Shown here: positions 1 through 64,000 of the stretch, in pieces | Numbering within the stretch: position 1 is the first letter of the stretch | Layout: every line of letters begins with the position of its first letter | Source: an uncultured Odoribacter sp. | GTDB taxonomy: Bacteria; Bacteroidota; Bacteroidia; Bacteroidales; Marinifilaceae | Length of the DNA: 64,000 nucleotides | Reading direction: 5' to 3' | Assembly: GCA_902461525.1 (NCBI GenBank) | Contig: CABPYD010000001.1 | Coordinates: 246,835 to 310,834 of the forward strand | Translations under genes and position numbers: made by a program | Notes under the pieces: model-generated | Told to the model about the DNA's origin: nothing | What the model saw: only the letters and a program-made list of their open reading frames with translations | Databases searched by the model: none

Positions 1-1678
1 AGAAGGGGCTATCCCGATGTCAGTTATCGATGACCGGGTGAGGGATATTTTACGTGTGAAATTTTTGGTAGGATTGTTTGACCATCCTTATCAGACGGAT
101 TTAGAGAAAGCCGATCGGGTGGTGAATTGTGAGAAAAATCAGGCTGTGGCTCTTCAGGCTTCCAGGGAGTGTCTGGTGTTGTTGAAAAATGAAAATAAAA
201 CCTTACCGTTAAATCCGGATCAAATCAAAACCATTGCTGTTTGTGGCCCTAATGCCGATGAAAAATCCTATGCCCTGACCCATTATGGTCCGCTGGCTGT
301 TGAAGTGTCAACCGTGTTGAGTGGAGTGCGTGAGCGAATGGCCGGAAAAGCTGAAGTGTTGTATGCCAAAGGTTGTGATCTGGTCGATCCGCACTGGCCT
401 GAAAGTGAATTGGTGAATTTTCCGATGACTACAGAGGAAGAAAAGGGAATTGCCGAAGCGGTTGCAAATCTGTATAAGGCGGATGTGGGAGTTGTTGTGC
501 TTGGAGGCGGAGTTCGTACCTGCGGAGAGAATAAGTCGCGTTCCGGACTGGATTTGCCGGGACGCCAGCAACAGCTACTCGAAGCATTGGTTAAGACGGG
601 AAAACCCTTGGTGCTGGTTTTGATTAACGGGCGTCCGTTAACGATCAATTGGGCTGCTACTCATGTACCGGCTATTCTGGAAGCCTGGTATCCTGGTTCA
701 CAGGGAGGAAAAGCGATAGCTGAGGTGTTGTTCGGAGACTATAATCCCGGAGGGAAATTGACCGTAACCTTTCCAAAATCCGTAGGCCAGATTCCGTTTA
801 ATTTTCCGGCAAAACCGGCTTCTCAGGTTAACGGCGGGTCAAAACCGGGTATGCAAGGCAATCAGTCCAGGGTCAATGGGGCATTGTATCCTTTCGGATT
901 TGGATTGAGCTATACGACTTTTAAATATGAGAACCTGAAAATTGTTCCGGCAGAAATTACTCCTTACCAAGCTGTAACTGTCAGCTGGGATATTACCAAT
1001 ACCGGTGATCGTGAGGGGGATGAAGTAGTACAGTTGTATATTCGTGATGTGATCGGCTCGGTGACTACTTATGAAAAAAACTTACGTGGGTTTGAGCGTG
1101 TTCACTTGAAACCGGGGGAGATCCGCCGGGTGAAATTCACAGTACAACCCGAAGATCTGGCTCTTTATGATGAACGTCACGAATGGGTGGTCGAACCGGG
1201 TGAGTTCCGGGTGATGGCAGGAGCTTCTTCCGAAGATATTCGGTTAAAAGGTAGTTTCCAGGTGGTTCAGGCAGGACAACAGAGGACGGTGGCACAACAG
1301 AAAGATTATTGGGCTGCTTATTTGAGCGATAGTAAAGCCAGTCCTACAGTGAAGAATGTTATTGACAATGATTCAGAAACAGTTTGGAGAGGAGTGGCTG
1401 GAGAATATATTACCCTGTCTCTGAAGGAAAATGCTGAACCTTGTCAGGTAGATATCATTTGGGCAAATCCCAAACGGAGCGATGTGGAGTTTGAAATCCA
1501 GTTGTCTAGCGGAGGTGGCCAGTTCCTGCCTTTTTACCGGGGAAAGTACAGCGGTTCAGGCAAGCAACAAATGACCTATTCTTTTGACAAGAATGCAGCC
1601 AGCGATCTTCGCATTCTGATCACCAAAGGAGAGGCTTCCATAGCCCGTGTTCAACTGAAAGAATTTGTTTTGAATTAG
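1..1678 (+). CDS. Glycoside hydrolase family 3 (beta-glucosidase/BglX-like), 5'-truncated by the window edge. C-terminal alpha/beta + FnIII-like domains plus a terminal F5/8-type-C (discoidin)-like domain
   Basis: The frame-2 ORF runs from before the window to a TAG at 1676-1678. Motifs 'RVRDILRVKFLVGLFDHPY', 'LVLLKNENKTLPL', 'GRQQQLLEALVKTGKPLVLVLINGRPL' and 'FGFGLSYTTFKY' are typical of GH3. The tail 'NVIDNDSETVWRG' resembles a discoidin/F5-8C domain. Confidence 0.8.
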   Translation, partial: EGAIPMSVIDDRVRDILRVKFLVGLFDHPYQTDLEKADRVVNCEKNQAVALQASRECLVLLKNENKTLPLNPDQIKTIAVCGPNADEKSYALTHYGPLAVEVSTVLSGVRERMAGKAEVLYAKGCDLVDPHWPESELVNFPMTTEEEKGIAEAVANLYKADVGVVVLGGGVRTCGENKSRSGLDLPGRQQQLLEALVKTGKPLVLVLINGRPLTINWAATHVPAILEAWYPGSQGGKAIAEVLFGDYNPGGKLTVTFPKSVGQIPFNFPAKPASQVNGGSKPGMQGNQSRVNGALYPFGFGLSYTTFKYENLKIVPAEITPYQAVTVSWDITNTGDREGDEVVQLYIRDVIGSVTTYEKNLRGFERVHLKPGEIRRVKFTVQPEDLALYDERHEWVVEPGEFRVMAGASSEDIRLKGSFQVVQAGQQRTVAQQKDYWAAYLSDSKASPTVKNVIDNDSETVWRGVAGEYITLSLKENAEPCQVDIIWANPKRSDVEFEIQLSSGGGQFLPFYRGKYSGSGKQQMTYSFDKNAASDLRILITKGEASIARVQLKEFVLN

Positions 1679-1702
1679 GAGGTGGACAGCCTTCTTGCTA
1701 AA

Positions 1703-3532
1703 ATGAAAATAATGAAAAGATTTTTATGCCTGTTTTGTTTTTTTATTTCAGCTCTGTTTGTTTCAGGGCAGGAAATCGCTCCGGTTGTAATAGACCGTTT
1801 GTCTTCCCATCCCCGTTTGTTGTTTTTGCAAGGGCAGGAGAAAATATTGAAAAAGAAAATAAAAAAAGATCCCCTTGTTGCCCGTATTTACGAGCGATTG
1901 TTGCAGGAAGCGGATCAATTGCTGGAAGTTCCGGTGCAACCTTATGGTTTGACGGAAGGATATGTGAATAATATGTTGCAACTAAGCCGTGAGCAGATTT
2001 ACCGGATGATTACTTTGTCGCTGGCTTACCGGATGACTCGTGATGATCGATATCTCACCAAAGGAGAGGAAGAACTGGTCAATGTATGTAATTATCCAAA
2101 CTGGAATCCCCGTCATTATCTGGATGTAGCTGAAATGACTGCGGCAGTGGCGATTGCTTATGATTGGTTGTACGATGATTTAAAACCTGCGACACGCCAA
2201 TTAGTGAAAAAGGCTATTCAGACAAATGCCTTAACCCATGCTGTAAAGGAATATGCCCAGGGAGGACTTGGTTCATGGGCGAAACGGGAAACAAATTGGA
2301 ATGTCGTTTGTAATGCGGGCATGGTGATGGGGGCTTTAGCGATTGCAGAAGAAGATACCGGATTGGCTGAAGAGATTATCAGGAATGCAGTGAAGTTTGT
2401 ACCCAATTATCTCCGTTCATTTGCTCCGGACGGTGTGTGCTATGAAGGTCCTGCTTATTGGGAATATGCAAATAGTTATTTGGCTTTGATGCTTTCCGTT
2501 CTGAATGATAATTTGGGTCAGGACTTTGGTTTGTCCGGTTTACCGGGAATTGATCAGACAGCTTTATATTATGTACATTCCACCAGTCCTGCCGGTAGGA
2601 TATTTAATTTTGCGAATTGCGGAAGTAGTGCTTCTCCGGCGGCAAATCCTGCTTATTTTTTCTTTAGCAGACATTTCCGACAGCCTGAGGTGGCTGCATT
2701 TTATAGACAACTGCTGGGGGGATATTTGGAAAGAGGAAACTTGCCACGCTGGTTTTTCTTCCTGGCTTTACCCTGGTTTGATGATGCCTTATATCAGGTG
2801 ACACGGGATATGGCAAGGTTGGATGTTTATAAAAGTATTAATGATATTGCTGTTTTAAGAGGATTTCCGGATACCCCTCATGCTATCTGGTTAATTGCTA
2901 AAGGTGGTGATCCGGATAATGCACACCAACAGATGGATGTAGGGACTTTCATTGTAGAGACCGACGGGGTGCGGTGGAGTGACGATCCGGGAGCGGATAG
3001 TTATGATTTGCCTGGTTTCTGGGACGGTCGTCCCGATGGTAAGCGATGGACTTATTTCCGGAATAATAATTTTAGTCACAATACTTTAGCTATTGATGGA
3101 AAAATTCAATATGCAGCCGGCGAGGGAAAAATTATAACCTATGATAAAAATAGTAGTCAGCCTTATTTCGTTATCGATATGACTTCGGTTTATCAGGGGC
3201 AGGCTCAGGCTGTGAAGCGGACTTTTACACTTACGGATGACAAGACGGTTACGGTGACAGATCGGGTTGATCTGCTGAATGACAAACAGGAAATCACTTG
3301 GAATATGATCACGCAAGCTCAGGTGAGTTGTGAAGGAAATGTTGCCCGCTTGTCTAAAGACGGTAAAAAATTCCGGTTGACAATTTTAGCACCTGAGAAC
3401 GCTGTTTTTTTGACAAAGCCGGCCAAAACGACTTCTGATAAGGAGTATCCCTTAATTGGATATGTTTTGTTACAAACTAAGGTTAGCGGTAGTCAGGAAA
3501 TGGAAATTAAAGTGCAAATGAATGCAGAATAA
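1703..3532 (+). CDS. Heparinase II/III-like protein (alginate-lyase-like (alpha/alpha) toroid + heparinase II/III C-terminal beta-sandwich), secreted
   Basis: The 616-aa ORF begins at a GTG (1682). The first ATG at 1703 gives the signal peptide MKIMKRFLCLFCFFISALFVSGQ. An N-terminal alpha-helical region ('NWNVVCNAGMVMGALAIAEED') is followed by a C-terminal region ('DVGTFIVETDGVRWSDDPG...YFRNNNFSHNTLAIDGKIQ') that matches the heparinase II/III-like family pattern. Confidence 0.65.
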   Translation: MKIMKRFLCLFCFFISALFVSGQEIAPVVIDRLSSHPRLLFLQGQEKILKKKIKKDPLVARIYERLLQEADQLLEVPVQPYGLTEGYVNNMLQLSREQIYRMITLSLAYRMTRDDRYLTKGEEELVNVCNYPNWNPRHYLDVAEMTAAVAIAYDWLYDDLKPATRQLVKKAIQTNALTHAVKEYAQGGLGSWAKRETNWNVVCNAGMVMGALAIAEEDTGLAEEIIRNAVKFVPNYLRSFAPDGVCYEGPAYWEYANSYLALMLSVLNDNLGQDFGLSGLPGIDQTALYYVHSTSPAGRIFNFANCGSSASPAANPAYFFFSRHFRQPEVAAFYRQLLGGYLERGNLPRWFFFLALPWFDDALYQVTRDMARLDVYKSINDIAVLRGFPDTPHAIWLIAKGGDPDNAHQQMDVGTFIVETDGVRWSDDPGADSYDLPGFWDGRPDGKRWTYFRNNNFSHNTLAIDGKIQYAAGEGKIITYDKNSSQPYFVIDMTSVYQGQAQAVKRTFTLTDDKTVTVTDRVDLLNDKQEITWNMITQAQVSCEGNVARLSKDGKKFRLTILAPENAVFLTKPAKTTSDKEYPLIGYVLLQTKVSGSQEMEIKVQMNAE

Positions 3533-3659
3533 TTCACAGGGACGAAGCTTTTGAATTGTTTTAAATTATAAGAAAATTGTATATTAAAATCATGAATATA
3601 TGTATTGAATAATTCGTATGGAAAGATTAAGTTTGCAAAAAAGGATAAAATAGATTAAG

Positions 3660-3691
3660 ATAGCTCAAAACTTCTGTCTTCTCGGAGCTAT
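3660..3691. repeat. Intergenic hairpin repeat, variant copy (stem atagctc/gagctat, pyrimidine-rich loop)
   Basis: The palindromic ends atagctc...gagctat flank a loop aaaacttctgtcttctcg. It aligns to the other family members, for example atagcacaaaagccccgtccccgtgtgctat. Confidence 0.4.
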
Positions 3692-3735
3692 TCGATGTGT
3701 TTGTTTTTTATGAGACAGGGTGTGGATAAAAAGAG

Positions 3736-3766
3736 ATAGCACACGGGGACGGGGCTTTTGTGCTAT
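3736..3766. repeat. Intergenic hairpin repeat, copy A (atagcacacggggacggggcttttgtgctat)
   Basis: This 31-nt element has an 8-bp inverted-repeat stem (atagcaca/tgtgctat) and a 15-nt loop. It is identical to 14884..14914 and is the reverse complement (one mismatch) of 19702..19731. Confidence 0.7.
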
Positions 3767-3864
3767 TGGAAAGTTGGTGGAAAACAGGATCTGAGAAATA
3801 TAAAACTAAATCTGAAAAGATTGGGACGGAATAGTTAGCAATAAATGGGAAATATGGCTTAAAA

Positions 3865-3895
3865 ATAACTCAAAAGCTCCGTCCCTGTGAGTTAT
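3865..3895. repeat. Intergenic hairpin repeat, variant copy in inverted orientation (ataactcaaaagctccgtccctgtgagttat)
   Basis: The loop is the same as the family loop (cagggacggagcttt on the opposite strand). The stem is a different 8 bp (ataactca/tgagttat) and is fully complementary, so the changes are compensatory. Confidence 0.6.
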
Positions 3896-3919
3896 TTGGG
3901 CTGAAATTCAAAAAAGATT

Positions 3920-5446
3920 ATGAAAGTAGTACAAACATGGCTGGTAGCTGCATTATGCTGTATCGGAGTTAATCTGATGGCTCAGACTTCTTCGTATTCT
4001 ACACAAGCAATTACGAAGGATTTGAATTATTTTACGGATTGGACCGCTTCTGCCTTGGTGCAGGGGTTTAAGAGTAAACAACTGAAAGAGTTTCGGAGTC
4101 CTTTGATGAAGCAATTGGCTACTGAGATGATGGAAGGAAAATATCAGACAAACTATTTGTTGAATAATTATAAGCCGGTCGCATCCAATAAAGTGTTGGA
4201 AAAATCGTTGAAATTGTCTGATGGATATAGCCGTTACGAGAATATGACCGGTGTATATCTGGAGCGGGGAGAGAATGTGGTGTTGGTAGGGGACTTGCAC
4301 GGACGTCAGATCAGTTTACTGATTCCGGATTGGAATCGTCAGCCCACTCCGGGCTTTGAACCAACTAAAGATCCGGAGGGCTGGGGATTGAAAAAGCAGG
4401 AAATTCCTTTACATGAAGGAGTTAATGTCATTTTTGTGAATAAAGCAGGTAATGTTTACCTCAATTATTTTGCTGATGAACCTGAGACCGCTCCTCAGGT
4501 GACCCTGCATTTTATTACAGGAAAAGCAAATGGTTATTTTGATGCTACTATCCAGAGTAATGAGGACTGGAATAAGTTGTTGGACAGTGCTGTGAGTCCT
4601 GTTATGGATGTGAAAACCAAGTATATGCAATTGGCTTATCCGGTGAAATATCTCAAACAGTTTGCTTACGGAAAAGGGAAAGAACTGGCTGGAGATTATG
4701 ACAAAATTATGTCCTTGCAATATAAATTTTCCGGTGCTTTGAAATATAACCGTATTCCGGACAAGCGTATCCTGGCACGTGTGAATTATAATTATTTTAT
4801 GTTCCGGGATGGAGACGGAGTGGCTTTTCTGGGAAATGAAGGTACTATGAAATCGGCTGTGGGACCTGATATTTCCAGAGATTGGGGAGTAAATCATGAA
4901 ATTGGCCATGTTATGCAGATGAGACCGCAGTTGACTTGGGGAGGGATGACGGAAGTGAGTAATAATCTCTTTACTATGTACGTCACAACCCAGTTGGGAT
5001 CATCCAGTCGTTTGAGTAAAACTTATGAGGGGGCATTTAAGGAGGTTCTTGATGCTGAGGAGAAGCCATTTATCATGTGTGTGGGTGATCCTTTCCGTAA
5101 ATTAGTGCCTTTCTGGCAATTGCATGTTTATTTTGACAAAAAGGGATACAAGGATTTCTATGCCGATGTAATGGAATATATGCGTAAACATCCGCATAAA
5201 GGAACCGGGAATGCTTCCATTAACAATATGTACGAGTTTATCAAAATATGCTGTGATCTTACTAAAACGAATTTGACAGACTTTTTTGAGGCTTGGGGAT
5301 TTTTCGTGACTGGTAAGTTTGAAGTGGGAGATTATGGTCATTATGTATATGATATTACTCCTAAAATGATAGAAGAAACCAAGAATTATGTGGCTTCCAA
5401 AAACTATCCCAAACCTGATCAGGATATCACCCGTCTGACTGATTGA
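3920..5446 (+). CDS. M60-like (enhancin-like) zinc metallopeptidase, secreted
   Basis: An ATG at 3920 opens the signal peptide MKVVQTWLVAALCCIGVNLMAQT. The HEXXH...E motif 'WGVNHEIGHVMQMRPQLTWGGMTEVSNN' matches the M60-like/PF13402 signature. Confidence 0.7.
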   Translation: MKVVQTWLVAALCCIGVNLMAQTSSYSTQAITKDLNYFTDWTASALVQGFKSKQLKEFRSPLMKQLATEMMEGKYQTNYLLNNYKPVASNKVLEKSLKLSDGYSRYENMTGVYLERGENVVLVGDLHGRQISLLIPDWNRQPTPGFEPTKDPEGWGLKKQEIPLHEGVNVIFVNKAGNVYLNYFADEPETAPQVTLHFITGKANGYFDATIQSNEDWNKLLDSAVSPVMDVKTKYMQLAYPVKYLKQFAYGKGKELAGDYDKIMSLQYKFSGALKYNRIPDKRILARVNYNYFMFRDGDGVAFLGNEGTMKSAVGPDISRDWGVNHEIGHVMQMRPQLTWGGMTEVSNNLFTMYVTTQLGSSSRLSKTYEGAFKEVLDAEEKPFIMCVGDPFRKLVPFWQLHVYFDKKGYKDFYADVMEYMRKHPHKGTGNASINNMYEFIKICCDLTKTNLTDFFEAWGFFVTGKFEVGDYGHYVYDITPKMIEETKNYVASKNYPKPDQDITRLTD

Positions 5447-5557
5447 TGTGAACAAGAGGACAGTGTTTTTGTTTACATGAATAAAATATTTTAAGATGAA
5501 GTCATTGCTGGTCTGGTAGGTTTTTGCTTATAAACTGAAACAAAGGGACGAGGGGTG

Positions 5558-7903
5558 ATGTTTTATATGATGAGGTGGTATATTATAGTTGTTGTTTGTC
5601 TGTCGTTTGCTGTTCCGTTGTCTGCACAGACTTGGAGGGAAATATTGGAAAGGCAGCAAATAGAGTTTACGGCACCGCCGCAGCGGATTCCGGTCCGTTA
5701 TGCGGTGGATGCCCCTTTATTGGGGAATGGTTACACGGGAATTGCCATTGGTGGAGATGCGGCCAGGCAGACTTTTTACATCGCGCGTAATGATTTTTGG
5801 CGTTTGAAGTCAGCCCTGGACGAGTCTTTTCCAGCTGTATTGGGAAAAATAGAATTGCAGATTCCTCAATTACAGCATGCTACCTGGAAAGTCAGGCAAC
5901 ATTTGGCAGAGGCAATCACTTCGGGTTTTTTCCGGAAGGGTAGCTGTGCATTGACTTATTCGCTTTATGTGGCTGCGACCCGGGATGCTATGGTGTTGGA
6001 ATTGTGTAATAATGGGGAGGATACTCTGCAATTGAAATGTGTATTACTTCCTCCCGGTAAACAGGAAATTTATGTGAATCCTCCGGACGAACGGGCATTT
6101 CCTGATGTGATTGAAGTGGGCCAGCAACTGGGATGCTCCACGTTGATGCGGGCATTTCGCGAAGAGGTGGATATTCCCACCGAGGCAGTGGCTGTAATGA
6201 ATATTGTGGGGAGACAGGACAGCGTATTTTGTTTATCTCCTGCTGAAAAGCAAATTGTAGTGGTTACTTTTGCCAGTAATTTTACAACGCGACATCCGAT
6301 GGCCGCGGCTATTCGGTCGGCCCGGCAATTGACCCGGCTGGGGCTTTTGGAACGATTGCGTCAGCAACATCTCGGGTGGTGGGCGGAATATTGGCAAAAA
6401 TCCTATATTTCTATTCCTTTGCCGGATCTGGAAAGGCAATATTATCTTTCGCTTTATGGTATGGCCTGCTGTAGTCGTCAGGCAGAATTTCCGCCTTCTA
6501 TTTTCGGAACATGGATTACGGCCGAACGACCTTGGTGGAACGGGGATTACCATTTGAATTACAATCACATGGCACCTTATTATGCACTTTTCAGTGCAAA
6601 CCGGCTGGAACAGGCTTTGCCTTATACTTATTCCATGCTCCGTCAGCGGGAACGTGGTTGCTATTATGCAGAGAAAGTATGTCGTATTCCGGATGGAATC
6701 CTGCTTCCTGTAGGGGTAGGGCCGTTGGGAATAGAAACTACCCGTCTGACGGATTGGGTGAAGCAGCATCGTCCGGAGCAAATTATACAGGAGGATCTTC
6801 AAGATGGGGGATATTTTTGGGGACAAAAGAGTAATTCGGCTTATGCGGTGACTAATATGTCGATGCATTTTTACCGTACCTGGGATAAAGCGTATGCCCG
6901 TCTTGTCTATCCTTTTGTGAAAGGAGTGGCAACATTCTGGAAAAATTATCTGGTGAAAGAGCATGGACGTTATGTCATTTATAACGATGCAATACATGAA
7001 GGTTCGGTAGGTGATATGAATTCTGTTTTATCCCTGGCCTTGGTTCGTCTGGTAATGCAGACAGCTACGGATATGAGTCTGCTGTTGCATCGGGACAAAC
7101 AAGAGCGGGAGTGTTGGGGAGAAATCATGGAGCATTTATCTGGTTTTCCAACCCAGCAACGCAATGGGAAACGGGTATTCCGCTATGCGGAGCGTGGGAC
7201 GGCCTGGTGGGGTGGGAATACATTGGGGATTCAGCCGGTGTATCCGGCTGGACAGGTGGGACGTTTCAGCGATACGGCTCTTTTGCAGACAGCCTTGAAC
7301 ACAGTGGAGGTGATGCAACGTTGGATGGACAGTAACGGGGCAAATAGTTTTTTCCCGGCAGCGGTTCGGGTAAATTATCCTGCTGATTCTATCCTTGTGC
7401 AACTCCGCAAATATGCCGGGGCTACTTATCCGAATGGATTTCGGCGTGGAAATCCCCATGGGATAGAGAATCTGAGCACAGTCCCCAATACCGTCAATGA
7501 AATGCTTTGTTCAGGTCATCAGGATCGATTGGTCTTGTTTCCCTGTTGGCCAAGGGAGGTGGATGCCGAATTTCATGATATCCGTGTTGAGGGAGCTTTC
7601 CTCGTGTCGGCAAACCTAAGAGACGGGATGGTTTCAGGAGTCCGGTTGGTAAGTGAGCGTGGACGTGAAGTTTACATGCTCAATCCGTGGCCGGGAATGC
7701 AGGTGGAGATCAATCATGGGAAAAGAAAAATAATTTTATCGGGAGATTGGTTATGTTTCCTTACCCGAAAAGGGGAAAAAATAAATTTGGTTCCGATTGA
7801 TGAAGGGAAGTTCATTGAACCAATAAATGGAAAGGAAGTAAATCATGAAAAAATGTATGTAAATCATGAAAAAATGCAACATGAAATAAAGAGAGAAGAA
7901 TAA
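5558..7903 (+). CDS. GH95-like (alpha-L-fucosidase/alpha-L-galactosidase family) glycoside hydrolase, secreted
   Basis: The signal peptide is MFYMMRWYIIVVVCLSFAVPLSAQ. An N-terminal 'LLGNGYTGIAIGG...QTFYIARNDFW' resembles the GH95 N-terminal domain ('P+GNG.+G..+.G......N.D..W'). 'WITAERPWWNGDYHLNYNHMAPYY' resembles the GH95 catalytic-barrel motif 'W.G.Y.ININ.QMNYW'. Confidence 0.5.
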   Translation: MFYMMRWYIIVVVCLSFAVPLSAQTWREILERQQIEFTAPPQRIPVRYAVDAPLLGNGYTGIAIGGDAARQTFYIARNDFWRLKSALDESFPAVLGKIELQIPQLQHATWKVRQHLAEAITSGFFRKGSCALTYSLYVAATRDAMVLELCNNGEDTLQLKCVLLPPGKQEIYVNPPDERAFPDVIEVGQQLGCSTLMRAFREEVDIPTEAVAVMNIVGRQDSVFCLSPAEKQIVVVTFASNFTTRHPMAAAIRSARQLTRLGLLERLRQQHLGWWAEYWQKSYISIPLPDLERQYYLSLYGMACCSRQAEFPPSIFGTWITAERPWWNGDYHLNYNHMAPYYALFSANRLEQALPYTYSMLRQRERGCYYAEKVCRIPDGILLPVGVGPLGIETTRLTDWVKQHRPEQIIQEDLQDGGYFWGQKSNSAYAVTNMSMHFYRTWDKAYARLVYPFVKGVATFWKNYLVKEHGRYVIYNDAIHEGSVGDMNSVLSLALVRLVMQTATDMSLLLHRDKQERECWGEIMEHLSGFPTQQRNGKRVFRYAERGTAWWGGNTLGIQPVYPAGQVGRFSDTALLQTALNTVEVMQRWMDSNGANSFFPAAVRVNYPADSILVQLRKYAGATYPNGFRRGNPHGIENLSTVPNTVNEMLCSGHQDRLVLFPCWPREVDAEFHDIRVEGAFLVSANLRDGMVSGVRLVSERGREVYMLNPWPGMQVEINHGKRKIILSGDWLCFLTRKGEKINLVPIDEGKFIEPINGKEVNHEKMYVNHEKMQHEIKREE

Positions 7904-7985
7904 GTTTGTAAGACAAGAGGGGAAAGAAACTGTTGGGGATAAAGTGTTGTAAACTATTGGGGTGTGTAATAATGGATTTTGGGTT

Positions 7986-10142
7986 ATGGAATTGACTGTG
8001 TGGAAAAAGTATGCGGTTTTGTTTATTTGTTTGTTCATGGGAGGACAGTGGACATGGGCGAATGAGTATGTATATGTGTCTGCCGGGGGAGATGATGCCG
8101 GAGATGGAAGCCGGGTATCGCCTTATTATTCTCTGAACCGGGCTGTAGAAGGGCGGTTGGCAGGTAAGGGACCAACAGATACTTTGTTTGTTATAGTGGC
8201 TTCGGGGGATTATCAGATGGACAGGCCTTTTATGCTTGACGGGAAGGTTGTGCGGCCGATTGTGATTTGTGGGCAGGGACCGGAGAAGCCCCGTTTACTG
8301 GGAGGGATACCGGTGAAAGGTTGGCAGCAGTGCGGGGATCGGCTTTTCCGGGCTTATGTGCCTGAGGTTCTTTCCCGGAATTTTCGTTTTGAGCAGTTTT
8401 ATGTCAATGGACGACGGGCGACATTGGCGCGGACTCCCAATAGCGGTTGGTATGAAGTGTGCGGTATGAAGGAACAGGCCTTTGTAAAAGGAATCCGGGC
8501 TGCCGATTATGCCGTGCAGCGGATTGATTTTAATCCGTCTGACTGGACCTCTTTGCAGGGGCTTCAGGCTGCAGAGCTGGCAAACCTGAAATTTCGGTTT
8601 TACCATAAATGGGACATTACTCAGAAGCGTGCCGATTATGTGGCACCGGATTCGGCCTTTATTTACATGCAGGGAAAAGGGATGAAACCCTGGAATCCGG
8701 TCAGGAAGGGAAGCCGTTATGTGATGTATGATTATGCCGGAGGATTGGATGCTCCCGGCGAGTGGTATTTGGATCGTACGAACGGGTATTTATACTATAT
8801 GCCTCGTGAAGGTGAGGAGATGGAAACAGCCGAATGTATTGTCCCGGGTTTGAGACAATGGATTGTGTTCAAAGGAGAAAAAGGGTGGTTATTAAAAAAT
8901 ATACGGCTTGAAAATCTTTCGTTTCAGTATACTTCTTATGTGATGCCCGATAAAGGTGAGGAGCCTATGCAGGCATCTGCTGCGACAGAAGCTGCTATGC
9001 AGTTTGAATTTACAGAAAATGTTGTTTTGAAGGATTGTGAGTTACTCCATACGGGAGGTTATGCAGTTTGGTGGAAAAGAGGTTGCCGGGACAACCGGGT
9101 GGAACATTGTTATCTGTTTGATCTGGGAGCAGGAGGGATTAAAATCGGGGAACCCTGGTTTCCTGCGGATGATGCTTTGGTGAGCCGGAGAAATGTAATC
9201 GACAATAATATTATTACTCATGCAGGTTGTGAATTGCCTTGCGGAGTGGGGGTCGCTATTTTTCATGCCAGTGATAATCGGGTAACCCATAATGAAATCT
9301 CGGATCTTCGTTATTCCGGTGTTTCTATTGGATGGGTATGGGGCTATAATCAATCATCGGCTTTGTGGACGACGGCTGTGGACAGTTGTGGGAAGGTGAC
9401 CGATTTACAGATGAAATTGGTTAGTCCGGCAGTTCGTAATGCTGTGGAGTATAATCATATTCATCATGTCGGTTGGGGGGAATTGTCGGATATGGGAGCT
9501 GTATACACCCTGGGGGAATCTCCTGGAACAAAGGTATCGCATAATGTGATCCATGATGTGGTTTCCTATGATTATGGAGGCTGGGGATTGTATACCGATG
9601 AAGGGTCTACCGGTGTTGAGATGACTCATAATTTGGTATATCGTTGTAAGAGCGGCGGATTTCACCAGCATTACGGCAAAGAAAATAAGATTGAGCATAA
9701 TATTTTTGCTTTCGGACATTATTACCAGTTGCAATATTCCCGGGTAGAACCCCATGTCTCTTTTAGTTTCAGGCACAATATTATTTTGCAGGATCGGGGG
9801 GAGACGCTGGCAGGACCGTGGAATAAAGGCCGGTTGAATATGGATTATAATCTGTATTGGCATCTGAATGGTGTGCCCCGTTTTGGAAAGCTTACCCCGG
9901 AAGAATGGAAAAAACAAAAAGAACCGCATGCTGTGATTGCCGATCCTTTGTTCCGGGATGCCCAAGCCGGAGATTTCCATTTTGTCTCGAAAAAAAATAT
10001 CCGTAAGATTGGTTTCGAGTCTTTTGATTATACCAGGGCCGGGGTGTACGGTTCGGATGAATGGGTGGAAAAAGCCCGTTTGGCTTCTTCGGTGGAGGAA
10101 GCTTTCCGGCAGGCGGCTTTGAAGGTAATGATGAAACGGTGA
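7986..10142 (+). CDS. Right-handed parallel beta-helix repeat protein (pectate-lyase-fold; putative glycoside hydrolase/polysaccharide lyase), secreted
   Basis: The ORF opens at a GTG (7962). The first ATG at 7986 gives the signal peptide MELTVWKKYAVLFICLFMGGQWTWA. Parallel-beta-helix repeat strings include 'NNIITHAGCELPCGVGVAIFHASDNRVTHNEISDLRYSGVSIGWVWGY'. Confidence 0.55.
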   Translation: MELTVWKKYAVLFICLFMGGQWTWANEYVYVSAGGDDAGDGSRVSPYYSLNRAVEGRLAGKGPTDTLFVIVASGDYQMDRPFMLDGKVVRPIVICGQGPEKPRLLGGIPVKGWQQCGDRLFRAYVPEVLSRNFRFEQFYVNGRRATLARTPNSGWYEVCGMKEQAFVKGIRAADYAVQRIDFNPSDWTSLQGLQAAELANLKFRFYHKWDITQKRADYVAPDSAFIYMQGKGMKPWNPVRKGSRYVMYDYAGGLDAPGEWYLDRTNGYLYYMPREGEEMETAECIVPGLRQWIVFKGEKGWLLKNIRLENLSFQYTSYVMPDKGEEPMQASAATEAAMQFEFTENVVLKDCELLHTGGYAVWWKRGCRDNRVEHCYLFDLGAGGIKIGEPWFPADDALVSRRNVIDNNIITHAGCELPCGVGVAIFHASDNRVTHNEISDLRYSGVSIGWVWGYNQSSALWTTAVDSCGKVTDLQMKLVSPAVRNAVEYNHIHHVGWGELSDMGAVYTLGESPGTKVSHNVIHDVVSYDYGGWGLYTDEGSTGVEMTHNLVYRCKSGGFHQHYGKENKIEHNIFAFGHYYQLQYSRVEPHVSFSFRHNIILQDRGETLAGPWNKGRLNMDYNLYWHLNGVPRFGKLTPEEWKKQKEPHAVIADPLFRDAQAGDFHFVSKKNIRKIGFESFDYTRAGVYGSDEWVEKARLASSVEEAFRQAALKVMMKR

Positions 10143-10188
10143 AGGATGGGGAAAGGGATGGATTGAATAATTGAATTGGTTTAAAAAA

Positions 10189-11685
10189 ATGAAATTTACA
10201 ACGGCTTCTTTCACACTGATGACACTGGGAATGATTCCTGCTTTGGGGATACAGGCCAGGGAGAAAAGTGAGAAGAAAAATGTACTTTTTATCTGTATTG
10301 ACGATTTCCGGACAGAGTTGGGGTGTTATGGCAGTAAACGGGCGATAACACCTAATCTGGATCGTTTTGCAGAGCAGGCTACTGTGTTCACCCGTCATTA
10401 TGTACAAGTGCCTACCAGCGGGGCTTCGCGCTGTTCTATGCTTACGGGGCTCAATCCGACGGTCCGCAGGGATATTGCCAACGAGGCGATTGCATATCGT
10501 TTGACTGGTCAACCAGAAACGGAGAGACCGGAAAGTTTTGTTCATCTTTTGCGTCGGAATGGGTACTATACTGTTGGGATCGGGAAAATCGGACATTCGG
10601 CGGATGGATATAGTTATGCCTATGGAGCTCCAAAAAGTGATGTCCCTGAAATGCCTTATAGCTGGAATGAATTTCTTTTTGATCCGGGGCAGTGGGAAAC
10701 CGGTTGGAATGCATTTTTCGGATATGCGGATGGAAATAACCGGAACACCCTTAAAGGTCAGGTGAAGCCCTATGAGTGTGCTCCGGTGGGCGATCAGGGA
10801 TATCCTGACGGACTGACAGCGGAGCTGGCTGTGAAGAAAATAAGAGAACTCGCCGGGACAGATCAGCCGTTTTTTCTGGGAGTAGGTTTTTTTAAGCCTC
10901 ATTTGCCTTTCAACGCTCCTGAAAAATATTGGGATTTGTATGACGAAGCACAAATTCCGTTGACAAAATATGATTTTATTCCGGATCAGGTGAATAAAGC
11001 CAGTCTGCATAATAGTCATGAGATAAAACAATATAAACTGGGGGATGAGGATGCTACACTTGAGCGTCCGGTGTCGGCGGCATACGCCCGGAAGCTGGTA
11101 CATGCTTATCTGGCTTGTGTCAGCTATGTGGATGCACAGGTGGGGAAAGTGCTTCAGGCATTAGAAGATGCTGACCTGGCAGAGAATACGGTCGTGGTGA
11201 TCTGGGGAGATCATGGCTGGCATCTGGGAGAACAGCGGGTGTGGGGAAAACACACCATCTTTGAAGTAGCTTTGAATAGTGCTTTTATGGTGCGATTACC
11301 GGAACAACGGAAGGGACAGATATGTGAACGGGTAGTGAGTTCAACGGATATTTATCCTACCCTCGTTGAGTTATGTCAGGTAGAAACAGACGATCCTCTC
11401 GATGGACATAGTTTATGTCCTTTGTTCAAAAAGAAAAATACCCGGAAGTGGCAGGATGTTGCTTATAGTTATTTCAATAACGGAGTGACAGTCCGTACGT
11501 CCCGTTACCGGTTGACCCGTTACTATCGGAAGGCACAGCCAACGGTGGAATTGTATGATTACAAAGATGATCCTTATGAAGTCCGGAATATTGCTGCGGA
11601 ACGGCCTGATTTGGTGAAGGAATTGATGCCATGGCTGGAAAAGGGGGATACGGGTCTGTTTCAAGCAAAAGAAAATGGAAAATGA
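10189..11685 (+). CDS. Sulfatase (alkaline-phosphatase superfamily, S1 family, Ser-type), secreted
   Basis: The ORF opens at a TTG (10171). The ATG at 10189 gives MKFTTASFTLMTLGMIPALGIQA. 'KNVLFICIDDFRTELGCYGS' and 'PTSGASRCSMLTG' fit the sulfatase signature (C/S)-x-(P/A)-x-R-x3-LL-TG with Ser at the formylglycine position and Ala instead of Pro. 'VVIWGDHGWHLGE' is the typical sulfatase C-proximal motif. Confidence 0.75.
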   Translation: MKFTTASFTLMTLGMIPALGIQAREKSEKKNVLFICIDDFRTELGCYGSKRAITPNLDRFAEQATVFTRHYVQVPTSGASRCSMLTGLNPTVRRDIANEAIAYRLTGQPETERPESFVHLLRRNGYYTVGIGKIGHSADGYSYAYGAPKSDVPEMPYSWNEFLFDPGQWETGWNAFFGYADGNNRNTLKGQVKPYECAPVGDQGYPDGLTAELAVKKIRELAGTDQPFFLGVGFFKPHLPFNAPEKYWDLYDEAQIPLTKYDFIPDQVNKASLHNSHEIKQYKLGDEDATLERPVSAAYARKLVHAYLACVSYVDAQVGKVLQALEDADLAENTVVVIWGDHGWHLGEQRVWGKHTIFEVALNSAFMVRLPEQRKGQICERVVSSTDIYPTLVELCQVETDDPLDGHSLCPLFKKKNTRKWQDVAYSYFNNGVTVRTSRYRLTRYYRKAQPTVELYDYKDDPYEVRNIAAERPDLVKELMPWLEKGDTGLFQAKENGK

Positions 11686-11755
11686 ATCTGAAAATAGTAA
11701 GTATGTTTAAATTCTAATTGCAACTGATTTATAACCAATATTAAAAAACAACGAA

Positions 11756-12097
11756 ATGAAAAAATTAACTTTTACCGGGATTGTATTTATGATTTGTATG
11801 GGGTGTCAGACAGAGCAGCCCTCATTGATTGGTAATTGGGTGCAACCTATTCCCGGACAGCAGGGAGAACAGGGCATTCGGCTTGATAAGGACGGGGTGG
11901 CTTCGTCCATCAATATGCATACTTTAGTGTATAAGACCTGGGAACAACAGGACAACCGGCTGATATTGGGTGGTGAAAGCGTTGGTAACCATGTAAGCAC
12001 TACATTTTCAGATACCTTGGTGATCCGGAAATTAACCAATGATACGTTGGTGTTGAGCAGGGGAAGCTGGAAAAATACTTATATCCGTAAAAAATAA
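11756..12097 (+). CDS. Small lipoprotein, lipocalin-like fold (hypothetical)
   Basis: An ATG at 11756 opens the lipoprotein signal MKKLTFTGIVFMICMGC. The protein is 113 aa with no catalytic motif, and the fold call is weak. Confidence 0.35.
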   Translation: MKKLTFTGIVFMICMGCQTEQPSLIGNWVQPIPGQQGEQGIRLDKDGVASSINMHTLVYKTWEQQDNRLILGGESVGNHVSTTFSDTLVIRKLTNDTLVLSRGSWKNTYIRKK

Positions 12098-12121
12098 TAC
12101 AGTGTTGTGATACGACGATTT

Positions 12122-14887
12122 ATGAAAAATATTCTTTTTTTCCTGTTAAGCTTTTGTTTGATGGGAGAAGTTTTGGCACAGCAGTTGCCTGAAAAGTATT
12201 TTTACCATCCGGAACGCATTCGTTATGATGGAGATTGTTTTACCATTGAGGGAGAAGATATTTTTATTCTGAGTGCAGCTTTTCATTATTTCCGGGTTCC
12301 TCAGGAATTGTGGCGCGATCGTTTCCGGAAGATTCAGGAAGCGGGTTTCAATACAGTGGAAACTTATGTGCCGTGGAATTGGCATGAACGGAATATGCCG
12401 AAGGGATTGAAGGATTTTTCGCAGTGTAATTTTGATGATCTCCGGGCTTGGTTGAAAATGGCGCATGAAGAATTCGGATTGTATACGATTGTGCGTCCCG
12501 GACCGTTTATTTGTGCAGAGTGGGCAGGCGGAGCTCATCCCCGTTGGTTGGGAAAGTTCTGTCCTGAAAAATATGAAACCAGTTTTTGGTTGCGTAGCAA
12601 CCATCCTGACTATCTGAAATGGATCGGGCATTGGTATGATGCGGTAAGTCCTGTTTTTGCAGAGGAACAATTGTGTCGTAAAGAACCGGGGGAGAAGGGA
12701 ATTATCATGGTGCAGCTCGAAAATGAATATGTGTATTTCGGAATGGAAGGTGAAAAGAAAATTGAGGTATTGAAATGCCTGGCCGGGCATTGTTTGAAAA
12801 ACGGAATCGAGGTGCCTTTGTTTACTTGTGTGACTCCGGAGGTTCGGGGTTCGCAGGATCCCCTGATCAGTCAGCTGTTCGATATGGACAATCAATATGT
12901 ATGGTGGAATATTCATGAGGCTAAGATGAGATTGGAGGACCTGAAACGGCAGCAACCCAATGCTCCGGCTTTTGTATGTGAGTTACAGGGAGGTTGGTTT
13001 TCTACTGTTGGCGGAGGATTGAGTGAGGATTATCATCTGGATGGCCGTCATGCCCGGGGGATGGCATTGATGGGGATAGCCGGGGGGGGTACCGGACTTA
13101 ACTATTATATGTTTTTTGGAGGTACTCATTTGGCCGGTTGGGGAGCACGCCGGATGACAACGACTTATGATTACGGGGCGCCTTTGAAGGAAAGCGGTGG
13201 GGTAGGCGAAAAATATGCGGCTGTGAAAGGGATTGGTGAATTTGTCGGAAAGTATGGAAAGCAGTTGGTGCGAAGTAAAGCTGTTGAGTTTAAGACGGTT
13301 GTTAACCCGGAGAAACTGACGGTGGCTGTCAGACGTGCTACCGATGGAACTTGGTTTCTTTTTTTTCATAACTGCGACCGAAAATTACCTTTCCGTGAAA
13401 ATGTGGTGTTGAAAACAGTTACCGGGGAGGTATTCCATGCGTATTGTTCGCTGGATCCTTCGGATAGTCGGGTGTTGGTGGTGAAGAATGACAAATCACA
13501 GGGTGTGTGGTGGCCCAAAGAACAGGCTTTACCGCAACGTCCGACCAATATGCCCGAACCGATCCGGATTGCCCGGGTGGAAACACGACCGGAAATTTAC
13601 AACGCAAAATGGAAAAAATTGTCAAACGGGCGTTCGTTACCCGAATTGGGAGTGAATGATTGTCGGTATTCTATGTATCGGAGTACCGTGAAATTGACTT
13701 CGCAGGAGGCAGACCGGTTTGGTTCATTGGTTTGCGAGATGTTTACAGGCGATCCGTTGTATCTGGAAGTCAATGGCAAGGTTGCGGAACGGGCATCTTC
13801 GGATGAATTGGATAATACTTTTGTGCTGGATGGATTACTGCAGCCGGGAATGAACCAATTTACAGCCATTTACGAGAACCAGGGACATGCTCATGGGTAT
13901 CGGCCAATGGAGGAATTGAGCGGAATGAAATCAGCCGGACTCGGAAAGAAACAGACGGCTATTCTACCGGTGGAGGATTGGGATGTGAAGGAGATCATTG
14001 GTAAGGATTATGATGTTCGTCAGCTATTGGCTTCGCAGGAAGGATGGGAAAAGATCAGGTTGAATCAGAAGACGATAGCCGATTTAGCTACTTTGCAGAT
14101 AGCCGGATTGCAAAAACCGGAATGGCCGGCAGCCTGGGTATTACAAAATAAAACCGGAAAGGCGGTGTATCGTACTACATTGGAGTATACGCCTGGGATG
14201 ATAACTGATGAACGGACCTTGTTAGAATTTGGTTGTGTGGATGATGAGGGAACGCTTTGGGTGAACGGAAAAGAGGTGGCAACGCACAATTCCTGGGAGA
14301 CTCCTTTCCGGGTGAATCTGGCACGCTATATCCGTTCCGGAAAGAATGAAATAGCCATTGTCGTGACGAACAACAGTGGTAACGGAGGATTGTTGAAAGG
14401 TGTACGTTTGTTGCGGGACCTGAAGGTGGTAAAACCCTTGAAATGGGAAGTAGCTTTGGATCTTGGTGGGGTGGAAAATGGTTACTGTCTTCCCGGTTTA
14501 TCTCAGGAAGGTTGGCAGAACATATCCCTTGATACGACAAAATCGTTGAAACGTAAGGGAAATAATATTCAGCCCAGGGGAGAAAGAAACGGACTCCTGA
14601 CATGGTATCGGGTGACATTCGATTTGCCGGTTGCAACTCCGGACGTGTGGATCCCGTGGAGGGCTATCATCAATGCTTCCGGAAATGGATATATCTGGCT
14701 CAATGGGCATAATATTGGCCGCCATTGGGAAGCGGGACCACAACGTGAATTTTATCTGCCCGAATGTTGGCTGAATTTTGGAGGGAAGAACACTTTGGTA
14801 TTGGGATTACGGCAATCAGAACAATGTGGTGCTTTGCTCGAAGGCGTGGAAATACTTCCTTACTATGAAGATGCAGAAATGCGATAG
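12122..14887 (+). CDS. GH35 beta-galactosidase with C-terminal beta-sandwich/galactose-binding-like domains, secreted
   Basis: The signal peptide is MKNILFFLLSFCLMGEVLAQ. 'FHYFRVPQELWRDRFRKIQEAGFNTVETYVPWNWHE', 'GPFICAEWAGGAHPRWL' and 'VQLENEYV' (acid/base) are GH35 hallmarks. Confidence 0.8.
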   Translation: MKNILFFLLSFCLMGEVLAQQLPEKYFYHPERIRYDGDCFTIEGEDIFILSAAFHYFRVPQELWRDRFRKIQEAGFNTVETYVPWNWHERNMPKGLKDFSQCNFDDLRAWLKMAHEEFGLYTIVRPGPFICAEWAGGAHPRWLGKFCPEKYETSFWLRSNHPDYLKWIGHWYDAVSPVFAEEQLCRKEPGEKGIIMVQLENEYVYFGMEGEKKIEVLKCLAGHCLKNGIEVPLFTCVTPEVRGSQDPLISQLFDMDNQYVWWNIHEAKMRLEDLKRQQPNAPAFVCELQGGWFSTVGGGLSEDYHLDGRHARGMALMGIAGGGTGLNYYMFFGGTHLAGWGARRMTTTYDYGAPLKESGGVGEKYAAVKGIGEFVGKYGKQLVRSKAVEFKTVVNPEKLTVAVRRATDGTWFLFFHNCDRKLPFRENVVLKTVTGEVFHAYCSLDPSDSRVLVVKNDKSQGVWWPKEQALPQRPTNMPEPIRIARVETRPEIYNAKWKKLSNGRSLPELGVNDCRYSMYRSTVKLTSQEADRFGSLVCEMFTGDPLYLEVNGKVAERASSDELDNTFVLDGLLQPGMNQFTAIYENQGHAHGYRPMEELSGMKSAGLGKKQTAILPVEDWDVKEIIGKDYDVRQLLASQEGWEKIRLNQKTIADLATLQIAGLQKPEWPAAWVLQNKTGKAVYRTTLEYTPGMITDERTLLEFGCVDDEGTLWVNGKEVATHNSWETPFRVNLARYIRSGKNEIAIVVTNNSGNGGLLKGVRLLRDLKVVKPLKWEVALDLGGVENGYCLPGLSQEGWQNISLDTTKSLKRKGNNIQPRGERNGLLTWYRVTFDLPVATPDVWIPWRAIINASGNGYIWLNGHNIGRHWEAGPQREFYLPECWLNFGGKNTLVLGLRQSEQCGALLEGVEILPYYEDAEMR

Positions 14888-14914
14888 CACACGGGGACGG
14901 GGCTTTTGTGCTAT
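14884..14914. repeat. Intergenic hairpin repeat copy B, overlapping the GH35 stop codon
   Basis: The sequence atagcacacggggacggggcttttgtgctat is identical to 3736..3766. The TAG stop of the GH35 gene (14885-14887) lies inside the element. Confidence 0.7.
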
Positions 14915-14942
14915 TTGGATTGGTGATATAAAAATTTGCAGA

Positions 14943-16520
14943 ATGAAAACATGGCTTATGATATTATTTCTGGGTGTGGAAAGCATGGTGCTTTCGGCTC
15001 AGAATGCAGGCTGGACGGCTGATAATGGAGACGGGACTTTTACCAATCCCCTGATGTGGGGAGATTGGCCCGACCCTGATGTGATCCGGGTTGGAGATGA
15101 TTTTTATATGGTGTCTACCAGTATGCACTATGTGCCTGGTTGTCCGATTGCCCGTTCGAAAGATTTGGTCAACTGGACTATGGTCGGTTATACGGTGGAA
15201 CGTTATGATGAAGATCCTCGTTATGATATGCAGGGAGGTGAACTTTATCTGAATGGGGCATGGGCAACAACGATTCGGCACCACAACGGGAAGTTCTATG
15301 TAGGATTTTGTACTCCTTATGGTTGGGGGCGGAAGGAGGGTAACTTTTCAATGTGTATTGCGGACCGGGTGGAAGGACCTTGGGAAAGGGTTGTTTTTCC
15401 TGAATATATGTATGATCCCGGGTTGTTGTTTGATGATGACGGGAAAGTGTATGTTGTGCATGGTCAGGGTACTTTGTATGTGACGGAACTCAATGCCGAT
15501 GCCCGTTCGGTGAAGGGGGAAAAGGTGAAAATCTGGTCCGGTGGTTTCAGGAATGCCTATGAATTGGGAGGCGGTTTCGGTATGGAAGGTGCACATGTTT
15601 ACAAGATCAATGGGAAGTACTACATCACTTGTCCGGCAGGAGGTACGGAGGGATGGCAGATTTGTCTTCGGTCGGACCATATTTACGGACCTTACGAACA
15701 CAAGCTGATCATGAACGATAACAGTTCCTATCCTCCTAATGGTTTGCATCAGGGAGGGATGGTACAACTGAAGAATGGGGACTGGTGGTTTATCATTATG
15801 CAGGATCGGGGGCCTATTGGCCGGGTTCCCAATCTGGTTCCGGTGGAATGGCTGGATGGCTGGCCGATGTTGGGTAGGAATGGTAAGGATGTGATTACCT
15901 ATCCGAAACCGGAGATAGGTGGCAAGCTGCATGTCTGTACTCCGGCTACTTCCGATGAATTCAGTAAATCCCGTTTGGGCCTGCAATGGCAATGGAATCA
16001 TAATCCCGACCCGGAACGCTGGTCACTTACGGAGCGGAAAGGTTTTATGCGTCTGAGGGCATCTCAGGCGACGGATTGGCTACGTGCCCGCAATACCTTG
16101 ACCCAGCGTATACAGGGACCTTGCAGCGAGGGATCGGTGGTGATGGAAACCGCTGGACTGAAGGACGGGTGTATAGCTGGATTTGGTATTTTTCAGAAAC
16201 CGTATGCTTATGTCGGTATCCGGCAGACCGACGGGAAGAAAGAACTCATTATGTGTAATAATGGGGAAGTGATTGGAACGCCAAGGGCATTTTCAGGCGA
16301 ACGCATTTGGATCAGAGCCAGGGTGACAGATAAAGATTTTACTGCCCGGTTTTATTATAGTTTGGATGGAGAAACCTATTTTCCTATAGGCAATGTCTTG
16401 AAAATGGGATTAGGATTTCCATGGACTGCCAATCGGTTTGCTTTATTCAATTTCAGTACAACAGCGGAGGGTGTTGACGGTTATGCTGATTTTGATTGGT
16501 TTAAATTTACCGGAAAATGA
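14943..16520 (+). CDS. GH43 family glycoside hydrolase (beta-xylosidase/alpha-L-arabinofuranosidase-type five-bladed propeller + C-terminal beta-sandwich), secreted
   Basis: The first ATG at 14943 (MKTWLMILFLGVESMVLSAQ) is preferred over the ORF extension that overlaps the upstream gene. 'NPLMWGDWPDPDVIRVGDDFYMVSTSMHYVPGCPIARSKDLVNW' is the classic GH43 N-terminal motif. Confidence 0.75.
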   Translation: MKTWLMILFLGVESMVLSAQNAGWTADNGDGTFTNPLMWGDWPDPDVIRVGDDFYMVSTSMHYVPGCPIARSKDLVNWTMVGYTVERYDEDPRYDMQGGELYLNGAWATTIRHHNGKFYVGFCTPYGWGRKEGNFSMCIADRVEGPWERVVFPEYMYDPGLLFDDDGKVYVVHGQGTLYVTELNADARSVKGEKVKIWSGGFRNAYELGGGFGMEGAHVYKINGKYYITCPAGGTEGWQICLRSDHIYGPYEHKLIMNDNSSYPPNGLHQGGMVQLKNGDWWFIIMQDRGPIGRVPNLVPVEWLDGWPMLGRNGKDVITYPKPEIGGKLHVCTPATSDEFSKSRLGLQWQWNHNPDPERWSLTERKGFMRLRASQATDWLRARNTLTQRIQGPCSEGSVVMETAGLKDGCIAGFGIFQKPYAYVGIRQTDGKKELIMCNNGEVIGTPRAFSGERIWIRARVTDKDFTARFYYSLDGETYFPIGNVLKMGLGFPWTANRFALFNFSTTAEGVDGYADFDWFKFTGK

Positions 16521-16578
16521 AACAGGGAGACGGGAGAAATGTTGCATTCCCCTGTTTCCCTTGCTAAATGAATAAGTT

Positions 16579-17667
16579 ATGAGAAGGAGATACTCTTTTT
16601 GTTTGCAGATAGGGCTGTTTTTGATGTTATTCATGGATCTGGCAGTCATGTCGAAAGCTCAACCGGGGATAACTGAGCCCTATTCAGGGATAAAACCCTC
16701 AAAGTTTCAGCGGGGACAAATCAAGCGTCAATATGGAATGTTCATCCATTTTGGAATCAACACTTTCCATAATACGGAATGGTCCGACGGAACTTTACCG
16801 GCGAGTTCGTATGTTCCTCCTGTCATAGATGCCCGGCAATGGGTGGAGACAGCGAAAAAAGCAGGTATGAAATATGTGATTCTGGTGGCTAAGCATCATG
16901 ATGGTTTTTGTCTTTGGGATAGCCGGTATACATCGTATGATGTGGCAGCTTCCGGGAATACGACCAATGTCATTGAGGCTGTAGCTCGGGAATGCAGGAG
17001 GCAAGGGATTCGATTGGGGTTATATTATTCGCTTTGGGACAGAAAAGAGAATGCTGATGTAAATAATCAGGAGGCAGATGCTGCTTATAATGAGTATATG
17101 TTGGGGCAGTTGAATGAGTTAATGGATATTACTTCAAAGTATACACGTGTCGTTGAATTCTGGTTTGATGGCAGTTGGACGAAGCCGGCTTGTCGTTGGC
17201 CCATAGTTGAGATTTACAAGACCATCAAGCAACGGGAACCTCAGTGTCAGATCGGGATAAACTGGAGTATTGGCCAGGATCCTGATCCCCTTGATCCGCA
17301 GTCGCCCCGGAAATCCGTAAATATCAAACCTGCTGATCAGAAGGAGGGTGATCCGATCCGTTATTTCCCCAGCGATTTCCGTTTGGGCGATCCGGAGTTG
17401 CCGGTTGTTCCTGATCCCAAAATTTTTACGCACAAGGGAAAGAAATATTACATGCCTTTTGAAGCGACGGTGTGTATGAGCCGCCGTTGGTTTTATCATA
17501 CGAATGATACCACCTATAAGAGTATGGATGAATTGGTGAAACTTTACAAACGGGCAACGGCCCAGGATAATATCCTGATTCTGAATGTGCCGCCGACCCG
17601 GGACGGAAGAATGCGGACAAAGGATGTTGAAATACTGGTAGAGTTGCGGAAGAGGGTAGGAAAGTAA
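16579..17667 (+). CDS. GH29 alpha-L-fucosidase (short form), secreted
   Basis: 'YGMFIHFGINTF' and 'KHHDGFCLWDSRYTSYD' match the GH29 motifs. A signal peptide is present. Confidence 0.65.
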   Translation: MRRRYSFCLQIGLFLMLFMDLAVMSKAQPGITEPYSGIKPSKFQRGQIKRQYGMFIHFGINTFHNTEWSDGTLPASSYVPPVIDARQWVETAKKAGMKYVILVAKHHDGFCLWDSRYTSYDVAASGNTTNVIEAVARECRRQGIRLGLYYSLWDRKENADVNNQEADAAYNEYMLGQLNELMDITSKYTRVVEFWFDGSWTKPACRWPIVEIYKTIKQREPQCQIGINWSIGQDPDPLDPQSPRKSVNIKPADQKEGDPIRYFPSDFRLGDPELPVVPDPKIFTHKGKKYYMPFEATVCMSRRWFYHTNDTTYKSMDELVKLYKRATAQDNILILNVPPTRDGRMRTKDVEILVELRKRVGK

Positions 17668-17701
17668 AAAAAAGAGGAGTGAACATTTGAATGTGAAAAA
17701 A

Positions 17702-19549
17702 ATGAAACGGAAATTGTCGATACTTTTGAGTTGCTGTTGCTGGGTTGCTGCAGTTGTTGCTCAGCCAATACAGGGTGGAAAGTTTTCTTTTTATTCTCCT
17801 TCCAAAGAAATTGTGATGCAGGTAGAGCATGCGGAAGGGATAATGAACTATGAGATTATATGTCGGGGACAGCAGATTTTATTGCCTTCCCGGCTTGTCT
17901 GGGGGGTAGATGGAAAGCGGTTGGGGGAACAGGTGAAGGAGGTCCGGGCAGGGAAAGGAAAGATGGTACGTACTTCTTTTCCGGTGATGGGAAATTGTGC
18001 TGTAGCGGAAAATAAATACCGGAATTATATTTTAGATATTGGCGAAAACGATGGAAAAACGTACAAGATGGAATTCCGGCTTTACGATCAGGGAGTTGCT
18101 TTTCGTTATCTGATCCATGAAGACCATACTGTACGGATAGACGATTATACTACTTTCAGGTTTCCGGCAGACGGTTGCTGTTGGTTGCAATCCAATGCCC
18201 GTTTTTATGAAGCTCCTTACCGGCGTTATGAATCCGGGCATTTCCCGGAAAAAGTAACGGCTGGTCCTCCGGTTACAGTGAAATACCCGGGAGGGGTATA
18301 TGCCTGTGTCACCGAAGGTGGGTTGGCTGATTTTGGAGGGATGGGTTTAAAGGTCATTGCTCCCGATTGTTTTCAGGCTGCTCCGGAGGGAGAAACCCGG
18401 TTGGCGGGGGATATTGCGACGCCTTGGAGGGTGATTATGATAGGTAATCTTAATAGCTTGGTAAACAATCAGATTGTGTCGGATGTATCGGCTCCGTTGT
18501 CTCCTGTGTTCCGTAGTTATACGGAATGGATCAAACCCGGTAATTGTGTGTGGAGTTGGTTGGCCGGGTATGGAGTAACTTTGGAAAATATGAAGCGTTT
18601 TACTGATTGGGCGGCAGAATTGGAGATTCCTTACAATCTGGTGGATGAAGGATGGAGCCATTGGCAGAATAAAGAGAAGGGACAGGACGCTTGGCAGATG
18701 GTGGCTGAACTGGTGGAATATGCTAAGAAAAAAGGTGTGAAGATCCTGTTGTGGAAGGCTTATCCGGATCGGAAAGGTATTGAGGGAATACAGACGCCTG
18801 AACGCAGGAGGGCCTTTTTCCGGAAATGTCAGGAATTAGGTGTTGCCGGACTCAAAATTGATTTCTTTGACCAGGAAAGTCAGACGGTAACCCGTTATTA
18901 TGAGGAGACTTTACGGGATGCTGCCGAATTCGGTCTGGTGATCAATTTTCATGGCTCGAACAAACCGACCGGATTGACCCGTACTTATCCGAATGAACTC
19001 AGCCGGGAGGCTATCCTGGGGTTGGAATATGGTTGTTCGGATGCCAGACAGGATGTAGTGACTCCTTTCACTCGTTTTCTGGCCGGACATGCTGATTATA
19101 CACCGATGGCTTTTGAAGAAGGGAGAATGGGAAATACGACCGAGGCTCACCAGATTGCGATGACTGCGGTGTTTCTGTCACCTTTGCGCTGTTATGGCGG
19201 ACGTCCGGAGGATTATGTGACTCATCCGGCCCGGGAAGTGTTCCTCTCTGTCCCGACGGTATGGGATGAAACTATTGTATTGCCGCCTAGTGAGATTGGA
19301 GAGTGTGTTGTTATGGCTCATCGTTCCGGTAAGGATTGGTTTGTGGCAGCTTTAACTGATCAGGAAAAAACAGAGATCTTTGTTCCTTTAACATTTTTGG
19401 GGAAGGGTAGTTATGAGGCTGATGTTGTGGCTGATGGCGAAGGAAAAAAATGTACTGTTTCACGCCATTCCTGTTCCCGTAAGGATAAGTTGACCATCCG
19501 TATGAAAGCAGGAGGTGGATTTTTGGCCCGTTTGCGTCAGGTTGAATGA
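17702..19549 (+). CDS. GH97 family glycoside hydrolase (alpha-glucosidase/alpha-galactosidase type), secreted
   Basis: The ORF opens at a TTG (17687). The ATG at 17702 gives MKRKLSILLSCCCWVAAVVAQ. A SusB-like N-terminal beta-sandwich is followed by 'YNLVDEGW' and 'AGLKIDFFD', both typical of the GH97 catalytic domain. Confidence 0.55.
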   Translation: MKRKLSILLSCCCWVAAVVAQPIQGGKFSFYSPSKEIVMQVEHAEGIMNYEIICRGQQILLPSRLVWGVDGKRLGEQVKEVRAGKGKMVRTSFPVMGNCAVAENKYRNYILDIGENDGKTYKMEFRLYDQGVAFRYLIHEDHTVRIDDYTTFRFPADGCCWLQSNARFYEAPYRRYESGHFPEKVTAGPPVTVKYPGGVYACVTEGGLADFGGMGLKVIAPDCFQAAPEGETRLAGDIATPWRVIMIGNLNSLVNNQIVSDVSAPLSPVFRSYTEWIKPGNCVWSWLAGYGVTLENMKRFTDWAAELEIPYNLVDEGWSHWQNKEKGQDAWQMVAELVEYAKKKGVKILLWKAYPDRKGIEGIQTPERRRAFFRKCQELGVAGLKIDFFDQESQTVTRYYEETLRDAAEFGLVINFHGSNKPTGLTRTYPNELSREAILGLEYGCSDARQDVVTPFTRFLAGHADYTPMAFEEGRMGNTTEAHQIAMTAVFLSPLRCYGGRPEDYVTHPAREVFLSVPTVWDETIVLPPSEIGECVVMAHRSGKDWFVAALTDQEKTEIFVPLTFLGKGSYEADVVADGEGKKCTVSRHSCSRKDKLTIRMKAGGGFLARLRQVE

Positions 19550-19701
19550 AGAATTGGATAGGAGATAATCCGAATCTTTTATGGGAAAATTTCAGTGAAT
19601 TGTTCTGTGGTTTCACCGGGATTAAAATTTTGGCAACCGCTTAGACTTTATAGGTATGATTGGATGGGGAATCGGGAAACGAATGGAAAATTGAAAAAAA
19701 A

Positions 19702-19731
19702 ATAGCACAAATGCCCCGTCCCCGTGTGCTA
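19702..19731. repeat. Intergenic hairpin repeat copy C (reverse orientation, one mismatch)
   Basis: The sequence atagcacaaatgccccgtccccgtgtgcta is the reverse complement of copy A with one substitution. It lies in the 257-bp spacer between the GH97 and GH43 genes. Confidence 0.65.
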
Positions 19732-19806
19732 AAACAATAAGAGAGTGTGGGCCAGGAATGGAATGTATAATCATGGAAAAAGAATAAAAACGAATAAACG
19801 GTTGAG

Positions 19807-21225
19807 ATGAAAACATATTATTTGAATCTTATATTCCGGACAGGGAGTTTTATTTTATTTGTTTGGGCAGGTGGTTGCAAGAGCGGGAATGATGGGGATA
19901 CTTCTTTACCTGCAACGGCAGTTAACCGTATGCTTAACCCCATTTGTCCTCCGGGCCTATACATTGCTGATCCCGAAGTGAGACAGATGCCTGACGGAAG
20001 AATTTATGTGTATGGTTCGCGTGATGTACCGGGCAATGCGTGGTGTTCCCATGCTTATCACGTGCTTTCTACGACTGATCTGGTCAATTGGGAAGTGGAA
20101 CAATTTTCATTTGCCACGCAGGGAATAGGAAAACAAGCGGATTATACCGATCGGGTTCTTTATGCTCCGGATTGTATTTATCATGACGGAAGGTACTATC
20201 TGTATTATTGTCTGGCCAGTGACGGAGAGAATGAGGGGGTTGCTGTGGCTTCTTCTCCTTACGGTCCTTTCCGGGACGGGAAAGCAATCAAGGGTATTAC
20301 GGGGATTGATCCTTCAGTTTTTATAGACGATGACGGACAAGCATATTTGTTTTGGGGACAAGGATATGCCAAAGGGGCCCGGTTGAGCAAGGATATGCTG
20401 TCGATTGAAGGGGAGGTACATGATAGTTTGCTCACTTATGAAACCCATGCTTTCAATGAGGCCAGTTCGGTTCGCAAACGGAATGGGATATATTATTATG
20501 TGTATGGCGGACATCAGCGGCATGGGGAGTCGAATTGTGCAACCCTGAATTATGCTACGGCGACTTCTCCTTTAGGACCTTATACTTTCCGGGGAGTGAT
20601 TATTGACAATTGGGGAAGTGGCCGGAATTTAGTAAACAACCACGGTTGTATTGTTGAAATAAACGGACAATGGTATGTCGCTTATCATCGTCCTACCCAT
20701 GCCAGTTCGACTATGCGGAAGGCTTGTCTGGAACCCATTACGTTTAATCCGGATGGGACGATACCCGAAGTGGAGATGACTACGCAGGGGGCAGGCGGTC
20801 CGATTTCACCTTTCTACCGGATGGAAGCTGCACGGGCTTGCCTGATGTCCGGACATGTGATGGTAACGGTACGGCGGCCGGAACACGATATTCCGGTGGA
20901 ATATTTAGCCGGAATACGGGATGGGGATTATGCTTATTGGAAGTATTATGATTTTTCCGATTCGGGGGTCGGACATTTTGTTTGTAAAACCTGGGGGCAG
21001 AATCTGGCAGTCCGTATAGGGATCCGGCTGGACAGTCCGAAAGGGGAATTGATTGGCGTATGTGATATTGACCCGATGCAGGGAGAGACAGCCTATGCAA
21101 TTCACAGAACGAAAATCAGGGAGGTTACCGGGCGTCATGCGCTGGTGCTGGTGTTTAAAGCACTGGATGAAAAGGATAAGGGAAAGGATTTACTGAACCT
21201 GGAGTGGTTCCGGTTTGAAAAGTAA
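19807..21225 (+). CDS. GH43 family glycoside hydrolase with C-terminal CBM-like beta-sandwich, lipoprotein
   Basis: The signal is MKTYYLNLIFRTGSFILFVWAGGC (lipobox). 'LYIADPEVRQMPDGRIYVYGSRD', 'YAPDCIYHDGRYYLYY' and 'DLVNW' are GH43 propeller motifs. Confidence 0.7.
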   Translation: MKTYYLNLIFRTGSFILFVWAGGCKSGNDGDTSLPATAVNRMLNPICPPGLYIADPEVRQMPDGRIYVYGSRDVPGNAWCSHAYHVLSTTDLVNWEVEQFSFATQGIGKQADYTDRVLYAPDCIYHDGRYYLYYCLASDGENEGVAVASSPYGPFRDGKAIKGITGIDPSVFIDDDGQAYLFWGQGYAKGARLSKDMLSIEGEVHDSLLTYETHAFNEASSVRKRNGIYYYVYGGHQRHGESNCATLNYATATSPLGPYTFRGVIIDNWGSGRNLVNNHGCIVEINGQWYVAYHRPTHASSTMRKACLEPITFNPDGTIPEVEMTTQGAGGPISPFYRMEAARACLMSGHVMVTVRRPEHDIPVEYLAGIRDGDYAYWKYYDFSDSGVGHFVCKTWGQNLAVRIGIRLDSPKGELIGVCDIDPMQGETAYAIHRTKIREVTGRHALVLVFKALDEKDKGKDLLNLEWFRFEK

Positions 21226-21286
21226 CAGGAACTATCGGGGATGGACGATAATTGAACATTCGGACAATTGGATAAAATAAAAATCA

Positions 21287-23560
21287 ATGAAAAGAAAGTA
21301 CATTGGAATATTATTGGGGATAATGCTAACCTTGCATTGTAATGCCGGGAGAAATTGGGATTTTAAAACCAGGTATTTGGGTATGCGTGTAAACGACCGT
21401 GGGTATATAGTCAGCCTGAAAAACATCATGGTGAAGCCTGCGCCTGAATTCAGTCCTGCCGATAAACCTTCTCCGTTATTGTCGTTGTATGATAGCCGGA
21501 AGAAAGTATATTATATGCCCAGTAAAGCTCTGTACGATAAACATAAAGGGCGTTTCACCTTGGAATATCCCAATGGATCCTGTGCTGAGGTCAGCTTACA
21601 ACCTTGTGGCAAATATTTCAGACTGACTTTGGAAAAGTTGGCTCCCCGGAATGGGATAGACGCTATCCAATGGGGACCTTACCATACCAATATTACGAAT
21701 TTATTGGGTGAAATAATCGGGGTTGCGAGGGATACCAGTGACCGGGTGAATTATTGTATCGGAGTACTGGCACTCGACGATAATACGTTGGGGGGAACAG
21801 CGGACGTAGAAGGAGATGCAGCTCCTTTTCAGTATATCATTCATACACCGGACCCTGTTCGTTATCCTCTTCCAGCCCATTTGCATGAGGGGCAAGTGTT
21901 TACTTTGGGTGGAAACGGGATCAGCGATGTTGCCTTTTATGCCAACAAAGAGCCTTGGTACCGGATTATGTATGGGAATGCCGCTTTGGTTGACAGCCTG
22001 GGACGGATTTATCTGAATTATCATTCCCGTGACAGATCATTGCGGAGAACCGTATATTATTCTTTGATCCCTAATATGGCAGCCAATACACCTAACCACA
22101 TTGATGTAGAACCTTTGCCAGGGGTGGATTTTATCGGTTCGTCTGTGGCTTTATGGGGAAGTCCCGACAGTACGGCTTTGATGGATGTCATTCAGGAGGT
22201 GGTGCTGGCAGAAGGATTGCCCTACCCTACGGTACGGGGGAAATGGATCAAAGATCCGGCCGCATATTGTCCGGACTTGATGACCAGTGGCCGACAGTAT
22301 GATAGTATAGTTTCGTATGCTTCGCGTTTGGGGTTTACGGCAATTCATGCCTATGATCAGGGATTCTTGCGTCCTGACCGGTCAAACGGGGGATATATTG
22401 ACGGAAAAAACTTTGAACGGAAGCCTTTCCGGTTGCAATCGGGCAATAAATCTCACCGGGAATATGCTGCATGTGCTGCTGAAAAAGGAATTATGCTGGG
22501 ACGGGTGAATATTACCAATTCCTTGGCTCCGGGAACCTGGGACGCCAGTCCCCGGCCTGGTGACAGTTTGTGTTACCAGCAGAAAAGAGTGTTAATGAAA
22601 ACCATTACCGCTACTGATACTGCCATTGTGATTGATGACCCCACCTGGCTGGATGAAATAGCCAGTTGGGAAGGACATTGTCCGGAACTGAATATGGTGA
22701 AGATCGGACAGGAATTGATACACTATCTGGGAGTTACCGATACGCCCCCTTATACACTGAAACAGGTCACCCGGGGATATTGGGGAACTAAGCCAGAGGT
22801 TCACGAGGCCGGCGATACGGTTTATAAATTGCAGGTGACTATCCGTTACGGTTATGAAGGTTTGATTCCTAATATGGCCCTTCAGGATAAAATAGCGGAA
22901 TATTATGCAGAGGTGGCAGCTATCAACGGGGTGACATTATATGATTTCGACGGGCAGGAGTTTTTGTTCAACAATGGACACGGTTATTATTCGGCCAAGC
23001 GTTTTTTCCGGAAAATGTTTACCCGGGCAGCAGAACTGGGTGTCCCTTATATTCGTTTTTCGGGAGCTACCCTTTCCGAAGGCTCCTGGCATTATCAAAG
23101 TGTGTGGAATGTGGGGGGAGGACGTAACCTGTATGATCTGGACACACGTGAATGGGGAAGTACCACCAGTCAGGGCAAGGATTTGCGGGATGTCACTTAT
23201 TCCAATTTCTTTCCCGTTTCTTTCGGGGGAAACTTTGCCATCAAAGATACTTCCACTGTGGAACAATATGAACACATCCAGGCTATGGCTGTGGGATATG
23301 GAGCGACTTATTTTCTGTCAATCAATCAAAAGGATGTGGAAAGTTGCCCGCAAAAAGACCGGATATTCCGGGCCATCCGAACCTGGGAAGAGGCCCGCCG
23401 TGCCAATGCTTTTCCGCGGCAACTCAAAAAAATGCTGAGAAACCCGGGCTATGACTGGACTTTGGAAGCAGGTACCGACGGGAATAGTTGGACCTTGTAC
23501 CGACTCGATCATGGAAAAAAGGTAGAGGCCTATGCGTTGAAAAGGGCCGAAATGTATTAA
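21287..23560 (+). CDS. Uncharacterised secreted protein (757 aa); possible novel CAZyme
   Basis: A long ORF opens with a clean signal peptide MKRKYIGILLGIMLTLHCNA. No family motif was recognised by eye. It sits among glycoside hydrolase genes. Confidence 0.5.
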   Translation: MKRKYIGILLGIMLTLHCNAGRNWDFKTRYLGMRVNDRGYIVSLKNIMVKPAPEFSPADKPSPLLSLYDSRKKVYYMPSKALYDKHKGRFTLEYPNGSCAEVSLQPCGKYFRLTLEKLAPRNGIDAIQWGPYHTNITNLLGEIIGVARDTSDRVNYCIGVLALDDNTLGGTADVEGDAAPFQYIIHTPDPVRYPLPAHLHEGQVFTLGGNGISDVAFYANKEPWYRIMYGNAALVDSLGRIYLNYHSRDRSLRRTVYYSLIPNMAANTPNHIDVEPLPGVDFIGSSVALWGSPDSTALMDVIQEVVLAEGLPYPTVRGKWIKDPAAYCPDLMTSGRQYDSIVSYASRLGFTAIHAYDQGFLRPDRSNGGYIDGKNFERKPFRLQSGNKSHREYAACAAEKGIMLGRVNITNSLAPGTWDASPRPGDSLCYQQKRVLMKTITATDTAIVIDDPTWLDEIASWEGHCPELNMVKIGQELIHYLGVTDTPPYTLKQVTRGYWGTKPEVHEAGDTVYKLQVTIRYGYEGLIPNMALQDKIAEYYAEVAAINGVTLYDFDGQEFLFNNGHGYYSAKRFFRKMFTRAAELGVPYIRFSGATLSEGSWHYQSVWNVGGGRNLYDLDTREWGSTTSQGKDLRDVTYSNFFPVSFGGNFAIKDTSTVEQYEHIQAMAVGYGATYFLSINQKDVESCPQKDRIFRAIRTWEEARRANAFPRQLKKMLRNPGYDWTLEAGTDGNSWTLYRLDHGKKVEAYALKRAEMY

Positions 23561-23579
23561 CAATACCACTTCCCTGGTA

Positions 23580-24128
23580 TCAGGAGAGTAACCAAAGCAA
23601 CAGACTGGCAGGCAAATAGTCTGCCAGTTCTTTTTTCAGGCTTTTCAGGGCGACTTCGATGTGTTTTTCTACGGTACGGGGGGATAACCCCAATTCCGAC
23701 GCTATGGTTGCAGCTGTTTTGTGGTCGAAACGGCTCATCAGGAATATTTTGCGGGCCTGAGGGGGAAGGTGGTTGATAGCGGTTTCTATGTGCTGTCTGA
23801 GTTCTGCTTCCACGTAATATTCCCAGGTGAGCAGACCGGTGATATCTCCCTGCTGCAGTATTTTTTCCTGATAATCGTTCCGGATTTTCAGATGAGTCAG
23901 GTAATTTAAAGCGCGGTTACGGATGGAGGCAAATAAGTAGGCTTTGATATTTTCAGTTTCAAGTAAGCGGCCATTTTCCCAGAGATAGATAAAGAGGTCA
24001 TGAACCAGGTCTTCTGCATTTCCCCGGTCACCTGTAAGGTGGCTGGCGTACACTATCAGGCCGCTGTAATATTGGTTGAACAGGGCTTCAAATTTCTGAT
24101 AATTGTCATTATTAGCCATGAAAAGCAT
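23580..24128 (-). CDS. RNA polymerase ECF-type sigma-70 factor (Bacteroides PUL-associated sigma/anti-sigma class)
   Basis: Sigma-70 region 2 ('DLVHDLFIYLWE') and region 4 ('KTAATIASELGLSPRTVEKHIEVALKSLKKEL') are present. The ORF opens at a GTG. In-frame ATGs at 24128 or 24119 are the likely starts. Confidence 0.8.
   Translation of the reverse strand: MLFMANNDNYQKFEALFNQYYSGLIVYASHLTGDRGNAEDLVHDLFIYLWENGRLLETENIKAYLFASIRNRALNYLTHLKIRNDYQEKILQQGDITGLLTWEYYVEAELRQHIETAINHLPPQARKIFLMSRFDHKTAATIASELGLSPRTVEKHIEVALKSLKKELADYLPASLLLWLLS
23604..23636 (+). terminator. Rho-independent terminator hairpin for the 21287..23560 gene (lies within the 3' end of the convergent sigma-factor CDS)
   Basis: An 8-bp stem actggcag/ctgccagt with a 9-nt loop is followed by tcTTTTTT. 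Confidence 0.4.
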
Positions 24129-24289
24129 TGTGTAATAAATTCTCACTTACGCAAAGAAAGGGATAAAATACGGATTCATCAAAGAAAAGTGATTTTTTTA
24201 GACTTTTTTACTACGTATATTTTGATTGAGAATTGTATCTATAATAGAACAAAGAAATAAAAAATCGAAAAGAGATAGAATACTGTTTT

Positions 24290-25366
24290 ATGGAAGACAA
24301 TCGAAATATAGAAAAACGGAAAGAAACTGAGTTGGAAGAAGCCCTGCAATTATGGATGGAAATCAGAGGGGTAGATCGGGAAAAGGGGTGGAAGCGGTTG
24401 AAGATTGCGTTACCATTAGCCGGAGACCGGCATGTCGGAGGCAATAACTTGAGGGGATTCAGGAAAATAGCGGCAGTGATTGTTTTATTACTGGCAGTTG
24501 GGGGTGGTTATTGGTTATGGCGGGAGACCGGAAAAGAAATGGCGGAATCTACGGTGGTAGTCACTCAGGGACAGCCCCGCTTAATTTTAAATAACGGACA
24601 GCAAATTCCTTTGGGAAAGGGGGAAGATGTGCCAGAGACATCCGAAGTGGAGGGCATCCGGATTGACCGGAAGGATAAAAGGATTGTGTATGCAGCCACA
24701 GATTCGGTTGTAGGCGGAACTTTAGACTATAATACTTTGGAAATCCCGCGTGGGACTGAATATAAATTGATACTGGCCGATGGTACGCAGGTGTGGTTGA
24801 ATGCACAGACGCGATTGCGCTATCCGGTGAGCTTTGGATCCGGAGAACGTCGGGTGTATTTAGAAGGAGAAGCTTATTTTGAAGTGACCAAAGATGCAGG
24901 ACGGCCTTTCCGGGTGGAATCGGCAGCACAAACTGTGGAAGTATTGGGTACACAGTTTAATGTATATGCTTATCCGGACGAGCAGCAAGTGTATACTACT
25001 TTAGTTGAAGGAAGCGTGGCTGTGACGGCTGTTGGTTCAGGAAAGCAAATGAACCTGAAACCCGGGGAACAGACCGTAGTGGAAGCTGAACATGGGGATA
25101 TGGCCAAGAGTAAGGTAAACATAGAAGAAGTGATTTCCTGGAAAAATGGCATGTTTGTATTTGATGATCAATCGTTGGAAATCATTTTGGGGAAGGTGGC
25201 CCGATGGTATGATGTGGAAGTTTTCTATAAAAATGTGCAGGCAAAAACACTCGTTTTTAAAGGAAATCTTCCCCGTTACGGAGAATTATCAGAATTGCTG
25301 AAAGTTTTGGAAAGTGGTAGTCAGGTCCGTTTTGCTGTGAAAGGACGTTCTTTGGTTGTGGAATAA
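24290..25366 (+). CDS. FecR-family anti-sigma factor (transmembrane sensor)
   Basis: A cytoplasmic N-terminus is followed by a single TM ('AAVIVLLLAVGGGYWLW'). The FecR domain includes 'KLILADGTQVWLNAQTRLRYPVSFGSGERRVYLEGEAYFEV'. Confidence 0.8.
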   Translation: MEDNRNIEKRKETELEEALQLWMEIRGVDREKGWKRLKIALPLAGDRHVGGNNLRGFRKIAAVIVLLLAVGGGYWLWRETGKEMAESTVVVTQGQPRLILNNGQQIPLGKGEDVPETSEVEGIRIDRKDKRIVYAATDSVVGGTLDYNTLEIPRGTEYKLILADGTQVWLNAQTRLRYPVSFGSGERRVYLEGEAYFEVTKDAGRPFRVESAAQTVEVLGTQFNVYAYPDEQQVYTTLVEGSVAVTAVGSGKQMNLKPGEQTVVEAEHGDMAKSKVNIEEVISWKNGMFVFDDQSLEIILGKVARWYDVEVFYKNVQAKTLVFKGNLPRYGELSELLKVLESGSQVRFAVKGRSLVVE

Positions 25367-25527
25367 TAAAAAAGGAGAGGAAAAAGTTGGTCGCTTTTCC
25401 CTCTTCATACAATAAAGCATCTGTTGGTCGCAGATGTATTGTTTAATTAATGTGTTACAAAATTATGAAAAAAAGTGCAATGTGCGGCTATTCTCCTTCG
25501 GGAAAATGGCAGAGAATTCTCTTAGTC

Positions 25528-28500
25528 ATGAAATTAAAGATCTTTTTTCTTCTGTGTTGTTTGGGAAGCTTGCAGGCAGGGGTGTATTCTCAGGTAAATC
25601 AGTTCAGTGTTCAAAAAACGGATGTATTGGTGACCGAAGTACTGGAAGAATTACAAAGTCGGTCTGATTACCGTTTTTTTTATCAGAAAGGAATATTTGG
25701 GGAAAATGACCGGGTAAGTGTTGATTTTGAAAATGCTTCATTGCAGCAAGTGTTGGATGAAGTACTTGTGAAACGGGGATTTGGATATGAGATTATCGAT
25801 AAGGTCATTACGATACGCAGACTTCAGCAGCAAAAAAACACCAAGATTCAAATCAAAGGTTTGGTGACGGATACCAAAAAACAACCTTTACCGGGAGTGA
25901 CGGTGATGATCAAAGGGACCAGTTTGGGTACTGTGACTGATGCGGAAGGACACTATGTTTTGACAATCCCGCAGAGAGACGAACTGGTTTTGGTATTTTC
26001 GTTTGTAGGGATGAATTCCCGGGAAGTTACTTACAAGGGAGAACAAGAATTGAATGTGGAACTGGAAGAAAAGGTCGCCGAGATGGACGAGGTGGTAGTG
26101 ACCGGAATTTTTCAGAAGTCACAGGCTAGTTTTACCGGGTCGGCGACAACAGTTACCGCCAAGGAATTGCAGCAATTCGGGAACCGGAATTTATTACAAT
26201 CCCTGCATAATATCGATCCGTCGATTAATATTATCGAAAACAATGCCTTTGGTTCCAATCCGAATAAATTACCGGAGGTGCAAATCCGGGGAAATTCCAG
26301 TATTCCGAATGTAGATGAATTGAAAGATCAGACCCGGGTGGATTTGAATACTCCTTTGATTGTCCTGGATGGTTTTGAGACTACCTTGCAGAAATTGATC
26401 GATATCAATGAAAATGAAGTGGAGACACTGACTATTTTAAAAGATGCTTCGGCCACTGCTATTTATGGTTCGCGGGGAGCCAACGGGGTAATTGTCATAA
26501 CGACCAAAAAACCGGCTATGGGACAGTTGCGGGTCTCTTATAAAGGGGATGTCAACATAGAGATACCTGATTTGACGGGATACGATCTGCTGGAGGCCCG
26601 TGAAAAACTGGAATTGGAAAAACGGGTGGGATTGTATTCGAAACCTTCCAATCCCGATCAGGATTGGAGACTACAGCGTTATTACAGTTATTTGCTCGAT
26701 GAAGTGAATAGCGGGGTGAATACCTATTGGTTGTCGAAGCCTTTGCAGACTTCAGTGGGACAGCGCCATGCCCTGAAAGTGGAAGGAGGGGATAAATCTT
26801 TCCGGTATTCGGCTTCTCTGCAATGGAATGATATCCGGGGAGTGATGAAGGAATCGTATCGGAAAACATTTAATGGTGCGATTCAACTTTCTTATTACTG
26901 GAAGAACCTGAAATTTTCCAATAATCTGATGATCAGTGCCGGAAAACGGCAGGAATCGCCTTATGGAGATTTCAGTGAATATGCTAAAATGAATCCATAC
27001 TGGCGTACACATGACGAAAATGGAAAAATATTGAAACGCTTGGGTAATTCGGGAGAGAGCGATTATGCCTTCCGTTGGTCGCGTTTGCCTGTTAATCCAT
27101 TGTATAATGCCACTTTGAATACTTATGACCGGGGAAATAATACAGACATAACCAACAATTTTATGTTGGAATGGAAGGTGTTGGAAACTCTGGATCTGCG
27201 TGGGCGTTTCGGGATTACAAAGAATACCGATGAAACCCGGGTTTTCAAACCGGCTGATCATACCGATTTTGCTGATTATTCGGAAGATGATATGTTTCGG
27301 AAGGGAACTTATGCTTATGGTATTTCCAATAGTTTCAGTTATGAAGGAAGTTTGAATCTTGCTTATCATCAGTCTTTTGGAAAACATTTGCTGGTGGCAG
27401 GTGTGGATGTGAATTTACGGGAAGGCCGCTCCAGGAGTTCCAGCTTTAAAGCAGAAGGGTTTACAAACGAAAATTTTGACGATATTTCCAGTGCCCTGCA
27501 ATATGAGAAAAACGGTAAGCCTTCGGGGGCTGAATCGACCGTGCGTTCTGTCGGTTTTACGGGAAATGTCAACTATACTTACGACAATCGTTATTTTGCT
27601 GACTTGTCGGGAAGAATGGATGGTTCATCGCAATTCGGTAGCAACAAGCGTTTCGCTCCTTTCTGGGCGGTTGGGATCGGTTGGAATATGCACAACGAGT
27701 CGTTCCTGAAAGAAGTTTCCTGGGTCAATATGCTGAAGTTACGTTTTTCTGTCGGAACTTCCGGTTCCCAGCATTTCAATGCATATCAGGCAATTCAGAC
27801 TTACCGTTATTTCCTGGATGATAAATATTATGCGTGGAACGGGAGTTCTTTGATTGCCATGGGAAATCCTGACCTGAAATGGCAGCAAAAACGGGATTAT
27901 AATATCGGTTTGGATGTGAAGTTGTGGGATAACCGCATTACGATCGGAGGGGATTTCTATATCGCTAAGACCAATGACCTGATTTCGACCCTGACTTTGC
28001 CGGCAGCCAACGGTTTTACAACTTACATTGAAAATATCGGTTCCCTGAAAAATACTGGTTATGAATTGCGTCTGAGTGCTTATGTGCTCCGGAAAGACCA
28101 GATGAGCTGGTCGGTTTCGTTTGCAGGTATACACAATAAGAATAAAATTGTAGAGGTTTCGCAAGCTTTGCTGGATGCGCAGAATGCAATAGAGTCCGAG
28201 GATCTGGTTAATCCGAATGTACAGTTTCGCCCTGGTTACTCAAGCAATACGATCTGGACAGTCCGGTCGGCGGGTATTGATCCGGGAACCGGAAAAGAAG
28301 TGTTTATCAGCCGGGATGGCAACCGCACTTACAATTGGAGTGCTTCCGATATAGTGGCCACGGGAGTGAGTGATCCCAAATTAGAAGGAAATATATCCAG
28401 TATGTTCCGCTATAAAGGCCTGTCATTGAATGTCTCCTTCGGATATCGTTTTGGAGGGCAGATATACAATAGTACACTGGCTAATAAAGTGGAAGTATCC

Positions 28501-28833
28501 AAAACAGCTATCGGTTGGAATGTGGATGCCCGGGTATTTCATGACCGCTGGAAAAATATCGGCGACCGGGCTTCGTTCAAGGGACTGGACGATTTCACAC
28601 CCACAAATAAGACTTCCCGGTTTGTACAGGACGAAACTACTTTCAGGTGTCAGAATATGACCCTGCAATATGAATTGAAATCCCAGGCACTGAATAAACT
28701 TTTGGGAATAGATTACTGCCTGTTCTCCGCCAGTACTTCGGATTTGTTTTATATCTCGACGGTGAAACGGGAACGGGGGACATCCTATCCTTTTTCAAGG
28801 CAGTTTAGCCTGGGGGTAAATGTCGTATTTTAG
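25528..28833 (+). CDS. SusC/RagA-family TonB-dependent outer-membrane transporter with N-terminal STN/trans-envelope signalling extension
   Basis: The ORF opens at 25450. The likely start at 25528 gives MKLKIFFLLCCLGSLQAGVYSQ. The STN-like segment is 'DVLVTEVLEELQSRSDYRFFY'. A carboxypeptidase-regulatory-like domain ('IKGLVTDTKKQPLPGVTVMIKGT...DAEGHYVL') precedes the TonB box 'DEVVVTG' and the plug ('ILKDASATAIYGSRGANGVIVITTKK'). The C-terminus ends in aromatic residues. Confidence 0.85.
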   Translation: MKLKIFFLLCCLGSLQAGVYSQVNQFSVQKTDVLVTEVLEELQSRSDYRFFYQKGIFGENDRVSVDFENASLQQVLDEVLVKRGFGYEIIDKVITIRRLQQQKNTKIQIKGLVTDTKKQPLPGVTVMIKGTSLGTVTDAEGHYVLTIPQRDELVLVFSFVGMNSREVTYKGEQELNVELEEKVAEMDEVVVTGIFQKSQASFTGSATTVTAKELQQFGNRNLLQSLHNIDPSINIIENNAFGSNPNKLPEVQIRGNSSIPNVDELKDQTRVDLNTPLIVLDGFETTLQKLIDINENEVETLTILKDASATAIYGSRGANGVIVITTKKPAMGQLRVSYKGDVNIEIPDLTGYDLLEAREKLELEKRVGLYSKPSNPDQDWRLQRYYSYLLDEVNSGVNTYWLSKPLQTSVGQRHALKVEGGDKSFRYSASLQWNDIRGVMKESYRKTFNGAIQLSYYWKNLKFSNNLMISAGKRQESPYGDFSEYAKMNPYWRTHDENGKILKRLGNSGESDYAFRWSRLPVNPLYNATLNTYDRGNNTDITNNFMLEWKVLETLDLRGRFGITKNTDETRVFKPADHTDFADYSEDDMFRKGTYAYGISNSFSYEGSLNLAYHQSFGKHLLVAGVDVNLREGRSRSSSFKAEGFTNENFDDISSALQYEKNGKPSGAESTVRSVGFTGNVNYTYDNRYFADLSGRMDGSSQFGSNKRFAPFWAVGIGWNMHNESFLKEVSWVNMLKLRFSVGTSGSQHFNAYQAIQTYRYFLDDKYYAWNGSSLIAMGNPDLKWQQKRDYNIGLDVKLWDNRITIGGDFYIAKTNDLISTLTLPAANGFTTYIENIGSLKNTGYELRLSAYVLRKDQMSWSVSFAGIHNKNKIVEVSQALLDAQNAIESEDLVNPNVQFRPGYSSNTIWTVRSAGIDPGTGKEVFISRDGNRTYNWSASDIVATGVSDPKLEGNISSMFRYKGLSLNVSFGYRFGGQIYNSTLANKVEVSKTAIGWNVDARVFHDRWKNIGDRASFKGLDDFTPTNKTSRFVQDETTFRCQNMTLQYELKSQALNKLLGIDYCLFSASTSDLFYISTVKRERGTSYPFSRQFSLGVNVVF

Positions 28834-28874
28834 GTATTGTAACTTTGGATGTTAATTATAATAGTTTATTTGTT

Positions 28875-30260
28875 ATGAAAAATAGAAATATAGGATTAAT
28901 AGGAATCTGCTTGTTTGCCTTTTGTTCCTGCGACAGTTGGTTATCGGTTTCTCCTTCGAATGAGATGCCTGTGGAGGATCAGTTTGGTTCGGAACAGGGA
29001 GTGAAGGATGCATTGGCCGGGGCCTATGTCTTGGTCAAGGATCAGAATTTATACGGGAAAGCCCTTAGCTTTGGATACATTGAGAATATGGCATCATTGT
29101 GGGATGCTGCAGTAGCTTCCGTTGAGGAGTCATTGACATTGCATGAATACGATAAGGTGACGGGGGCGGTAGATAATCTCTATGGGAAAATGTATAATGC
29201 TATTGCAAATGTCAACAATATCCTGGATCATATCCATGCAGATAATGGGGTTTTGCTTACTCCGGGTATGTACGAGATCATCCGGGGAGAATGTCTGGCG
29301 TTACGGGCTTTTTTGCATTTCGACCTGATGCGCTTGTTTGGTCCTGTTCCGGCCGACTTAGAAGCCGGGGGGGCGAGGTTGCCCTATGTCAGAGTGGTAT
29401 CGAAGGAGATCAAACTTCCGGTTTCTTATGATGAATACAAGGATTTTTTGTTGAAGGATTTGAGGGATGCGGCAGCCCTGTTGAAGGAGTATGATCCTAT
29501 CGTGGTGGAAGGTTCGGTGACAGATGAGTTCCTGGTCAGGAGAACTTGCCGGATGAATTATTATGCCGTAAAAGCTTTGCAGGCCCGTGCATTCCTTTGG
29601 TATGGCGAAAAAGAAAATGCTTATGCGGCAGCTATGGAAGTGATTGAGGCTAAAAATAGTGACGGATCAAAGAAATTTGATATTGAGGCTATCAAGACCG
29701 CTTTCCCCGGTCAGGATTTTATAATTTATCCGGAACAGATTTTCGGATTGTATGATCACCAGTTGGATGACAAATATTCATCTTTTTTTCAAACAGGAAT
29801 TTTATATAAAGGGACCTCTTCACAGGAGATCATGAAAAACCTGTACGGGAATACAGGTAAAGATTTCCGGGAACTGTATTTGTGGGAACTACAGCGTCTT
29901 GTGGACGGGGATCGTTATACGATAAAAAAATACAATGTTACTTTAGGGGTTAAACAAATTCCTTTGATCCGGCTGAGTGAGCTATATTTTATCGCTATAG
30001 AAAGCGGCAGTGCAGAACAAGCCCAAAAGCTGTGGGACGAGTACAGGGATTCCAGGGTATTGGACAGAAAGGACCTTCCAACTGATCCTGAGCAATTGCA
30101 GCAGGAGATCTTGACGGAATTCCGGAAAGAATTTTATGCCGAAGGGCAATTATTCTATCTGTATAAACGCTATAATTCTCCTCGTGAAGATATTCTTTTT
30201 GCCAATTCCCGTTTAGTGGTTAATTACATATTACCATTGCCCAAAACAGAGTTGAAATGA
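28875..30260 (+). CDS. SusD/RagB-family nutrient-binding outer-membrane lipoprotein
   Basis: It lies immediately downstream of the SusC-like gene. The lipoprotein signal is MKNRNIGLIGICLFAFCSC. A TPR-like helical composition follows, with 'ALQARAFLWYGEKENAY' typical of SusD. Confidence 0.8.
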   Translation: MKNRNIGLIGICLFAFCSCDSWLSVSPSNEMPVEDQFGSEQGVKDALAGAYVLVKDQNLYGKALSFGYIENMASLWDAAVASVEESLTLHEYDKVTGAVDNLYGKMYNAIANVNNILDHIHADNGVLLTPGMYEIIRGECLALRAFLHFDLMRLFGPVPADLEAGGARLPYVRVVSKEIKLPVSYDEYKDFLLKDLRDAAALLKEYDPIVVEGSVTDEFLVRRTCRMNYYAVKALQARAFLWYGEKENAYAAAMEVIEAKNSDGSKKFDIEAIKTAFPGQDFIIYPEQIFGLYDHQLDDKYSSFFQTGILYKGTSSQEIMKNLYGNTGKDFRELYLWELQRLVDGDRYTIKKYNVTLGVKQIPLIRLSELYFIAIESGSAEQAQKLWDEYRDSRVLDRKDLPTDPEQLQQEILTEFRKEFYAEGQLFYLYKRYNSPREDILFANSRLVVNYILPLPKTELK

Positions 30261-30304
30261 GAAACTAACAGATAGTTAAATGTTTGAATCTAATTGAAAA
30301 TAGG

Positions 30305-31063
30305 ATGAAAAAGATAATCATATTAGCTGCAATGACCGGGATTTTCTGGGGATGTGATCAGGATGAATATATGGTCTATGAGGATGATGCCCGTTTGCAA
30401 TTCGGTCCTACACCGGATAAGATATATACCCAACAGTCGGAATGGGAAGATACGGTAAAGACTTTTTCGTTTTTGTCGGTAGATGCTGACAAAATGCTGG
30501 ATACCGTTTATTTTGATATTTACAGTATTGGTGTTGTCAGTACGGTTGAGCGTCGTTATGAACTTGAGCAGGTTGTGATTGATAGTGCGGATAATGCAGA
30601 GCCTGGCGTACATTATAAGGCTTTTGACGATCCGGAGGTCAGCGGAATGTATGTGATTCCTGCCCATAGTGCCCATGCTGTGGTACCGGTGGTGGTGATG
30701 CGCGATACCTCATTGGACAGCCGGGAATACGTGCTGAAATTCAGGATTAAGGAAAATGAAAATTTCAAGTTGGGTGATCGTGGCAAACAATGGCGTAAAC
30801 TTTACTTGTCGGACGTGTTGCTGCGGCCTACCAAGTGGAATGACGGTTATTTCGGAACTTATAGCAAAGTGAAACATCGGTTTATGATGGAGCAGACCGG
30901 ATTGAAATGGGACGATGAGTACCTGGAGATAGTGCTGAGTGATGTTTCCATGGGGTACTATTGGCAGGGAAAATTCCGGGAATTATTGTATGCCTATAAT
31001 CATGATCCGGAGAATAAGGATGTGCCCTTAAAAGATGAAAATGGATGGGAAGTGAAATTTTAA
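30305..31063 (+). CDS. Small PUL-associated lipoprotein, DUF4843-like (assigned by position in the conserved SusD / DUF4843 / PKD-like / metalloprotease cassette)
   Basis: The ORF opens at a TTG (30284). The ATG at 30305 gives the lipoprotein signal MKKIIILAAMTGIFWGC. At ~250 aa it matches the size and position of the family. No motif was verified. Confidence 0.4.
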   Translation: MKKIIILAAMTGIFWGCDQDEYMVYEDDARLQFGPTPDKIYTQQSEWEDTVKTFSFLSVDADKMLDTVYFDIYSIGVVSTVERRYELEQVVIDSADNAEPGVHYKAFDDPEVSGMYVIPAHSAHAVVPVVVMRDTSLDSREYVLKFRIKENENFKLGDRGKQWRKLYLSDVLLRPTKWNDGYFGTYSKVKHRFMMEQTGLKWDDEYLEIVLSDVSMGYYWQGKFRELLYAYNHDPENKDVPLKDENGWEVKF

Positions 31064-31075
31064 AATAGCAAGATC

Positions 31076-32623
31076 ATGAAAAATAAGATAATAATCGGTT
31101 TAATACTTGTCATAGGGGTATTTTTAACCTCCTGTTTTGAAGATCTGGGTAATTATGATTATACATCCAATGAGGTAATTACCATCGGAGGAGATATAAA
31201 GAAAGATTATTCAGTCGTGCAGTTTACCAGTAAACTGACTATCCGTCCGGAAGTAAGTTCCAATATACCCGGAGCGGAGTTTGAATATGCTTATTGGGTA
31301 TATGATAAGGATCAGGGATCACAAGTTCCCGACACCCTTTTGGTTGGAAAGAAAGATCTGGAAGAGTATGTGGTGGGATTGCCTTCTAAAACTTACAAGC
31401 TGATCTTTCAGGCTAAAAATGTAAAAACAGGAATTCAGGGATTCTGGGAGGCAACTTTGAATGTGACGACCACTTCTAATCACGGTTGGTATATATTAAA
31501 AAGCGAAGATGGGAAATGTGATATGGACTACTATAATATGGCCGGAGAGAAGGCGGAAAATGTACTGCTGGCTTCCTGTGGCAGACAGTTGGAGGGAGAT
31601 CAGGCAGAACGGATAACAGTGGGTACAAACTATGCCGATCCGGAAGATCTGGATCCGAAGACGAATACTTTCCGGAAAACCACGGTCCTTTTTCCGGTGA
31701 GTAACCGGGATGCCAAGGCGGTGAGGTTATCCACCGGAAAGATTATCAATGATTTTCCGGAAATGTTTCAGGAAGAACCGGCGGAACCTTATGCGCCGGG
31801 AATGGCTTTTGCTACCAGTATGGCACAATTTATCCTGAATCAGGGAAAGGTGTATTATTTCTGGCCCTATACCTCTGCTTTGAGTAAATTCTCTGTGGAA
31901 TTGGCCCGGAATGAGACTTTTGATCCGTACCGGATATCAAAATACATGATGTACGCTACCCCTAATCCGATCGGGTTTGATGAAGTCAGTACTTCTTTTG
32001 TTGCCATTCCGGGAAATGGAACAACATTGATATCTATGACAGATATGCCGGGTACTGAATTAAGTGCCAATCATACGCAGATGAATCTGTTGTGGGCAGG
32101 CAGTAAGGGTTTATATGATATAGAGCATTATGCGGTCATGCAGGAACAACAGGATCCGTCCCGGAAATTTATTGCTTATATTACTTGCCTTGGGAATAGT
32201 ATGACAATTAAGCGGGATAATCTGGAATCGACAGATCCGGCTTATGGGGCTTCGTTGTTCACTTTGAATCATTCATCTTCACAAATCTTGTATTTTGTAA
32301 ATGGGCATGAGTTGTGGTCCCGGAGTATTGCTGCAGTGCCTGGAGTGAATTCCAAACTGGAGGTGGTGCTTCCGGAAGGGGAGATTGTTTTTATCAAACA
32401 TATGCCCTATAGTGTTTATGGTAAGCCGGAAGAATCGTTTGATTACCTGCTGATCGGGACTATAAAGGACGGTAATTATGAGGTGGTCGGGTATACGTTG
32501 GATGCAGGAGGCCGTCCCGCCGATCCGGAGCCTGCCTTGCATTTTGCAGGAAAGGGTAAAGTGGGTGATGTCATTTTTGTATTTCCCAGTGTATCGGGTA
32601 CAACATTCGTACCTTCTTACTGA
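31076..32623 (+). CDS. PKD-like family surface lipoprotein (hypothetical)
   Basis: The lipoprotein signal is MKNKIIIGLILVIGVFLTSC. It is 515 aa and beta-rich. The assignment rests on position in the cassette. Confidence 0.35.
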   Translation: MKNKIIIGLILVIGVFLTSCFEDLGNYDYTSNEVITIGGDIKKDYSVVQFTSKLTIRPEVSSNIPGAEFEYAYWVYDKDQGSQVPDTLLVGKKDLEEYVVGLPSKTYKLIFQAKNVKTGIQGFWEATLNVTTTSNHGWYILKSEDGKCDMDYYNMAGEKAENVLLASCGRQLEGDQAERITVGTNYADPEDLDPKTNTFRKTTVLFPVSNRDAKAVRLSTGKIINDFPEMFQEEPAEPYAPGMAFATSMAQFILNQGKVYYFWPYTSALSKFSVELARNETFDPYRISKYMMYATPNPIGFDEVSTSFVAIPGNGTTLISMTDMPGTELSANHTQMNLLWAGSKGLYDIEHYAVMQEQQDPSRKFIAYITCLGNSMTIKRDNLESTDPAYGASLFTLNHSSSQILYFVNGHELWSRSIAAVPGVNSKLEVVLPEGEIVFIKHMPYSVYGKPEESFDYLLIGTIKDGNYEVVGYTLDAGGRPADPEPALHFAGKGKVGDVIFVFPSVSGTTFVPSY

Positions 32624-32656
32624 TAGGATTTTAACACTTAATTCAAAAAATGAATC

Positions 32657-33739
32657 ATGAAAAATCAATTTTTTACAATAATGGTTTGCCTCTTGATGTG
32701 TACTTTGGGTGTGAATGGACAGAAAAAGCAGGCAGCCGGAGTCAATTTCGAGAAGAATTATGCTGAGGCTTTGGCCAAAGTAGGAAAAAGCAAACAAAAA
32801 CAGGGTCTGGTTTTTGTATATTGTTATCAGGAAGGTAATTCTGCCTGTGCCAAGATGGGGAATCTGGTATTGAAAAGCCGACAGGTGGGTGATTTTATCA
32901 ACCAGCACTTTGTGAGTACCCGGATAGATGTCGGACAGGCTGGAAATGAAGAATTTGTGAAACGTTATCCCATGTCTGTATTACCTGCCTTTTTTGTTTT
33001 GGATAAGACGGGAGAAGAAATCGGACGTTTCTGCGGGTCTGCCGATCCGGAGGTTTTTCTGGAAAAATTGCATTATGCTATGGATCCGGCCAATTCGGTG
33101 AAAGCGAAATTGGAAGCTTTTAACCGGGATAAAACAACTGCCCGGGGACGCGAATGCATGGAAGCTTATTATCGGGCTGGGAGAATAAAGGAAATGGCAG
33201 AGTTTGTTGAAAGTATTTTTTATGCCTATCCTCCGGAAGAAAGGTATTCTGTTGAAATGTGGAAGTATGTGGCACCTGCATTAATGAACACCACTTCTAA
33301 AGTTTTTGCTGTTTTTCTGTCAGAAAAGTATATCGCTAATCAATATCTGGGGAAATCAGTCGTAGACGAAGCTTTGGCTAAATCGATACGTCAGTATGCC
33401 TTTTGGTATGTTGCCGGAAAATTGAAAGATAAACCCGAAGATGCTTTAGCGTTGATCAGCCGTCTGGCCCTGATCGACGATCAGAATCTGGCGTCCCATT
33501 ATATTTGTGTTGCCAGCCAATTATATACTCAAAAGCCTTTTAGTCATGATAAGGTGTACGGTTATATTCTGAACTATCTTTCTGCCGAAAAGGTGTGTGC
33601 TTTGGAAGCAGAGGACAGGGAATTTGTGGAACATTTCCTGATGAACATAGAGGGGATGCCGCAGCAGTTGATCGAGCGCTATCAGAAAGACCGGGAAGCT
33701 TATTTCAAAAAGCAGTTGGAACAGGGTGTTTCCAAATGA
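32657..33739 (+). CDS. Thioredoxin-fold protein with degenerate active site (CxxC replaced by N-S-A-C), secreted; paralogue of 38351..39049
   Basis: A signal peptide is present. 'GLVFVYCYQEGNSACAKMGN...FINQHFVSTRIDV...SVLPAFFVLDKTGEEIGRFCG' aligns position-for-position with 'KMLFVDCYTSWCGPCRYMTD...FNKRFISVKYDI...GSFPTFWIFSPQGEVIYRMGG' of the downstream thioredoxin. Confidence 0.5.
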   Translation: MKNQFFTIMVCLLMCTLGVNGQKKQAAGVNFEKNYAEALAKVGKSKQKQGLVFVYCYQEGNSACAKMGNLVLKSRQVGDFINQHFVSTRIDVGQAGNEEFVKRYPMSVLPAFFVLDKTGEEIGRFCGSADPEVFLEKLHYAMDPANSVKAKLEAFNRDKTTARGRECMEAYYRAGRIKEMAEFVESIFYAYPPEERYSVEMWKYVAPALMNTTSKVFAVFLSEKYIANQYLGKSVVDEALAKSIRQYAFWYVAGKLKDKPEDALALISRLALIDDQNLASHYICVASQLYTQKPFSHDKVYGYILNYLSAEKVCALEAEDREFVEHFLMNIEGMPQQLIERYQKDREAYFKKQLEQGVSK

Positions 33740-33780
33740 AAATTTTGCCGGTAGGTTTTCTTTAATCGGAAAAGATAAAG

Positions 33781-36156
33781 ATGATGAGAAATTTTTATTG
33801 CCGGCTTTGGTTGGCGGGGCTGATTGTTTCAGCCCTGCAGACTCAGGCAATGGGGATAGACATGTCCGAGTACGGGCCTGACACTGTGGTTAACAAACAG
33901 TCCGGTAAACTGTTTGCTAAGGGGATGCTGAGTCCATTCTGCCGGGAAGGAAGGTATTATTGGCGGATTCCGGATTCGTTGCTGGATCGCGACTGGTTGT
34001 TGGTGTGCCGTATTGAAGCTGCTGCTGCGGGCAACCGTAGCCGTAATGACGGGTATGCAGGTGATCAGGTGAATACGGCTTTATATCGTTTTGAAAAGAA
34101 AAACGACAAGCAGTTGTATTTACGGAGAATGGTGCTGAATGAACGGGCTGACACGTCCGGCGTTATTTTCCCGGCTTACCGCAAATCTAATGTACAGGGG
34201 ATCGTAATGGCTTTCGACGTGAGGGCTTATACGAATGAAGAGTATGAAATTGATGTCACAGATTGGCTGCAATCGGATACTGATTTGTTGTATTTTTCGG
34301 CTACAGCAAAGGGTGTATTGCGCTTAGGCGGGCAACAGAGAGACAAATCGGAGGTTTTATCAGTCAGGGCTTATGACCGGAATGTAGAAATCCGGACACA
34401 GAAAACCTATGCTTTACAGGGAGGTTTGGGGATGGCGACCTATCTGCTACATACCTCTCTGTTACTGTTACCGGAACGGGCAATGATCCCTCGTTTACAG
34501 GATGAGCGGATTGGTTATTTTACGCTGGATTATCAGGATTTTGACGTTAATCCGTATGCGGTACAAAGGACCCGGGTCATCAATCGCTGGCGTTTGGAAC
34601 CAGCTCCCGGGGATCGGGAACGTTATTTCCGGGGGGAGTTAGTAGAGCCGCTACAGCCGATTGTTTTTTATATTGATCCGGCTGTCCCGCGGCAATGGGT
34701 GAAATATATGATTCAGGGAGTAAACGCCTGGCAAGCGGCATTCGAGAAAGCAGGATTCAAAAATGCCATTTATGCCCGTGAGGCCCCTGCTCCGGAGGAA
34801 GATCCGGAATGGTCGGCAGAAGATGGCCGTTACTCTGTGATTGATTACAAGGCATCCGATGTAGCTAATGCATTCGGTAAAATCCTGTGTGATCCGCGTT
34901 CCGGAGAAATCATCCAAAGCCGGATTCATTTTCATCATTCCTTGTTGCAATTGCTCCAATCCTGGTATTTTGTACAAGGTGCTCCCCTGGATACGGCTGC
35001 CCGCAGTTTTCCGTTGGGAGAAGAACAGATGGGTAACATGATCCGGATGATCATTTCACATGAGGTAGGACATGCCATCGGGTTGACACATAATTTTGGA
35101 GGGACTTCCGGTTTTTCTGCCGATCAATTGAGAAATGCCGACTTTCTGAAAACGAACGGGCATACTACATCTATCATGGATTATACCCGTTTGAATTATG
35201 TGGTACAACCGGAGGATGGGATTGCTCCCGAATTACTGATACCCCGAATCGGGGTGTATGATGAGTGGGCGGTTGAATGGGGGTATCGTTTATATCCCGG
35301 GGTCAAGGACGCCCGGCAGGAAACTGCTTTGTTGGATAGGCTGGTGGTTGAAAAAAGTCAGGATCCCCGTTTACGCTTCGGACGGGAAGACACTCCGGCT
35401 GATCCCCGTTTCCAGGCGGAGGATTTAGGGAATGACCCTATGATTGCCAATCAGTTGGGAATAGCTAATCTGCAACTGGTGATGAAATATCTGAAAGAAT
35501 GGACCGGAGGAAGGGTTGAGGAAATGGCACTACTCCATAAAGAAGTTTTCTATCAATATCGCAGGTATCTGGGACATGTCCTGAAATGGATCGGGGGTGT
35601 TTATGAAACACCTGCCGGCAAGAAGGTTAATGGAGTGTTGCGAAAACCTGTGGAGGGTATAAAACAGCAGGAGGCTTTTGATTTTATTGCCCGGAATTTT
35701 CTGACGGCTCCTCTGGAATGGCTTTTTTCTCCGGAAGTGATGGATGGCCTTCCGGAAAGTCCTGAAGTAAGTATGGAGATACTTTGCAATCAGGTTTTCG
35801 GGGAATTGCTGAATAAACAAAAGTTAATCCGGCTGTTGGACAGTGAAGGAGAGGAAAGTGCTTATACTGTTCCGGATTTGTTTACCGGTTTAGACCGGAC
35901 AATCTGGAGAAACGGGAGTAAAAAAGAACAGTCATCCGTAACCCAAAGACTGATTGAGAAAACGTATGTGTCGGCTTTGTGCCGGTTATACCAGGAGAAA
36001 GATCTGAAAAATAACGGGGATTTGAATGCAGTCCTGCTGGCTCAGTTGAAGCGGGTACAGCAGTTGATTGCCCGCAAACGAAGTTCAGCAAGTCCATTGC
36101 AAATAGCACACCGGGCTTATATGCAGGCCATGGTTATAAAAGCACTTAATAGTTAA
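33781..36156 (+). CDS. Zinc-dependent metalloprotease (DUF5117/DUF5118-type, HEXXH...H zincin), secreted
   Basis: The signal peptide is MMRNFYCRLWLAGLIVSALQTQA. The zinc-binding motif 'MIRMIISHEVGHAIGLTHNFGG' is present. It is 791 aa. Confidence 0.65.
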   Translation: MMRNFYCRLWLAGLIVSALQTQAMGIDMSEYGPDTVVNKQSGKLFAKGMLSPFCREGRYYWRIPDSLLDRDWLLVCRIEAAAAGNRSRNDGYAGDQVNTALYRFEKKNDKQLYLRRMVLNERADTSGVIFPAYRKSNVQGIVMAFDVRAYTNEEYEIDVTDWLQSDTDLLYFSATAKGVLRLGGQQRDKSEVLSVRAYDRNVEIRTQKTYALQGGLGMATYLLHTSLLLLPERAMIPRLQDERIGYFTLDYQDFDVNPYAVQRTRVINRWRLEPAPGDRERYFRGELVEPLQPIVFYIDPAVPRQWVKYMIQGVNAWQAAFEKAGFKNAIYAREAPAPEEDPEWSAEDGRYSVIDYKASDVANAFGKILCDPRSGEIIQSRIHFHHSLLQLLQSWYFVQGAPLDTAARSFPLGEEQMGNMIRMIISHEVGHAIGLTHNFGGTSGFSADQLRNADFLKTNGHTTSIMDYTRLNYVVQPEDGIAPELLIPRIGVYDEWAVEWGYRLYPGVKDARQETALLDRLVVEKSQDPRLRFGREDTPADPRFQAEDLGNDPMIANQLGIANLQLVMKYLKEWTGGRVEEMALLHKEVFYQYRRYLGHVLKWIGGVYETPAGKKVNGVLRKPVEGIKQQEAFDFIARNFLTAPLEWLFSPEVMDGLPESPEVSMEILCNQVFGELLNKQKLIRLLDSEGEESAYTVPDLFTGLDRTIWRNGSKKEQSSVTQRLIEKTYVSALCRLYQEKDLKNNGDLNAVLLAQLKRVQQLIARKRSSASPLQIAHRAYMQAMVIKALNS

Positions 36157-36166
36157 AATTTGACGT

Positions 36167-38287
36167 ATGAGAAAGATAAATTTGTTTTTTTTGTTTTTGT
36201 GGCTGGGGGCCTTGTGTTCCTGTCAAAAAGACGAGGTGGCTACGGATGCAATGTTGTCAGTATCACCTGCCCGGTTCAACCTTTTGTTTTACGATACGGT
36301 GTTACAGATTACAGTGGCGGCTAACGTTGATTATGAGGTTGTTCCTGAAAGAAAAGTAGCCTGGCTGACGGAACTTCCTGTCATCCGGGAAGGTGAAAAC
36401 AGGATACACAGTTTTCGGGTAGAGGCTAATGAAGAAGGAGTCGATCGTAGTTTGAATATCCGTTTCCGTTCGAAGGATGGGGAATTGGACCGGAGTGTTT
36501 TTGTCGGGCAAACCTGTCATAATTATACTTATATTCCGGCTGATTTTGATGATTCAAACTGGGAAAAGGAAGTAGAAACCATTTTTACAGATGCAGAGTG
36601 TTCTGGTCTTCGAACCGGAATCAGCACTGCTCAGGTGAAAACTATGCAGAATGCTTTTTTACGGACTATTGCTCAAAGTATGCTGGATGGAACTTATCAG
36701 CAGCAATTCCGGGTACAGGATTATGAGGCCTGGCAAACATTGGAGACATTAAATAAACAAATGAAGACCTGGTTCCCGTATAATCCGTTGGAAAATCCTA
36801 CCGGAATATATTTTGAGGCCAATAAAGAGGTGATTATATTGGTGGGGGATACCCAAAATGAGGAGATAAAATTGAAGGTTGTTCATGATTATAGTTTAAA
36901 TCAACGCAAGGCTACGGAATACGCTTTGAAACCGGGTATAAATAAAGTTACCGTTACAGAACCAGGTTTAGGATATATTCAATATTATACGGATAATTAC
37001 AAAGACCGTAAACCGGTGAAAGTACATGTGGCTGGGGGAAAGGTGAATGGTTATTTCGACAAATCGAAACATACGGCTCAAGAGTGGGCAACTTTGTTGG
37101 ATGCTACTGTTTGTGATTATTTTGATATGATTGGCGAACGGATTAATTTAGCTTTTAAGGTAAAATCTTTGAGACAATATTGCGGAGACGGGAAAGCGTT
37201 GCTGGATAATTATGACGAGATTGTAGATTATGAGCAGGAGTTGATGGGGTTGAAAAAATATCAAAAACAGCCTAAAAATAAAATGTTTGCCCGGACGGTA
37301 GAAGTGGGGGAAGGTTTGCATGCGGATACCTGGGGTGCCGCATTGGCAGAGGACTGTATGTGGGATTTAGCGGATCCGGATCAGACGCACGATGGAGGGC
37401 TTTGGGCTATTGCTCATGAATTGGGGCATGTAAACCAGATCGTCCCCGGATTGAAATGGGTATCTACCGCTGAGGTGACTAATAATGTTTATTCGATTTG
37501 TTTACAATATAAGTATCATCCGGACGAACCACTTCTTGAAACCAGTCAGTCAGATGATGGGAATGGAGAGTCTATACCGGGTGGTTGTTTTAATCATTTT
37601 TTGACGAGTGCGGTGGTAGAGGGGAAATTATGGCCTTTGCAAGAAGATGCTTTTGTGAAGTTGTGTCCATTGTGGCAGTTGATGCTTTATTACCGGATGG
37701 CACCGACGGCTTCCTGGTATAAACCGGATTGGTATGGGGATGTGGCAGAGATTGTCCGGAATACGGATGAGACTGGAATGAGCCATGGACAGTTGCAATT
37801 GAACTTTATGCGGAATGTATGTGATGTAGTAGGAGAAGATTTGACTGAATTTTTCAGTAAGGTAGGTATGTTGAAACCGATTAATGAACGGATTGATGAT
37901 TATGGATATACTTGGTTGACGATTACTCAGGATGAATGTGATGAACTGAAGAAATATGCCTCCCAATATCCTAAACCAATCAGTCCTGTCGTTTATTATT
38001 TGACGGCCAATAGTCTGGAGGCTTTTGAAAAACAATTACCTGTCAAAGGAATGTATGGGGCTGGAGTATTTAAAGTAAACTCTTTAAGGTGTAAAGTGCT
38101 TAGCGGAAGCTGGGAAAATGCAGTGGTATTTGAAACCTATAAGGGAGAAACCCTGACTCATGTGGCCATGGCGGGTTCCGGATCTGAAAATAAAGAATTT
38201 ACCTCGGTATGCTATCCGGAAGGTTCTACACGCATTGAGGCAGTGGGGTGGGATGGTAGCCGCACTTTAGTATACGGTTCGAGATAA
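36167..38287 (+). CDS. M60-like zinc metallopeptidase with N-terminal BACON-like domain, lipoprotein
   Basis: The lipobox is 'LWLGALCSC'. The N-terminal beta domain 'SVSPARFNLLFYDTVLQITVAANVDYEVV...' is BACON-like. The M60-like signature 'LWAIAHELGHVNQIVPGLKWVSTAEVTNN' fits HEXXH...E. Confidence 0.65.
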   Translation: MRKINLFFLFLWLGALCSCQKDEVATDAMLSVSPARFNLLFYDTVLQITVAANVDYEVVPERKVAWLTELPVIREGENRIHSFRVEANEEGVDRSLNIRFRSKDGELDRSVFVGQTCHNYTYIPADFDDSNWEKEVETIFTDAECSGLRTGISTAQVKTMQNAFLRTIAQSMLDGTYQQQFRVQDYEAWQTLETLNKQMKTWFPYNPLENPTGIYFEANKEVIILVGDTQNEEIKLKVVHDYSLNQRKATEYALKPGINKVTVTEPGLGYIQYYTDNYKDRKPVKVHVAGGKVNGYFDKSKHTAQEWATLLDATVCDYFDMIGERINLAFKVKSLRQYCGDGKALLDNYDEIVDYEQELMGLKKYQKQPKNKMFARTVEVGEGLHADTWGAALAEDCMWDLADPDQTHDGGLWAIAHELGHVNQIVPGLKWVSTAEVTNNVYSICLQYKYHPDEPLLETSQSDDGNGESIPGGCFNHFLTSAVVEGKLWPLQEDAFVKLCPLWQLMLYYRMAPTASWYKPDWYGDVAEIVRNTDETGMSHGQLQLNFMRNVCDVVGEDLTEFFSKVGMLKPINERIDDYGYTWLTITQDECDELKKYASQYPKPISPVVYYLTANSLEAFEKQLPVKGMYGAGVFKVNSLRCKVLSGSWENAVVFETYKGETLTHVAMAGSGSENKEFTSVCYPEGSTRIEAVGWDGSRTLVYGSR

Positions 38288-38350
38288 GTCAACAGACTTA
38301 TCTCTGTAATTTATTTAAATAAAAAATATTATAAATTTGAAAAATAATAT

Positions 38351-39049
38351 ATGAAAAGAATACTATTATTAGGGTTGTTTTTGGGTATCGGTGTACAGCT
38401 TTTTGCTCAGGGAATAGATTTTAAACCGGTTCCTTTTTCGGAAGCTTTGAGAATGGCTAAGACACAGCATAAGATGTTGTTCGTGGATTGTTATACTTCC
38501 TGGTGCGGTCCATGTCGGTATATGACAGATAGTATCTTTACCCGGCAAGAAACCGGTGATTATTTTAATAAACGTTTTATTTCTGTGAAGTATGATATAG
38601 AAAAAGACGAGGCAAAGGAATTTAATGCCTTGTATACTGTGGGTTCGTTTCCGACATTTTGGATCTTTTCTCCTCAGGGGGAAGTGATATACCGGATGGG
38701 AGGGGCTTCGCTTACCGTAAAAGAGTGGTTGCACCGGATGGACGTTGCCGTGGAAGAGGGGACAAAATTGGAAAAGCTCCGGCAGAGTTACCGGAAGAAT
38801 AAGAATGAAAAAAATACTCAGGCCTATTTGGAAGCTATGGGAAATATCCAGTTTGGAGAAGGAATCAGTGAATTATTTTTGGAGCAGTTTAGAGAAACTT
38901 CCGATAAGATTGATTTTCTGTACCAGCACAAGAATTTCCTGACCAAGCATTTGTCGCCGGTACACTTTGAAAAATTCAGGAAAGCCTTAAAGGAGTGTGA
39001 TGGTTATGTTCCGGAAATGGATGAAATTTTCAAAGGCGTGTTCTTTTAG
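38351..39049 (+). CDS. Thioredoxin-family protein (active-site WCGPC) with C-terminal extension, secreted
   Basis: The signal peptide is MKRILLLGLFLGIGVQLFAQ. The canonical 'YTSWCGPCRYM' active site is present. Confidence 0.7.
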   Translation: MKRILLLGLFLGIGVQLFAQGIDFKPVPFSEALRMAKTQHKMLFVDCYTSWCGPCRYMTDSIFTRQETGDYFNKRFISVKYDIEKDEAKEFNALYTVGSFPTFWIFSPQGEVIYRMGGASLTVKEWLHRMDVAVEEGTKLEKLRQSYRKNKNEKNTQAYLEAMGNIQFGEGISELFLEQFRETSDKIDFLYQHKNFLTKHLSPVHFEKFRKALKECDGYVPEMDEIFKGVFF

Positions 39050-39308
39050 GCTACAATACAATTATTTTGTTTTTGCGTATTTTGATGATTCCGGAGATTG
39101 ATTTCGTAAAATAGTACAGTTGAATCGTAAAATAATCTATGGAAAAGTCAAAAAGAGAGAGATATTTTTAACCCTTCATTGATAGTGGAAAAAGTGCAGG
39201 ACAAGTTTAAAGCAGAGAAGATATACCTTTATTGTTTGCTTTGGATTATTGTATGCAGCTAAGCGAGATCTAAAAAATATATAACAATATTGTATTAATG
39301 AGTCGGGT

Positions 39309-41789
39309 ATGAAAATGTCGTTTGTGCGAAAGTTAAGCATTAACTGTTTGTGCCTGCTGGGGATTAGTTGGGGAAGTCTGCCTTTGAGGTCAGAAGTGAT
39401 TTCCTTGAATCAAAATTGGTTGTTTCAGCGTTTGGAAAGAGGGCAACAAGCAGGGAAAATCCATAATCAGGGTAGTGACTGGAGTTCCCAGTACAATGTA
39501 GAACATACTCGGGTGGCCGGGGTGTTAGCTGTACCAGTAGATACCCTTCGACGGGAATTTACCTGTTTACAACAGGCAAATTGGGAAAAGGTAAATTTGC
39601 CTCATAATCCAAAATTGGAAGAAAAGGTTGTATTACACCAATGGCAGGGGGTATGTTATTATAAACGGGATCTGGTAGCCTTGGCTGATTGGAAAGAAAA
39701 GGAAGTGTGGCTGGAATTTGGCGCGGCCATGCATTTGGCAGATATTTGGGTAAACGGACAACATGTCGGACAACATGCAGGGGGATATTTACCGTTTGTG
39801 GTAGATTTGAAACCCTGGCTGAATTGGGGAAAGGAAAATGAAATCCTGGTGCGGCTGGATAATCGTGACAATGGCTTGATTCCTCCGGGGAAACCCTTGA
39901 ATACCCTGGATTTTTGCTATTATGGCGGACTTTACCGGGGAGTGAACTTGATTGTGAAGGGGCAACAACACATTACTCATCCGGTGATGGCCGGACAGGT
40001 GGCCGGAGGGGGGGTATTTGTACGTTATCCTTTAGTCAATCAAAATATGGCCCGGATATCCATTCAGTGTGAGGTGAAAAATACTGCTGTTCATTCTGCT
40101 GAAGTGCAGGTACGGCATACGTTGTATCAACTGGAAGGAATTTTTGGCCGGCGGAAGAAGGGACAAAAAGTGGAAGAAGGAATAGTCCGTCTGGAATTGC
40201 AAACCGGAAAATCTGAGACAACAGGTATTTTTATGGCGGTACATAAACCCCGGTTATGGTCTCCGGATACACCTTCTCTTTATTTGTTGCGTTCCGAAGT
40301 GATTTGTGACGGCAAGGTAACAGACTGTGAAGAGACCCGTATCGGGATACGCCGGATTGAGATGACGCGAGAACACGGATTTGTCATCAATGGTAAGCCT
40401 TTAAGGTTGGTGGGAAGTAACCGTCACATGGAATATCCTTATGTGGGAAATGCTTTACCGGAGAATGCCCAATACCGGGATATTTATCAGATCCGGACCA
40501 ATGGTTTTAATATTGTCCGCTTGGGACATTATCCGCAGGACCCTTCTGTGCTGGAGGCCTGTGATGAGTTGGGATTATTGGTGATAGAACCTATTCCCGG
40601 GTGGCAGTATTTCAACCGGGATTCGGTGTTTATCCGACAGACTTATCAGGATGTTCGCGATTTAATCCGGCGTGACCGGAATCATCCTTCGATTGTAATG
40701 TGGGAAACGACGCTGAATGAATCATGGCCTCCTGCCGGATGGAAAGACGGGGCTATCCGGGTTGCTCACGAGGAATATCCCGGTGATCAGTGTTTTACTT
40801 CGGGTGATGCTTATGGGTATGATGGATTTGATGTGAGCTACAACGATTGGCAGGAAGGTTTTCATCGTCCTAATAAAACGAAAAATCCGGGTTTTATCCG
40901 GGAGTATTATGATTACGAATTTGGCGGACATTATAGCACGACCCGTATCACCCGCGGAGATGGAGAGCGGGCTTTGTTGCAGAATGCCTGGAATGCTCAG
41001 TGGTCGCACAACCGTTACCGTTTGCTTTATCCCGCGACGATGGGGGATGCAGTATGGAGTATGTACGATTACAACCGGGGATGTTGCGATAATATTTGTT
41101 ATAGTGGTGTAGCTGATGTATTTCGCCTGCCTAAATATAGCCTGCATTTTTTTAGAACTCAGGTGGCTCCGGGAACACCCGGGCCGGACGGGTTGAAAAC
41201 ACCTGAATTGTTCATTGCTTCAGCCTGGCAACAACGACCGCAAGGAGCGGATACTCTGGTCGTATTTGGAAATGTGGATGAGGTAGAGTTATTTCTCAAC
41301 GGACAATTATTGAAGCGACAGGGAAAAGATCGGGGAGCTGACACAGAATATGTACGCACCTATGATGGAGGAAATTGCCGGCAACTGAGTTTTCCTCCTT
41401 TTACTTTCACGGGAGTAAATTGGAAGGCTGGAACATTGAAAGCGGTTGGATATATTGGTGGTAAGAAAGTGGCAGAAACGATCGTACGTACTCCGGAACA
41501 ACCCACTCGCTTGGATATCGGTTATTTTGAGAGCGGCCGTCCGGCCGGAAAACGGGATTTATTGATTGTCAACGTCCGGCTGGAGGATAAAAATGGAACT
41601 CTGGTTCCGCTGAACGGGAAGAGAATAGACCTACAAGTTGCCGGAGGGACTGTGGTTGGTCCCGGACATTACGATACAGAAGCCGGAATTGCTTCTTTTT
41701 TGGTGGCTACCGGAGAGATGGGGACATTGAAACTCAACGCTTCCGGAGAAGGCTTGAGAAGTCAGAAGACTGTCCGGTTGAAGGATTGA
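39309..41789 (+). CDS. GH2 family glycoside hydrolase (beta-galactosidase/beta-glucuronidase-type)
   Basis: The sugar-binding domain reads 'IWVNGQHVGQHAGGYLPFVVDL'. The TIM barrel carries 'VGSNRHMEYP' and 'NHPSIVMWETTLNES'. Confidence 0.75.
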   Translation: MKMSFVRKLSINCLCLLGISWGSLPLRSEVISLNQNWLFQRLERGQQAGKIHNQGSDWSSQYNVEHTRVAGVLAVPVDTLRREFTCLQQANWEKVNLPHNPKLEEKVVLHQWQGVCYYKRDLVALADWKEKEVWLEFGAAMHLADIWVNGQHVGQHAGGYLPFVVDLKPWLNWGKENEILVRLDNRDNGLIPPGKPLNTLDFCYYGGLYRGVNLIVKGQQHITHPVMAGQVAGGGVFVRYPLVNQNMARISIQCEVKNTAVHSAEVQVRHTLYQLEGIFGRRKKGQKVEEGIVRLELQTGKSETTGIFMAVHKPRLWSPDTPSLYLLRSEVICDGKVTDCEETRIGIRRIEMTREHGFVINGKPLRLVGSNRHMEYPYVGNALPENAQYRDIYQIRTNGFNIVRLGHYPQDPSVLEACDELGLLVIEPIPGWQYFNRDSVFIRQTYQDVRDLIRRDRNHPSIVMWETTLNESWPPAGWKDGAIRVAHEEYPGDQCFTSGDAYGYDGFDVSYNDWQEGFHRPNKTKNPGFIREYYDYEFGGHYSTTRITRGDGERALLQNAWNAQWSHNRYRLLYPATMGDAVWSMYDYNRGCCDNICYSGVADVFRLPKYSLHFFRTQVAPGTPGPDGLKTPELFIASAWQQRPQGADTLVVFGNVDEVELFLNGQLLKRQGKDRGADTEYVRTYDGGNCRQLSFPPFTFTGVNWKAGTLKAVGYIGGKKVAETIVRTPEQPTRLDIGYFESGRPAGKRDLLIVNVRLEDKNGTLVPLNGKRIDLQVAGGTVVGPGHYDTEAGIASFLVATGEMGTLKLNASGEGLRSQKTVRLKD

Positions 41790-41839
41790 TAATAATGTCA
41801 ATGGAATATTAGCTTTTAAACAATAGTAATTTCTATGTT

Positions 41840-44146
41840 ATGAAGAAATGGTGTTATTTCATGTTAGGGATTGCGCTGACCTTCGTGGCTTGTAAGCCTT
41901 CGGGACGACAATTTGAAGTCCGTGACGGTAAGTTTATGCTGGACGGTAAGTCAGTGCAATTGATTTGTGGGGAAATGCATTATCCCCGGATTCCCAAAGA
42001 GTATTGGCGTGACCGTTTGAAAAGAGCCAAAGCCATGGGGTTGAATACGGTATCAGCTTATGTATTCTGGAATTTTCATGAACGTCAGCCGGGTGTTTTT
42101 GATTTTGAAGGACAGGCTGATATTGCGGAGTTTGTGAAGACAGCCCAGGAGGAAGGCTTGTGGGTGTTGTTGCGTCCGGGACCTTATGTGTGTGCAGAAT
42201 GGGATTTTGGAGGATATCCGTATTGGTTGCAAAAAGATACCGGCATGGTATGGCGGAGTGATAACCCTGCATTTTTGGCAGCCTGTGAACGTTATATTCA
42301 TCGTTTGGGGCAGGAATTGGCGCCCTTGACAGTGACGAATGGAGGAAATATCCTGATGGTACAGGTGGAAAACGAATACGGTTCTTATGGGGCAGATAAA
42401 GTGTATCTGGGAAAATTGCGGGATATGATCCGGGAAGCCGGGTTTGATGTTCCTTTGATTACTTGTGACGGAACCGGACAGATGGCTGCCGGACAGGTGG
42501 AAGGGACTCTGCCAACAGTGAATGGAGCGGTTAAAGAAGATATTTTTAAGACAATAGATCAATTCCAGCCGGGAGGACCATATTTTGTGGCAGAATTTTA
42601 TCCTGCCTGGTTTGACGTATGGGGAACACGGCATTCCTACCGGGATTACAAGCGCCCGGCGGAACAGCTTGATTGGATGCTTGGACACCATGTCTCGGTG
42701 AGTATTTATATGTTCCACGGCGGAACAAATTTCTGGTATACCAATGGGGCCAATACGGCTTATGGATATGCCCCCCAGCCTACCAGCTATGATTATGATG
42801 CACCTTTGGGGGAATATGGAAATATTACTCCCAAGTATAAGGCTTTCCGGGAGGTGATTCAAAAACATCTGCCGGAAGGTGAGAGTTTACCTGATATTCC
42901 GGCTGAAAATCCGGTGATTGCTTTTCCTGAAGTGCAATTGACACAATCGGCTCCTCTCTCGGTCGTGTTCGGCAAACGGGTGAAATCTGAAACGCCATTG
43001 ACGATGGAAGATATGGGACAGGATTTTGGTTATATCCATTATGAGACAACCCTGAATGAGCCGATGAAAGGGAACCTGGTGATTCAGGAGTTGCGTGATT
43101 ATGCCGTAGTGATGCTGAATGGTAAACAAATCGGTAGTTTGGATCGTCGTCACCGACAGAATAAACTGCCTGTGGATATACAACAGGTGCCGGCAAAACT
43201 TGAGATTTTGGTGGAAAATGTAGGACGTGTGAATTATGGAGGGGATATATTGAATAATCTGAAGGGTATTACTAAAAAGGTGACTTTGAATGGAAAAGAA
43301 TTGAAAGATTGGACGATCACTTCTTTGCCTTTGTATAAAGCTGATTTTACCGGAGTGAAATGGCAGGAAAAGGATATCCGGAGACAGCCTGCTTTTTATC
43401 GGACAGAGGTTGAGCTGTCTGAGAATGGGGATTGTTTTCTGGATATGCGGGGATGGGGAAAAGGAGCTGTGTGGGTGAATGGGAAATCGTTGGGTAAGTA
43501 TTGGAATATTGGTCCGCAACAGACGCTTTATATTCCGGCTCCCTGGCTGAAGAAAGGTAAAAATGAGATTATTGTTTTCGAGATGGAAGATACAGGCCGT
43601 CGTGCGGTAGCTGGATTGAATCAGCCCATATTGGATGAAAATGGGGTAGACAAGAATGCCCGGGTTCGTGAAAAAAGGGACTATACGAAACAACCGGTTC
43701 TGGAAAAAGGAGATGTGATTTTTACCGGTAAAATGGAAAAAACGGAAGGATGGCAGGATTATTCTTTTCAACATGCAGCGACTTTACGTCATTTGTGTTT
43801 CGAATCCCTGACTTCTTATGATAATCAGTTTTCCTGTATTACTGAGATTGATCTGATTGGAGAGAATGGACAGCCTGTTGCCAAGGACAATTGGAAAGTG
43901 GTTTATGTAAATACAGAGCAGGATGGGGAAGGTTATGCTGACCAGATGATCGATGATGATGTGAATACCTATTGGCATTCACAATGGAAGGAGGCACAAC
44001 CCAGGCATCCGCACCGGGTGATTGTCGATCTGGGAGAAATCCAGACCGTGAAAGGATTCCGTATCCGGCAACGCAATCCGCAATCTGCAGGATGTGTCAA
44101 GGATTTCCGCCTTTACGGACGCCCCCAGTTCTTTTTGTTTAAATAG
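41840..44146 (+). CDS. GH35 beta-galactosidase with C-terminal F5/8-type-C (discoidin) domain, lipoprotein
   Basis: The lipobox is MKKWCYFMLGIALTFVAC. 'GEMHYPRIPKEYWRDRLKRAKAMGLNTVSAYVFWNFHE', 'GPYVCAEWDFGGYPYWL' and 'VQVENEYGSYG' are GH35 hallmarks. The C-terminal 'DDDVNTYWHSQW' is discoidin-like. Confidence 0.8.
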   Translation: MKKWCYFMLGIALTFVACKPSGRQFEVRDGKFMLDGKSVQLICGEMHYPRIPKEYWRDRLKRAKAMGLNTVSAYVFWNFHERQPGVFDFEGQADIAEFVKTAQEEGLWVLLRPGPYVCAEWDFGGYPYWLQKDTGMVWRSDNPAFLAACERYIHRLGQELAPLTVTNGGNILMVQVENEYGSYGADKVYLGKLRDMIREAGFDVPLITCDGTGQMAAGQVEGTLPTVNGAVKEDIFKTIDQFQPGGPYFVAEFYPAWFDVWGTRHSYRDYKRPAEQLDWMLGHHVSVSIYMFHGGTNFWYTNGANTAYGYAPQPTSYDYDAPLGEYGNITPKYKAFREVIQKHLPEGESLPDIPAENPVIAFPEVQLTQSAPLSVVFGKRVKSETPLTMEDMGQDFGYIHYETTLNEPMKGNLVIQELRDYAVVMLNGKQIGSLDRRHRQNKLPVDIQQVPAKLEILVENVGRVNYGGDILNNLKGITKKVTLNGKELKDWTITSLPLYKADFTGVKWQEKDIRRQPAFYRTEVELSENGDCFLDMRGWGKGAVWVNGKSLGKYWNIGPQQTLYIPAPWLKKGKNEIIVFEMEDTGRRAVAGLNQPILDENGVDKNARVREKRDYTKQPVLEKGDVIFTGKMEKTEGWQDYSFQHAATLRHLCFESLTSYDNQFSCITEIDLIGENGQPVAKDNWKVVYVNTEQDGEGYADQMIDDDVNTYWHSQWKEAQPRHPHRVIVDLGEIQTVKGFRIRQRNPQSAGCVKDFRLYGRPQFFLFK

Positions 44147-44171
44147 TTTTTGCTTTATAAGCAACTTTGGG

Positions 44172-44197
44172 CCGGATTTGAAGTTTTGCAAATCCGG
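44172..44197 (+). terminator. Terminator hairpin after GH35 (nested inside an outer inverted repeat ataagcaa/ttgcttat at 44157..44209)
   Basis: The hairpin ccggattt-gaagttttgc-aaatccgg is followed by ttctttgctt. Confidence 0.4.
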
Positions 44198-44319
44198 TTC
44201 TTTGCTTATGGGGGAATCCTCCCGGAAAATAATTGAGTATGTTTGTAAAGACTGAGAAAATGAAAGTGATGGAAATGGGTTACCGGAATATGTTGTAATT
44301 TAAAATGAATTGTTGTGTA

Positions 44320-46545
44320 ATGAGTAAAAAATTATTATTGGTAATTGCAGTTGGTTTATTGTCAGGAGTTGTACGGGCACAGGGGTGGTTGCCTGCGGAG
44401 ATGTGTCCTGCTGAACCTGTTCGGCTGTTGGGGTGTTGTTATGAAGGTTCCCGCTTGAAGGAATGTACAGTCTTGACTCCCCAATCTAAAGATTGGCGTG
44501 TGGAAACCGTTTGTGATGGTACAGAAGGAAGAATGCAGTATATTTTTGAAGCCAGAAGGGATATGCATCAAGTAGGGGTAGCGGTTGCTTTTGATGAATA
44601 TGACTGGTGTAGCGACAACTACGTGATGATCCCGGCGGTAGTATACAACGGTAACCGGCAGCGTATTGTCAACCGGGCTTATGCTACGGGACTCGACCGG
44701 TCGGATTATTACCGGCGGGACTTGGCACTGACTTCTAATCCAATTCCTCAGCTTTCCCCTGAATACGGTGCACGTTCGCGCCTGGAAGTGAATATCAGTA
44801 ATACAACTACTCCCGTAATTACTTACCTTAACCGGAAAAGACAGCAGGGTATTTTTTTATTCACTGATCAGGGTATAACCGTGGGGCGGGAAGTGAGGGA
44901 TCACGCGTTAATCGTCGAAGAGTCACCAGACCGTAAAATGGCGAGTTTTGTCATCAGTGCGCCGGGAGTCAGGGAATATAAACCTGAATTTATTGGTTTC
45001 AGTGCTAGTCCCGACCGGGGAATCTCTGTGAAAGCCGGGGATAAAATCGTTATCCGCGTGACAAAAGTTGTATTTACTGCCGATGGAGTACCTTCTTTGC
45101 TCGCCCGTTTTATGACCGAACGCAAACTCCATACAGTTAGTGCCCTGCCACGTAATTTGATGCCAATGAGTGAAATGACCGGACGGATGATCCGCAACAT
45201 TGATGAACGCTATCATCAGGGGGATAAATGGGCTTATTATTGCCCCGAGAATGCCGATTGGATGTCCTATGGCTGGGTCGGGGGATTGATTAATACCTAT
45301 CCGATGCTTGCGTTGGGAGATGCAGAACATTTGCAAAGAGTGAAAAATACCTTTGATTTTGCCTTGATGCGCGGATTCGGGAAAAGCGGTTATTATTACG
45401 ATATATTGGGTGCAGACGGAAATGTACTTTATCGGGATGGGGCAAAATTGAACCCTGGTATCGGATTGACCCGTAAAAATGCCGATGTGCTTTATTGGAT
45501 GGTGAAGCAATTCATGTTGTTGCGGAAGCAGGGTAAGGCTGCGGAGATTCGTCCGGAATGGGAAGAACGGGTCCGTCTGCTTGCGGATGCTTTTGTCAAA
45601 ACATGGAACACTGAAGGAACCTGGGGAAATTATCTCGATATTGAAACCGGACGCATAGCGGCTTATAATACCACTGGCGGCGCTATGGCTGTGGGAGGAT
45701 TGGCCCTGGCGTCGCTTTACTACCACTGTCCTGAATATATGGTTACAGCCCGTGAGGCAGGTATTTTTTATTACAATCATTTTGCATTGGTAGGTTTCAC
45801 TTCCGGAGGGTGTGGGGATATTTTACAAAATGCTGATTCGGAAACAGCAGTGGCTTTATTGACTTCTCTGCTGACACTTTATGAAACTACCGGAGATGAG
45901 ATGTATTTGAAACAGGCAGCCGATCTGGCCCATCTCTGTGCCACCTGGGTTGTATCGTTTCCCTATCGTTTGCCGGAAAATACGCCTCTTGCCCGGCTTG
46001 GAGCCAACCTTACAGGTGCTGTCTGGGCCAGTACACAGAATAAGCATGGCGCACCGGGATTTTGTACCCAATCAGGAGATGCTCTTTTTAAGCTTTACCG
46101 GGTAACGGGAGATACGTTGTATGCAGCCTTATTGCGTGATGTAATCCATGCTCATGCCGAGGGTGTACAACCTAACGGGAAAATTACGGAACGCCTGACC
46201 TATTGCGATGCCGATAGCCGTGGAAGTCGCGGTGACGGAGGAAAAACGGGCTGGAATGAAACGAATGGCGCACTTATGGGACTCGAAATCCCCGGGATTT
46301 ATGTGAGAAAGGATCGGGGAACCTTTTATGTTTTCGATCATTTGGTGGTTAGTTTGCATAAACAAGATAAAAAACAAATGGTATTGAAGATTAAAAATCC
46401 GACGGCTTGGGATGCAGAGGTTACAATTTTGACCGAAAATGAGGAGCGTGCTGCCCGTCCTTTAGGAGATAATGCTTTCCTTGACTGGAAGGTTAAAAAG
46501 CGGGTGAAAGCCGGAAAGACTATTTATTATGTTGTAGATAAATAG
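44320..46545 (+). CDS. Uncharacterised secreted protein (about 740 aa), possibly an (alpha/alpha)6-barrel glycosidase-like fold
   Basis: The ORF opens at 44305. The likely start at 44320 gives MSKKLLLVIAVGLLSGVVRAQ. The C-terminal half is helix-rich ('GGAMAVGGLALASLYYHCPEY', 'AVALLTSLLTLYETTGDEMYLKQAADLAHLCATWV'). No family motif was recognised. Confidence 0.4.
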   Translation: MSKKLLLVIAVGLLSGVVRAQGWLPAEMCPAEPVRLLGCCYEGSRLKECTVLTPQSKDWRVETVCDGTEGRMQYIFEARRDMHQVGVAVAFDEYDWCSDNYVMIPAVVYNGNRQRIVNRAYATGLDRSDYYRRDLALTSNPIPQLSPEYGARSRLEVNISNTTTPVITYLNRKRQQGIFLFTDQGITVGREVRDHALIVEESPDRKMASFVISAPGVREYKPEFIGFSASPDRGISVKAGDKIVIRVTKVVFTADGVPSLLARFMTERKLHTVSALPRNLMPMSEMTGRMIRNIDERYHQGDKWAYYCPENADWMSYGWVGGLINTYPMLALGDAEHLQRVKNTFDFALMRGFGKSGYYYDILGADGNVLYRDGAKLNPGIGLTRKNADVLYWMVKQFMLLRKQGKAAEIRPEWEERVRLLADAFVKTWNTEGTWGNYLDIETGRIAAYNTTGGAMAVGGLALASLYYHCPEYMVTAREAGIFYYNHFALVGFTSGGCGDILQNADSETAVALLTSLLTLYETTGDEMYLKQAADLAHLCATWVVSFPYRLPENTPLARLGANLTGAVWASTQNKHGAPGFCTQSGDALFKLYRVTGDTLYAALLRDVIHAHAEGVQPNGKITERLTYCDADSRGSRGDGGKTGWNETNGALMGLEIPGIYVRKDRGTFYVFDHLVVSLHKQDKKQMVLKIKNPTAWDAEVTILTENEERAARPLGDNAFLDWKVKKRVKAGKTIYYVVDK

Positions 46546-46611
46546 GAAATGACCAGGGTAAAAGTTTTTCAGTTATGAGGTGAAAGAAGAAGTGATGGCT
46601 GGTAATTAGAG

Positions 46612-46643
46612 GTTACTCCGGACGAATATTTGTCCGGAGTAAC
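46612..46643. terminator. Bidirectional rho-independent terminator between convergent genes
   Basis: A perfect 13-bp stem gttactccggacg/cgtccggagtaac with a 6-nt loop is followed by TTTTTT on the + strand. Confidence 0.65.
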
Positions 46644-46652
46644 TTTTTTAAA

Positions 46653-48857
46653 TCAGAATACCTGATAAGGTTCTCCTGTAATGTTCAGGGTGATGAATTT
46701 TCCATCAGTGTAACGGGGTTGACCGCCACCGATATGAATTTCTATATTTCCGGCTTCCTCTGTCAGGTTTCCATCCGTTTGAGTCAAGGCTAAGTCTTCT
46801 GGCGTGAGCCGGAAGGTTACTTGCTGTTCTTCTCCGGCTTTTAGATGGATGCGCCGGAAACCTTTCAGAGCACATAGCGGAATTTGACGTACGCCATCTT
46901 GGGAATGAACAACGTAAAGCTGCACAACTTCATCGCCATCTCGTTTGCCGGTATTTTTTACGATAGTGCTTACCTCAACGGTTTCTCCTGTAGTTATTTT
47001 GGGGGGGCATTGAGGCTGACTGTAAGCAAAAGTAGTATAACTCAGGCCATATCCGAACGGATAGAGTGGTTCGCCTTTGAAATAACGGTAAGTGCGGTTG
47101 GCCATAGAGTAGTCTTCAAAAGGAGGCAGGTCTGCATCGCTCTGATAGGTTGTCAGCGGCATACGTCCGGCCGGGTTATATTCACCGAAAAGTACGTCAA
47201 CAATAGCATCTCCTCCTGCCTGTCCGCCATACCATGCCTGCAATATGGCATCGGCCTGCTCGCTTTCCCATTCGAAGCTCATCACAGAACCTGACATGTT
47301 TACAACGATTAGAGGCTTCCCTGTTTTTTTCAGTTCTTTCAGTAATTCAGTTTGTACTGCGGGAAGTTGTATGGTGGTGCGGTCACCGCCGTAAAATCCG
47401 GCCTGTCCTCCGTTTCCAGCGTCACCTTCTTCTCCTTCGAGCTCGGCATTGATACCTCCGACGTAAATAATGACATCTGATTTTTTAGCTTCTTTTGCAA
47501 TTTCCGGGAATGAAAGGCTGTCTTTCAGTTTGTCCACAAAACCTACTCCTTGCCGGTAATTAATCTGTATCCGGTTGCCGAAACGTTTTTGTAAACTCTT
47601 GTAAGGTGTAATAATTTCGGTCGGTCTGCCAAAATAATTTGCCAGCAAGGTTTGTTCATTATTGGCATTCGGGCCAATCAGGGCAATGCGTTTGATTTTG
47701 GAAGCTTTTAAGGGTAATATTTGTTTTTTGTTTTTTAACAATACCATGGATTCTTGTGCCATCCGGTAAGCGTGTTGTTTATGGGTTTCACATTCAATAA
47801 CTTCTCTGCCGATAGAAGCATAGGGAACACGGTCGGCGGGATCGAACATTCCGATCTTGAATAAGATGGTAAAAAGGCGGGTGAGTGAAACATTGATATT
47901 ACGTTCCGACAGATAACCTTTCTTCACTCCCTGTTCGAGTAAGTGGTACAGATTCCCGCATTCGAGGTCAGTACCTGCCAACATAGCGTCGCTTACTGCT
48001 GCAGTATTGTCGGTATGTGTTTTATGATGGCTTTTGAAATCGCTGACAGCCCAGCAATCTGAGGTGACGTATCCTGTAAATCCCCATTGGTTGCGTAGGA
48101 TGTCAGTCAGTAAACGGTTGCTTCCGCAGCAAGGCTGCCCGTCCAGGCGATTATAGGCACACATCACACCATGTACTTTGGCTTGGGTGACTAAAGTCCG
48201 GAAAGCTGGCAAATAAGTGTCCCACAAATCAAAAGCTGAGGGACGAGCGTCATAGGTATGGCGACTTGTTTCCGGTCCGCTGTGTACGGCGTAATGTTTG
48301 GCACAAGCCACAGATTTCAGATAGTGTGGGTCGTTACCTTCTAATCCCCGGACAATGGCTGAACCCATTTGTGCAGTCAGGTAGGGATCTTCACCATATG
48401 TTTCATGTCCCCGGCCCCAACGGGGATCCCGGAAAATGTTGATGTTGGGGGTCCAGTAGGTCAGACCCCGGTAAATGGTCCCTGTTTTTCCGGCTTTCAA
48501 GTCCTCGTTGAAAATAGCCCTTCCTTCGCTGGCGGTGATATCTCCCATTTTTTGAATGGCTTCTGTATCGAAAGTAGCTGCCATTCCGATGGCCTGTGGA
48601 AATACCGTTACTTTTTCTTGGGTACGGGCAACACCATGTAAGGCTTCGTTCCACCAGTTGTAGGCCGGAATTCCCAAACGAGGGACAGCTGCCGCCTGAT
48701 GTTTCATCATTTGTACTTTTTCGTGCAAAGTCAATCGCGAAATGAGGTCTTTCACTCTTTCTTCTACAGGGAGATCCGGATTCCGGAAGGGATAGGTTTG
48801 CGCCTGTACCATCATGCTCAGACAACATCCTAAAAGAAATAGATTAAATTTTTTCAT
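46653..48857 (-). CDS. GH3 family glycoside hydrolase (beta-xylosidase/beta-glucosidase type), periplasmic; last gene of the xylose operon
   Basis: This is the C-terminal 734 codons of the 1265-codon ORF, beginning at the in-frame 'MKKFNLFLLGCCLSMMVQAQ' signal peptide. 'YNWWNEALHGV', 'GFTGYVTSDCWAV', 'KHYAVHSGPE' and the C-terminal FnIII-like 'YGLSYTTFAYS' are GH3 motifs of the Xyl3A/BglX type. Confidence 0.75.
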   Translation of the reverse strand: MKKFNLFLLGCCLSMMVQAQTYPFRNPDLPVEERVKDLISRLTLHEKVQMMKHQAAAVPRLGIPAYNWWNEALHGVARTQEKVTVFPQAIGMAATFDTEAIQKMGDITASEGRAIFNEDLKAGKTGTIYRGLTYWTPNINIFRDPRWGRGHETYGEDPYLTAQMGSAIVRGLEGNDPHYLKSVACAKHYAVHSGPETSRHTYDARPSAFDLWDTYLPAFRTLVTQAKVHGVMCAYNRLDGQPCCGSNRLLTDILRNQWGFTGYVTSDCWAVSDFKSHHKTHTDNTAAVSDAMLAGTDLECGNLYHLLEQGVKKGYLSERNINVSLTRLFTILFKIGMFDPADRVPYASIGREVIECETHKQHAYRMAQESMVLLKNKKQILPLKASKIKRIALIGPNANNEQTLLANYFGRPTEIITPYKSLQKRFGNRIQINYRQGVGFVDKLKDSLSFPEIAKEAKKSDVIIYVGGINAELEGEEGDAGNGGQAGFYGGDRTTIQLPAVQTELLKELKKTGKPLIVVNMSGSVMSFEWESEQADAILQAWYGGQAGGDAIVDVLFGEYNPAGRMPLTTYQSDADLPPFEDYSMANRTYRYFKGEPLYPFGYGLSYTTFAYSQPQCPPKITTGETVEVSTIVKNTGKRDGDEVVQLYVVHSQDGVRQIPLCALKGFRRIHLKAGEEQQVTFRLTPEDLALTQTDGNLTEEAGNIEIHIGGGQPRYTDGKFITLNITGEPYQVF

Positions 48858-50450
48858 TTTTTTCCATATTTTTTCAATGTTTTCTAAACTGCGTCCTTTG
48901 GTTTCCGGTACCATTTTCCATACAAAAATGGCGGCCAGTATACCCATTATACCATAAATCCAATAAGCAAATCCGTGGTGAAACAGGTGAGTCAAAGTAG
49001 CATTCTCATTCATGATCGGGAATGTCCAGGAGACAACCAGATTGGCCAGCCATTGTACAGCTACGGCTATAGACATGGCTCCTCTCACACTGTTGGGAAA
49101 AATTTCAGCCAACAGTACCCAGGCGACTGGTCCCCACGACATGGCAAATGATGCCGTGTATATAAGCATAAAAATAAGAGATCCGATTCCCACGCTATTC
49201 AGATAGAAAGTCAGTCCCAGGGCGAACATACTGATGGCCATACCTATGGCACCGACGATCATCAGAGGTTTGCGGCCAAAACGATCGACGGTCAGGATGG
49301 CGACTACAGTGAAAGATAGGTTAATGATTCCGACAATGATGGTTTGTAATAAGGATGCATCTGTACCGGCTCCCATCGTACGGAAAATTTCAGGAGCATA
49401 GTATAATACCACATTGATCCCGACGGCCTGTTGGAAAAAGGAAATCAGCATTCCGATTCCAATCACTAAAGCTCCGAATGAGAGCCAATGGGCATTTTTC
49501 CCGTTCAGGCTATCACGGATCTGGAAGATTTCTTCGCGGGCGACCTGTTCTCCATATAAACGGGTCAACACACGGGTTGCTCCTGTTTCATTGCCTTTCA
49601 GCATCAGAAAACGAGGGGTCTTGGGTACCCAGAATAACAACACGAAAAACAGGATACAGGGTAACAATTCTGATGCAAACATCCAGCGCCAGCCGATTGT
49701 ATCCAGCCAGTTGGTATCTCCTTGACCTGCAATGTAATAATTGACGAAATAAACCACCAACATACCGAATATAATGGCAAATTGGTTGAGTGATACCAAT
49801 TGTCCACGCATTTTTGCGGGGGCAATTTCGGCAATATACATAGGTGAAAGCATGGAAGCTATTCCAACTCCGATGCCACCAATGATACGGTAGAAAATCA
49901 GGGAGCTGATCATTTCCACTCCCAGAAAATTGAGTTTGTCCGGAATGGCTGAGCCTAAAGCTGATATTGTAAAAAGCAGGGCTGCTACGATTAAACCCTG
50001 TTTACGGCCAATACTTCCGCTGATACTTCCTCCCAATGCTCCACCGATAATACAGCCCACTAAAGCACTTGAAATCGTGAAACCTTTGATGGAGCTCGCC
50101 ATCGTTTCCGTAAGTACGTTAGGTTGATCCCAGAATTGAAAATACCATACGATCAGGCTCAGAATGATCAGGAAGATGGTATAGACAGCCCCTTTACAGG
50201 TATTATATAGTTTTGTCAAAAAAGAACTAGCCAGTATAACCAATACTACCACACAAAGACTAATGATAATTTTATATTCAAAGATTACTTCCCGGGCCAT
50301 ACCGGTATCTTGAAATAGAGGCTTTATGAAAAAATTATCGAGTGCTCCGGTTGTTCCCGAAATCACGGCGGTGTCATACCCGAAAAGCAAACCGCCTAAG
50401 GCTGCCACCAGCGTGATCCCAAAAATCAAAAATTTGTTTTGTTGATTCAT
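48858..50450 (-). CDS. MFS sugar porter (D-xylose:H+ symporter XylE-like)
   Basis: An ATG at 50450 opens 'LFGYDTAVISG'. 'GRKQGL', 'PETKGRSLENIEKIW' and a 12-TM composition are classic sugar-porter motifs. The reading frame continues without a stop into the GH3 gene through an A7 tract (see findings). Confidence 0.75.
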
Positions 50451-50475
50451 GATACCAATGATTCAAAAGATTCAT

Positions 50476-51792
50476 TTAAGCATACATATTCACAATAGCC
50501 TCATACAACTCTTGCTTACCGCTGGTTTGCCGGGGTTCACCCTGGCTGAGGGCATAATTGCGCAAGTCTTCCAGAGATAAAAGACCTGCTTCAAATTCTT
50601 TACCTTTGCCTTTGTCGAAAGAAGCATAACGATCTTTTAGCATCTGGCAGATTGGAGATTCTTCCAGGAGGCGGATGGCATTTTCCAGGGCACGGGCAAA
50701 AGCATCCATGCCGGCTATGTGGGCAATAAAAATGTCCTCCAGATCAGTGGAGTTCCGGCGGGTCCTGGCATCAAAATTTGTTCCTCCGGTTCCCAAACCT
50801 CCGTTCCGGACAATTTGTATCATTGCTTGTATCAATTCGTAGTTATCAATGGGGAATTGGTCGGTATCCCAGCCATTTTGATAATCTCCCCGGTTGGCGT
50901 CTATTGATCCCAGCATTCCTGCATCAACCGCACAGGCCAGTTCATGTTCAAAAGTATGTCCTGCAAGGGTAGCGTGATTGACTTCTATATTCACCTTAAA
51001 ATCTTTATCCAGACCGTGTGTCCTCAGGAAACCGATTACGGTTTCTGTATCCACGTCATACTGGTGTTTCATGGGTTCCATCGGTTTGGGTTCAATCAGG
51101 AAAGTTCCTTTAAACCCTTTAGCCCGGGCATAATCACGGGCTTTGGTCAACATCATGGCCAGATGTTCTTTTTCACGCTTCTGATCGGTATTCAGCAAGG
51201 ACATATAACCTTCCCGTCCTCCCCAGAATACGTAGTTTTCTCCTTCCAGGGCAATGGTAGCATCAATGGCATTTTTGATTTGTACGGCAGCCCGGGCAAC
51301 TACGTTGAAATCGGGATTCGTGGCTGCACCGTTCATGTAACGGGCATGCCCGAATACGTTGGCCGTTCCCCACAATAGTTTTATGCCGGTCTGTGCCTGT
51401 TTCTGTCTGGCATAGGCAACTATCTCTTTCAGATTGGCTTCGTATTCCCCGATGGTAGCTGCCTCTGCCACCAGGTCTACATCATGGAAACAATAGTATT
51501 CGATACCACATTTCTGCATAAATTCGAATCCGGCATCCATTTTATCTTTTGCTGCCTGTATGGGATCAGTTGCGCTATTCCAGGGAAAGGTTTTTGTACC
51601 GCCTCCAAACTGGTCAGTCCCTTCTGCACAAAGCGTATGCCACCAGGCCATCGAGAAACGTAACCAGTCTTTCATCTTTTTGCCGCCTACTATTTTTTCT
51701 GCTTCATAATAACGGAATGCAAGCGGATTTTTACTTTCTTTACCTTCAAATTGAATCTTACCGATTCCTGGAAAATATTCTTTTGTTGTCAT
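50476..51792 (-). CDS. xylA: Xylose isomerase
   Basis: The 438-aa protein begins '[31 protein letters not shown]' and carries 'FHDVDL' and 'WGGREGY', hallmarks of XylA. Confidence 0.9.
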
Positions 51793-51843
51793 CGTTTTAT
51801 TGTTTATGTTTAAATATCATCGTGTTTGAGTGTTCTATGATCG

Positions 51844-53340
51844 TTAATCGTTACCTTGGACGCAGGTCCTTATCAGTCTTTTCCATCGTCCGTAAGCTTC
51901 CAGGTAAATTTCCTTTCCGCGGCTTTCCGGTTCCACGACAGCTTGTTTTTTCAGGGTAGCAAATGCTTCCCGGGGAGAACGGTAAATCCCGGCTCCGATT
52001 CCGGCTCCCCGTGCTGCGCCTGCGGCTCCGTCAGTGTCATATAGTTCAATCGTTGCACCGCTAACGTTTGCTAAGGCTTGCCGGAAAACGGGACTCAGAA
52101 ACATATTGGCTTGTCCGGCACGAATCACCCGGATAGCCATGCCCATCGATTTCATGATCTCCATCCCGTATTCAAAGGAAAAAACAATTCCTTCCTGAGC
52201 TGCACGAACCAGATCCGAACGGTGATGTGTGTTGAAATTGATACCATGAACGGAACAATTGGTTTGTTTGTTTTTTAGAATCCGTTCGGCTCCGTTGCCG
52301 AAAGGAATGATGGAAATCCCCCGAGCTCCCGGTACGGATTGGGCTGCCAGACGATTCATATCTTTGTAACTCATATTTTCAGAAACTATGTTTTTCCGCA
52401 TCCAGGAATTTAAAATTCCTGTTCCATTAATACATAACAATACGCCTAAGCGGATTTGCTCAGGAGTGTAATTGACATGGGCAAAGGTATTGACCCGGGA
52501 TTCCGGATCGTAGTTTACTTGTCCTAATACTCCATAAACGACACCGGAAGTTCCTGCTGTGGATGCTATTTCCCCGGGATGCAGTACATTGAGCGATAAA
52601 GCATTATTAGGCTGGTCACCTGCCCGGTAACAAACCGGAGTTCCGGTTTTCAGACCTAATTCTGCGGCTATACTTGCCGATACTTCTCCCTGATAACCGA
52701 AAACCGGACAGTGCCCTGGCAACTGTTGCCAGTCGAAGCCAAAATAGTTCATGATATCTTGCGACACTTCATTTTTTACGAAATCCCAAAAAATACCTTC
52801 CGATAATCCTTCTGTGGTGGTTGCTATTGTTCCTGTCAGTTTCATTGCGATATAATCGCCCGGTAGCATGAATTTGTCCGTTTGTTCATAAAGCTCTGGT
52901 TCGTTTTCCTTTACCCAGGCTAGTTTGGCTGCTGTAAAATTGCCCGGAGAATTTAATAAGTGCTGAAGGCATTTTTCTTTACCGATTGTCCGGAAAGCTT
53001 TTTCTCCGTAAGCTACGGCCCGGCTGTCACACCAGATGATGGAGGGACGCAAAACTTGCTGTTTCCGGTTGACCAATACCAATCCGTGCATTTGCCAGGA
53101 TATACCGATGGCTTTGATCGCTTCACCTTTTATACCCGATTTTCTCATCACTGACTGATGGGCCAGTTTCAGGTTCTCCCACCATACTTCAGGTTGTTGT
53201 TCTGCCCAACCGGGATAGGGAGCCTGAATTGCCATTTCTGTTTTCGGATAAAAGTCCGATGCGACAATATGTCCCGTCTCAACCTCTACTAAACAGGCTT
53301 TTACTGAGGAACTGCCTATATCATAACCCAATAGATACAT
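51844..53340 (-). CDS. xylB: Xylulokinase (FGGY carbohydrate kinase)
   Basis: 'MYLLGYDIGSSSVKACLV', 'GTSGVVYGV' and 'GGAGARGAGIGAGI' are present, and it sits in xylose-operon context. Confidence 0.8.
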   Translation of the reverse strand: MYLLGYDIGSSSVKACLVEVETGHIVASDFYPKTEMAIQAPYPGWAEQQPEVWWENLKLAHQSVMRKSGIKGEAIKAIGISWQMHGLVLVNRKQQVLRPSIIWCDSRAVAYGEKAFRTIGKEKCLQHLLNSPGNFTAAKLAWVKENEPELYEQTDKFMLPGDYIAMKLTGTIATTTEGLSEGIFWDFVKNEVSQDIMNYFGFDWQQLPGHCPVFGYQGEVSASIAAELGLKTGTPVCYRAGDQPNNALSLNVLHPGEIASTAGTSGVVYGVLGQVNYDPESRVNTFAHVNYTPEQIRLGVLLCINGTGILNSWMRKNIVSENMSYKDMNRLAAQSVPGARGISIIPFGNGAERILKNKQTNCSVHGINFNTHHRSDLVRAAQEGIVFSFEYGMEIMKSMGMAIRVIRAGQANMFLSPVFRQALANVSGATIELYDTDGAAGAARGAGIGAGIYRSPREAFATLKKQAVVEPESRGKEIYLEAYGRWKRLIRTCVQGND

Positions 53341-53351
53341 GATTGACTAAA

Positions 53352-54083
53352 TTATAAGGTTACTTTTCGTTTGTTGTATGATATCCGGTCGAATTTGTAT
53401 AGACGGGCGGCCCGGTGAGCCACTCCCTGTTCTTTTTCATCCAGAGGGACTACATACTCCATTCCTGCCATCTTTTTGTGGAAATTCCGTACATCACAAG
53501 TCTTATGATAAATAGTTTCATATAAATGACGTAAATCTGCTGCTGTAAACTTGGACGGAAGCAATTCGAACAAAATGGATGGTTCATATTCTCCCCAGGA
53601 CTGGACTTCTTCTAAAGCTTCCCTGACAATCTGATTGTGATCGAAAGGCATAGTGGGTAAAGCATTGACCGGAATCCAGTTGACCGATTTGTATTTAGAT
53701 ACGATGTTTAACTTCCGGTTAATTTTGCACAGTGATAAATAAGCAATTGTAATCAGCCGTTCGATATGATGATGATATTCCACTTCCAGCCAAAGCCGGT
53801 CAGCCGGACTGGAGGTACGTTGCAGGGAGGTGAAACTTTTAAATTGCCGTAAAGCCATTTTACGTATTCCGGTTAGTTCATATAATACCCGTGCGGCGGC
53901 AGTGTCCGAATCTTCTTCCTGGTAGATCAGGCTTCCCGGTAGTTTCAATTTTTCTTCTCCTGCCGGAAAGTTTTTACGTTCCACCAATAATATGTTCAAT
54001 TGTTTTCCATCAAAACCCAAAATAACGCAATCGATTGAGACATAGGCTTGCATATATCCGTTGAACTTCGTTTCGTCTTCCAT
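53352..54083 (-). CDS. Nudix-related transcriptional regulator (NrtR-like; degenerate Nudix box + C-terminal winged helix), first gene of the xylose operon
   Basis: The Nudix-like stretch 'LPGSLIYQEEDSDTAAARVLYELTGI' has a degenerate REx2EE box. This gene order mirrors the known Bacteroides arrangement Nudix-family regulator / xylulokinase / xylose isomerase / xylose permease. Confidence 0.6.
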   Translation of the reverse strand: MEDETKFNGYMQAYVSIDCVILGFDGKQLNILLVERKNFPAGEEKLKLPGSLIYQEEDSDTAAARVLYELTGIRKMALRQFKSFTSLQRTSSPADRLWLEVEYHHHIERLITIAYLSLCKINRKLNIVSKYKSVNWIPVNALPTMPFDHNQIVREALEEVQSWGEYEPSILFELLPSKFTAADLRHLYETIYHKTCDVRNFHKKMAGMEYVVPLDEKEQGVAHRAARLYKFDRISYNKRKVTL

Positions 54084-54399
54084 ATGATGCTGCTTTTGAT
54101 GTTACAAACATAGAAAACCATTTATTTAAAAACAAATTTTTGGGGTGTTTTGTTGTATGTAATATATTGAAATACAATATATTAATATGTATTTGAAATA
54201 CAATAACTGTAAAGTGTGATATTGTCCGGACTACAATCAGAATCAAGGACAAAGAAACTAAAAAAAAGGATAATTTTCTTGCTCTATTTTACAATAAGAG
54301 TTAAAGGAAATGTATTGGTGTGAAGAGTTGAATTTGGTGTAGAGGAACGTAATCTTCCCTGTTGGTTCATCACAGGAAGCTGAAACAGGACTTATCTCG

Positions 54400-55287
54400 T
54401 TATGTCTTTTCCTGCCGTCTGTATGCTGAGGGAGTAATACCCATTATTTTAGTAAAAATACGTGAAAAATAGGCTGGTTCCTCAAATCCTACTTTAAGGG
54501 CGATTTCTGACAATTTCAGTGAGGTGAGTTCAATGTATTCACAGGCTTTACGGATCTTCAGCTGGATGTAATAGTTCATCGGAGGAACTCCTGTTTCTTT
54601 TTGGAAAAGAGCTGAAAAATGCGAAACGGAATAATTGAATGTGGTGGCCAGTTGCGATAAGGTTAAGTTAGCCCCCATGTTTTCCTGCATATAATGGATT
54701 ACTTGCATGGAAAAAGTCAGTTTATCCTTGTTGTTTGTCTTGTCATGCTTGAATTGTTCCGGCTGGATAAATGAAGAAAGAAAAGGGTAGAGGAACATAG
54801 AGGTTTGAATCATATATTCCTGGGTATAAGCCAGTGAGAAATTACTGTAAATTTCTTCAAAGAGTTCTAACCGGTCTTGTAACCGGGAATCCTGTCCGGG
54901 TAAAAGATATGAGGGGCCGGGCTTACCGGATAGAAAGTGTTGGGCTAACCGCCCCTGAAAATGGAGCCAGTAGATTGTCCAGGGATCCTGTTCATTTGCT
55001 CCGAAAACATAGGGTGTGTTTGGGGGAAGTAATATAAACTGACAGGCAGAAATCTGGTATTCTTTATCGTGGATTTTTATCCATCCTTTTCCTCCTGTAC
55101 AATAAATCAGCATATGATAATCGGTTCCCCGGTTTTTTTGGACATAATGATATTTCACTTTCGGAAAAAAACCTATTTTACGGACATATAATGCTTCCAC
55201 CAGAGGATGATGGCTGTATTTTTTTAACAGATCTTCCGGTAATGATAATAGACGCTGGCCCTTGAAACCTTCTTTGATTTTGATCAT
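54400..55287 (-). CDS. AraC-family transcriptional regulator (N-terminal cupin sensor + C-terminal dual HTH)
   Basis: The C-terminal 'LTLSQLATTFNYSVSHFSALFQKETGVPPMNYYIQLKIRKACEYIELTSLKLSEIALKVGFEEPAYFSRIFTKIMGITPSAYRR' is the AraC signature. The ORF opens at a TTG (55314) and the first ATG is at 55287. Confidence 0.75.
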   Translation of the reverse strand: MIKIKEGFKGQRLLSLPEDLLKKYSHHPLVEALYVRKIGFFPKVKYHYVQKNRGTDYHMLIYCTGGKGWIKIHDKEYQISACQFILLPPNTPYVFGANEQDPWTIYWLHFQGRLAQHFLSGKPGPSYLLPGQDSRLQDRLELFEEIYSNFSLAYTQEYMIQTSMFLYPFLSSFIQPEQFKHDKTNNKDKLTFSMQVIHYMQENMGANLTLSQLATTFNYSVSHFSALFQKETGVPPMNYYIQLKIRKACEYIELTSLKLSEIALKVGFEEPAYFSRIFTKIMGITPSAYRRQEKT

Positions 55288-55493
55288 AAATTTTGTGAAT
55301 ACTGCATGAAACAAAACTAAAAGGAATCAGAAAATAATGCAAGTAAATCGCCAAAAAGTGTGAATAAAAATACAAAATAGAGAAATAATTTTGTAAGAAA
55401 GAGAACGTTATGTCCGGCAGTAATCAGGATGGAACTTCTTTTGTGCCGGTGAAGGTGGGCTTATTGGGTTATGAAGAAAATGAGATTTGAGAT

Positions 55494-58400
55494 ATGAAGT
55501 ACTTTTCATTTATTTTGTTGTTTCAATTTGCAGTCTGGAATACTTATTCTGCGGATATCATCTTGTTTGAAGTGGGAAAACGGGATAGTTCAGCAGCTGA
55601 ATTTGCTTTATTCCCGGATCGGTATAAAAGTTTTCTGGCAGCTTTCGGCGGGGAAAAATCTTATTATGTCGGTTATTCATTACCGGAGAAAAACTGGCCT
55701 TATGTTTTGCCTGGGCCTCAGGATTCTTGGGCAGGCGGGGGATACTGGGCTGGTTATTATCCGAGGCATTTCCCTTCCTTGTATTTTCAGTTGGATAAGA
55801 CGGTAAAACAGGGAGATTGTCGGTTTGTGCTTTACTTTGCCGGGGCAAAGAAAAGTCGGGAGACCAGGATTCGCATTGAAATCAATGGGCATCGTTTTGA
55901 ACAGTCGATTGAAGGAGAGGATACGGAGGAGGTGTTGAATGGGAAGGTGAAAACCGGAGTATCCCGGGAAATTCAGCTGATTTTTCCGGTAAACTGGCTA
56001 CAAAAAGGAATAAACCGGATTCGGCTAGGGGCCGTAAAAGGACATTGGGTGTTAGTGGACGCTATGTGCCTGGAAGTTCCTGCAGGGGTACGTTTGGGAA
56101 AAGCTTCGGCTATTTTAGTACGTTCTGTTCAGGCTGCTCCTTTTGAATATGCGGGGGAAGATGACAAGCGGATTCAGCCTTTGCTGGTGGATATGACGAA
56201 ATTGGATCAATCGGGGGAGCTGACTTTCCGGGTGGATGGATTACCCGATCTGGTGCGTAGGGTAGAAAAGGGAGAGAGTATTCAGGAAATCCCCATGCCT
56301 GCACTGAATGGGGAAAAAGCCACCCGAACCCGTAAAATACGGATTTTTGCAGGAAAGGAACAGGTGTTTGAGGGATATATCACTCAATCCCGTCAGCCGC
56401 TTCATACTTATTCAGATAATGTCGATCTATTGATGGGTACTGGTAACTCGCGTTGGATGTTTAAGCCGGGTCCTTGCCTGCCGTTGAGTATGGTACAAAT
56501 TGCTCCTGATAATCAGGATGAAACATGGAAGGCTGGTTATGAATATACGGTGGAGAATATCATGGGGTTTAACCATATTAGCGATTGGACCATGACGGGT
56601 TTCCTGATGCAACCTACTTGTGGGGAATTGCAGGTGAATCCTGGGCGCGAGGAGTTTCCGGATGAGGGGTACCGTTCGCGTATTGATAAATCGACAGAAA
56701 AAGCAGAAGTAGGGAAATATTCGGTTTTTATGACGGATACGAAAATCAGGGCCGAGATCACCTCTACGCGCCGGGCTGCCATTCAGCGCTATACTTTTCC
56801 GCAACGGGAGGATGCCCGTATTATCATTGATTTATTTGCTCCTAATGAATATCCTCACAATTTGCTGGATGCTAAAGTGACTCGGGTCAGTAATACGGAA
56901 ATTGAAGGATATGCGACTTATTATAATGCTTTTACCGGTTATTCCCTGCAACAATATTATACGCTTTATTTTGTGTTGCAATTCAGTAAACCTTTTGACT
57001 CTATGGGGGGGTGGGTGAATGAAGGCGTGAAACCAGTAAACGGATATATAGGCGGATGGAACCGGAATCATCAGTTTGATACGCCGGCGGAAATTCATTT
57101 ACAGCTAGATAGTATCCGGGGAAAAGGTGATGCCGGGGTATTTGTGAACTATCGGACTACCGAAGGCGAGCAAATTCTGGTCCGTTCGGGTATTTCACTG
57201 GTAGATATGAATGGAGCACGTCATAATCTGGAACAGGAACTGACCGGACCTTTTGGATGGGATTTTGACCGGGTGGTAGAAAATGCCCGTTCTGTCTGGA
57301 ATGAGTATCTGGGCCGGGTGGAAATCAAGACAGACGATTATTTACAAAAGAAAAAATTCTATACTAATTTTTATCGGGCTTTGGCTGCTAAAGCAACCTG
57401 GAGTGATACAGATGGACGTTTCAGAGATGAGGACGAACAGATTTGCCGGTTGGAGAGTCCGGACGATTGTATTGTCAGTGGGGAATATTGGAATACTTTT
57501 TGGAACAATCAGCAATTATTCAATTTGGTGGCTCCGGAGATTTCTTCGAAATGGGCACGTTCAGCTATTCGTTTATATCAGAATAGCGGTTGGTTTAATA
57601 CGGATCCTGCCGGGGTTGAACATACAGGAGTGATGGTAGCTATGCATCCTATCTCCCAGATTTTAGGAGCTTGGCAAAGCGGTATCCGTGATTTCGACTT
57701 AGAGATTGCTTATCAAGGATTGCGGAAAATGATGACTACTCCTCCCGAATGGTACAAAGGGGGAGGAACGGTAGGAGTAGAACATTTGGTACCTTACATG
57801 AAATATGGGTATATCCCTTACGGTAAAGGGACTGTTTCCAATACAATGGAATATGCTTATGATGATTGGTGTCTGGGACAAATGGCGCGGATATTGGGAA
57901 AAGATGAAGATTACCAGGTGTTTGATCAACGTTCGGAAAATTGGATGAATTTGTTTGACCCGCAAACGGGTTTTATCCGTCCCAAAGATTCCGAAGGACA
58001 TTGGATTGAGCCGTTTGACCCCTATCATACTCCGGGATTTACTGAAGGAAATGCTTTTAATTATTCGTGGTTTGTACCGCATAACCCGTGTAAGCTTATT
58101 CAGCTGGTAGGACAAGAACGTTTTGTGGAGCGTCTGAATCGTGCTATGGAACAATCAGCGCATGCTAATTTTAATGCTGCGGGAGATAATTTTGCTGAGT
58201 TTCCCATCAATCATGGTAATGAAACATCAATGGAGGTGGCCTGGCTTTTTAATTGGGCTGGTAAACCGCATTTAACACAAAAATGGGTAAGGGCTATCCA
58301 GGAACAGTATTACGGGGTGACACCTTATGATGCTTATCCTGGTGATGAAGATCTGGGACAAATGAGTGCCTGGTTTGTCATGAGTGCGCTTGGACTCTTT

Positions 58401-58661
58401 CAGCTGGATGGAGGATGTGGGGCTGAACCCGCATATGAGTTGGCTGCTCCGCGTTATCCGGAAATTACGATCCATTTGAAAGGAAAGTATGGTCGGGGAG
58501 AATTATTTACGATAGAGGCTCCCGGTGCGTCGGCAGAAACAAAATACATTCGTTCGGCTCGATTGAATGATAAACCCCTTAGCAGTTTCCGTATTCCCCA
58601 GCAGGAAGTTCTGAAGGGCGGCAAACTGGTATTGGAAATGGTTAATAAAGGGAATGATTGA
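55494..58661 (+). CDS. GH92-like glycoside hydrolase (alpha-mannosidase family fold) with about 300-aa N-terminal extension, secreted
   Basis: The signal peptide is MKYFSFILLFQFAVWNTYSA. 'MGTGNSRWMFKPGPCLPLSMVQIAPDN...GYEYTVENIMGFNHISDWTMTG' parallels GH92 'GTGGHGHTFPGATVPFGMVQLSPDT...GFSHTHLSGTG'. 'GDEDLGQMSAWFVMSALGLFQ' parallels GH92 'G.ED.GQMSAWYV.SA.GFYP'. Confidence 0.55.
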   Translation: MKYFSFILLFQFAVWNTYSADIILFEVGKRDSSAAEFALFPDRYKSFLAAFGGEKSYYVGYSLPEKNWPYVLPGPQDSWAGGGYWAGYYPRHFPSLYFQLDKTVKQGDCRFVLYFAGAKKSRETRIRIEINGHRFEQSIEGEDTEEVLNGKVKTGVSREIQLIFPVNWLQKGINRIRLGAVKGHWVLVDAMCLEVPAGVRLGKASAILVRSVQAAPFEYAGEDDKRIQPLLVDMTKLDQSGELTFRVDGLPDLVRRVEKGESIQEIPMPALNGEKATRTRKIRIFAGKEQVFEGYITQSRQPLHTYSDNVDLLMGTGNSRWMFKPGPCLPLSMVQIAPDNQDETWKAGYEYTVENIMGFNHISDWTMTGFLMQPTCGELQVNPGREEFPDEGYRSRIDKSTEKAEVGKYSVFMTDTKIRAEITSTRRAAIQRYTFPQREDARIIIDLFAPNEYPHNLLDAKVTRVSNTEIEGYATYYNAFTGYSLQQYYTLYFVLQFSKPFDSMGGWVNEGVKPVNGYIGGWNRNHQFDTPAEIHLQLDSIRGKGDAGVFVNYRTTEGEQILVRSGISLVDMNGARHNLEQELTGPFGWDFDRVVENARSVWNEYLGRVEIKTDDYLQKKKFYTNFYRALAAKATWSDTDGRFRDEDEQICRLESPDDCIVSGEYWNTFWNNQQLFNLVAPEISSKWARSAIRLYQNSGWFNTDPAGVEHTGVMVAMHPISQILGAWQSGIRDFDLEIAYQGLRKMMTTPPEWYKGGGTVGVEHLVPYMKYGYIPYGKGTVSNTMEYAYDDWCLGQMARILGKDEDYQVFDQRSENWMNLFDPQTGFIRPKDSEGHWIEPFDPYHTPGFTEGNAFNYSWFVPHNPCKLIQLVGQERFVERLNRAMEQSAHANFNAAGDNFAEFPINHGNETSMEVAWLFNWAGKPHLTQKWVRAIQEQYYGVTPYDAYPGDEDLGQMSAWFVMSALGLFQLDGGCGAEPAYELAAPRYPEITIHLKGKYGRGELFTIEAPGASAETKYIRSARLNDKPLSSFRIPQQEVLKGGKLVLEMVNKGND

Positions 58662-58813
58662 TGTGAGGGGGATAAATTTTTGTTTGTGGAGAAGCACTAA
58701 AAACTGTTTTAAAATCATTTAAATTCTGTTTTTTGTGAAAGTTTGTTTAGTTTTGATTCCGATAAATTGCCTTTTGCAGAAGGTTGTTTTTAAACCTATT
58801 TATTTTATTGGAA

Positions 58814-60199
58814 ATGAAGAACTATAAAGTGATTACAGTATTACTATTATTGTTTGCCGTTTATGGGGCAAACGCCCAGCAAGGCTTTGTACATGGACGT
58901 TCGTCGGAATACGTGTGGCCGGAAGATCCGCAAGTAAGGGAAAAGCTGGACCGCTGGCAGGATCTGAAATTCGGGGTGCTTTTACATTGGGGATTGTATT
59001 CTGTTCCCGGTATTGTGGAATCCTGGTCGATATGTTCGGAAGATGAAGAATGGATTCCCCGGGATAGTACTATCGCTTATGAAGATTATAAAAAATGGTA
59101 TTGGGGATTGATCGACCAGTTTAATCCTGTGCGGTTTGACCCGGAGCAATGGGCCAGAGTGTCTAAGGATGCGGGTATGAAATATGTTATTTTTACAACC
59201 AAGCATCACGATGGTTTCAATATGTTCGATACTAAGCAGACTGATTTTTCAATTGCTCATGGTGCTTTCAAGGATAATCCCCGTAAAGATGTAGCAAAAT
59301 ATGTTTTCCAGGCTTATCGTGATCAGGGATTTATGGTAGGGGCTTATTTTTCGAAACCCGATTGGCATTCTGAATATTATTGGTGGCCACGTTATGCTAC
59401 AGGCAGTCGGAATGTAAATTATAAAATCGATAAACATCCGCAGCGTTGGGCTGCCTTTCAGGAATTTACCTTTAACCAGCTTAGTGAACTGATGCACCAT
59501 TATGGTACATTGGATATTCTTTGGTTGGATGGTGGTTGGGTTGCTCCCGGGCGTCAGGATATTAAAATGGATAAAATAGCTGCTATGGCCCGCCAGTCCC
59601 AGCCAGGTTTGATTATGGTGGACCGGACTATTCATGGAAAATATGAAAATTATCAGACTCCTGAACGTTCTATACCGGAAAAGCAACTGCCTTATCCATG
59701 GGAAAGTTGTATTACATTGGGAGTAGATTGGGGTTGGACGCCTCATGCTAAATTTAAATCATCGCAGGAAGTGGTGAATATGCTTATCGAAGTGGTGGCC
59801 AAAGGGGGGTGTTTGCTTTTGGGGGTGGGACCTACGCCTGAAGGTGTTATCCAGCCCGAAGTGGAAGAACGGCTCAAGGCCATTGGTGCGTGGTTGGAAA
59901 AGAATGGGGAAGCGATTTACAATACCCGGATAACTCCCGTATATCAGAGTGGACAAGTGTGGTTTACAGCTGCTAAGGATCAGCATACTCTTTATGCCAT
60001 GTATGCGCTGCCTGAGGGAGAACAAGTTCCTGCTGTCATTGAATGGGAAGGCAATGTTCCCCGGAAAGGGAGCCGGATGATTTTGTTGCAAACCGGGAAA
60101 TCGGTAAAATGGACTAGTCAGGGAGAAAAAGTGAAAGTGTATCTTCCGAAATCCATACTGAAGAATAAGGAGGCTGTTGCCTTTTCTTTTACAAAGTAG
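58814..60199 (+). CDS. GH29 alpha-L-fucosidase, secreted
   Basis: The ORF opens at a TTG (58784). The ATG at 58814 gives MKNYKVITVLLLLFAVYGANAQ. 'LKFGVLLHWGLYSVPG' and 'TKHHDGFNMFDTKQTDFSI' are GH29 motifs. Confidence 0.75.
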   Translation: MKNYKVITVLLLLFAVYGANAQQGFVHGRSSEYVWPEDPQVREKLDRWQDLKFGVLLHWGLYSVPGIVESWSICSEDEEWIPRDSTIAYEDYKKWYWGLIDQFNPVRFDPEQWARVSKDAGMKYVIFTTKHHDGFNMFDTKQTDFSIAHGAFKDNPRKDVAKYVFQAYRDQGFMVGAYFSKPDWHSEYYWWPRYATGSRNVNYKIDKHPQRWAAFQEFTFNQLSELMHHYGTLDILWLDGGWVAPGRQDIKMDKIAAMARQSQPGLIMVDRTIHGKYENYQTPERSIPEKQLPYPWESCITLGVDWGWTPHAKFKSSQEVVNMLIEVVAKGGCLLLGVGPTPEGVIQPEVEERLKAIGAWLEKNGEAIYNTRITPVYQSGQVWFTAAKDQHTLYAMYALPEGEQVPAVIEWEGNVPRKGSRMILLQTGKSVKWTSQGEKVKVYLPKSILKNKEAVAFSFTK

Positions 60200-60208
60200 A
60201 TTAATAAA

Positions 60209-60240
60209 AATAATCCCTTTGATTAAATCAAGGGATTATT
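60209..60240. terminator. Bidirectional terminator hairpin between convergent GH29 and FadL-like genes
   Basis: The hairpin aataatcccttt-gattaaatc-aagggattatt is flanked by an A-run upstream and ttttgtt downstream. Confidence 0.6.
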
Positions 60241-60247
60241 TTGTTAT

Positions 60248-61753
60248 TTAAAACCGTACACCTAAGGTCAGGCGGGCTTCATTGTCATAATACTTATTTG
60301 TAACGGGCAGAGAAGTAAATACCTCGTTATAGAAAGGATTGACACCTGAATAGAAATAGGTTACATCCTTCGTATATTTGTGTATATAGGCAGCATCACA
60401 ATAAAATACTCCGAAATTCAATCCCATTCCGGCTGTAATGGCATGGATTTGATTGTTTTTCTTATCATTTTTATAGGGGCTGGCCTGGAAATTATAACCT
60501 GCACGTAAGCTGAATATACTGTTGAAACGATATTCGGTGCCAAGCCGTATGTTATGGGTGGACCGCAATAGATCTTTCATATCCTGATTCAGCATGTAAT
60601 AATCAGCTCCGTCGTCAGCATCACTATAGTTGGCATTGGTGTAATCGATGTATTCATAGTCTGCACTTAAGATGAAACGTTGTTGCAGGACTGTTGCTAA
60701 GCTCACTGTAGCCCGCCAGGGGGTACGCATACTGTAGTCGAAAGAATAATCTCCTGTAAAACTATAGTAATCATTGAGCAAACCGATTTCAGAATCTGTA
60801 GCCCAGTAAACGGCTCCGATGCCAGCGCTGTAGTTGTAATTCAGGTTATACCAGGTTGGGGTATGGATAGAGGCTCCGATACGTAATTCGGGGATAGGAC
60901 GGTAAATTACTCCGAACGTCAGATTAGTACCTACTCCATTGATTTTTATATGTTTATCATATTGAAATGCATCCAGATACAGGGATAGACTTTCATCGGC
61001 ATATTCTGTATATGAAGATTTGTATTTGTAATATAAGGACTGAATTCCGATACTCATTCCAAGATATAATTTGTCTTTGTAATTAGTTCCGAACGAGAAT
61101 GAATATTCTCCCTGATATCCTTCTTCTTTAGTTGTTTGCCATTGGGCTACAGGAGCGTTGAATATATTGCTGTTTTGATCTTCAACTTCCAGAATGGAAA
61201 AATAATCATTGTTTTCATCTCCGGGAGGGAGGTAAATCAGCTTGGTTTTATAAGCCAGGGCACTTTCCAGATACATATCCGGACTATCAGGGGACAATCC
61301 GTAACTGTCGAAAGCCCACACATTCGTGATGGAGGTAGTAGAATAGCCGATCAGGCGGTCAGTTTTTTTATTAAAATTGTTGAGATTTGTATAATTAATC
61401 CCAAAATTAATCCCTTTCCAATCGAAATTGGGAGAATAGAAACTGAAAACAGCCCCTAGTTGTCCTACCTGAAAGGAGTTTTTGGAAATTGAACCATGTC
61501 CGGATTCAATGTGGCTGAAATTCAGGGAAGGGGTAAAAGCGATCTCAGATTTCCGGAATACTCCGACTCCTGCCGGGTTGGTATTTAAAGAAGATATGTC
61601 ACCTCCCAAAGCTCCGAACGCTCCTCCCATGGCTGCCGACCGGGCACTTCCCAGATTTGAGGTCCTGGAGAATTTTACAGCTTCATCTAAACTCTGGCTA
61701 TATGCCCAATTACTAAGTAGGAGTAAGGCAGATATGATATATAGTTGTTTCAT
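60248..61753 (-). CDS. Outer-membrane beta-barrel protein, FadL/TodX (OMPP1)-like family
   Basis: The signal peptide is MKQLYIISALLLLSNWAYSQ. The N-terminal hatch-like motif 'GSARSAAMGGAFGALGGDISSLNTNPAGVG' parallels FadL '[25 protein letters not shown]'. Alternating aromatic/beta composition runs to a C-terminal Phe. Confidence 0.45.
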   Translation of the reverse strand: MKQLYIISALLLLSNWAYSQSLDEAVKFSRTSNLGSARSAAMGGAFGALGGDISSLNTNPAGVGVFRKSEIAFTPSLNFSHIESGHGSISKNSFQVGQLGAVFSFYSPNFDWKGINFGINYTNLNNFNKKTDRLIGYSTTSITNVWAFDSYGLSPDSPDMYLESALAYKTKLIYLPPGDENNDYFSILEVEDQNSNIFNAPVAQWQTTKEEGYQGEYSFSFGTNYKDKLYLGMSIGIQSLYYKYKSSYTEYADESLSLYLDAFQYDKHIKINGVGTNLTFGVIYRPIPELRIGASIHTPTWYNLNYNYSAGIGAVYWATDSEIGLLNDYYSFTGDYSFDYSMRTPWRATVSLATVLQQRFILSADYEYIDYTNANYSDADDGADYYMLNQDMKDLLRSTHNIRLGTEYRFNSIFSLRAGYNFQASPYKNDKKNNQIHAITAGMGLNFGVFYCDAAYIHKYTKDVTYFYSGVNPFYNEVFTSLPVTNKYYDNEARLTLGVRF

Positions 61754-61777
61754 GTTATTGAAATTAAATGGTGTCGT

Positions 61778-63391
61778 TTATCTTCTGGTTGGTCGGTGAA
61801 CTGCACCGCCTCCGCCTCCACCTCCACCTCCACCACTGCTCCGGCTGGGAATATAACTGCCTCTGCTGCCAGATGAACCGCTACTTCGGGAGGGAGTATA
61901 ACTAGAACCGCTGGACGAACTTCTGGAAGGTATATAACCGGACGAACTATTATTATTGTAGGTCGGGCGGTAACTACTCTGTGGCCGTGAGTAATTTTTT
62001 ACATTACTGGAAGAGCTTGTCCGGCTGGCTGGCCGTGAATATTGGCTGGTGTTGGGTCTGCTAGATGGCCGGGTAACTGAAGTGCCCGGACGGGTTGTGG
62101 TTCCCGGACGGGTAACGGTTGCAGGTCGGGTAGTTGTACCCGGACGGGTAACCGTACCATTGGGGCGGGTGGTGTTGTTACCAGGTCGTGTAACCGAAGT
62201 GCCGGGCCGTGTTGTTGAATTATTTCCGGGTCGGGTGATGGTGACTCCTGGCCGCGTTGTACTACCCGGTCGGGTTACAGTACCATTAGGCCGTATACTA
62301 CTGTTTGTCCCGGGCCGGGTCACTGTGCTGCTATTGGGGCGGGTAGAGGCACTTGTATTCGGGCGGATGTTACCCGGACGTACGGAACCGGCATTTGTAT
62401 TTCCTCCGGAAGGACGGTTAGGCCGTATACTTCCCGCAGTACCTCCTCCGCTATAACTTGGACGCAAACCTGTAATTGGACGGGGACGATTTCCGGAACC
62501 ATGACCACCACCCCAGCCAGGGTGATCCCAGTGGTGATGCCAATGAGGGTTATACCATCCCGGATAGTAACCAAACCAAGGGTTGTACCACGGACCATAC
62601 CATGGGTCGTACCAGCCATACCAGTTATACCATGGATCATACCATCCGGAATTCCAGCCGAATCCGGCATGCCATCCTCCACTCCCCCAGCCGAATCTGA
62701 AACCCCAGTTGCCACGGCGGTTGAAGCTGGCATCGAAAGCATAGCTGTCAAAACGTGGGTTATTCCATATGACTGTCCAGATATATTTGGGGTAGGTGCC
62801 AAAGAGTAAAGAAGAATAGAGTTCAATATTCGAGTTGGAAGGGAACCACCACAGACGTCCATTATCGGTGTATACGTTCCAGTCCGGATCGAAAGACAGA
62901 TTCATGGCAATATCGTAACCATTTGTGTTGAAGGAAGCAAAACCTTCGGGATATAAATTTATAATCCGCTGGATTTCTTCCAGATCGTTTTCGCTTCCTT
63001 TAAAACCTCCGATCCAATAACCTGTGTTTTCATATATAGTGGCGTTGATCTTTTCATTGTTGGCCAGCATATTTTCAGCTTGGGTTGTTAATGCCGCCAT
63101 ATCAACATTTTCTAGTTTACCGGTTTGGCTATTGATCACTTGTTGTTTACTTTGGGTGAATGCTGCCGGTGCAATGCTGCTTCCCTTTGCATGGGAAACT
63201 TCCTCAGGATAAGTATCGGTTTGAATTGAACTACTGATTTCTTGTCCGGTTAAATTTTCCACTTCTTTGACCATTAACGCTTTTTTCCCCGGGACATAAT
63301 AAATATCATCCTCCATGGTGAAGCTTCGGTTCGTGGAGCAAGATATTGCCGTGAGGGCAATAATTGCTGTGTATAATGCCAGATATCTCAT
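61778..63391 (-). CDS. Low-complexity repeat lipoprotein: structured N-terminal domain (~290 aa), W/Y/P/G aromatic block, ~15 (T/S)xTRPG repeats, Ser-rich YxPSRSS repeats, Gly10 tail
   Basis: The lipobox is 'IALTAISCS'. The aromatic block reads 'GWYDPWYNWYGWYDPWYGPWYNPWFGYYPGWYNPHWHHHWDHPGWGGGHGSGN'. Repeats such as 'TVTRPGSTTRPGVTITRPGNNSTTRPGTSVTRPG...' follow. The C-terminus reads 'GGGGGGGGGGAVHRPTRR'. It sits 24 bp upstream of the FadL-like gene on the same strand. Confidence 0.6.
   Translation of the reverse strand: MRYLALYTAIIALTAISCSTNRSFTMEDDIYYVPGKKALMVKEVENLTGQEISSSIQTDTYPEEVSHAKGSSIAPAAFTQSKQQVINSQTGKLENVDMAALTTQAENMLANNEKINATIYENTGYWIGGFKGSENDLEEIQRIINLYPEGFASFNTNGYDIAMNLSFDPDWNVYTDNGRLWWFPSNSNIELYSSLLFGTYPKYIWTVIWNNPRFDSYAFDASFNRRGNWGFRFGWGSGGWHAGFGWNSGWYDPWYNWYGWYDPWYGPWYNPWFGYYPGWYNPHWHHHWDHPGWGGGHGSGNRPRPITGLRPSYSGGGTAGSIRPNRPSGGNTNAGSVRPGNIRPNTSASTRPNSSTVTRPGTNSSIRPNGTVTRPGSTTRPGVTITRPGNNSTTRPGTSVTRPGNNTTRPNGTVTRPGTTTRPATVTRPGTTTRPGTSVTRPSSRPNTSQYSRPASRTSSSSNVKNYSRPQSSYRPTYNNNSSSGYIPSRSSSSGSSYTPSRSSGSSGSRGSYIPSRSSGGGGGGGGGGAVHRPTRR
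62049..62456 (-). repeat. Degenerate tandem coding repeats (6-8 codon units encoding (T/S)xTRPG) inside the lipoprotein gene
   Basis: The periodicity is visible in the protein and in mirror ORFs on both strands (GRVTVP / GRVVVP repeats in the + frame). Confidence 0.6.
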
Positions 63392-63451
63392 ATACTTTAT
63401 TTTTTTATATATATATCAAAAACTATACCAAGAGTCATGGAATAAAAATAA

Positions 63452-64000
<549 letters not shown>

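Follow-up and report, generated by a model that had tools for sequence, protein, structure and literature searches.

A one-base deletion joins xylE and a GH3 gene into one reading frame in a clonal lineage of gut Odoribacter

The D-xylose:H+ symporter XylE of Escherichia coli has both termini in the cytoplasm. In Bradyrhizobium, the FbcH precursor of cytochrome b/c1 carries an internal signal peptide, whose cleavage produces two proteins. The Streptomyces Rieske protein displays a comparable design (PMC13186574): a polytopic part is inserted through Sec and ends in the cytoplasm, and a globular domain behind an internal signal peptide is exported. The window analysed here, a 64,000-nucleotide stretch of an uncultured Odoribacter sp. 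genome, contains a 1265-codon reading frame in which a XylE-type transporter runs through a run of seven adenines (A7) into a glycoside hydrolase family 3 (GH3) enzyme; the ORF listing, the junction sequence and Pfam all bear out this frame as first described. In sequence the fused product follows the FbcH layout, comprising a polytopic part that ends in the cytoplasm (topology taken from XylE homology), a signal peptide with a −3/−1 site and an exported domain. It differs from the Rieske protein, which uses Tat, in its predicted use of Sec. In addition, the Rieske and FbcH proteins are conserved, evolved architectures, whereas XylE-GH3, with its predicted cleavage, owes its existence to the accidental loss of one base in a single clone.

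The fused reading frame and its two parts

The fused ORF encodes 531 residues of transporter followed by 734 of GH3 enzyme (Table 1). Pfam places Sugar_tr (PF00083, 395 bits with the curated cut-off at 22.3, profile positions 2–452) at residues 13–529, Glyco_hydro_3 (PF00933, 155 bits) at 578–861, Glyco_hydro_3_C (PF01915, 190 bits) at 902–1138 and the Fn3-like domain (PF14310, 57 bits) at 1174–1242. On the minus strand the junction reads gaaaaaatatgg-aaaaaaa-tg-aaaaaattt. The W529 codon TGG (48866..48864) immediately precedes the A7 run, and the last A of the run is the first base of the GH3 ATG (48857..48855). The window and all related loci share the gene order regulator-xylB-xylA-xylE, and in this species xylE and GH3 form the end of the cluster (regulator-xylB-xylA-xylE-GH3). 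Rfam gave no match anywhere in the window, and the neighbouring 746-residue protein had none in a PDB sequence search. Around the junction, a scan for sigma-70 promoters and terminators, with models that do not cover Bacteroidota promoters, scored no better than shuffled sequences.

Table 1. Coordinates of the fused reading frame, its parts and the neighbouring genes of the cluster
Feature	Position	Strand	Evidence
Fused XylE-GH3 ORF, A7 allele	46653..50450	minus	ORF listing; Pfam; exact product on 23 public contigs
XylE-type D-xylose:H+ symporter portion (predicted), residues 1–531, end ...ENIEKIWKK	48858..50450	minus	4gby homology; orthologue ends; NCBI record
A7 homopolymer (T7 on the plus strand)	48857..48863	minus	A7 in the window and in loci L001–L010; A8 in L092–L101
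Start codon of GH3 with its Sec/SPI signal peptide MKKFNLFLLGCCLSMMVQA, residues 532–550	48801..48857	minus	Sequence; orthologues; Q-rule; cleavage at VQA↓QTYPF predicted
Mature GH3, residues 551–1265, and stop codon; beta-xylosidase-like	46653..48800	minus	Solved structures; Pfam
C7A4 run within GH3 (K1151); majority allele C8A3 (Q1151)	46997..47007	minus	Marker linked to the A7 lineage
xylA (xylose isomerase), directly upstream, same operon	50476..51792	minus	ORF; an identical gene has recorded Pfam hits AP_endonuc_2/XylA2_C
xylB (FGGY xylulokinase)	51844..53340	minus	Two synonymous SNPs marking the A7 lineage, 52324 and 52243
Gene for a NUDIX/AraR-NrtR-like winged-helix regulator, at the head of the cluster	53352..54083	minus	

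The transporter portion is assigned, on homology and gene association, as a XylE-type D-xylose:H+ symporter. It matches the solved E. coli XylE (4gby/4ja3) at E=1e-169 (residues 110–532 against 45–481) and, like that protein, spans the full length of Sugar_tr and is encoded next to xylA and xylB. The C-terminal PETKG-x-LE-x-IE-x-W is also conserved, and orthologues end naturally a few residues later. In contrast to E. coli XylE, the window protein carries an insertion of about 65 residues between TM1 and TM2, common to a Bacteroidota subfamily and comprising two extra hydrophobic segments, and in the A7 allele it has no stop codon, the chain running on into GH3. The original prediction counted the GH3 signal peptide as a 13th transmembrane helix; this needs amending, since, if the two extra segments of XylE each span the membrane, the signal peptide comes 15th among the hydrophobic segments.

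The GH3 portion displays the N-terminal, C-terminal and Fn3-like domains of Bacteroidota periplasmic GH3 beta-xylosidases and beta-glucosidases. The closest solved structures are the beta-xylosidases 7zb3, 8c7f and 7vc7, of the same three-domain organisation (E about 1e-109 to 1e-103), and the enzyme is best described as beta-xylosidase-like, its specificity for xylosides or glucosides not being readable from sequence alone. The translation contains GYVTSDCWAV, which fits the GH3 motif ...(V/T)-S-D-(W/C)... and supplies the putative nucleophile Asp. In the predicted Sec/SPI signal peptide the hydrophobic core is 14 residues long, and the V-Q-A↓Q site fits the Bacteroidetes Q-rule (PMC5837995). 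Orthologues from Parabacteroides, Bacteroides, Alistipes and Muribaculaceae, 58–76% identical, all carry an N-terminal signal peptide of this kind, most ending ...A↓Q with Gln at +1. They differ from the window enzyme in position, as the latter lies directly after xylE, overlapping it in the two-gene allele and fused to it in A7. GH3 is under constraint in the species, its SNPs among A8 loci fetched by XylE sequence (L092–L096) being all synonymous. A C8 run within GH3 is also variable in length; the C7 and C9 variants, frameshifts that split the enzyme, occur in Logan assemblies only and may be errors.

Alleles at the junction and conservation of the fusion

The majority allele of the species carries eight adenines (A8) and encodes two proteins. 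XylE, of 535 residues, ends ...WKKNEKI-TAA (NCBI record title 'D-xylose transporter XylE [Odoribacter sp.]'), and the ATG of the 734-residue GH3 comes after the A8 run, within a 14-nt overlap of the two genes. The A8 form is by far the commoner, the 535-residue XylE appearing in 214 blocks of the protein collection, and a pattern scan of JGI metagenomes that allowed tract lengths of 4–12 returned one contig only, with A8. The two-gene state had been expected to be A6, with XylE ending WKK-TGA and the GH3 ATG overlapping the stop as ATGA. That arithmetic is right, but the A6 allele is absent from public data and the place foreseen for it is taken by A8. The proposed comparison of A6 with A7 across orthologous loci, once run, thus returned A8 as the majority, A7 in one clone, A6 in none and other Bacteroidales lacking the adjacency.

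The identical fused protein is found on 23 contigs from Logan, ENA (with MEGAHIT- and SPAdes-style names) and NCBI, representing different runs and assemblers, a count in which one run may figure in two assemblies or one host may have been sampled repeatedly (e.g. two SAYO22-1 samples). A7 loci were fetched by exact protein identity, a search that A7 alleles with other amino-acid changes would escape; reciprocal exact look-ups argue against a widespread occurrence of A7 beyond this exact-protein set.

The fusion is derived, because most XylE orthologues of other Bacteroidota terminate in ...WKK and their genes close the respective clusters, and GH3 orthologues are found on their own. In other Bacteroidales the two genes are never neighbours: 80 related genome loci showed no xylE-GH3 adjacency, and a GTDB genome scan, whose matches did not include the source species, gave no outgroup with this arrangement. 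Similarly, no MFS gene lay within 4 kb upstream of the GH3 orthologues, every one of which was found free-standing, and the 150 top matches from 1.84 billion representative proteins included no relative spanning the junction. The fusion does not recur across species or divergent lineages, as it would in an evolved multidomain family of the Rosetta-stone type. The suggestion of a genuine transporter-hydrolase fusion thus holds at the DNA level and for one clonal lineage, but the architecture is conserved nowhere else; what it represents is a mutation of recent date at strain level, neither an evolved fusion enzyme nor a new protein architecture. Matches to the whole 1265-residue sequence were mostly odd long proteins, such as an assembly duplication (P0001) and a spurious frameshifted tail (P0006), and were set aside apart from P0005 and P0008; the protein's own cluster was not among them. 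A review of glycoside transporters does not mention fused transporters.

Sporadic metagenome ORFs resemble XylE-GH3 in joining a sugar porter with a PETK...W tail to a signal peptide and a glycoside hydrolase, as in P0005 (MFS-GH127) and P0008 (MFS-GH78). Signal peptides in ORFs of this type read MKKINTLLFF…AVYC↓QQ or carry a LVVGC lipobox. The P0005 junction also lies on an A8 run, and one A fewer gives ITKK-TAA with a TAATG overlap. These ORFs differ in hydrolase family and organism, and each is limited to one or two contigs against the 23 of XylE-GH3.

Predicted fate of the fused product

The explanation we favour, with moderate confidence as a whole, is a clonal A8 to A7 fusion of single origin that yields a polyprotein-like precursor and a near-neutral allele. 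Export, cleavage and internal initiation of GH3 in A7 strains are here inferred from sequence features. Loss of one A leads the xylE frame into the GH3 start codon, and ribosomes translating xylE would go on into GH3. Because the XylE tail is predicted to be cytoplasmic and is rich in Lys and Arg (eight in residues 512–534), the signal peptide that follows would insert with its N-terminus in and its C-terminus out. Insertion would proceed through the Sec translocon already engaged by the ribosome, leaving the GH3 domain in the periplasm as in the wild type. Signal peptidase I would most likely cut at V-Q-A↓Q, producing a normal mature GH3 and a XylE with an extra C-terminal helix, so that the precursor would in effect resolve itself. 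Independent initiation at AUG532 probably supplies free pre-GH3 as well, because the GH3 AUG keeps an optimal A-rich Bacteroidetes context: the A7 allele has A at −3, −6, −12 and −13, the positions at which adenines stimulate initiation in Flavobacterium johnsoniae (PMC6847099). The net effect on the use of xylose and xylo-oligosaccharides would probably be small and the allele close to neutral. The A7 lineage is very young, with almost no diversity, and mild deleterious effects may still attend it.

A tolerated loss of function is an unlikely, though the strongest, competitor. Under this reading the 734-residue extension would impair XylE, or the lost coupling between termination and reinitiation would lower GH3 synthesis, in a niche where the pathway is dispensable. 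The youth of the lineage has left selection little time to act, and the enzyme-splitting C8-run frameshifts in public assemblies hint that loss of GH3 is tolerated, but the confinement of these variants to Logan assemblies weakens the hint. In the A7 allele, however, neither domain is damaged and the signal peptide and the context of the start codon are preserved, and the synonymous character of GH3 polymorphism elsewhere in the species also speaks against a dispensable enzyme.

More doubtful still is an adaptive fusion, in which the 140 kDa protein would stay uncleaved and keep the xylosidase on the periplasmic side of the importer that takes up its product; the resulting channelling of xylose would drive the spread of the lineage. 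The predicted topology fits, with a cytoplasmic, K/R-rich tail leading into an N-in/C-out hydrophobic segment. Enzyme and transporter are functionally coupled in the xylB-xylA operon, a stoichiometry of 1:1 would be enforced, and the lineage is present in many samples. A clone can, however, spread among hosts with no help from the A7 allele, the lineage is very young, no other lineage or species conserves the fusion, and comparable read-through ORFs elsewhere, in which an MFS protein, a signal peptide and a glycoside hydrolase follow one another, are singletons. The signal peptide is also unchanged. The periplasmic placement of the enzyme in the original prediction agrees with the polyprotein account, but its permanent tethering to the importer does not, release being likelier because the short hydrophobic core and the signal peptidase I site are those of the orthologues.

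Single origin of the A7 allele and its meaning

A7 is a real, stably inherited one-base deletion (A8 to A7) of single origin. All A7 loci examined share T54251, T52324, T52243 and A47000, four flanking SNPs in perfect linkage over about 7 kb. Diversity amounts to 0.024 differences per kb within A7, against 1.09 within A8 and 0.98 between A7 and A8. The A7 allele needs no frameshift to make the fused product; in E. coli reporters, slippage of bacterial RNA polymerase requires at least 7 T and more for A (PMC6260861).

It is very improbable that the locus is phase-variable, with slipped-strand mispairing in the A-run reversibly switching between separate genes and a fusion. The run lies exactly at the gene junction, both of its lengths are natural, and a second homopolymer, the GH3 C8 run, also varies in length. 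However, loci of the species display two tract lengths only, A8 and A7, each on its own haplotype rather than several lengths per background, and the A7 loci are clonal. Contingency loci usually have longer runs than 7–8 A. Exact look-ups in a collection of about 15 billion proteins found neither A6 (XylE-531) nor A9 (XylE-532). Both cross-combinations were absent as well: A7 on the majority background, which would give a fused protein with Q1151, and A8 on the window background, which would give a separate GH3 with K1151. The tract is therefore not phase-variable. A miscall of A7 in one assembly of a true two-gene genome is refuted for practical purposes. Homopolymers are notoriously prone to error, and a single A separates the two alleles, but A7 recurs on separately assembled contigs from three sources, pipelines of the same naming style yield A7 or A8 according to sample (ERZ272… k141 contigs; SAYO22-1 versus LEEK22-1), no A7 turns up with the majority protein background, and its perfect linkage to the four SNPs is unlike random error. 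What stands of the earlier reading as an error or slippage-prone site is the one-base homopolymer difference from two normal genes; it is not a read or assembly error, and no ongoing slippage is seen.

The locus is a cautionary case, in which a striking transporter-hydrolase ORF proves to be a real allele and yet a young one-base deletion in the homopolymer of a gene overlap. Where genes meet closely on an A-run, in Bacteroidota a favourable start context too, read-through fusions can arise, and a retained signal peptide could render such a fusion harmless. Population data can tell apart error, phase variation and clonal mutation. There is a slim chance that a circulating gut Odoribacter clone makes its importer and periplasmic xylosidase as one polypeptide with a substantial uncleaved fraction tethered at the mouth of the transporter. 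If so, nature would have set up, very recently, a trial of joining transporter and enzyme, for which the species itself provides an isogenic two-gene allele as comparison. Should an A7 isolate exist, the A7/A8 pair would offer a clean natural system for studying internal signal peptide processing and translational coupling in Bacteroidota.

The fused frame and its two halves

The transporter and the GH3 enzyme occupy one uninterrupted frame that crosses the A7 run, as originally predicted and as fully confirmed by the ORF listing of the window, the junction sequence (minus strand, ...gaa aac att gaa aaa ata tgg aaa aaa ATG aaa aaa ttt...) and the Pfam domains. The product is divided into a transporter part of 531 aa and a GH3 part of 734 aa. 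The N-terminal half matches the solved Escherichia coli D-xylose:H+ symporter XylE (4gby; E=1e-169, residues 110-532), and xylE lies directly downstream of xylA and xylB, with a NUDIX/AraR-like regulator gene ahead of them. Unlike E. coli XylE, the Odoribacter protein is extended between TM1 and TM2 by an insertion of ~65 residues, which includes two strongly hydrophobic segments. The insertion is kept in ~530-aa homologues across Bacteroidota and in one Fibrobacteres MAG and is missing from 471-aa homologues (L086, L087); its bearers may constitute a 14-helix XylE subfamily.

The C-terminal half, a GH3 of three domains, has its closest solved relatives in the beta-xylosidases 7zb3, 8c7f and 7vc7. 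Its N-terminus reads MKKFNLFLLGCCLSMMVQA followed by QTYPFRNPDLP, with the predicted signal peptidase I site between the two. All of ~70 orthologues (58-76% identical; Parabacteroides, Bacteroides, Alistipes, Muribaculaceae and others) display a comparable N-terminal signal peptide directly preceding a conserved (Y/F)PF(R/Q)NP motif, in most cases with an A/Q-type ending, as in the Bacteroidetes 'Q-rule' for signal peptidase I substrates (PMC5837995). Judged by these shared signal peptides and endings, the enzyme is normally periplasmic. A xylosidase in the periplasm, followed by a xylose importer, an isomerase and a kinase, gives a straightforward operon logic. Beside GH35 and GH2 genes, and convergent to GH3, lies the gene for a protein of 746 aa that starts with a signal peptide. 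No Pfam domain is recorded for this protein and its sequence matches none of the solved structures, which makes it a candidate carbohydrate-active enzyme of an uncharacterised kind.

Features of the xylE-GH3 locus and of similar ORFs (window coordinates unless a locus is named; / marks the predicted signal peptidase I site)
Feature	Position	Strand	Remark
Fused frame	46653..50450	minus	1265 codons
TGG codon before A-run	48866..48864	minus	
A7 run	48863..48857	minus	final A is first base of GH3 ATG
GH3 ATG	48857..48855	minus	residue 532 of fused ORF
Sugar_tr domain	residues 13-529		Pfam
Three GH3 domains	residues 578-1242		Pfam
XylE TM1-TM2 insertion	about 50115..50318	minus	XylE residues 45-112
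A7 marker, T	54251		intergenic, upstream of regulator gene
A7 markers	52324 and 52243		xylB, two synonymous sites
A7 marker, A	47000		GH3 Q1151K
Second homopolymer	46997..47007	minus	within GH3
746-aa protein	44305..46545	plus	
P0005	L103 3001-6357		MFS sugar porter, ...LWELEITKKIMQ, then MKKINTLLFFLSISLIFSTAVYC/QQ, then GH127
P0008	L104 2183-6187		MFS sugar porter, lipoprotein-type LVVGC signal peptide, then GH78 rhamnosidase

A clonal deletion from a two-gene A8 state

An error private to the window is ruled out, since the identical 1265-aa product occurs on 23 contigs from different sequencing runs and pipelines (Logan; ENA with MEGAHIT-style or SPAdes-style names; NCBI), some of which may represent one run assembled twice or one host sampled repeatedly, and all ten fetched fused-product loci carry A7. 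The same 90% cluster contains a 535-aa 'D-xylose transporter XylE [Odoribacter sp.]' and, encoded in the same NCBI MAG, a GH3 of 734 aa. XylE-535 is found in 214 collection blocks, roughly ten times as often as the fusion, and its loci (L092-L101) carry A8. There the reading tgg aaa aaa aat gaa aaa att taa ends XylE in ...WKKNEKI*, and the GH3 ATG is positioned 14 nt ahead of that stop. Because the two-gene loci carry A8 and outnumber the fusion, sequence comparison identifies two overlapping genes as the normal state and the window allele as a one-base deletion; the A6 allele with an ATGA overlap, originally predicted for the two-gene state, is not what occurs. L101, the only JGI metagenome contig with the junction (coverage 1.55), combines A8 with a 10-bp deletion in GH3 (aligned 48553..48562), probably a low-coverage artefact or a pseudogene.

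Eleven A7 sequences (the window and L001-L010) were aligned with ten A8 loci over up to 18 kb. All A7 sequences share four further differences from every A8 sequence, and differences per kb amount to 0.024 within A7, 1.09 within A8 and 0.98 between A7 and A8. The loci had been fetched by exact protein identity, a biased sample, and reciprocal exact look-ups were therefore run. Absent from the ~15-billion-protein collection are the fused protein with the majority Q1151, the stand-alone GH3 with K1151, and XylE ending in WKK* (A6) or WKKK* (A9). Thus, in the aligned loci and look-ups only two tract lengths exist, each confined to its own background, the pattern left by one recent deletion that is stably inherited within a clone spread to many samples. 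Tract lengths tied to backgrounds do not fit errors made at random in the homopolymer or a tract that switches rapidly. The predicted indel, a homopolymer change from a two-gene state, is therefore upheld, but its reading as an error is contradicted by the contigs and linked markers.

The marker at 54251 (T, not A) is placed in an AT-rich intergenic region upstream of the xyl cluster, 168 nt from the regulator gene start (54083). The second homopolymer reads C8A3 (Q1151) in the majority and C7A4 (K1151) in the window lineage. Four Logan contigs (L097-L100), on at least 3 different SNP backgrounds, carry C7A3, a frameshift splitting GH3 into 620 + 118 aa, and the protein-search match P0038 looks like a C9 variant. 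Either real mutation, arising repeatedly, or misassembly of the homopolymer could account for these variants.

Distribution of the fusion and of similar ORFs

Scanning one genome for each GTDB species gave 80 loci, none of them from the source species (A7 or A8), although five of the six peptide patterns used occur in both alleles. In these loci the GH3 orthologues form ORFs of ~740-750 aa, and the 4 kb upstream of them contain no MFS gene; the XylE orthologues have no GH3 downstream, many stopping exactly at ...WKK* with non-coding sequence or convergent ORFs next. Similarly, when a 319-aa junction-centred query was compared with 1.84 billion representative proteins, none of the best 150 matches covers both sides, each aligning with the transporter or the GH3 side alone. 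The predicted genuine fusion is thus real as an allele of one clone but is not conserved across these 80 loci and 150 matches. The xylE-GH3 adjacency itself appears species-specific, among 80 loci that include no close outgroup.

Two more ORFs in which an MFS sugar porter reads through a signal peptide into a glycoside hydrolase, P0005 and P0008, came up in the first protein search, on one or two contigs each. In P0005, too, the junction coincides with an A8 run (ACAAAAAAAATAATG), and removal of one A would give ITKK-TAA with a TAATG overlap. These shared features indicate that such fusions are sporadic events at A-runs on which the genes for a transporter and a secreted hydrolase meet. Such runs are to be expected ahead of start codons in the phylum, because initiation in Flavobacterium johnsoniae, which does not use Shine-Dalgarno sequences, is stimulated by adenines at -3, -6, -12 and -13 (PMC6847099).

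Proposed working and meaning of the A7 allele

In XylE the C-terminal tail that follows the final helix is cytoplasmic, and by homology the same would hold for the fused protein, where residues 512-534 include eight Lys/Arg. Since this Lys/Arg-rich tail precedes it, FNLFLLGCCLSMMV would insert N-in/C-out, the signal-peptide orientation, into a translocon already engaged by the ribosome, and export of the 715-residue GH3 domain would follow. The peptide's hydrophobic core spans only 14 residues and stayed below the threshold of a 19-residue hydropathy scan; V is at -3, A at -1 and Gln at +1. A short core, V/A at -3/-1 and Gln at +1 are traits of cleaved signal peptides rather than stable anchors, and cleavage would therefore be expected, yielding normal mature GH3 and an XylE bearing an extra 19-residue C-terminal helix. 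The Bradyrhizobium FbcH cytochrome b/c1 precursor has the same order and is cleaved where the c1 signal peptide lies within it. The Streptomyces Rieske protein is a natural precedent for a polytopic part, internal signal peptide and exported domain (PMC13186574). Free pre-GH3 would probably also be made by internal initiation, because the AUG context (A at -1 to -6, -12 and -13) stays optimal in A7. Transcriptional slippage is unlikely to matter at A7, because E. coli RNA polymerase slips detectably at at least 7 T and requires more than that for A (PMC6260861). On this scheme the A7 allele is most likely near-neutral. It may, with rather low probability, be mildly defective, and, less probably still, the A7 clone may carry a partly tethered, possibly beneficial enzyme.

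In the fusion, two ordinary and well-understood genes have been joined by a mutation of a known type. The literature search returned no description of its predicted product, a Sec-inserted transporter with an internal signal peptide and a periplasmic glycosidase. The A7/A8 pair is of value chiefly as a clean natural system for testing translational coupling and the processing of internal signal peptides in Bacteroidota.

Follow-up and report, generated by a model that had tools for sequence, protein, structure and literature searches.

Barrels of the FadL family that carry an intact NPA hatch motif are normally transporters, and to our knowledge the characterised FadL, TodX and TbuX channels act alone, without a dedicated lipoprotein. 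The outer membrane is tethered to peptidoglycan by Braun's lipoprotein Lpp, by Pal and by the C-terminal domain of OmpA. In Bacteroidota, it was only in 2025 that FadL-like barrels paired with a lipoprotein came to be seen as part of the core envelope machinery. The pair named BamG-BamH in B. thetaiotaomicron and P. gingivalis is equivalent to BamF-BamG in F. johnsoniae; BtBamG is Bt4367 and BtBamH is Bt4306, and a conserved N-terminal extension of about 10–12 residues threads the lateral opening (PMC12578637; bioRxiv 10.1101/2025.02.17.638638).

Here we describe a second, apparently unrelated barrel-lipoprotein pair, found in a window of 64,000 nucleotides from an uncultured Odoribacter sp. 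and fixed throughout a clade to which the common human gut commensals Odoribacter and Butyricimonas belong. The lipoprotein belongs to a real, uncharacterised, clade-specific outer-membrane family, and the analysis suggests that the pair is an unstudied cell-envelope module. Its most informative feature is the FadL-family barrel gene, an obligatory neighbour that lies 24 nt past the end of the lipoprotein gene. Like BamG-BamH, the module pairs a 14-stranded FadL-family barrel with a lipoprotein that has a highly conserved N-terminus, and its two-gene arrangement is that of the operon Bt1785/Bt1786 ("BamG2H2", a paralogous BamG-BamH pair). Unlike BtBamG, the barrel is about 100 aa longer, with only 15% identity; unlike BamH, the lipoprotein carries no export signal, resembles no solved chain and has an aromatic and cationic disordered tail of about 310 residues, a feature not described for BamH. 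The barrel resembles FadL, TodX and TbuX (PF03349) in passing the Pfam threshold, in keeping the NPA motif and in its predicted fold; it differs from them in being larger, in its identity of 11–13% and in having a dedicated lipoprotein.

The lipoprotein gene and its product

The lipoprotein gene occupies positions 61778–63391 of the window and encodes 537 aa followed by a TAA stop codon (ORF list). The original prediction placed an open reading frame at these coordinates correctly, and its strand is here corrected to minus (63391→61778). Independent ENA and Logan metagenome assemblies yield at least 24 contigs that code for precisely this 537-aa protein, and this excludes a one-off repeat collapse or chimera, the concern raised when the repeats were first noticed. 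An artefact or a decaying gene, with mis-assembled repeats or neutral low-complexity expansion, is effectively refuted. Frameshifts inside the TRPG tract do occur in three proteins of the same 90% cluster (405 and 467 aa), but all other indels are in frame, and 82 intact members, with core identities as low as about 35%, share the architecture and composition.

The only name given to the protein in the sources is "hypothetical protein", and for this reason the family merits a name and a profile even if its function should be ordinary. Scans of Pfam and NCBIfam returned no match above cut-off and searches of the PDB no sequence or fold match, in line with the earlier impression of an unfamiliar architecture. 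Two sub-threshold matches were rejected as compositional, one to Se-dependent XDH and the other to Cytadhesin P30/P32 (PF07271; 15.8 bits against a cut-off of 40), which covers the RP-repeat tract only; the Pro-rich basic repeats of P30 do recall the tail described here, at this below-cut-off score. The YXWGXW proteins (PF12779) are envelope proteins that likewise carry aromatic-Gly repeats, but this profile gave nothing at E ≤ 1 in the Pfam scan. The peptidoglycan-binding domains OmpA_C, Pal, LysM and SPOR also gave nothing at E ≤ 1 in the Pfam and NCBIfam scans. An Rfam scan of positions 60000–64000 returned no match, and sigma-70 promoter sites were no commoner than in shuffled sequence, under a model ill-suited to Bacteroidota. 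The literature on disordered cationic outer-membrane lipoproteins and on Odoribacter OMV proteomes yielded nothing specific.

Distribution of the family and its locus

Among 1.84 billion representative proteins the family forms 38 clusters, all confined to Odoribacteraceae and Marinifilaceae. Its plan is constant: a lipobox, an EDDIYYxP peptide, a core of about 105 aa, an aromatic block of about 75 aa whose end is rich in His, and a polycationic tail running to a terminal RR. The genome scan returned a single locus per genome record, for 78 species genomes. The gene pair stands at the same locus in the free-living marine genera Marinifilum, Labilibaculum and Ancylomarina, and the arrangement thus holds from gut Odoribacter to marine Ancylomarina.

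In 84 of 87 loci the next gene downstream, on the same strand, codes for the FadL-family barrel, the three exceptions being contig ends. Upstream, proS is divergent in 76 of the 87 loci; in the window the 5' part of this prolyl-tRNA synthetase gene, recognised by the Pfam families on the called gene, lies at 63518–64000 (plus strand). Genes for miaB-like, spoU and folP products flank the pair in several taxa. The single locus per record and the proS-type neighbours suggest that the gene pair has a housekeeping character. That gut and marine genera alike have such a locus speaks against a ligand specific to one niche, mucin for example, and the mucin or host-glycan role put forward at first is unlikely on these grounds.

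The two genes are separated by an intergenic spacer of 24 nt (61754–61777, minus strand) in which a terminator scan found no terminator-like site, and the gaps at other loci are comparably short. From the short gap without such a site we infer that both genes are co-transcribed. The adjacency of the barrel in 84 of 87 loci, the 24-nt gap and the arrangement kept from gut to marine genera are together the grounds for proposing a partnership of the two proteins. A mirror-tree comparison of the lipoprotein core and the barrel (r = 0.78; partial r given ProS = 0.12) is explained by phylogeny and so is uninformative on their coevolution.

The partner barrel

The partner gene (60248–61753, minus strand) encodes 501 aa, predicted to form a 14-stranded barrel. 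On its Pfam score for Toluene_X (PF03349; 35.4 bits against a cut-off of 29.7) and its AF2 model (pLDDT 85), the barrel is assigned to the FadL/OmpP1/TodX family. The NPA hatch motif is intact, with N59 and P60 invariant and A61 at least 90% conserved. In a Foldseek search of the PDB the best matches of the model were BtBamG (9hiv_F; E 1e-16, 15% identity) and E. coli FadL (E 2e-15, 11–12% identity), and FjBamF and PgBamG were also in the top 14. Normalised to the target, the TM scores were 0.57–0.64 against FadL and TodX, and 0.61–0.67 against FadL and BamG. The residues by which the barrel exceeds FadL or BamG, about 100, are probably located in extracellular loops.

Sequence searches reach less far. 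The single sequence of the barrel found no match in the PDB, and the profile of the barrel family gave only weak matches to PorV and TbuX (FjPorV at E = 1.3e-3); BamG chains were not detected at E ≤ 10, though present in the PDB copy searched. Identification as PorV or PorQ of the T9SS was rejected, since the NCBIfam scores fall below the cut-offs (50.2 against 90 bits for PorV_fam, 26.5 against 250 for PorV and 28.5 against 220 for PorQ). A relationship of the T9SS cargo or PorV type was likewise rejected, given these scores, the lipoprotein nature of the partner and the fact that no T9SS C-terminal sorting domain was recognised.

The family assignment of the barrel raises the idea that the lipoprotein is an accessory subunit of a FadL-type channel for hydrophobic uptake, in which the aromatic block would capture or hand over substrates or anchor at the membrane interface and the basic tail would hold the complex to anionic lipids; fatty acids, quinones, and sterol-like or bile compounds are candidate substrates. 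The score above the Toluene_X threshold, the retained N59-P60(-A61) motif, the superposition on FadL and TodX and the strongly interfacial or hydrophobic character of a segment that is 43% aromatic all fit this idea. We nevertheless consider it rather unlikely, because FadL, TodX and TbuX are established to function without a lipoprotein partner, no genes of fatty-acid or aromatic catabolism are linked to the pair (its neighbours being proS and tRNA-modification genes), and it is hard to see what a long polycation would do in hydrophobic transport.

The structural matches raise a different idea, that of a BAM-associated or BAM-like pair acting in the biogenesis of outer-membrane proteins or lipoproteins, the barrel being a paralogue of BamG/BamF and the lipoprotein standing in for BamH in this clade. 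Of all solved structures the barrel model fits BtBamG best, FjBamF and PgBamG are among the top 14 matches, B. thetaiotaomicron has in BamG2H2 a comparable operon of a FadL-like barrel and a lipoprotein, and a FadL-like subunit with its lipoprotein is reported to be universal in Bacteroidota. The idea is nonetheless improbable: the identity to BtBamG is no better than that to E. coli FadL, the profile of the barrel family misses BamG, the barrel is the longer by about 100 aa, and the lipoprotein lacks the export signal that BamH-K have. Moreover, the lipoprotein has no structural match in a PDB copy that includes BAM complex entries, and shows no fold similarity to BamH (Bt) or BamG (Fj).

The N-terminal part and the orientation of the lipoprotein

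The first 290 or so residues had been taken for one ordinary domain. This view is wrong, as the region consists of a signal peptide, an invariant peptide, an acidic linker and a conserved core. The signal peptide and lipobox (residues 1–18, ...LTAIS-C18; 63338–63391, minus strand) combine a hydrophobic N-terminus, MRYLALYTAIIALTAIS-C18, with a cysteine that is invariant in 37 of 37 aligned homologues and preceded by S, A or G at -1. The lipobox noticed earlier is thus borne out, and by these sequence features the protein is a predicted bacterial lipoprotein and substrate of signal peptidase II. Next comes the peptide EDDIYYVPG (residues 27–35; 63287–63313, minus strand), in which D28, Y31 and P34 are invariant and E27, D29, I30 and Y32 at least 90% conserved in the alignment of 37 homologues. 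It begins at +10 from the lipid cysteine here and most often at +12 family-wide (135 distinct N-termini), and its pLDDT in the monomer model is below 50. We regard it as a putative docking or sorting peptide.

The linker that follows (residues 36–118, about 85 aa; 63038–63286, minus strand) is acidic and poorly conserved, with variable, gapped alignment columns and in part low pLDDT in the monomer model; residues 19–120 have a pI of 4.7. The conserved family core (residues 119–224, about 105 aa; 62720–63037, minus strand) is α/β and carries the signature GYWIGGFKG...YPxGF...DWNVYT...RYWWFPS...N..LY...G.YP. In sequence-profile and fold searches against Pfam, NCBIfam and the PDB it had no match to a known family or a solved fold; a single PDB sequence match to the core profile (E = 0.67) was dismissed as spurious. 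The lipid cysteine, the EDDIYYxP peptide and the core are shown by these alignments to be under sequence constraint.

The export signal of Bacteroidota lipoproteins consists by definition of at least two acidic residues among the six that follow the lipid cysteine, at +2 to +7 (criteria from PMC5080379, PMC6222051 and PMC12578637, which also agree that its position is critical). This signal was found in none of the 135 distinct family N-termini, 129 of which have no acidic residue at +2 to +7 and six of which have one, so the family lacks the mark of the surface-exposed (LES-bearing) lipoproteins. From its absence a periplasm-facing orientation is predicted, under one sequence rule derived from other genera, the lipoprotein being most likely anchored in the inner leaflet of the outer membrane with its chain reaching into the periplasm.

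The surface location originally proposed is thereby disfavoured. On such a reading the tail would bind anionic polymers of the surface or the environment, be they LPS core, capsule, eDNA, or glycans of a host or of algae, or would serve as a surface spacer; export might depend on the barrel, or on the invariant EDD at +10 to +13 as an export signal out of its usual place. In many Bacteroidota barrel-lipoprotein pairs (SusCD, BamG-BamH) the lipoprotein does lie outside, the invariant acidic EDD triplet is close to the N-terminus, repeat-length polymorphism between strains is typical of exposed proteins under diversifying pressure, and the extra residues of the barrel, if they lie in extracellular loops as is probable, could hold a partner. 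Set against these points are the canonical signal missing in 135 of 135 N-termini, the experimental finding that shifting the signal away from the cysteine impairs export (PMC5080379) and the single housekeeping locus per returned genome record in gut and marine genera alike, and we consider surface exposure unlikely.

The aromatic block and the cationic tail

The three low-complexity modules described at the outset were recovered in composition. The aromatic W/Y/G/P block with its His-rich end (residues 225–300; 62492–62719, minus strand) is densest at residues 236–300, GSGGWHAGFGWNSGWYDPWYNWYGWYDPWYGPWYNPWFGYYPGWYNPHWHHHWDHPGW..., which hold 13 W, 9 Y, 7 H, 16 G and 7 P in 65 aa. Relative to the amino-acid frequencies of the window's other long ORFs, the probability of at least 13 W in 65 residues is 2e-9. 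Over the 82 intact family members the block has a median length of 75 aa and is 43% W/Y/F/H. The pLDDT of about 33 in the monomer model is read as disorder.

The last 35 aa of the block carry at least four His in 85 of 98 members, with a median of six against one in the rest. This family-wide enrichment could point to a metal- or pH-responsive element, in which the His/Trp/Gly/Pro cluster HWHHHWDHPGW, reminiscent of the prion octarepeat, would bind Cu, Zn or Ni or sense pH and the remaining tail would be a spacer. Such a role is very improbable, given that no metal-transport genes are linked, that His-rich tracts are common and non-specific, and that the polycation and the barrel would be left unexplained.

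The polycationic tract of (T/S)x(T)RP(G/N) repeats (residues 301–452; 62036–62491, minus strand) contains 22 R, 22 P and 33 T, no D or E, and has a pI of 12. Its 22 RP dipeptides are spaced about 6–8 residues apart (9 exact TRPG and 16 RP[GN]), and its DNA is a degenerate repeat of period 18/36 with 71–81% matches (TRF). The final region (residues 453–537; 61781–62035, minus strand) is Ser-rich, with 28 S and three Y(I/T)PSRSS units, followed by ten Gly in this allele (residues 520–529; 61805–61834, minus strand) and the C-terminus AVHRPTRR (RPTRR at 61781–61795, minus strand). The probability of finding no D or E in a tail of 237 aa, against the same frequencies, is 3e-13. In the 82 intact members the tail has a median length of 184 aa (range 80–240), with 31 K+R and 1 D+E, and the C-terminus is RR in 72 of the 82, though the tails do not align. 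The C-terminal 310 or so residues are therefore under compositional constraint only: composition is conserved and sequence is not.

Peptides and domains of similar chemistry are known. Trp/Pro/Arg-rich and Pro-Arg-rich antimicrobial peptides (indolicidin ILPWKWPWWPWRR, tritrpticin, PR-39 and Bac7) bind LPS, anionic membranes and nucleic acids as free molecules of 13–60 aa. The tail shares with them W-P-W, R-P repeats and a terminal RR, homology not being implied; unlike theirs, its chemistry is spread over about 310 residues and membrane-tethered. Eukaryotic "sticker-spacer" domains include the FUS-like Tyr/Arg regions, the FG-nucleoporins and the prion PHGGGWGQ octarepeat. By analogy, the tail keeps its composition without its sequence and sets aromatic and Arg stickers in Gly/Ser/Thr/Pro spacers, in a protein that, unlike those, is bacterial, extracytoplasmic and lipid-anchored.

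A possible envelope tether

Polyanion binding by the tail is a reasonable inference from its composition. Peptidoglycan is one of several possible polyanions, the others being LPS, anionic lipids, capsule and DNA. The explanation that we prefer, and hold only tentatively, is a two-gene outer-membrane module of a lipoprotein and its own FadL-family barrel, in which a periplasmic disordered tail would bind an anionic envelope polymer as a tether. The two genes would be co-transcribed and their proteins would form one complex, with the EDDIYY peptide and the core docked on the barrel by analogy to the conserved N-terminus of BamH, which wedges into the FadL-like BamG; BtBamG-BamH and FjBamF-BamG are the precedents for a lipoprotein N-terminus held in such a barrel. 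The disordered tail might then stick, velcro-like and at many points, to an anionic glycan polymer or surface, of which peptidoglycan is the likeliest, with aromatic residues stacking on sugars or seated at the membrane interface and Arg residues binding carboxylates or phosphates. Fixed to a FadL-type barrel, the module would thus tether the outer membrane to the cell wall, or space the two, in a flexible and non-covalent manner.

Like Lpp, Pal and OmpA, the proposed tether is an outer-membrane-anchored protein with a C-terminal part long enough to reach the wall, and in ending with basic residues it is reminiscent of Lpp, which has a terminal Lys. Unlike them it has neither a coiled coil nor an OmpA_C or Pal fold. 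Because its terminus is Arg-Arg and not Lys, covalent linkage by an L,D-transpeptidase is unlikely, and any wall binding would be non-covalent and multivalent, through the disordered region. A pure tether model leaves the intact NPA hatch motif of the barrel unexplained. A wider alternative, to which we assign little probability, is a hitherto unrecognised kind of envelope organiser that would work neither by a folded domain nor by a covalent bond but through the aromatic/arginine "sticker-spacer" region, either as a wall tether (a Bacteroidota counterpart of Braun's lipoprotein) or as a condensate or brush gating the mouth of the barrel.

Functional disordered regions of the bacterial periplasm and outer membrane have barely been studied. 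In this family a fold with no solved relative is joined to a tail of about 310 residues with steady composition and drifting sequence, and natural length alleles together with conservation make it a tractable system for asking how disordered regions bind wall, LPS or lipids. The same system bears on non-transport roles of FadL-type barrels.

Length variation between strains

The length variation between strains that the DNA repeats had led one to expect is present: members of the same 90% cluster range from 531 to 555 aa, and their indels are confined to the repeat modules, namely the WYDP unit, the TRPG tract, the YxPSRSS unit and the poly-Gly run. Truncated frameshift variants are rare, the three noted above being all that were seen, and do not in themselves establish on/off switching. 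Alleles differ by whole repeat units, and the gene is accordingly repeat-length-polymorphic (contingency-like). In the TRPG tract, in-frame indels of 13 aa and 23 aa occur among strains, and an indel of a 12-aa unit is also found in the cluster. The WYDP indel corresponds to a 12-nt tandem unit (TRF), and the poly-Gly alleles G6, G8 and G10 match a TRF unit of 6 nt.

Composition of the lipoprotein

The lipoprotein gene (61778-63391, minus strand) encodes 537 aa, in which a lipobox-like N-terminus (...LTAIS-C18) and three low-complexity modules were confirmed by residue counts, in agreement with the original prediction. These modules are an aromatic block (residues 236-300, with 13 Trp, 9 Tyr, 7 His, 16 Gly and 7 Pro in 65 positions), a basic TRPG tract (residues 301-452, pI 12, containing 22 Arg, 22 Pro and 33 Thr but neither Asp nor Glu) and a Ser-rich end (three Y(I/T)PSRSS units, ten Gly at 520-529, and the C-terminus RPTRR). 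RP pairs in the TRPG tract are spaced by 6-8 residues and include nine exact TRPG and 16 RP[G/N] matches. Relative to the amino-acid composition of the window's other long ORFs, both the Trp count of the aromatic block (P = 2e-9) and the 237 residues without Asp or Glu (P = 3e-13) are extreme. The DNA repeats under these modules are short and degenerate, with period 18/36 and 71-81% matches in the TRPG tract, a 12-nt tandem unit in the aromatic block and a 6-nt tandem unit in the poly-Gly run.

Assembly collapse or chimerism had been named as a possible refutation. It is excluded, since independent ENA and Logan assemblies encode the exact 537-aa product on 24 or more contigs; an artefact is a nearly negligible explanation. 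The feature is real, statistically extreme, conserved in architecture and unannotated. A 135-aa antisense ORF (62049-62456, plus strand), whose “GRVT/PGRV” repeats mirror the TRPG codons, was rejected as a gene for that reason, and the ORFs at 62320-62862 (minus), 62501-62809 (plus) and 61999-62160 (minus) were rejected as frame artefacts of the repeats.

Family distribution and conserved architecture

A word-indexed search identified 94 relatives, of which every named one is a “hypothetical protein” from Odoribacter, Culturomica, Odoribacteraceae or Marinifilaceae. The oddity first noted in the architecture is borne out. When the core profile was run as an exhaustive HMM search against 1.84 billion representative proteins, only 38 clusters resulted, 32 of them at E ≤ 2e-10 and three further ones short fragments; the three weakest were rejected as unrelated repeat proteins. 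Scanning one genome per species returned 78 loci in Odoribacter, Butyricimonas, Culturomica, Gabonibacter, Sanguibacteroides, Marinifilum, Labilibaculum and Ancylomarina, that is, Odoribacteraceae and Marinifilaceae of the NCBI taxonomy, and otherwise only in a handful of generically labelled MAGs (one “Bacteroides sp.”, one “Marinilabiliaceae bacterium”, “Bacteroidales”, “Bacteroidetes” and “uncultured bacterium”). O. laneus, O. lunatus and Ca. O. faecigallinarum are among these loci and O. splanchnicus is absent there. Human-gut assemblies frequently contain the exact protein of the window.

The N-terminal half had been described as an ordinary domain of about 290 aa, which is incorrect. In an alignment of 37 homologues, an invariant Cys18 is followed by the nearly invariant peptide EDDIYYVPG (27-35), an acidic, gapped and poorly conserved linker, and a strongly conserved core at about 119-224 (GYWIGGFKG...YPxGF...DWNVYT...RYWWFPS...). 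The AF2 model built on this alignment predicts an α/β unit at residues ~80-225 (pLDDT 70-86), with a pLDDT of ~33 in the aromatic block; the fold has no match among PDB chains. Sequence constraint acts on the core and the EDDIYY peptide, compositional constraint on the tail.

The tails do not align among the 37 homologues, and the plan is unchanged even in the remotest members (35-45% core identity). For 82 intact members, median lengths are 75 aa for the aromatic block, of which 43% is W/Y/F/H, and 184 aa for the tail after it (range 78-243 in 81 members, leaving out one that is mis-segmented), with median K+R of 31 and D+E of 1; 72 of the 82 end in RR. Composition and order are kept, and sequence is not, as is characteristic of functional disordered regions. 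The proteins are best filed as a lipoprotein family whose fold has no PDB match and whose functional disordered tail is unusual.

At the end of the aromatic block, 85 of 98 members have a His-rich cluster (at least four His in the last 35 aa, where the median is 6 vs 1 elsewhere in the block). In the window this sub-module (HWHHHWDHPGW) lies at 62492-62600 (minus strand, residues ~265-300). It recalls metal-binding His/Trp/Gly/Pro repeats, a resemblance that would suit a metal- or pH-sensing element, although we regard such a role as highly improbable.

The partner barrel and its genomic neighbourhood

The main clue, missed in the original prediction, comes from genomic context. A 501-aa barrel ORF (60248-61753, minus strand) lies 24 nt past the lipoprotein stop codon on the same strand, with no terminator-like site in the 24-nt gap. 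A barrel homologue is immediately downstream in 84 of 87 loci, the other three being contig ends; the pair is obligatory. The locus is a housekeeping neighbourhood, with proS divergent upstream in 76 of the 87 loci and miaB-like, spoU and folP genes following in several taxa. With mean distances of 0.48 and 0.55, the lipoprotein core and the barrel evolve at about three times the rate of ProS (0.17). In a mirror-tree comparison core and barrel correlate at r = 0.78, which phylogeny accounts for (partial r given ProS 0.12). Where relatives have miaB-like, spoU and folP downstream of the barrel, the window has GH92 and α-L-fucosidase genes (55494-60199, plus strand; Pfam Alpha_L_fucos, E 9e-98), which suggests a glycan-utilisation insertion or rearrangement beside the conserved module. 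A TTG start listed for the fucosidase ORF gives 471 aa, vs 461 aa for the called gene. Between the convergent 3' ends of the barrel and fucosidase genes, a hairpin with an 8-bp stem, followed by a T-run (60216-60234), resembles a terminator serving both genes.

The lipoprotein and barrel genes (60248-63391, minus strand) share one reading frame, with only one TAA and 24 nt (TTPFNFNN) between them, so that stop-codon read-through would yield a 1047-aa fusion; the shared frame is probably a coincidence. In the 126-bp AT-rich spacer between the lipoprotein gene and proS (63392-63517), a sequence closely resembling the Bacteroidota -7 promoter element (TAGTTTTTG) stands ~30 nt before the ATG. The prolyl-tRNA synthetase gene adjoins a gene whose product has a basic tract of 14% Pro.

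The barrel scores above the Pfam Toluene_X (FadL/OmpP1/TodX) threshold and below the NCBIfam PorV/PorQ cut-offs. Its hatch region (residues 20-66, GSARSAAMGGAFGALGGD...NPAG) is very conserved, including the NPA motif with invariant N59 and P60. Gln20, the predicted mature N-terminus, is also invariant, consistent with the Bacteroidota “Q-rule” of pyroglutamate N-terminal ends. The structure model (pLDDT 85, pTM 0.80) best matches BtBamG (9hiv_F, E 1e-16), with FjBamF (9n2d_B) and PgBamG (9hjm_F) also among the top PDB matches and E. coli FadL at E 2e-15; the best matches all have 11-15% identity. Searched against PDB sequences, the family profile detected only PorV and TbuX, both weakly, and no BamG chain. 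Membership of the FadL/TodX family would fit a lipoprotein that is an accessory for hydrophobic-substrate uptake, which we consider unlikely.

In Bacteroidota, an essential FadL-like barrel (BtBamG, FjBamF) is part of the BAM complex, and the conserved N-terminus of a surface lipoprotein (BtBamH/FjBamG) is wedged into it; B. thetaiotaomicron carries a further, paralogous operon of this make, Bt1785/Bt1786, with no assigned role (PMC12578637; bioRxiv 10.1101/2025.02.17.638638; both 2025). The window pair is likewise a putative operon of a FadL-type barrel and a dedicated lipoprotein with a conserved N-terminal peptide. However, its barrel is no nearer to BamG than to FadL, and its lipoprotein lacks a PDB fold match and, unlike BamH-K, an export signal. 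The pair is thus probably not a member of the BamG-BamH family, and a BAM-like biogenesis role is quite unlikely; we class the pair as a novel variant among Bacteroidota barrel-lipoprotein modules.

Orientation and possible function

[quoted passage not shown] None of 135 distinct family N-termini has two or more acidic residues at +2 to +7; 129 have none and six have one. By the current rule the lipoprotein would face the periplasm, and the surface or mucin binding originally proposed is probably wrong. For 121 of these N-termini, the invariant EDD starts between +10 and +13; it could be a displaced or partner-dependent export signal, for which reason the periplasmic orientation is held with moderate confidence. 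We consider the rival reading of a surface polyanion binder doubtful.

In its probable periplasmic orientation, the lipoprotein may form a complex with the barrel, its tail acting as a multivalent binder of an anionic glycan polymer or surface, in which aromatics would stack on sugars or occupy membrane interfaces and Arg would pair with carboxylates or phosphates. We estimate from polymer scaling that a 237-residue Pro/Gly/Ser/Thr-rich polycation has an end-to-end distance of ~10-15 nm. This reach suits the gap between outer membrane and wall, and we therefore tentatively favour a non-covalent tether or spacer from outer membrane to peptidoglycan, built on a FadL-type barrel. The pair, known here from sequence and predicted structure, occurs in one clade only, but it is a concrete starting point, open to testing, for work on disordered regions of the cell envelope and on FadL-type barrels of non-canonical kind.

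Length variation between strains

The expected length variation was found in the 90%-identity cluster of the window protein (30 members, 15 listed), where the 12 full-length variants among the 15 listed span 531-555 aa. In their alignment the folded part is nearly invariant and all indels fall within the low-complexity modules: one WYDP unit and one 8-aa deletion in the aromatic block, changes of 13 and 23 aa in the TRPG tract, a 12-aa YxPSRSS unit in the Ser-rich end, and poly-Gly alleles of 6, 8 or 10 Gly. The WYDP and poly-Gly steps correspond to the 12-nt and 6-nt tandem units, respectively. The tail tolerates length change. Three rare variants (P0249-P0251; 405 and 467 aa) have a frameshift in the TRPG tract and lose the Ser-rich end; these may be truncated alleles or sequencing/read errors. 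The alternative frame entered by the 467-aa variant is that of the ORF at 61999-62160 (minus strand).
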